This document shows positions 1-11,364 of a stretch of DNA of 11,364 nucleotides, piece after piece (position 1 is the first letter of the stretch; every line of letters starts with the position of its first letter). The notes under the pieces were generated by a model. The model saw only the letters and a list, made by a program, of their open reading frames with translations. It was not told the origin of the DNA and did no database searches. The stretch is from Thermotogota bacterium. GTDB lineage: Bacteria > Thermotogota > Thermotogae > Petrotogales > Petrotogaceae. The stretch is from the NCBI GenBank assembly GCA_051748045.1, contig JBNJGY010000053.1:1-11364 (forward strand), read 5' to 3'. The position numbers were made by a program, and so were the translations under genes.

Positions 1-488
1 TTTCTTCTCAAAGTTGCAGCGGAATATTCTTCTTTATCACTAACCATTTCAACAGGCAAAAGAACGTTATCCTCTATTTGTACAAAAGGAATATTAATTT
101 TATCCAAAATTTCTTTTCTCCAATTTATAAGATGTCTTAAATAAGCTCTATCTGTTGCCAAAAGACTTGTTTTTTTTGTTAATTTACTTATTGTTTCAAC
201 AGGATCACCTTTTAAAATGATAAATCTGATATTTTTATTCTCTAATTTTTTCTTTATTTCTTTTAAACCCTGCATCATAAAATCATAATGTCTTAGATTT
301 GCACTAGGATATTCTGTAAGCACAAAGGCAACTAAAACATTTTTGTTGTATTCATTAGCTTTTTCTATAATATAATTCAAAGCTAAATTATATTCTACTC
401 TTTGAGAAGATTGCATCCAGTATAAAAACCAACCTTCTTTTTCTACCCACTTTTTTTTATTTAATTTTTTAAGCCTCTGCTTTATCAT
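1..488 (-). CDS. phr: Deoxyribodipyrimidine (CPD) photolyase, class II-like; N-terminal part, runs off the left edge
   Basis: Absent from the ORF track. Manual translation from ATG 488 gives MIKQRLKKLNKKKWVEKEGWFLYWMQSSQRVEYNLALNY...PSANLRHYDFMMQGLKE...TDRAYLRHLINWRK...QIEDNVLLPVEMVSDKEEYSAATLRR, which shows class II photolyase motifs (YWM-x3-QR-x3-N-x-AL, RHYxFM-xx-GL, PV-x3-S-x-K-x-EYSA-x-TLR). ATGA overlap with the upstream stop. Confidence 0.9.
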   Translation of the reverse strand, partial: MIKQRLKKLNKKKWVEKEGWFLYWMQSSQRVEYNLALNYIIEKANEYNKNVLVAFVLTEYPSANLRHYDFMMQGLKEIKKKLENKNIRFIILKGDPVETISKLTKKTSLLATDRAYLRHLINWRKEILDKINIPFVQIEDNVLLPVEMVSDKEEYSAATLRR

Positions 489-1459
489 AAATTTCTTCCC
501 TTTCCAGAGTCAGAAATGGTTACTAATTCTTGAGGATATCTCTCAAAAAACACTTGTCTATCTAAATATTCGTTTTCGTATTTAATAACCCATTCTTTTG
601 CTATATATAAAGGTGTAGATAAAGGTAATTTCCCTTCTTTGTAGCTATCTAAAATATTTAGATAAAATTGTTTTTCCGTTGGTTTTAACTTATCTTTGAA
701 ATAACCCATAATGTGCATTAAAACATTTATAGCATTAGTAGGTTTAGGTATGTTTTTGAATGTGTCTTTGAATAAATCTTCATATTCTTCTATAATTTGT
801 ATTTCTGATTTACCTTGGTTATTGGCAACTAATTTTCCCATCTTTCTTAAATTTTTTTCATCATAAGAAAGTATCAAAAATTTATACCTTGAATGAAAAT
901 AAATCAAATTTTTTAGAGAATTTTTCTCTTTCATCTCTCTAAAATCAGCTAAAGCAAAAACAGTTGTCAAAAAATGATCTCTAATTGTAAAGTTAGTCAA
1001 TCTTCCTTCATCTTCAACAGGAAGATTTTTATACTCACCTTTCATATAACCACCAAAAAAACCATTGCCTTTATTTGACAAAGGAGCCCCTTTTTCAATA
1101 TCTTTATAAATCTTTACCTCATATGGGCCACATGATGGCGAACGACTTTTTAAAATAAAACCATCAATATCATCATCTATATTTTCAGATATTTTTTCTC
1201 TATAACTAACCATCTTTTGAGTCCAGTCTTTTCCTGTTTTTAATTGTTTTAATTTAATCCCATTTTCCTCTTCAACAATTCTTACAGGAATTCTAGGTAC
1301 ACCCATACCAATATCAGCCTCAGGACAAACTGTTATAAAATCTACAAAAGGTTTCATCATTTTCACTGCTTCACTTGAGATCATACCTTCATTATATCTA
1401 CACTTTTCAAATTCAATACATCTTGAAATAATAACTTTTGGTTTAGAAAATTTTCTCAT
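485..1459 (-). CDS. DUF523 (TudS-like thiouracil desulfidase domain) + DUF1722 fusion, YbgA/RudS family
   Basis: ISRC..CRYN, VCPE..GMGVPR, GFILKSRSPSCG and LPVEDEGRL in the N-terminal part; FHSRYK, NVLMHIMGYFK and YLDRQVFFERYP in the C-terminal part. GGAG RBS. Directly upstream of a photolyase, as in ybgA-phr operons. Confidence 0.9.
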   Translation of the reverse strand: MRKFSKPKVIISRCIEFEKCRYNEGMISSEAVKMMKPFVDFITVCPEADIGMGVPRIPVRIVEEENGIKLKQLKTGKDWTQKMVSYREKISENIDDDIDGFILKSRSPSCGPYEVKIYKDIEKGAPLSNKGNGFFGGYMKGEYKNLPVEDEGRLTNFTIRDHFLTTVFALADFREMKEKNSLKNLIYFHSRYKFLILSYDEKNLRKMGKLVANNQGKSEIQIIEEYEDLFKDTFKNIPKPTNAINVLMHIMGYFKDKLKPTEKQFYLNILDSYKEGKLPLSTPLYIAKEWVIKYENEYLDRQVFFERYPQELVTISDSGKGRNL

Positions 1460-1496
1460 TCTAAAAACTCCTTTTTATACCCAAATAATTATAAAC

Positions 1497-1534
1497 AAAA
1501 AGAGGCTGCCTGCATTATTAAGCAAGCTCGCCCC
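1497..1534 (-). terminator. Imperfect stem-loop plus U-tract, possible intrinsic terminator of pepF
   Basis: Minus strand reads GGGGC-GA-GCTTGC-ttaataat-GCAGGC-A-GCCTC-TTTTT (two G-U pairs), about 50 nt after the pepF stop. Confidence 0.55.
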
Positions 1535-1539
1535 TTACT

Positions 1540-1569
1540 ATTATAACATAATATTAATTTTTGTGTCAA
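1540..1569 (-). promoter_or_regulatory. Consensus sigma70-type promoter upstream of the ybgA-phr operon
   Basis: Minus strand TTGACA (1569-1564), 18 nt spacer, TATAAT (1545-1540), with an extended -10 TGn. Confidence 0.7.
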
Positions 1570-1582
1570 TTTATTAACAAAA

Positions 1583-3337
1583 TTATACCAATTTATTTAA
1601 AAATTCTCTTTCCAAGTAATCAAAACCTTTTTCCCAGAAACTTTCTTCTTTAATATTTATTCCAATTTCTTCTAGCAATTCTTCTGGAGATTTGTTACCT
1701 CCACTCATTAATAATTTCTTATATTTTGGAATAAAATCTTTTCCTTCTTCTTTATACATTTCATACAAAGCTATAACAAGTAAGTTTGCAAAATTATAAG
1801 CATATACATAGAAAGGAACACCAAATATGTGAGGGATTCCTGCCCATTCGTAATTATATTCTTCAGGGATTTCTACAGAATCTCCAAACATTATTTTCAA
1901 TTCTTTATTATATAAATCAGATAGTTCTTCCCATGTAGCCACACCTTTGTCTGCGATCATATCATGAGATTGAACTTCAAACCTTGCAAACATATTCTGT
2001 CTAAACATTGTCGCAAACATTTCCTCAGTTTTAGAAGCTATAAAAGCTTTTTTATCTTCTTCATTTAATGTTGGTAAAACTTTATCCATAACAAGCATTT
2101 CACCAAATACAGAAGCAACTTCAGCCATTGTCAACGGAGTGTGGTAATTCCATATATTTTGTTCAGAAGACAATGTTCCATGAACACCATGGCCTAATTC
2201 ATGAGCAAGAGTCATTACATCCCCCATGTTTCCATTGTAATTCATAAGAACAAAAGGTTTGTAATTTGGAACAGCGTAAGAACAGAATGCCCCGCCTCTT
2301 TTTCCTTTTCTTATCTCAGAATCAATTCTATTGTCTTCAAAGAAACCTTTTACAATATCTCCAATTTCTTTATCAAAATCATAATAAGCATCTAAAACAA
2401 TTTCTTTAGCTTGATCCCAAGTATATTCTTTCTTTACTGGGTTTAAAGGTGCATAAATATCTGCTAAAGTTAATTTCTCACCTATATATTTTTCTTTGAA
2501 TTTATAATACTTATGAACCAAAGGAGTCCTTTCTGTTGTAACTTTTATAACAGTATCAATGATATCGTCTTCAACTTCATTATCCAAATTTCTCATAGAA
2601 ATAGGTCTTTCAAAATTTCTAAGCCTACTTTCTGTATCATAATGTTTAACTATTGAATTATAAGCCTTTTCTATAATAATTTTATCTTCTTCATATCTAG
2701 AAAAGAATTTTTTCATAGCTCTCTTTCTCAGGTCTGAATCAGTATCATGTCTCAAAGCTCTAACTTGAGGGCCTGTTAAAGTTTTTACTTGACCATCAAT
2801 GTTCAATTCATATTCATAAGAAGATGTTTGCCTTTCATAAAGCTCAGCAAATGCTTCTCTTGAAGAGCTTGAAAGTGCTGAAATTACCTTTTCTGCTTCT
2901 TCAGAAAGAACATGTTCTTTTGATTCAATCAACTTTTCCATAACATGTTTATAATCATTTAGCTCTTTTGAATCTCTTAAATTTCTAAGTTTTTCTTCAG
3001 ATAATTTTAAAAGTCTTGGTCTCCAAAATGAAGTTATAATTGCTGCATTTGTTTCATAATCCTCTACCATAGACATCAATTTTTGCGCCTCTTGGTTCAT
3101 TGTATTTCTTGCGTAATTTAAATGAGCATATTGAGCAGCGAAATACCCTTGTTTTTCAACTCTTTCTGAGTCTTCAAAGAATTTTTTAAGTTTATCTGCT
3201 GATAAATTTTCATCTGCTAAAACGTCATAATAATCCTCTCTTAATAACTTACAACCCTCAACAAAACTTTCTAAATCTTTTTTTATTTGTGCATCTTTTT
3301 CAGATTCGTAAAAAAATGATAAATCCCAAGTAGCCAT
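1583..3337 (-). CDS. pepF: M3 family oligoendopeptidase (PepF-like)
   Basis: N-terminal WDLS, GKRGGAFC, zinc motif TLAHELGHGVH, AEVASVFGE and FYVYAY; 584 aa; GGGAGG RBS. Confidence 0.93.
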   Translation of the reverse strand: MATWDLSFFYESEKDAQIKKDLESFVEGCKLLREDYYDVLADENLSADKLKKFFEDSERVEKQGYFAAQYAHLNYARNTMNQEAQKLMSMVEDYETNAAIITSFWRPRLLKLSEEKLRNLRDSKELNDYKHVMEKLIESKEHVLSEEAEKVISALSSSSREAFAELYERQTSSYEYELNIDGQVKTLTGPQVRALRHDTDSDLRKRAMKKFFSRYEEDKIIIEKAYNSIVKHYDTESRLRNFERPISMRNLDNEVEDDIIDTVIKVTTERTPLVHKYYKFKEKYIGEKLTLADIYAPLNPVKKEYTWDQAKEIVLDAYYDFDKEIGDIVKGFFEDNRIDSEIRKGKRGGAFCSYAVPNYKPFVLMNYNGNMGDVMTLAHELGHGVHGTLSSEQNIWNYHTPLTMAEVASVFGEMLVMDKVLPTLNEEDKKAFIASKTEEMFATMFRQNMFARFEVQSHDMIADKGVATWEELSDLYNKELKIMFGDSVEIPEEYNYEWAGIPHIFGVPFYVYAYNFANLLVIALYEMYKEEGKDFIPKYKKLLMSGGNKSPEELLEEIGINIKEESFWEKGFDYLEREFLNKLV

Positions 3338-3377
3338 ACTTCTTCCTCCCTTTGAATAATAGTTAGTATCATAAATT

Positions 3378-3406
3378 ATTATACATCAGTTAACATTTTT
3401 TGTTAA
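3378..3406 (-). promoter_or_regulatory. Possible pepF promoter with an overlapping inverted repeat
   Basis: Minus strand TTAACA (3406-3401), 17 nt, TATAAT (3383-3378). TTAACA-n5-TGTTAA palindrome at 3390-3406. The AT-rich context lowers confidence. Confidence 0.4.
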
Positions 3407-3420
3407 ATAATATCTTATTG

Positions 3421-3472
3421 GTTGGAGTAGGAAAAAATCTTATAGCTTTTTCAGATGGAGGTTGGGAGAAAA
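3421..3472 (-). repeat. Degenerate heptamer tract (G-rich on the + strand)
   Basis: GTTGGAG at 3421 and GATGGAG-GTTGGGA-GAAAAT at 3454-3473, the reverse complement of the TTTTC-TTCCAAC-ATCCATC motif seen elsewhere. Confidence 0.55.
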
Positions 3473-3523
3473 TTTAAATAATAAACAATGATATAATATA
3501 TATAAAATGTTTTTACTAAAATA

Positions 3524-3659
3524 ATCTATAAATTTCCGTAGAAAATTGAATGGTTTTAGATTCTTCAGCTCCAAAAATCGTCGTTCAGAATTACAAATTA
3601 CTTATCTTTCTAATAATGTATTAAATATAAGGTATATTAAACATAAAAAAATGAAGAAA
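3524..3659 (-). repeat. Dispersed repeat containing a GTCA-type stem-loop (3558-3594); inverted copy of about 8947-9082
   Basis: 3558-3594 reverse complement GTAATTCTGAACGACGATTTTTGGAGCTGAAGAATCT matches 9005-9041 at 35/37. The flanks (aatttccGTAgaaaattgaa; ttacttatcttt.taat.atgtattaaatat) also match. Confidence 0.9.
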
Positions 3660-3723
3660 TATAAAAAAGAAAAGTATAGTGTTTTCTGAGTGAAACATCT
3701 TTTAAATCGAAAACTAATGCGTG

Positions 3724-3776
3724 TGTCATGTCGAGCATCGTCGAGACATCTCTTCAGTAAATTTTCGTAGAAAATT
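3724..3776 (+). repeat. TGTCA-type REP-like element E1
   Basis: TGTC-ATGTC-GA-gcatcgtc-GA-GACAT-CT-cttcagta-AATTTTC-GTA-GAAAATT; 49/53 identical to the reverse complement of 9054-9106. Confidence 0.9.
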
Positions 3777-3793
3777 GAAAGGTTTTTTAAAGG

Positions 3794-3860
3794 CTTAATT
3801 TCACTTTGTGAAATTTACTGATGGGTTTTCTCCATGCGCTGTCGCTTAGTCGAAATGACA
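3794..3860 (-). repeat. TGTCA-type REP-like element E2, forming an inverted doublet with E1
   Basis: Reverse complement TGTC-ATTTC-GA-ctaagcgacagcgcatg-GA-GAAAA-cccatcagta-AATTTCAC-AAA-GTGAAATT-aag; clear homologue of 8855-8926. Confidence 0.9.
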
Positions 3861-3890
3861 GTTGTAATAATTTTCAACACTTGTTTTTTC

Positions 3891-3945
3891 TTTCAACCTC
3901 CCTCATCCATCATCCAACAAAATAAATTTCTATGAAATTTATTTT
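3891..3945 (+). repeat. Heptamer tract x4 plus AT-rich hairpin
   Basis: TTTCAAC CTCCCTC ATCCATC ATCCAAC, then AAAATAAATTTC-tat-GAAATTTATTTT. Confidence 0.85.
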
Positions 3946-3964
3946 ATAAAAAAGGAGAATAAAA

Positions 3965-4432
3965 ATGGGATATATTTTTGATTTACGCAAACACATTGGA
4001 AGCAAACCAATAATAATGGTTGGAGCAGGCGTAGTAATACTCGACGATAAAAACAGAATTCTTCTTCAGAGAAGAAAAGACAATAATTCCTGGAGCCTTA
4101 TAGGCGGTTCCATGGAACCTGGTGAAACATTTGAAGAAACTGCTATAAGAGAAGCAAAAGAAGAAGCTGGAATAGATATTAATAGTTTAAAACCAATAAA
4201 AGTTTTTTCAGGAAAAGAAATGCATCATAAATATCCAAATGGGGATGAAGTATACAACGTTGCAAGTATCTTTTTAGTCACTTCATATACAGGTGAAATA
4301 ATAGTTAATGATCATGAAAGTCATGAACATAAATTTTTTGATATTAAAGAAATACCTTCAAAATTAAATCCACCAGATGCTATAATGATTAAATATATAA
4401 AAGAAAACCTTAACGCAATAAAAGAGGGATAA
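3965..4432 (+). CDS. NUDIX hydrolase
   Basis: Nudix box GGSMEPGETFEETAIREAKEEAGI (GX5EX7REUXEEXGU). YIFDLRKHIG and YPNGDEV are typical of a common MutT-like subfamily. AAGGAG RBS. Confidence 0.93.
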   Translation: MGYIFDLRKHIGSKPIIMVGAGVVILDDKNRILLQRRKDNNSWSLIGGSMEPGETFEETAIREAKEEAGIDINSLKPIKVFSGKEMHHKYPNGDEVYNVASIFLVTSYTGEIIVNDHESHEHKFFDIKEIPSKLNPPDAIMIKYIKENLNAIKEG

Positions 4433-4444
4433 TTATCCCTCTTT
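4421..4444. terminator. 24-bp perfect palindrome over both stop codons; probable bidirectional terminator
   Basis: AAAGAGGGATAA|TTATCCCTCTTT, followed by T-rich sequence on both strands. Confidence 0.7.
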
Positions 4445-5215
4445 ATTTTCAAAAAAATTTCTTAAAGCCAAACTAATTTTTTCTAAAAGAATATAAACGT
4501 CTCTTTTTTCATTCAATTTTTTCAAAGTCTGCCAGTAAATAAATAACCCCAGCACTGCTCCAATTTGATTCTCTATCAAATCACTCATAGTATCAGTAAG
4601 GCTCTCTTCTTGAGCCATTCTATACCCTTCATAATCTCCAAAAATAAGATCAGATGTAAACTCTCCTATTTCCCAAAAAACGCCTATCATAGCAACAATA
4701 GAAAACATATATATATATATTTTAAATAATAAAGTCTTTGAAATTGTTCTTGACCAAATTAATTCTGACCCTAAAACAAGTGGAAACAAAAAACTAACAA
4801 GCCACATTCCTCCAGTTATATGCAATATGTCATCGAATAAGGGATAACTGTTATAAAAACCTAGCCACATTCCAAAAAAACTATGTAGGGTTATTTGAAG
4901 TATAGAAAAAAACCTTATTTCTTCAAAAATTGTTGATTTAGTAACCCATTCAAAAACCCATATAAAATCAATCAACAAAAATGACAATAAATATCCTAAA
5001 AAATGAGGCAGATTAAAATTAATCGCTGAATGAATAACTGGTATCAATGCCACAAAAGAAAAAAACATATTAGCCCAACGAAAAAAAACAAAAAACTTAG
5101 TGTTGCTAGAAAAAAGGGTTTCTTTAACCTCTGTATCATTAATCAAAAAAAGATTTAATTTTATAATTGGTTTTCTTAATCTCTTTGCTATTTTTTTTAA
5201 TAAAATTGGTTGCAT
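4433..5215 (-). CDS. Polytopic membrane protein, hypothetical (DUF2238/YjdF-like motif pattern)
   Basis: Several hydrophobic segments with embedded polar motifs FDDILHITGG, WEIGEF and DTMSDLIEN. AAGGAG RBS. The family assignment is tentative. Confidence 0.7.
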   Translation of the reverse strand: MQPILLKKIAKRLRKPIIKLNLFLINDTEVKETLFSSNTKFFVFFRWANMFFSFVALIPVIHSAINFNLPHFLGYLLSFLLIDFIWVFEWVTKSTIFEEIRFFSILQITLHSFFGMWLGFYNSYPLFDDILHITGGMWLVSFLFPLVLGSELIWSRTISKTLLFKIYIYMFSIVAMIGVFWEIGEFTSDLIFGDYEGYRMAQEESLTDTMSDLIENQIGAVLGLFIYWQTLKKLNEKRDVYILLEKISLALRNFFENKEG

Positions 5216-5233
5216 TATTTACTCCTTTGTTAT

Positions 5234-5288
5234 AAAATAAATTTCTTTGTAATTTATTTTGTTGTTAGTTGGAGGATGGAGGTTGTTG
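5234..5288 (-). repeat. Heptamer tract x4 plus AT-rich hairpin (inverted copy of 3891-3945)
   Basis: Reverse complement CAACAAC CTCCATC CTCCAAC TAACAAC, then AAAATAAATTAC-aaa-GAAATTTATTTT. Confidence 0.85.
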
Positions 5289-5326
5289 GTTTTTATCTAT
5301 TTTAGTAGCTTAATAATGCTTTTTTT

Positions 5327-5375
5327 TTCCAACTTCCAACCATAAACCTTCAACAGAAATCATTTTATGATTTCT
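5327..5375 (+). repeat. Heptamer tract x4 plus hairpin
   Basis: TTCCAAC TTCCAAC CATAAAC CTTCAAC, then AGAAATCAT-ttt-ATGATTTCT; closely matches 9137-9185. Confidence 0.85.
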
Positions 5376-5498
5376 ACTTCACGACCTACTTTGAATTTTT
5401 ATATTTCAGAATTGAAATTGTTATTTTGTCTTTTTCTCTTTCAGCAAAAATAATAAATAAAAATAACGAACTATTGAGAATTATAATACAAAATTTAT

Positions 5499-5524
5499 GT
5501 AGGGGTGCCCCTTGTGGGTACCCG
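5499..5524 (+). repeat. GTAG-type REP (single copy)
   Basis: GTAG-GGGTGCCC-cttgt-GGGTACCC-G: a GTAG tetranucleotide followed by a GC-rich imperfect palindrome, the architecture of RAYT/TnpA-REP-associated REPs. Confidence 0.7.
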
Positions 5525-5668
5525 TGTAAAATGCGTTAAAAAAATTGTATGTCTGAGCTGATTTTTGCGAGTTTGCAATTTTTAGTATTTCCAAGTGATT
5601 GAAGATATTATTTTTTCAATAATTTGATCTAGTGAAGAGCGCTATTTATTATTTTTCAATATTTTATA

Positions 5669-5730
5669 AATTTTCTTCGAAAATTAACTGATGAGACCCT
5701 TACGACTCACTTCGTTCGCTCAGGGTGACA
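5669..5730 (-). repeat. TGTCA-type REP-like element E3
   Basis: Reverse complement TGTC-ACCCT-GA-gcgaacgaagtgagtcg-TA-AGGGT-CT-catcagtt-AATTTTC-GAA-GAAAATT. Confidence 0.85.
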
Positions 5731-5759
5731 CCTACAAAGATTTTCAACAATGTATTTTC

Positions 5760-5799
5760 TTCCAACATCCATCCTCCAACAAAAATTATGTAATAATTT
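5760..5799 (+). repeat. Heptamer tract x3 plus hairpin
   Basis: TTCCAAC ATCCATC CTCCAAC aa, then AAATTAT-gta-ATAATTT; ends 6 nt from the MFS stop. Confidence 0.8.
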
Positions 5800-5805
5800 C
5801 TACAC

Positions 5806-7074
5806 TCATTCCTGTTCTTGTCTTTCTCCTCTTTTTACAAATTGGAGAGTCACAAAGGCTAAAATAAAAAATAAAAACGAGAAAATCATCAATGTGTTGT
5901 AATCTAATATGTCCATAGATAATCCCGCTAATGGTGGTGCAAAAATATTAGCTGCCATAGAGAAAAAATAGTATAATCCAGTATATCCACCAGATTTTTC
6001 ATTTGTTGTCATATCTACTACCATTGGAAGTGCGTTAACATTTATCAATGCCCAACCCATACCACCAAAAGCAAATAAAACAAATAAAATATTTCTAAAT
6101 ATATCTGGAGTATTTAAAATATCAGAATTACCTAATATGTAAGTAACTATAATTACAGTAGATAGCATTACTAACCCTATATAAATTGTTTTTTTTCTCC
6201 CAATTTTTGCACCAATAAACCCTGAGGGAATCGCAAAAACCATAAAAACTAAAGAGAAAACTCCCATAATTAAAGCTCCTGTACTTTCTGGTATTCCAGC
6301 ATGAAATTTTGCATATGTGGTGAAAAATGTTTCTATAGCATTGAACCCAATAAACCAAAATAATATGGATAAAAGCATAAACAAAAGCGATTTTTCTTTA
6401 TTTGTGAAAGCATCTTTCAAATTACCCATTAACTCTACTAACCCATTTTTGAAAAATCCTGCTTTTTTCTCTATAGTAGTTTCTTTTATTGTATATTTAG
6501 GATCTTCTTTTATAAAAGTCAAAAGAACCATAACAGCACCAAGCATTATTATAGCGCCAGCAATGAAAGGAAAACTTTGATTGGCATCATATAACGGTTT
6601 CCCTGCAAAAAACGCCAGCAAGGCTCCGAGACCACCCATAAAATTAATAACACCATTAGCTTGGCTTCTAAATTTAGACGGAGTAACGTCTGGCATTAAA
6701 GCGACAACTGGGGATCTAAAAACAGCCATAAAAAAATTCATAAGAATTATTATAAACATCAATAACGGTAGTATCGAAAGATCTTTTATGATAGGTATCA
6801 AAACAAAAAATAAAGCTGCAAATGGTGCGCCAACCATTATATATGGTTTTCTTCTACCAAATTTTGTTCTTGTTTGATCTGACATCGCTCCTATTACTGG
6901 TAACATCAATATTGCGAATATATTATCAAAAGTCATTACAGTTCCAACCCAAAAAGAAGAAAGATCAAAAGATTTCAAAAAAATAGGAACATACGCATTA
7001 TAAAGAGGCCAAATTATACTAACCCCAAAAAACCCAAACCCCAAAACAAAAAGTTTCCAACTTTTAAATTTCAT
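5806..7074 (-). CDS. MFS transporter (SLC45/maltose-permease-like sugar:cation symporter)
   Basis: About 12 TM segments; GAMSDQTRTKFGRRKPYI motif A, FRSPVVALMPD, RSQANGVINFMGGLG and GGYTGLYYFFS. Confidence 0.9.
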   Translation of the reverse strand: MKFKSWKLFVLGFGFFGVSIIWPLYNAYVPIFLKSFDLSSFWVGTVMTFDNIFAILMLPVIGAMSDQTRTKFGRRKPYIMVGAPFAALFFVLIPIIKDLSILPLLMFIIILMNFFMAVFRSPVVALMPDVTPSKFRSQANGVINFMGGLGALLAFFAGKPLYDANQSFPFIAGAIIMLGAVMVLLTFIKEDPKYTIKETTIEKKAGFFKNGLVELMGNLKDAFTNKEKSLLFMLLSILFWFIGFNAIETFFTTYAKFHAGIPESTGALIMGVFSLVFMVFAIPSGFIGAKIGRKKTIYIGLVMLSTVIIVTYILGNSDILNTPDIFRNILFVLFAFGGMGWALINVNALPMVVDMTTNEKSGGYTGLYYFFSMAANIFAPPLAGLSMDILDYNTLMIFSFLFFILAFVTLQFVKRGERQEQE

Positions 7075-7084
7075 TATTTTCCCC

Positions 7085-7777
7085 CTATCTTAAAAAATTA
7101 ACTATTTCTTCTACCTCATCTGTTATAACTCCATCATAGTGTCCCTTTAACATTTTCAAATGTTCTATATTATTAACAGTCCATAAGAATATTTTGAGCC
7201 CATGAGATTTCCAGCTACCTATAAACTTTGAAGAATAATCGACTCCAAATTCAACAATTTTATCAATATATAGGTTCAAAGAATATAAATTTAAGTCTTC
7301 ATGGATTTTGTCAATATTTTTTAAAGATTCATAATCAACTAAAAGTCCTATTTTAACTTCTTTATCCAAATCTCTAATTATCTTAATTGCTTCAACATCA
7401 AAAGATGAAAACAAAGTATTTTCCAACAAACCAAAATTTTTAATAATTTCATAAGAGCCTACAGAAGATTGTTTTTCTTTTATTTCTAAATTATAATAAG
7501 TATCTTTTGGTAATTCTTCCAGAACTTCTTGTAACCGTGGAATAGATGGTTGTTTTTTTCTTAATTCTTCAAAATTCAAATTAATAATCTTAATTTCTTT
7601 TCCATCTTTATCCTTAAAAAAGTCATCGTGATGTATGATGACCACTCCATCTTTTGTAAGTCTTGCATCAAATTCAATGCCATCTGCACCATTTTCAAGA
7701 GCTTTCACAAAAGACAAAATTGTGTTTTCGGGAAATTTTGCTTTATAACCCCTATGTCCTAAAATCTTCACATCCAT
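7085..7777 (-). CDS. Glycerophosphodiester phosphodiesterase (GDPD/UgpQ family)
   Basis: GHRG, PENT, GADGIEFDARLTKDG..IHHD, NLEIK, SSFD, WTVN and GVITD motifs. Confidence 0.93.
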   Translation of the reverse strand: MDVKILGHRGYKAKFPENTILSFVKALENGADGIEFDARLTKDGVVIIHHDDFFKDKDGKEIKIINLNFEELRKKQPSIPRLQEVLEELPKDTYYNLEIKEKQSSVGSYEIIKNFGLLENTLFSSFDVEAIKIIRDLDKEVKIGLLVDYESLKNIDKIHEDLNLYSLNLYIDKIVEFGVDYSSKFIGSWKSHGLKIFLWTVNNIEHLKMLKGHYDGVITDEVEEIVNFLR

Positions 7778-7820
7778 TTTTAATCCCCCTTTTAATTTTC
7801 TTAATTATTAAAATTATATC

Positions 7821-7848
7821 AAAAAACTCTCGCTTTTCAGCGAGAGTT
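7821..7848 (-). terminator. Intrinsic terminator after the aldo/keto reductase gene
   Basis: Minus strand AACTCTCGCT-GAAA-AGCGAGAGTT-TTTT, 5 nt after the stop. Confidence 0.85.
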
Positions 7849-7853
7849 CTATA

Positions 7854-8714
7854 TTAAACATCTGGATGTGGAAAAACTGTATCATCAGCAAGATTACTAG
7901 CTTTTTCTTTTAAATATTCTTCTTCAGTTATTGAAAGAGGTTCAAATTCGTCTGCTGCATCGCAAGCCCATCTTAATAATTCTATATGACTTGGAGAAAC
8001 TGCTGTATCTACTCCTTTACTGAGAGTAAACCTCATTCCTAATTTAGCTTCTTCATAATTATCTACAGGTTTATACCAAGTTTTAGACCAATTTCTTTCT
8101 TCATCTTTTTTCCATTTTCTCTTTGCTAATGCTTTAAGGGCTATTATTCCCACGTTTTTCTTTTTTGCTAAATCTAAAACAGAATTACCAAAACCTTCTT
8201 TTAACCAAGATGCCCAATTAACAGGAAACATAATAGTATCAAAATCAAATCTATTCATCAATTCAAATGCTGCTTCTTCTGTGTGAGCAGAAAAGCCTAT
8301 ATAATTGATCAAACCTTCTTCTTTAGCTTCTAAAACAGCTTCCATAGCACCATTAGGCCCTAGGATTTTATCTACTTCCTCTTTTGAAACGATAGAGTGG
8401 AATTGATAGATGTCAAAGTAATTAGTTTTTAACTTTTTTAAAGAAGTTTCAATATCTCGTCTACATTCTTCTTTCTCAAGGGCGTCAGTCTTGCAAGATA
8501 AAACAACATCTTTTCTAAAAGGCTTCAAAGCAGGCCCCAATATCTCTTCTGAATTTCCATAACTGGGAGCAACATCAAAATAATTAACACCTCTTTTTAT
8601 CGCCTCTTCTACATATTTTGAAGCATTCTCTGCTGTTTCATCCATAACAACAATTCCACCAAACCCAACAACCGATACTTCTAAACCTGTTTTCCCCAGA
8701 ACTCTGTTAAACAT
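7854..8714 (-). CDS. Aldo/keto reductase
   Basis: LGKTGLEVSVVGFGG, NYFDVAPSYG (catalytic Asp/Tyr), SCK, YFDIYQFH and IGFSAH. Start moved from 8747 to ATG 8714 because GAGGTG lies at 8726-8721. Confidence 0.92.
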   Translation of the reverse strand: MFNRVLGKTGLEVSVVGFGGIVVMDETAENASKYVEEAIKRGVNYFDVAPSYGNSEEILGPALKPFRKDVVLSCKTDALEKEECRRDIETSLKKLKTNYFDIYQFHSIVSKEEVDKILGPNGAMEAVLEAKEEGLINYIGFSAHTEEAAFELMNRFDFDTIMFPVNWASWLKEGFGNSVLDLAKKKNVGIIALKALAKRKWKKDEERNWSKTWYKPVDNYEEAKLGMRFTLSKGVDTAVSPSHIELLRWACDAADEFEPLSITEEEYLKEKASNLADDTVFPHPDV

Positions 8715-8752
8715 AATAAACACCTCTTTTATAAAAAATAATAACAATTTTC

Positions 8753-8790
8753 TTCCAACATCGTTCCTCCTACAGAAACCTTTGATTTCT
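8753..8790 (+). repeat. Degenerate heptamer tract x3 plus hairpin
   Basis: TTCCAAC ATCGTTC CTCCTAC, then AGAAACC-ttt-GATTTCT. Confidence 0.7.
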
Positions 8791-8799
8791 TTGCATTAA

Positions 8800-8841
8800 T
8801 CCCCTCTAAATGTGTTAGAGGGGACGTGCGTAGCACAGGGG
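8800..8841 (+). repeat. CCCCTC-type GC-rich double hairpin
   Basis: TCCCCTCTAA-atgtg-TTAGAGGGGA, then GTGC-GTA-GCAC and AGGGG. Confidence 0.7.
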
Positions 8842-8854
8842 TATTTAGACTCTT

Positions 8855-8926
8855 TGTCATTTCGACTAAGATGCGTAGCATCGCATGGAGAAATCTCTTC
8901 AGTTAATTTCACGTAGTGAAATTAAG
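8855..8926 (+). repeat. TGTCA-type REP-like element E4
   Basis: TGTC-ATTTC-GA-ctaa-GATGC-GTA-GCATC-gcatg-GA-GAAAT-CT-cttcag-TTAATTTCAC-GTA-GTGAAATTAA-g. Confidence 0.9.
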
Positions 8927-9004
8927 ATTGTAAAACAATCAATTTTTTTCATCATTTTTTTATAAAATATATATTTAATACATAATTAAAAAGATAAGTA
9001 ACTC

Positions 9005-9106
9005 GTCATTCTGAACGACGGTTTTTGGAGCTGAAGAATCTAAAAACCATTTCAATTTTCTGCGAAAATTTACTGTATAGATGTCTCGACCATGCTCGAC
9101 ATGACA
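9005..9106. repeat. Inverted doublet of GTCA-type elements E6 (9005-9041, +) and E5 (9054-9106, -)
   Basis: E6 is GTC-ATTCT-GA-acgacggtttttggagct-GA-AGAAT-CT. E5 reverse complement is TGTC-ATGTC-GA-gcatggtc-GA-GACAT-CT-atacagta-AATTTTC-GCA-GAAAATT. Confidence 0.9.
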
Positions 9107-9136
9107 TATGCAAAGGTTTTTAGTCCGTGTTTTTTC

Positions 9137-9185
9137 TTCCAACTTCCAACATCCATCTTCCAACAGAAATCATTTCATGATTTCT
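9137..9185 (+). repeat. Heptamer tract x4 plus hairpin
   Basis: TTCCAAC TTCCAAC ATCCATC TTCCAAC, then AGAAATCAT-ttc-ATGATTTCT. Confidence 0.9.
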
Positions 9186-9432
9186 TTTCTTACTAAAATT
9201 ATAACAAATAAAATAAGTATAATATTAAAATTTTTTAAGCTTTGTTTGGTAAACTAACCTTAACTATAAATAACTATTGTATATAATTACTATAAACTTA
9301 GTTCAGATAAGAGTTATAAATTTAATTAGTAATGAAGAAAAAATAGTAAATTTATTTGTATTCAAATATTTAATAGTATAATGGATTGATGATAAATCCC
9401 ACATTTTGTTCCAAAAAGAAAAGGTGATAATT

Positions 9433-10137
9433 ATGAAATTGATGGAAATAAAGACAGACTACACTGCTATCTTTAAAACAAGACCAAACAGATATGTTGC
9501 AGAAGTTGACATACCTGAATTGAATCTAGAAAACGAAATAATACACGTTCACGACCCTGGAAGATTAAAAGAACTTTTATACCCAGGAAATAAAATTAGA
9601 ATAAAAAAAGCAACAAACCCAAAAAGAAAAACAAAATGGGACCTTATTGCAGCAGAAAAAAACAATGAAGAAATAATGGTAAACTCTGCTTATCATAGAA
9701 ATATAAGCTATTTTATTCTAAACAACGAGAACATAAACCCTCTTGGAAAGCTTAAAAACATAAAAGCAGAAGTAAAATACAACAAAAGTAGAATTGATTA
9801 TTTAGTAGAAAAAGCAAAAAACAAAAAAATCTGGATAGAAATAAAAGGTTGTACTTTAACAGAAAACGGAATTGCAAAATTTCCCGATGCGCCTACTCTA
9901 AGAGGTAGAAAACATTTAGAAGAATTGATGCAAATTATAGAGGAAGGCGGAAACGCTGCAATTTATTTATTAGTTTTCGGAAAAAGTGAATGCTTCAAAC
10001 CAAATATGGAAACAGACACGAAATTTGCAGAAACATTTTACAGAGCTATGAAAGCTGGTGTTGAAATATACCCAATTCAACTTTCATACAACAAAGGAAT
10101 CATATCATACGAAGGTATTTTGCCTATATGTGAATAA
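9433..10137 (+). CDS. sfsA: DNA/RNA nuclease SfsA (sugar fermentation stimulation protein)
   Basis: RPNRY, HVHDPGRLKELL, RKTKWDL, EVKY..SRIDY, IEIKGCTL and FPDAPTLRGRKHLEEL. Start moved from TTG 9406 to ATG 9433 because of the AAGGTGA RBS at 9421-9427. Confidence 0.93.
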   Translation: MKLMEIKTDYTAIFKTRPNRYVAEVDIPELNLENEIIHVHDPGRLKELLYPGNKIRIKKATNPKRKTKWDLIAAEKNNEEIMVNSAYHRNISYFILNNENINPLGKLKNIKAEVKYNKSRIDYLVEKAKNKKIWIEIKGCTLTENGIAKFPDAPTLRGRKHLEELMQIIEEGGNAAIYLLVFGKSECFKPNMETDTKFAETFYRAMKAGVEIYPIQLSYNKGIISYEGILPICE

Positions 10138-10139
10138 AT

Positions 10140-10169
10140 AAAACCCGACTTTTAAAAGTCGGGTTTTTT
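10140..10169. terminator. Bidirectional intrinsic terminator between convergent sfsA and TIGR00341 genes
   Basis: Perfect palindrome AAAACCCGACTTTT|AAAAGTCGGGTTTT with T-runs on both strands. Confidence 0.88.
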
Positions 10170-10171
10170 AG

Positions 10172-11167
10172 TTAAAAGATAATATATAACAAAAATGACA
10201 TCAAAGTTAAAAGAACTATCCAAATAATCAGAGAAATAATTCTATACTTTTTTGCATTCTTTTCTTCCCAATAAGTAGAAGGCCTCAACCCTTCTACCAA
10301 GAAAGTTAAAACACCTGCTAAATTTATAGCTACAATATTAATAAAAAACAAAAGTAATGCAGAAAACCCTTTATCCATCATCCCATTACCAATCAAAAGT
10401 CCTGCTGCAATAATAGGCGGCATAAAAGCAACAGCAACCATTACCCCAACCAAAGCATCAACTACGCCTTTATTGACAGAAAGAATAGCTGCGATACCTG
10501 TTATAAAAGCTAGAATGACATCCATAATATTTATATCCGTTCTACTTGCTATTTCATATCCTGTAGGATCTATTTTATAAATCATCCCCCATAATAAAGC
10601 TATAGAAAAAGAAATCCCTATCCCTGTAAATAGCTTTGCTAAAGATTGCAAAAGAGTTTTTCTTTCTCCGATAGTAGTAGAAAAAGCAAGAGAAACATTA
10701 GACCCCAAAAATGGAGCTATAACCATAGATCCTATTATAATTGTTGAATTATCTCTTATGAGCCCAACTCCTGCGATTATAGAGGATATAATCATTAACA
10801 ATATATAAGAAAAGTTAATAGTAACGTCTTTGTTGATATCGTTGTATAGTTCTTGTCTTGTTAACCTTTGAAAAACATAATTCTTCTCTTCTTTCTCTTT
10901 CTCCTCTTTATCGGGTTCTTTTGGTCTTGGAATTTCTGCTTCAATATTGAAAAAATACATATGAAAATCTTTTATTTTTGAAAAATCATATTCTATTTTA
11001 TCTAACAACTCATCACTACCAGTTGCATTGACAATAAACTCGTATTGATATTGGTGATCATCAATCTGTGATTTTGACATTATTTTTATTTCATTATTTT
11101 CAAGCATCTTTTCTAAAGCAGATGTTTGACTCTTATGTAAGTACAATTTTATAAATCGTCTTTCCAT
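10172..11167 (-). CDS. TIGR00341 family / DUF389 membrane protein
   Basis: RLTRQELY, IAGVGLIRDNSTIIIGSMVIAPFLG, EIASRT, LVGVMVAVAFMPP and INIVAINLAG. Confidence 0.88.
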   Translation of the reverse strand: MERRFIKLYLHKSQTSALEKMLENNEIKIMSKSQIDDHQYQYEFIVNATGSDELLDKIEYDFSKIKDFHMYFFNIEAEIPRPKEPDKEEKEKEEKNYVFQRLTRQELYNDINKDVTINFSYILLMIISSIIAGVGLIRDNSTIIIGSMVIAPFLGSNVSLAFSTTIGERKTLLQSLAKLFTGIGISFSIALLWGMIYKIDPTGYEIASRTDINIMDVILAFITGIAAILSVNKGVVDALVGVMVAVAFMPPIIAAGLLIGNGMMDKGFSALLLFFINIVAINLAGVLTFLVEGLRPSTYWEEKNAKKYRIISLIIWIVLLTLMSFLLYIIF

Positions 11168-11217
11168 ATAAAAACCCCCAGAAATATTATTTATAAAATT
11201 ATATTATAAATAAAAGA

Positions 11218-11251
11218 AAAAAGGAAATCATAATTAAATGATTTCCTTTTT
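11218..11251 (-). terminator. Probable intrinsic terminator of the right-edge gene
   Basis: AAAAAGGAAATCAT-aattaa-ATGATTTCCTTTTT, 6 nt after the TGA at 11258-11260. Confidence 0.75.
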
Positions 11252-11257
11252 CATCTA

Positions 11258-11364
11258 TCAAAAGTCATCCACTGTTTCAACAGTTAAATGAATTGTACCA
11301 ATATTAATATTTTCCCCTGCATTAGCTTTCCACCAATTTTCATCTGTAAATTTCATCTGTACAC
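11258..11364 (-). CDS. C-terminal end of an unidentified protein (partial)
   Basis: Open frame ...VQMKFTDENWWKANAGENINIGTIHLTVETVDDF*, followed by a second stop and a terminator hairpin. Too short to identify. Confidence 0.6.
   Translation of the reverse strand, partial: VQMKFTDENWWKANAGENINIGTIHLTVETVDDF

Follow-up and report, generated by a model that had tools for sequence, protein, structure and literature searches.

Tagged hairpins in the window

What kind of element are the short stem-loops that recur between the genes of this Petrotogaceae locus, and what maintains them? The window, by which is meant the whole stretch of 11,364 nucleotides that was analyzed (contig JBNJGY010000053.1 of assembly GCA_051748045.1), was described in a first-pass annotation as carrying seven hairpins, five of them with a shared CAGTWAATTT tail, and no associated gene. 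Each of the seven hairpins was recovered where it had been placed and the absence of an associated gene within the window was upheld. The sequence CAGTWAATTT, then a stem-loop of 17–19 nt, comes after five of the seven as claimed, and a lone sixth stem-loop was found at 3531–3547. The features are as follows.

3531..3547, + strand: lone spacer stem-loop AATTTCC-GTA-GAAAATT, adjoining the 3558–3595 hairpin; the tagged hairpin that normally precedes it is absent
3558..3595, − strand: tagged hairpin with degenerate head TGTA, stem ATTCT/AGAAT and GA...GA; inner part ACGACGATTTTTGGAGCT
3724..3751, + strand: TGTC-tagged hairpin TGTC-ATGTC-GA...GA-GACAT-CT; left half of a doublet
3760..3776, + strand: spacer stem-loop with GTA triloop, after linker CTTCAGTA
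3797..3815, − strand: spacer stem-loop AATTTCAC-AAA-GTGAAATT, belonging to the right half of the doublet
3824..3860, − strand: TGTC-tagged hairpin, stem ATTTC/GAAAA (basal pair lost), inner mini-hairpin GCG-ACAG-CGC; right half of the doublet
5669..5685, − strand: spacer stem-loop with GAA triloop
5694..5730, − strand: TGTC-tagged hairpin, stem ACCCT/AGGGT, GA...TA, inner mini-hairpin AC-GAA-GT
8855..8896, + strand: TGTC-tagged hairpin, stem ATTTC/GAAAT, inner mini-hairpin GATGC-GTA-GCATC
8905..8923, + strand: spacer stem-loop with GTA triloop
9004..9041, + strand: CGTC-tagged hairpin, stem ATTCT/AGAAT, GA...GA
9054..9070, − strand: spacer stem-loop with GCA triloop
9079..9106, − strand: TGTC-tagged hairpin, stem ATGTC/GACAT, of the same type as 3724–3751

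The hairpins at 9004–9041 and 9079–9106 form a doublet with both tags outward, and the 3558–3595 hairpin is an 88% inverted match to 8958–9045. The pattern GTCAYNNYGAN{6,34}GANNNRTCT matched four times in the window compared to 0.01 matches expected, a number attained by none of 200 shuffles, and the pattern that includes the tail also matched four times with 0.00 expected. Chance origin of the hairpins is excluded. Hairpin-bearing repeats occupy most of the intergenic DNA of the window.

Stem covariation and anatomy of the unit

Covariation was monitored in a MAFFT alignment of 68 genome copies. Of the cells of the 5-bp stem, 96.2% were paired compared to 73.8 ± 1.3% in shuffles, with none of 500 shuffles reaching the observed value, and pairing was only 20.9–58.8% when the 3′ partner was slid. 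Nine distinct 5′ arms were present, changes occurred on both sides in four of the five stem pairs, and pairing was complete in 55 copies and 4/5 in the remaining 13. The helix is maintained via compensatory change, and the covariation proposed earlier from four different stems is both real and wider than had been noted.

The letters around the helix are nearly constant. The head is TGTC in 67 of the 68 aligned copies and GGTC in one, such that GTC is invariant, and the first stem base is A throughout. The first stem pair is A-T in 57 copies and unpaired in 11, and the second is T-A in 54, C-G in 12 and T.G in two. The 5′ GA is present in 67/68 aligned copies and the 3′ GA in 57/68 (TA in 10, AA in one); a C lies directly 3′ of the stem in 67/68, and the tail letters are CT (50 copies), CC (15), CA (2) and TT (1). 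Units are 27–42 nt long: five base pairs lead into a G.A/A.G bubble and a variable inner mini-hairpin, whose closure frequently is C(GNA)G. The G.A/A.G pairs and GNA triloops stabilize the GTCA strand, whereas the complementary U.C and UNC do not, and the GTCA strand is the more stable fold in 4/5 window copies.

Copies across the genome and in relatives

The genome containing the window (G000) was scanned by iterated nhmmer, which yielded 82 copies, and G000, two congeners (G001 and G002) and a second genus (G003) were scanned by pattern matching. All but one of the 82 copies lie outside ORFs of ≥90 aa, although such ORFs cover 91.7% of the genome. The notion of REP-like structured repeats, frequently in inverted pairs, is supported: 25/29 adjacent pairs are inverted, with tags outward in 21/29. 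Both inverted doublets described in the window are genuine, and that at 3713–3871 recurs nearly full length at 17 genome loci, its own included. Most units belong to such outward-facing pairs, in which a structured spacer with a small stem-loop at each end lies between the two units, and the pairs are embedded in larger mosaic intergenic repeats whose companion families include GGA/CCAAC-rich arms, a CCCCTCTAAATG... unit and others. Many copies are situated at contig ends of the 158-contig assembly.

The hairpin-only pattern matched 41 times in G000, 16 in G001, seven in G002 and 63 in G003, compared to none for a reversed-pattern control. The GA-bubble variant is restricted to these two genera of one family. 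Fully paired relatives with the arrangement (C/T)GTC-ATTCTGAG-CTTGA-CTCAGAAT-CT occur in a sister family of the same order: the more general paired version (C/T)GTC-ATTCTGAG-loop-CTCAGAAT-C(T/C) was detected in 6/25 sister-family genomes and 0/26 of the window's own family, and fully paired 8-bp versions likewise were found only in the sister family. The head, 5′ arm and tail of the 9004–9041 hairpin are identical to those of the paired repeats. Nevertheless, the apparent kinship of the two forms could be convergent, as it rests on short strings (the head, ATTCTGA and AGAAT-CT).

Relation to described repeat families

The CGTC-tagged REP superfamily, with families CGTC-1 to CGTC-4, was reported in bacteria that include the Thermotogae K. 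olearia and M. prima (Di Nocera, De Gregorio, Rocco 2013, BMC Genomics 14:522; PMC3733652). In that account of the class an unpaired tag (CGTC, frequently TGTC, with CCTC as variant) lies at one end of a palindrome with a stem of 8–9 bp that opens with complementary A-T at the first and second positions, a loop of 4–5 nt (other lengths being allowed in K. olearia and M. prima) and a short unpaired tail with consensus CCA; dimers have small stem-loops at the spacer ends, and the class is described as having no dedicated transposase (PMC3733652). The window units share the unpaired CGTC/TGTC head, the A-T stem opening, the intergenic location, the inverted dimers, mostly of unlike units, with stem-loops at the spacer ends, and the lack of a flanked transposase gene. 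They differ in having 5 bp, a G.A/A.G bubble and a variable mini-hairpin in place of 8–9 full pairs and a 4–5-nt loop. A short tail follows the palindrome here too, but it reads mostly CT or CC where the class consensus is CCA. Neisserial intergenic mosaic elements (NIME) offer a further parallel. As depicted in the REP paper, tagged hairpins (dRS3) are interleaved there with other repeat families (RS units) across whole intergenic regions as they are here, although the sequences and the host phylum differ (PMC3733652).

In Neisseria the class is represented by NTS, which the 94-aa GIY-YIG nuclease SsnA binds and cuts in single-stranded form (Chenal et al. 2025, Nat Commun 16:2388; PMC11893778). 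According to the published account, Ssn genes are flanked by NTS/SRM hairpins and the enzyme recognizes one strand only, and only as single-stranded DNA; cleavage, which occurs a few nucleotides upstream of GTC, depends on the three nucleotides preceding the palindrome, and binding depends on the C directly 3′ of it (PMC11893778). Binding and cleavage are reported therein, whereas repeat copying by Ssn is raised only as a hypothesis (PMC11893778). The window units likewise are directional hairpins with GTC before the palindrome and C after it, and are intergenic, as are the hundreds of copies in some NTS/SRM hosts. By contrast, their stems are AT-rich, of 5 bp and with a GA bubble, and 0/82 copies fit the published SRM expression HGTCWYN(0-2)YYVSBRHN(0-5)WNVSBRGN(0-2)RNCYNB (PMC11893778), which matched once genome-wide compared to 0–1 times in five shuffles.

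Search for a partner enzyme

The first-pass annotation suggested that similar repeats flank small stand-alone GIY-YIG nuclease genes, which probably refers to the Ssn/NTS system. The suggestion fits the published system and is echoed in one sister-family genome, in which a 98-aa GIY-YIG ORF lies within a dense array of (C/T)GTC-tagged hairpins; single-domain GIY-YIG genes of cd10448 type are present in sister-family genomes G032, G040, G035 and G027. It does not extend to the hosts of the GA-bubble units. None of G000–G003 contains a cd10448-type single-domain gene or a match to an Ssn-like protein query at E ≤0.1, PF01541 in G000 matches nothing beyond UvrC and a 280-aa protein that occurs in that genome alone, and a local profile produced a best E of 0.14 against 21,009 six-frame pieces. 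A gene within a repeat array could be unassembled in G000, given the 158 contigs and the many copies at contig ends, but G001 consists of just 20 contigs and likewise is without an Ssn-like gene. The label of non-autonomous elements, which implies a mobilizing partner, is not supported, as no partner was found in the whole assembly or in the relatives. Rfam covariance models, the hammerhead and k-turn/C-D box families among them, gave 16 matches at E ≤10, none at gathering score and none to a ribozyme; a weak match to snoU83D overlaps 3842–3916 (19.5 bits at E 9.6, where the gathering score is 55). Correspondence to a known family, named in the first-pass annotation as a refuting result, applies in part, as the class was described in 2013.

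Alternative explanations

The hairpins may instead act mainly as RNA, in which case 3′-UTR hairpins would shield the message from 3′ exonucleases or modulate termination or translation, and RNA folding would be selected. Of the single copies, 21 are on the strand that is sense for the upstream gene and nine on the other, with 10 versus two between co-directional genes, and many start 66–102 nt past the upstream stop codon; the 5694–5730 hairpin is 75 nt past the stop of an MFS gene and on the same strand. G.A pairs and GNA triloops stabilize RNA too, and the REP paper argues for transcription of many REPs (PMC3733652). RNA-library contigs of two studies match 5507–5771 and 5557–5773 with zero mismatches, although DNA carry-over is possible as these contigs provide no strand and have low depth equal to that of genes. 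On the other hand, folding is modest (z of −0.6 to −2.6 in single units and −0.97 in the complete doublet, flanks included), neither hairpin is succeeded by a U-run, and a canonical terminator separates gene and copy at at least three loci (C23, C41:15156 and C16:16678). Moreover, 15 of the 47 copies for which both neighboring genes are known lie in divergent gaps, and the confinement to two genera, with a hairpin subtype that differs at orthologous sites, is unlike a conserved regulator. A principal role as RNA is considered unlikely.

Doublets of hairpins with a conserved 5′ tetranucleotide also recall strict REPINs, that is, REP doublets copied in trans by a REP-associated Y1 HUH transposase (RAYT, TnpA-REP), and GTAG REPs, REPINs and BIMEs share with the window units small intergenic palindromes and mosaic arrays. 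G000 has one Y1_Tnp gene (C82:4967–5716) that scores 79.3 bits on NCBIfam REP_Tyr_transpos, just below the cut-off of 80. However, the inverted repeat on either side of this gene (GGGGTCGGACC...) is its own and unrelated to the hairpin units, an arrangement termed TIRYT (PMC6006769). Homologues are absent from all 25 other family genomes, G001–G003 among them, PF01797 has no match in G001 or G002, and hence two of the four host genomes lack any Y1_Tnp match. No Y1 transposase gene linked to the units was found in any of the four genomes. The head is TGTC and not GT[AG]G, and no single-copy RAYT gene flanked by cognate REPs was found. Cleavage by the E. coli RAYT is quoted as requiring unpaired residues beside the loop (PMC3733652). 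Strict REPINs are very improbable. Ordinary MITEs, internally deleted remnants of DDE transposons with TGTCA...TGACA as terminal inverted repeats, are the least probable of the readings. The doublet ends are inverted TGTCAT.TCGA strings and copy number differs fivefold between congeners, but there is no visible target-site duplication, the palindrome runs on into the flanking arms, 34/82 copies are single hairpins standing alone, and recognition of double-stranded terminal repeats needs no compensatory stem changes; searches for TnpB and IS110 transposase found neither.

Interpretation and significance

The stem-loops are best regarded, with reasonable confidence, as a variant, specific to this lineage, of the CGTC/TGTC-tagged REP class to which neisserial dRS3/NTS and the Ssn-related motifs belong, and as orphans in this genome. 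The kind of element is ordinary and already described; the GA-bubble orphan variant is new. We infer the spread and role of the hairpins in this genome. Each unit is a DNA hairpin suited to folding on a single strand, with an unpaired (C/T)GTC head, an unpaired tail starting with C, a 5-bp helix that begins with A-T and is free in sequence provided that pairing holds, and the G.A/A.G bubble, whose spacing to the head is fixed. A protein would recognize the constant letters of head, bubble and tail C in single-stranded DNA, much as SsnA does with NTS. The partner would have been lost, or have gone unrecognized, in G000, which would leave the copies as orphans that persist and turn over through inter-copy recombination and are carried as passengers in 3′ untranslated RNA. 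There is a slim chance that the GA-bubble hairpins are read by a single-stranded DNA hairpin enzyme that is neither Ssn nor Y1 HUH, or that the bubble is an escape form which keeps the hairpin and prevents cutting by Ssn nucleases of neighboring lineages during DNA uptake. Consistent with another enzyme, head, bubble and tail are intact in four genomes with seven to 63 matches, in which neither an Ssn homologue nor, in two of them, a Y1 gene was detected. If either proposal proved true, what maintains CGTC-class repeats could be studied cleanly in this small, AT-rich family.

For genome annotation, the repeats should be masked and not called as small RNAs; they also account for many contig ends, at which they break the assembly. 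Hairpins with a CGTC/TGTC tag rank with the most widespread repeats of bacteria and, to our knowledge, their link to a protein, Ssn, dates only from 2025. The GA-bubble family retains the GTC ahead of the stem and the C behind it, both of which Ssn requires, swaps two stem pairs for a G.A/A.G bubble, escapes the published SRM expression and resides in hosts without detectable Ssn. The orphan variant of the tagged class thus provides a natural test system in which to ask whether repeats outlive their nuclease, whether another enzyme serves them, and how far a hairpin can drift and still be recognized.

Structure and covariation of the hairpin units

Seven tagged stem-loops had been proposed for the window by the first-pass annotation, and all seven (7/7) were found at the positions assigned to them. 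The five full-form copies read TGTC, an A, a four-nucleotide variable part of the stem, GA, a variable inner part, a second GA (TA in one copy), the complementary stem, a T and CT. The copy at 9004 has CGTC as its head and the head of the copy at 3595 is degenerate (TGTA). Five copies do share a tail, as had been noted, which consists of C(W)TCAGTWAATTT followed by an AT-rich stem-loop of 7-8 bp with a three-base loop. Each of two unit patterns matched the window four times versus an expectation of 0.00-0.01.

Covariation was assessed with the 68 complete copies of G000, the genome to which the window belongs, in a plain MAFFT alignment. The proposal that the stems are compensatory was upheld: 96.2% of cells in the outer helix were paired compared to 73.8% in shuffled alignments, none of which (0/500) scored as high, and values with slid partners were 21-59%. 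Changes on both sides occurred in four of the five outer-helix pairs. Four stem types had been recognized originally, and the variety is greater genome-wide, with nine different 5′ arms (ATGTC, ATTTC, ACCCT, ATCCT, ACCTT, ATATT, ATTCT, ACCTC and ATCTC) among the 68 copies; all five stem pairs form in 55 of these and four of the five in the other 13. An alignment fitted to the model, and hence biased in favor of the structure, gave 98.0% pairing over 13 pairs versus 86.2%, with both-sided changes in eight of the 13. Among the changing pairs are three inner ones in the second stem-loop (TC/GA, CAC/GTG and GC/GC).

In the first hairpin, the inner part varies by subfamily and often is a mini-hairpin closed C(GNA)G. 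Other letters are nearly constant in the 68 copies: TGTC (67/68), the A that opens the stem (68/68), the 5′ GA (67/68), the 3′ GA (57/68, with TA in 10) and the C after the stem (67/68). The GTCA strand, which bears the tag, is stabilized by tandem G.A/A.G and by GNA triloops, the complements of which do not stabilize, and it folds more stably than the opposite strand in four of five window copies, with modest z-scores.

Census and mosaic organization of the intergenic regions

Iterated nhmmer searches converged on 82 copies in G000, and the covariance model R1 identified 77 in the fetched loci and 71 in a genome scan. The draft assembly of G000 (2.41 Mb, 158 contigs, 28% G+C) breaks up at exactly the hairpin repeats, and as many copies touch contig ends the true copy number probably is higher. 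ORFs of at least 90 aa make up 91.7% of the G000 sequence, and 81 of the 82 copies lie outside them. The window spans one complete contig of this assembly (C53, 11,364 bp), and its gene content is ordinary, comprising a photolyase fragment, a DUF1722/2-thiouracil desulfurase, oligoendopeptidase F, NUDIX, membrane, MFS transporter, GDPD, aldo/keto reductase, SfsA and DUF389 proteins. In this subtype the GA bubble creates two direct GTCGAG strings, and the sequence of the copy at G000:C19:25805-25892, TGTCATGTCGAGACATC, looks as though slippage between them had removed the loop together with one GTCGAG.

The 29 neighboring pairs in G000 are arranged mostly with tags outward (21), and less often inward (4) or in direct orientation (4). 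The inverted doublet at window positions 3713-3871 recurs nearly at full length at 17 G000 loci, its own included, with a median pairwise identity of 80% (range 54-97%). It is bordered by further repeats: on one side a GGA-rich arm (GTTGGAAGATGGATGTTGGAAG) plus an AT-rich hairpin, and on the other the CCAAC-rich complement. The window thus has entire intergenic regions that are mosaics, most segments of which recur in the congener G001.

Other repeats and modules in the window
3418-3475, 3885-3945, 5231-5300, 5322-5378, 5754-5803, 8747-8792 and 9130-9186: second repeat family, with CCAAC-rich arms (GGA-rich on the other strand) and an AT-rich hairpin (GAAATC....GATTTCTG)
3894-3964 and 5215-5285: 71-nt leader common to two opposite-strand genes, a NUDIX gene (at 3965) and a membrane-protein gene (ends at 5215), respectively; 82% complementary
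3410-4436: NUDIX gene and upstream repeat mosaic
8796-8857: another repeat, CCCCTCTAAATGTGTTAGAGGGG then ACGTGCGTAGCACAGGGG
5414-5523 (minus strand) and 5439-5654: GC-rich hairpin, GGGTACCC-ACAA-GGGGCACCC

A strict pattern for the second family matched 28 copies in the genome, four of which start at most 6 nt past the stop codon of a co-directional gene; this repeat contains GGAUGU strings, which presumably resemble CsrA-type binding motifs. A hairpin, the ribosome-binding site AAGGAG and the distance to the ATG are all part of the 71-nt leader, which has the appearance of a portable 5′ module. The NUDIX gene with its upstream mosaic is missing at the syntenic G001 site (G001:C14:4071-4106), where the two neighboring genes are only 34 nt apart. 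The repeat at 8796-8857 has many G001 copies with 88-93% identity, some of which are tandem and located upstream of the sfsA orthologue. The GC-rich hairpin gave a sub-threshold match to SprD (28.7 bits, E 0.011; gathering score 100) and may represent a terminator or small RNA module; ~200 nt around it recur several times in G001 with 77-87% identity.

Distribution and orthologous sites

With model R1, copies were detected in all three genomes of the genus (71, 16 and 8) and in none of the 48 additional genomes searched in the order. A pattern confined to the first hairpin gave 41, 16 and 7 matches in the same three genomes and 63 in G003, which represents a second genus of the family, with no matches to the reversed-pattern control in any of the four. 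The other 47 genomes of the order produced 0-5 matches versus 0-4 in the control. The G003 units possess ATCTC/GAGAT and ATTTC/GAAAT stems with GA...GA and likewise form tags-outward pairs; the spacer of ~60 nt is different in sequence and lacks the AATTT stem-loops. A loose-pattern contig scan reported 111 stretches, and the 80 listed loci, nearly all of them single matches due to chance, were scored with the covariance model. Among these 80, L129 (70.5 bits) alone was a clear copy, with a position and score identical to those of G002:C111:138-209 in the other congener. Three further listed loci (E ≤0.01, 22-30 bits) were set aside as the pattern itself had selected them.

Thirteen G001 loci bearing 19 copies were compared with G000 by mapping their flanks; genes of the two species are ~80% identical. 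Six loci mapped to G000 gaps that also bear copies, of a different subtype in at least three of the six, and one mapped to a gap with no copy; the others were at contig ends or had no match in G000. Some orthologous copies have stem mismatches in both species (L083 versus contig C28). Thus, these are old sites at which the content turns over and single copies can decay. Because the orthologous gaps in G001 have been rebuilt with other modules, no insertion boundary or duplication is readable in them. Joints in the DNA runs connected like modules of other loci and provided no clean empty site. A literature search found no paper on the hairpin family in its genus.

Alternative readings

Several known elements were considered and rejected. 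On the opposite strand the unit (CUGAUGAG-stem-GACA) could be read as a hammerhead ribozyme; in hammerhead numbering, however, it has a C in place of the invariant A14 and lacks both the 10.1-11.1 pair and a cleavage strand, and an Rfam search gave no ribozyme match at E up to 10. A K-turn or C/D-box is contradicted by the GA pairs, which lie in a symmetric 2x2 loop with no 3-nt bulge. An integron attC origin for the CCAAC/GTTGG arms is at odds with their core 7-mers, which do not fit the attC consensus, and with the associated genes, which are housekeeping and in mixed orientation.

An RNA-level role of the units in 3′ untranslated regions is a live rival. In its favor, the 34 single copies are biased towards the sense orientation relative to the upstream gene (21 on the same strand, 9 opposite and 4 unknown), and those between co-directional genes are 10 sense and two antisense. 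GC skew follows the strand of the genes (r = 0.89, 65 contigs), so replication-strand and transcription-strand biases are not separable by this means. Contigs from RNA libraries match 5340-5490, 5507-5771 and 5557-5773 exactly, at the same low depth as genes, and thus do not show transcription; the contigs of all four public sequencing runs carry no strand. The RNA role is opposed by the narrow distribution of the family, the turnover of copies, weak folding energies and the location of some copies behind terminators.

Probable relationship to tagged REPs and Ssn targets

CGTC-tagged REPs were defined by Di Nocera et al. (2013; PMC3733652) as having an unpaired tag (CGTC, often TGTC), A-T at the opening of the stem and a short tail; they form dimers of unlike units, with spacers that can bear a stem-loop at either end, and intergenic mosaics in Neisseria. 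The paper places the repeats also in the Thermotogae (K. olearia and M. prima) and assigns them no dedicated transposase. In the account of SsnA by Chenal et al. (2025; PMC11893778), this 94-aa single-domain GIY-YIG protein binds the Neisseria hairpin target NTS, the CGTC-tagged dRS3, as single-stranded DNA only and on one strand only. The cut site is a few nucleotides upstream, cutting depends on the three bases before the palindrome, binding depends on the C just after it, and such motifs typically flank ssnA genes. The link to stand-alone GIY-YIG genes made in the first-pass annotation very likely refers to this Ssn/NTS system.

A pattern for a fully paired version, with matches of the form (C/T)GTC-ATTCTGAG-CTTGA-CTCAGAAT-C(T/C), was found 36 times in six of 25 genomes of a sister family of the same order; the family of the window itself (26 genomes) and the controls gave none. 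The window copy at 9004-9041, CGTC-ATTCT-GA...GA-AGAAT-CT, has head, 5′ arm and tail in common with them. In G032, one of these six genomes, a 98-aa GIY-YIG ORF (L215:1492-1788; 58.8 bits on PF01541) has on both sides several hairpins of the form (C/T)GTC-AT...AT-CTC, the stems of which differ, and strong homologues of the ORF occur in three more genomes of that family. A second Ssn-like gene copy in G032 (G032:C1:679389-680895; L223 and L224) is in two pieces ~1.2 kb apart that match residues 1-43 and 41-98 with 95-98% identity. The published expression for Ssn-related motifs matched 0 of the 82 copies.

The only G000 proteins detected with PF01541 were UvrC and one of 280 aa, whose C-terminal domain is borderline; no other genome of the order has this 280-aa protein, and there are no units near its gene. 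An Ssn-like query gave no match in G000-G003 at E up to 0.1, and a profile of six Ssn-like proteins searched against 21,009 six-frame pieces of G000 reached a best E of 0.14. The sole Y1_Tnp gene of G000 (G000:C82:4967-5716; L048:1462-2214) encodes a 250-aa Y1 HUH protein that scores 79.3 bits on the REP-associated tyrosine transposase model (cut-off 80). The gene lies between its own GGGGTCGGACC inverted repeats, the same layout as TIRYT (PMC6006769), and is preceded by a 117-aa ORF of no family. Homologues are absent from the 25 other genomes of the family and present in 14 of 25 sister-family genomes, and the gene therefore probably was acquired horizontally. PF01797 had no match in G001 or G002, and searches of G000 for TnpB and IS110 transposases were negative. 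Overall, queries with PF01797, PF01541, PF07282, PF01548 and the Ssn-like, Y1 and 280-aa GIY-YIG proteins yielded no match linked to the repeats as an autonomous partner.

Judged on the published features, the units belong by design, and probably also by descent, to the class of CGTC/TGTC-tagged REPs, which is the Ssn-target class. They are a variant form in which G.A/A.G replaces pairing at stem positions 6-7 and a mini-hairpin has developed from the loop, and they live in genomes with no detectable Ssn or linked HUH enzyme. By analogy with the published enzyme, the units would be recognized on single-stranded DNA by their shape together with the constant letters.

Follow-up and report, generated by a model that had tools for sequence, protein, structure and literature searches.

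The three composite elements in the window, an 11,364-nucleotide stretch of DNA from a Thermotogota bacterium, probably belong to a family of modular palindromic intergenic repeats of the REP/BIME/REPIN kind, a form of selfish or near-neutral DNA held by one Thermotogota genus. The composite is real, but it is not a new kind of system, and it closely resembles REP/BIME repeats, which have long been described in other bacteria. Copies may spread by recombination with one another or with the help of a trans-acting enzyme that recognises hairpins in single-stranded DNA. The conserved stems, core and tag would then be requirements of the spreading machinery, and inserted copies would enter neighbouring transcripts, where their hairpins could affect mRNA ends.

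Architecture and genome-wide recurrence of the composite

Each composite joins two modules, here named X and Y (Table 1). X is ordered as a small P1 hairpin, a CTGAWGAG core, a variable P2 hairpin, an invariant TGACA tag and a conserved linker, and in its P2 an outer stem of 5 bp and a conserved TC/TC internal loop enclose an inner part of 11-31 nt, which occurs in five types. Y is a G-free tract of TTCCAAC-type heptamers with a GAAAT...ATTTC hairpin as its cap. Direct reading of the sequence confirmed the three composites where a preliminary description of the window had placed them, with TGACA ending at 3860, 5730 and 9106, and the spacing it gave from tag to tract is exact: 30 nt (3861-3890), 29 nt (5731-5759) and 30 nt (9107-9136), each ending in TTTTC and followed by three to four TTCCAAC-type heptamers and a hairpin with a 3-nt loop. 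As it also noted, composites 1-3 differ in their P2 stems (types b, c and a in our naming) and in their caps. Its statement that the composite occurs once per intergenic region, on the plus strand, holds for full-length copies only, because the same spacers contain additional X and Y modules, some of them partial or on the minus strand. It had overlooked two minus-strand X modules (3701-3778 and 8830-8925) and four tract-cap modules without X (5320-5375 and 8747-8790 on the plus strand, 5215-5285 and the degenerate ~3421-3475 on the minus strand).

Table 1. Repeat modules in the window, with the evidence for each
Feature	Position	Strand	Evidence and details
Degenerate tract and cap without X	~3421-3475	-	
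X module, TC-type P1, P2 type a	3701-3778	-	Covariance model R1, 39.5 bits; dimer list; fold of 3700-3950
X module, composite 1	3795-3860	+	R1, 101.9 bits for 3795-3889; sequence reading; P1 hairpin (AATTTCAC-TTT-GTGAAATT), TA, CTGATGGG core, P2 (type b, short), TGACA tag
Conserved linker, composite 1	3861-3889	+	..ATTTTCAACACTTGTTTTTT; aligns with 36 other copies
Y module, composite 1	3890-3945	+	G-free heptamer tract 3890-3918, cap hairpin 3919-3945; repeat family D2
Y module	5215-5285	-	Inverted repeat I3; directly upstream of membrane-protein gene start codon (5215)
Y without X	5320-5375	+	Tract and cap (5356-5374); family D1; kept at orthologous site in congener G001
X and linker, composite 2	5667-5759	+	R1, 64.5 bits; P1 AATTTTC-TTC-GAAAATT, CTGATGAG, P2 type c; TGACA 5726-5730
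Y module, composite 2	5760-5800	+	Tract, cap hairpin 5782-5800
Short Y-like module	8747-8790	+	ATTTTCTTCCAACATCGTTCCTCCTACAGAAA.. and small hairpin; family D2, 88% to reference copy
X and linker, CAC-type P1, P2 type b long, without tract	8830-8925	-	R1, 79.8 bits
Further repeat module	8958-9045	+	Inverted repeat I1, 88% complementary to 3554-3641
X and linker, composite 3	9052-9135	+	R1, 45.5 bits; degenerate core CTGTATAG, P2 type a, TGACA 9102-9106
Y module, composite 3	9136-9184	+	Four heptamers, cap hairpin GAAATCAT-TTC-ATGATTTC (9166-9184); families D1, D2

An nhmmer profile seeded on the three window copies, which themselves score E = 3e-33 to 7.5e-36, matched the source genome (G000) 92 times at E <= 1e-3 in a first round and 116 times at E <= 0.01 in a second. 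Thirty-eight of the 116 matches run complete from P1 through the cap, in agreement with the earlier proposal that two repeat types are coupled in a single unit of roughly 130-150 nt. The modules also occur separately, as X without tract (27 matches) and as tract and cap without X (18), and congener G001 has 43 cap junctions against 16 X. Stem-loop, linker, heptamer tract and cap form a single homologous repeat of about 150 nt, and its recurrence is far beyond chance. The family is almost entirely intergenic, only 10 of the 116 matches overlapping an open reading frame by more than 30 nt, and it interrupts the assembly, as 36 of the 116 are found no more than 300 nt from where a contig ends, compared with 3.9% of the genome.

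The predicted sharp peak in tag-to-tract distance is present across the genome. When tract-like sites were compared with TGACA up to 200 nt upstream on the same strand, with the tract start set one base earlier than in the preliminary description, 53 of 168 sites had an upstream TGACA and 23 of these 53 fell at 28-30 nt; the control word ACAGT gave 12 matches, with at most one in every bin. Smaller groups lie one or two heptamers beyond the main peak, and these +7 and +14 nt offsets are degenerate first heptamers rather than variable insertion. The linker can be aligned across 37 copies, carries the conserved sequence ..TTTTTAACAATGTTTTTTA and persists behind X where modules other than the tract come next. 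As the linker belongs to the conserved sequence of the repeat, the constant distance from TGACA to tract is inherited. A mechanism in which one repeat guides the other to insert a set number of nucleotides away would account for the sharp 28-30 nt peak, but conservation of the intervening 29-30 nt among copies, retention of the linker on X ahead of non-tract modules and the origin of the offsets make it unnecessary and exceedingly improbable.

Stem covariation, dimers and resemblance to known repeats

Base pairing in X is strongly maintained. Pairing was scored in 60 of the 76 X copies, the other 16 being set aside because of N, contig ends or a degenerate core, and Watson-Crick pairs account for 440 of 453 in P1 and 283 of 300 in the outer P2 stem. 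In a model-fitted alignment, which takes 60 copies from the three genomes with X, 96.2% of cells pair and 118 are double-change cells compared with 38.1 in shuffles; none of 500 shuffles reaches 118. Nearest-neighbour copies are identical in GACA (0% difference) and nearly so in the P1 stem (4.3%), but diverge in the P1 loop (28%) and the linker (29%). These patterns argue that the X stems are under constraint. Wobble asymmetry is absent from the stems (3 G-T versus 7 A-C).

X modules are frequently paired, with 16 head-to-head pairs (32 of 76 X; centre gap 16-18 nt) against 2 tail-to-tail and 6 tandem. Every head-to-head pair is a heterodimer in which a CAC/P2-b arm meets an arm of TC or GC/P2-a type; the TGTCA/TGACA tags lie at the outer ends, and the centre, of fixed length, holds both P1 hairpins. 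The dimers are predicted to fold into long hairpins (-50 to -99.5 kcal/mol), and where Y flanks a dimer on both sides the whole makes up some 290 bp of imperfect palindrome. Within the window, the X module at 3701-3778, which no tract follows, forms such a heterodimer with the X of composite 1 across a P1-P1 gap of 18 nt. The minus-strand Y at 5215-5285 and the Y at 5320-5375 can together fold as a hairpin whose arms are heptamer tracts (predicted fold of 5225-5385, -37.3 kcal/mol). Arms made of inverted heptamer tracts, predicted both here and in full dimers, would fit gene-less copies of the '23S rRNA intervening-sequence protein' (PF05635) cassette, but that domain was not found in G000, in congeners G001 and G002 or in any of 18 other same-family genomes and is present in 11 of 12 sister-family genomes, which are without X, leaving this origin weakened and very improbable.

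The dimers parallel the CGTC-tagged REPs and head-to-head dimers described by Di Nocera et al. in 2013, whose Thermotogae cases are Kosmotoga olearia and Mesotoga prima (PMC3733652). In the sections of that study drawn on here, TGTC is a common variant of the CGTC tag, the terminal tag is unpaired and no dedicated transposase is given as known. As in X, the unpaired tag is followed by a stem opening A-T, T-A, a short C-rich tail is unpaired (here CYCA/T, the reverse complement of CTGAWGRG), tags-outside dimers predominate and are heterodimeric, a pair of small stem-loops lies in a conserved spacer, the stems of subfamilies carry compensatory changes and copy number varies among related genomes (PMC3733652). 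Those REPs differ in their continuous stems of 8-9 bp with 4-5 nt loops, where X has a P2 with a TC/TC internal loop, and the composite adds an 8-nt core, linker, heptamer tract and cap; the likeness is one of description and not of consensus-sequence comparison (PMC3733652). Given this parallel to REP dimers and BIMEs (PMC3733652), the earlier judgement that the composite is not a described element and is the best candidate for a new system was too strong. Escherichia coli BIMEs are outlined as mosaics of two REP types alternating in orientation with conserved linker motifs between them, and like X dimers they set two arm types head to head around a fixed conserved centre, with modules shuffled around it, in intergenic positions (PMC2817692, in part). 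X dimers have no sequence relation to BIMEs, and differ in their longer arms of about 65 nt and AT-rich hairpins with 3-nt loops. The protein partners of BIMEs are IHF and gyrase. MITE-like structured repeats such as Correia/NEMIS, ERIC and pneumococcal BOX and RUP share with the present family an imperfect palindrome of 100-300 bp, BOX-like modularity, co-transcription with neighbours and strain variability, whereas here neither a target duplication nor a parent IS with matching ends was found. Cyanobacterial STRR heptanucleotide repeats are also short intergenic tandem heptamers; in contrast, the tract of the composite has just 3-4 units, a specific cap hairpin follows it in every case, and X usually accompanies it.

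Distribution, copy age and candidate enzymes

X has 75 matches in G000, 16 in G001 and 7 in G002 and is absent from 28 genomes of 14 other (sister) genera searched; among these genomes it is restricted to one genus. Cap junction matches number 30, 43 and 4 in the same three genomes and 0-4 elsewhere. Copies come and go at orthologous loci between congeners: composite 2 is missing from the orthologous spacer of G001, the entire 3410-4436 block is also missing in G001, and another dimer locus, 520 bp long in G000, measures 114 bp in the same congener. Genus restriction, unequal copy numbers and presence or absence at orthologous loci, together with the mostly intergenic position and the breaks in assembly, are as expected of non-autonomous mobile or selfish DNA and support the mobile-element option first proposed. 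Comparison of orthologous loci for insertion boundaries, by contrast, yielded no target-site duplication and no clean filled/empty boundary. No transposase carrying repeat ends was found in the source genome, no multi-copy transposase ORF in this draft assembly and no family match in Rfam. Nearest-neighbour identity among copies has a median of 0.85 and reaches at least 0.95 in 3 of 40, and the copies are thus old; stem conservation may therefore reflect a host-level function instead of mobility. We counted the lack of a target duplication and of a cognate transposase, and the age of the copies, against the REP/BIME-like selfish reading.

The sole Y1/RAYT-like gene in G000, on contig C82, scores 79.2 bits on NF047646, just under the cut-off of 80. 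Pseudomonas REPINs with RAYT likewise combine inverted palindromic doublets that form a long hairpin with a single-copy Y1 transposase gene in the genome, and a REPIN-like X mobilised by this enzyme would explain the excess of X in G000, the only genome of the genus with the gene (0 of 18 other family genomes with this query; repeat-bearing G001 and G002 lack it). In 20 of 60 regex caps, a set that includes some false in-gene matches, the cap is followed by TAC and so begins GTA-G(stem) when read on the opposite strand. However, unlike in REPIN/RAYT systems the gene is not flanked by the repeats: it is bracketed by its own 12-nt inverted repeats (GGGTCGGACCAA), unrelated to X or Y, and C82 has no X or Y match. 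With repeats present in congeners that lack the gene, G000 copies that are not young and a G002 assembly just 68% complete, we consider mobilisation by this enzyme quite improbable.

Gene context and a possible role in transcripts

A further explanation, which we regard as unlikely but less so than the other alternatives, is that the element acts mainly as RNA, as cis-acting UTR modules or small RNAs controlling mRNA stability, termination or translation. The relevant strand would be the reverse complement of that described above, reading cap hairpin, GUUGGAA tract and UGUCA-P2. Strong stem covariation with variable loops would fit such a role, as would orientation: relative to co-directional flanking genes, 15 of 18 Y modules are antisense (binomial p = 0.0075), and so are 12 of 16 single X modules (p = 0.077). 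Eight of 23 caps facing a convergent gene lie at -3 to +5 nt of its stop codon (rough binomial 2.5e-5 under uniform placement over 150 nt); at composite 2, where the convergent gene is an MFS gene with its stop codon at 5806-5808, the cap stem ends 5 nt away from that codon. Several Y modules end 20-50 nt 5' of a start codon with a Shine-Dalgarno sequence, and Y of composite 1 stops 20 nt 5' of the NUDIX start codon (3965). Read on the reverse strand, the conserved TC/TC internal loop of P2 becomes GA/GA in 40 of 60 copies and may form a tandem G.A motif. In two studies, with four runs between them, RNA-library contigs cover 5340-5894 with no mismatch, though these records are contigs with no strand or ends given and may contain DNA.

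Orientation bias, cap-stop adjacency and RNA-library coverage of the spacer fit a transcript-level role as well as selfish DNA and were also counted against the selfish reading. The orientation bias is equally explicable by a replication-strand bias of single-strand transposition, and several observations disfavour a primary RNA function: copies occupy both orientations and every spacer type, G-U is not in excess over A-C in the stems, the core has decayed in a congener (ACTGATCAG, ACTTATGAG and others), species differ about five-fold in the number of copies they hold, and orthologous sites occur without copies. Rfam gave no match, and promoter-like and terminator-like sites are at background (30 versus 32.0 and 2 versus 2.4). 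Selfish or near-neutral repeat DNA remains our preferred reading. The X module at 8830-8925 lies in the upstream region of an aldo/keto reductase gene, on the same strand as the gene, and 8695-8933 is covered by an RNA-library contig with zero mismatches. By sequence reading, the neighbouring module at 8958-9045 contains a degenerate P2-like piece (CGTCATTCTGAACGACG) adjoining composite 3.

Anatomy of a two-module repeat

We analyzed the repeats of the window, which is the whole of contig C53, within the source genome G000, a draft of 2.41 Mb in 158 contigs with 28% G+C. The gene content of the window is ordinary, the repeats sit in three unusually long spacers (see table), and a search for relatives of the locus with the peptidase gene as query found none. 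A preliminary description had reported three composites in these spacers, each a tagged stem-loop at a fixed distance of 29–30 nt from a heptamer tract with a cap hairpin, and direct sequence reading located all three. A blastn search with the three spacers returned 354 alignments in G000, with depth up to 52-fold over 3848–3867, and an nhmmer profile built from the three copies gave 92 matches, rising in a second round to 116, which are spread over 43 of the 158 contigs and together cover 12,612 bases (~0.5% of the genome). Recurrence of the composite is not due to chance.

Coordinates of genes, spacers and repeat features in the window
Feature	Positions	Strand
Photolyase, DUF1722, M3 oligopeptidase, GDPD and DUF389 genes		
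NUDIX gene	3965–4432	+
Unknown membrane protein gene	4433–5215	-
MFS transporter gene	5806–7074	-
Aldo/keto reductase gene	7854–8747	-
SfsA gene	9406–10137	+
Long spacer 1	3338–3964	
Long spacer 2	5216–5805	
Long spacer 3	8748–9405	
Composite 1	3795–3945	+
Composite 2	5667–5800	+
Composite 3	9052–9184	+
Head-to-head X pair	3701–3778, 3795–3860	-, +
Inverted pair of Y modules	5225–5385	
Further repeat module	5446–5600	
G+C-rich hairpin module	8800–8825	
Promoter-like site before peptidase gene	3378–3406	-
Promoter-like site before SfsA gene	9260–9287	+

Alignments of 39 and then 37 near-full copies reveal one homologous unit built of two modules, X and Y. Module X opens with a P1 hairpin of 7–8 bp and a 3-nt loop (types AATTTCAC/GTGAAATT, AATTTTC/GAAAATT and AATTTGC/GCAAATT), followed by two bases (TA in 45 of 60 X) and an 8-nt core whose main variants among these 60 are CTGATGAG (21), CTGAAGAG (15) and CTGATGGG (12), with reverse complements CTCATCAG (21), CTCTTCAG (15) and CCCATCAG (12) that are C-rich and contain CCA in only some cases. 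The P2 hairpin comes next, with a 5-bp outer stem that occurs in compensating versions (ATGTC/GACAT 16, ATTTC/GAAAT 9, ATCCT/AGGAT 5, ACCCT/AGGGT 4, and others), an internal loop directly inside that stem (TC opposite TC in 40 of the 60), and then 11–31 nt of inner sequence. P2 is followed by the tag TGACA, which reads TGTCA on the opposite strand and is the same in all 37 aligned copies, and by a conserved linker (..TTTTTAACAATGTTTTTTA). Module Y consists of 2–4 heptamers without G (TTCCAAC, ATCCATC; variant TAACAAC), CAACA, and a cap hairpin of the form GAAATnnn-loop3-nnnATTTC, usually with TA(C) next; among 60 caps found by regular expression, some of them false matches within genes, TAC follows in 20 and TA in 31. 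If the cap is read as carrying the GTAG tag that GTAG REPs have at one end of the palindrome, the would-be G is the first base of its stem.

Genome-wide, the distance from TGACA to the tract shows the sharp peak expected from the preliminary description (23 of 53 at 28–30 nt, against a flat control). The distance is fixed because the intervening stretch is conserved linker sequence, which leaves without support the proposal that one repeat directs insertion of the other at a measured distance.

Pairing in the stems is strongly maintained. Watson–Crick pairs make up 440 of 453 positions in P1 and 283 of 300 in the P2 outer stem, as counted in 60 of 76 X with 16 skipped. When 60 copies drawn from three genomes were aligned by fitting to R1, a covariance model of X, 96.2% of cells paired, against 22–54% in slid controls, and 118 cells showed double changes, where shuffles gave 38.1 and 0 of 500 reached 118; these values come from a hand-given structure and a fit that leans towards it. 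Because MAFFT misaligned the two P1 types, RNAalifold run on its raw alignment recovered only 4 pairs. Pairing does not reveal the folding strand, since G–T pairs in the stems (3) do not exceed A–C (7). Between nearest neighbours (24 pairs), differences reach 28% in the P1 loop and 29% in the linker, against 4.3% in the P1 stem, 5–9% in P2 and 0% in GACA. Nearest-neighbour identity has a median of 0.85 and is at least 0.95 in 3 of 40 copies; the G000 copies are not young.

Modularity, dimers and turnover within one genus

Among nhmmer matches, 38 run from X through the cap, 27 comprise X and linker without a tract and 18 consist of only tract and cap. X and linker can be succeeded by other repeat modules, and two modules recur 3′ of the cap, TAC..GACCTACTTTGA..TATATTTCGGAATTG and ..CTTGTGAAGAGCGCTATTTATTATTTT. 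X modules also pair with each other: 32 of 76 X form 16 head-to-head pairs, and another 2 pairs are tail-to-tail and 6 are tandem. In 16 of 16 head-to-head pairs the P1 hairpins are separated by 16–18 nt and the TGTCA/TGACA tags are outermost, and the two arms always differ, CAC/P2-b being joined with TC- or GC/P2-a; one such pair lies in the window. Dimers with Y on both sides are predicted to fold into long imperfect hairpins, palindromes of ~250–300 nt.

Further repeat structures occur in the window. Upstream of the gene for the unknown membrane protein, two inverted Y modules are predicted to form a heptamer-armed hairpin (-37.3 kcal/mol), after which come a cap hairpin, a Shine–Dalgarno sequence and ATG. 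A further repeat module in the same spacer contains a strong hairpin, GGGTGCCC-CTTGT-GGGTACCC, has 6–13 copies by blastn depth and is present in G001, a genome of the same genus; the weak SprD-like Rfam match (see below) falls at this module. The G+C-rich hairpin module CCCCTCTAAATGTGTTAGAGGGG has relatives that precede X in G000 and G001 (CCTCTGAAACATTCAGAGG and similar).

R1 detects 75 X in G000, 16 in G001 and 7 in a second same-genus genome, G002 (68% complete), and none at E ≤ 0.001 in 28 genomes from 14 other genera of the order. The tract–cap junction was counted 30 times in G000, 43 times in G001 and 4 times in G002, against 0–4 elsewhere and 0–1 in controls, so that in G001, with 43 junctions to 16 X, Y is the commoner module. 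In G001 X the core is often decayed, and P1, P2 and TGACA are kept, with new compensating versions of P1. A collection-wide pattern scan returned at least 97 stretches, about the estimated chance number, and among the stretches listed only one Thermotogaceae MAG had three matches; the pattern CGTCATN{15,30}ATCCA, designed to capture the published CGTC repeats, was near control in most genomes of the sister family.

Orthologous sites differ in repeat content. In place of the stretch 3410–4436, which holds the repeats of the first long spacer and the NUDIX gene, G001 has 35 bp, a gene-plus-repeat indel between species. G001 also lacks composite 2 and its neighbours (~5420–5805) and conserves a Y copy at 5320–5375, and a dimer locus on contig C19 measures 520 bp in G000 vs 114 bp in G001. 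The insertion boundaries and target duplications sought by such comparison did not emerge: borders were not clean, and neither the cap ends nor two orthologous comparisons showed a target-site duplication, the flanks being themselves repeat modules. Contig ends are rich in the family, with 36 of 116 matches within 300 nt of an end vs 3.9% of the genome, and the repeats fragment the G000 assembly.

Relation to tagged REP repeats and candidate movers

By description of architecture, the best match to the X–Y family is the tagged REP repeats (PMC3733652). These repeats have an unpaired terminal tetranucleotide CGTC (variants TGTC, CCTC) beside the stem, stems of 8–9 bp opening A–T, T–A with loops of 4–5 nt, and, at the end without the tag, a few unpaired bases close to CCA; most dimers have their tags outside, many of them being heterodimers whose spacer is conserved, and repeats occur in Kosmotoga olearia and Mesotoga prima (PMC3733652). 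TGTCA/TGACA agrees with the tag of the CGTC/TGTC superfamily, and the 16 head-to-head pairs with their fixed gap and unlike arms agree with its dimers. Also shared are conserved spacers that may hold a pair of small stem-loops, compensating changes between the stems of subfamilies, copy numbers that vary from one relative to the next, and the lack of a known dedicated transposase; the short C-rich tail may be a further parallel, with CCA in only some of its variants (PMC3733652). The A–T stem start is shared by most P2 types but not by ACCCT and ACCTT, and unlike tagged REPs, P2 has a 5-bp outer stem, a TC/TC loop and an inner part of 11–31 nt (PMC3733652). Because these stem and loop dimensions differ and the comparison was by description only, we file the family as resembling a REP/BIME dimer in build and in working, and not as a proven CGTC-3 member.

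The repeat is a new family with an already known REP/BIME dimer organisation, and the earlier suggestion of an undescribed kind of system gives way to this published closest match (PMC3733652). A full-text literature search found, in the portions of papers accessible to it, no description of the X–Y family in Petrotogales-type genera. The family extends tagged REP/BIME-type palindromes to a second Thermotogota lineage, in a variant that couples the tagged hairpin to a heptamer tract, and now has a defined structural model comprising R1, a module grammar, the tag and the dimer rule.

The preliminary description had also proposed a coupled unit that might be a non-autonomous mobile element, a reading supported in part: the coupling holds, as the copies are a single homologous unit. 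Full dimers have terminal inverted repeats, as MITEs do, and no autonomous IS with matching ends was found in the 158-contig draft, from which collapsed IS copies could escape. The only Y1 transposase gene of G000 (contig C82, 4949–5716; L007 1444–2214) encodes a RAYT-like protein (79.2 bits, cut-off 80), and copies flanking this candidate enzyme, another expectation of the preliminary description, are absent, with no match to X or Y on C82. The gene lies between its own 12-nt inverted repeats GGGTCGGACCAA, unrelated to the family, unlike the RAYT genes of REPINs, which are flanked by cognate REPs. Of 19 genomes of the taxonomic family, only G000 yielded the gene, G001 and G002 being among the 18 without a match, and distant relatives of the protein (26–32% identity) occur in 11 of 12 sister-family genomes.

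No TnpB-type gene matched in G000. Multi-copy ORFs form five groups, of which six sequences read as chemotaxis receptors, glycosyltransferase-like proteins and a decarboxylase subunit; from this reading, rather than a family-library scan, the groups do not look like transposases. A heptamer-armed cassette with a PF05635 (IVS-protein) gene between inverted heptamer tracts is very unlikely here, PF05635 being absent from G000 (0 matches) and from 18 other family genomes, both congeners included. PF05635 is multi-copy in 11 of 12 sister-family genomes (G019–G030), with up to 20 in G024. The sister-family genomes with RAYT-like genes are not exactly the same ones, and at G026:C1:702844-704541 the two genes lie ~1 kb apart.

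Orientation to genes and transcript-level readings

Between co-directional genes, Y lies antisense in 15 cases and sense in 3 (p = 0.0075), and single X antisense in 12 and sense in 4 (p = 0.077), two sets of counts that overlap. Among caps facing a convergent gene end, 8 of 23 lie within -3 to +5 nt of the stop codon, and all 8 genes encode 196–562 aa; the MFS gene stops at the same position in G001, though G001 lacks the element. Contigs of four metatranscriptome runs, which come from two studies and were picked by shared words, cover the stretch 5340–5894 without mismatch, with patchy cover of genes; such RNA-library contigs give no strand, ends or level and may include DNA, and uncovered parts are uninformative. 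The further repeat module of the second long spacer falls within this stretch.

We regard it as unlikely that the opposite strand carries a transcript-level device domesticated in the genus, whose hairpins are also substrate for a hairpin-specific single-strand DNA enzyme. In such a device stop codons would be immediately succeeded by a tight 3-nt-loop hairpin, and this by a GU-rich heptamer tract and the tagged P2 hairpin with a tandem G·A loop; these would determine where mRNAs end or how stable they are, or cause terminating ribosomes to stall, and the enzyme would spread the same hairpins. In E. coli, such an effect has been reported for REP sequences right after stop codons. Single-strand transposition biased towards one replication strand would account for the orientation data just as well. 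Orientation bias and stop-codon adjacency together offer a testable handle on the old question of whether repeats of this kind have an effect on transcripts or are simply tolerated, and annotators can mask the modules so that they are not annotated as small RNAs or regulatory sites.

An Rfam search of the whole window at E ≤ 1 gave no match to the composite, and only weak unrelated matches (SprD-like, 5414–5523 (-), E = 0.011; Enterococcus sRNA, E = 0.33). Hammerhead ribozymes have three helices that meet at CUGANGA and GAAA cores; the CTGAWGAG core recalls them, but a hammerhead is rejected on GACA in place of GAAA, an extra G before P2, the lack of a stem III partner and the lack of an Rfam match. 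A kink-turn reading of CTGAWGAG...GACA is likewise rejected, on sequence logic. Intrinsic terminators are G+C-rich hairpins followed by a T run, whereas the caps are AT-rich with TAC next, and 2 terminator sites vs 2.4 expected occur in 3300–9500, neither of them a cap. A consensus scan for a promoter or terminator role was at background. The best promoter-like sites match at 11 of 12 positions before the peptidase gene and 10 of 12 before SfsA; both lie between repeats and genes, so the repeats are upstream of likely promoters in those two spacers.
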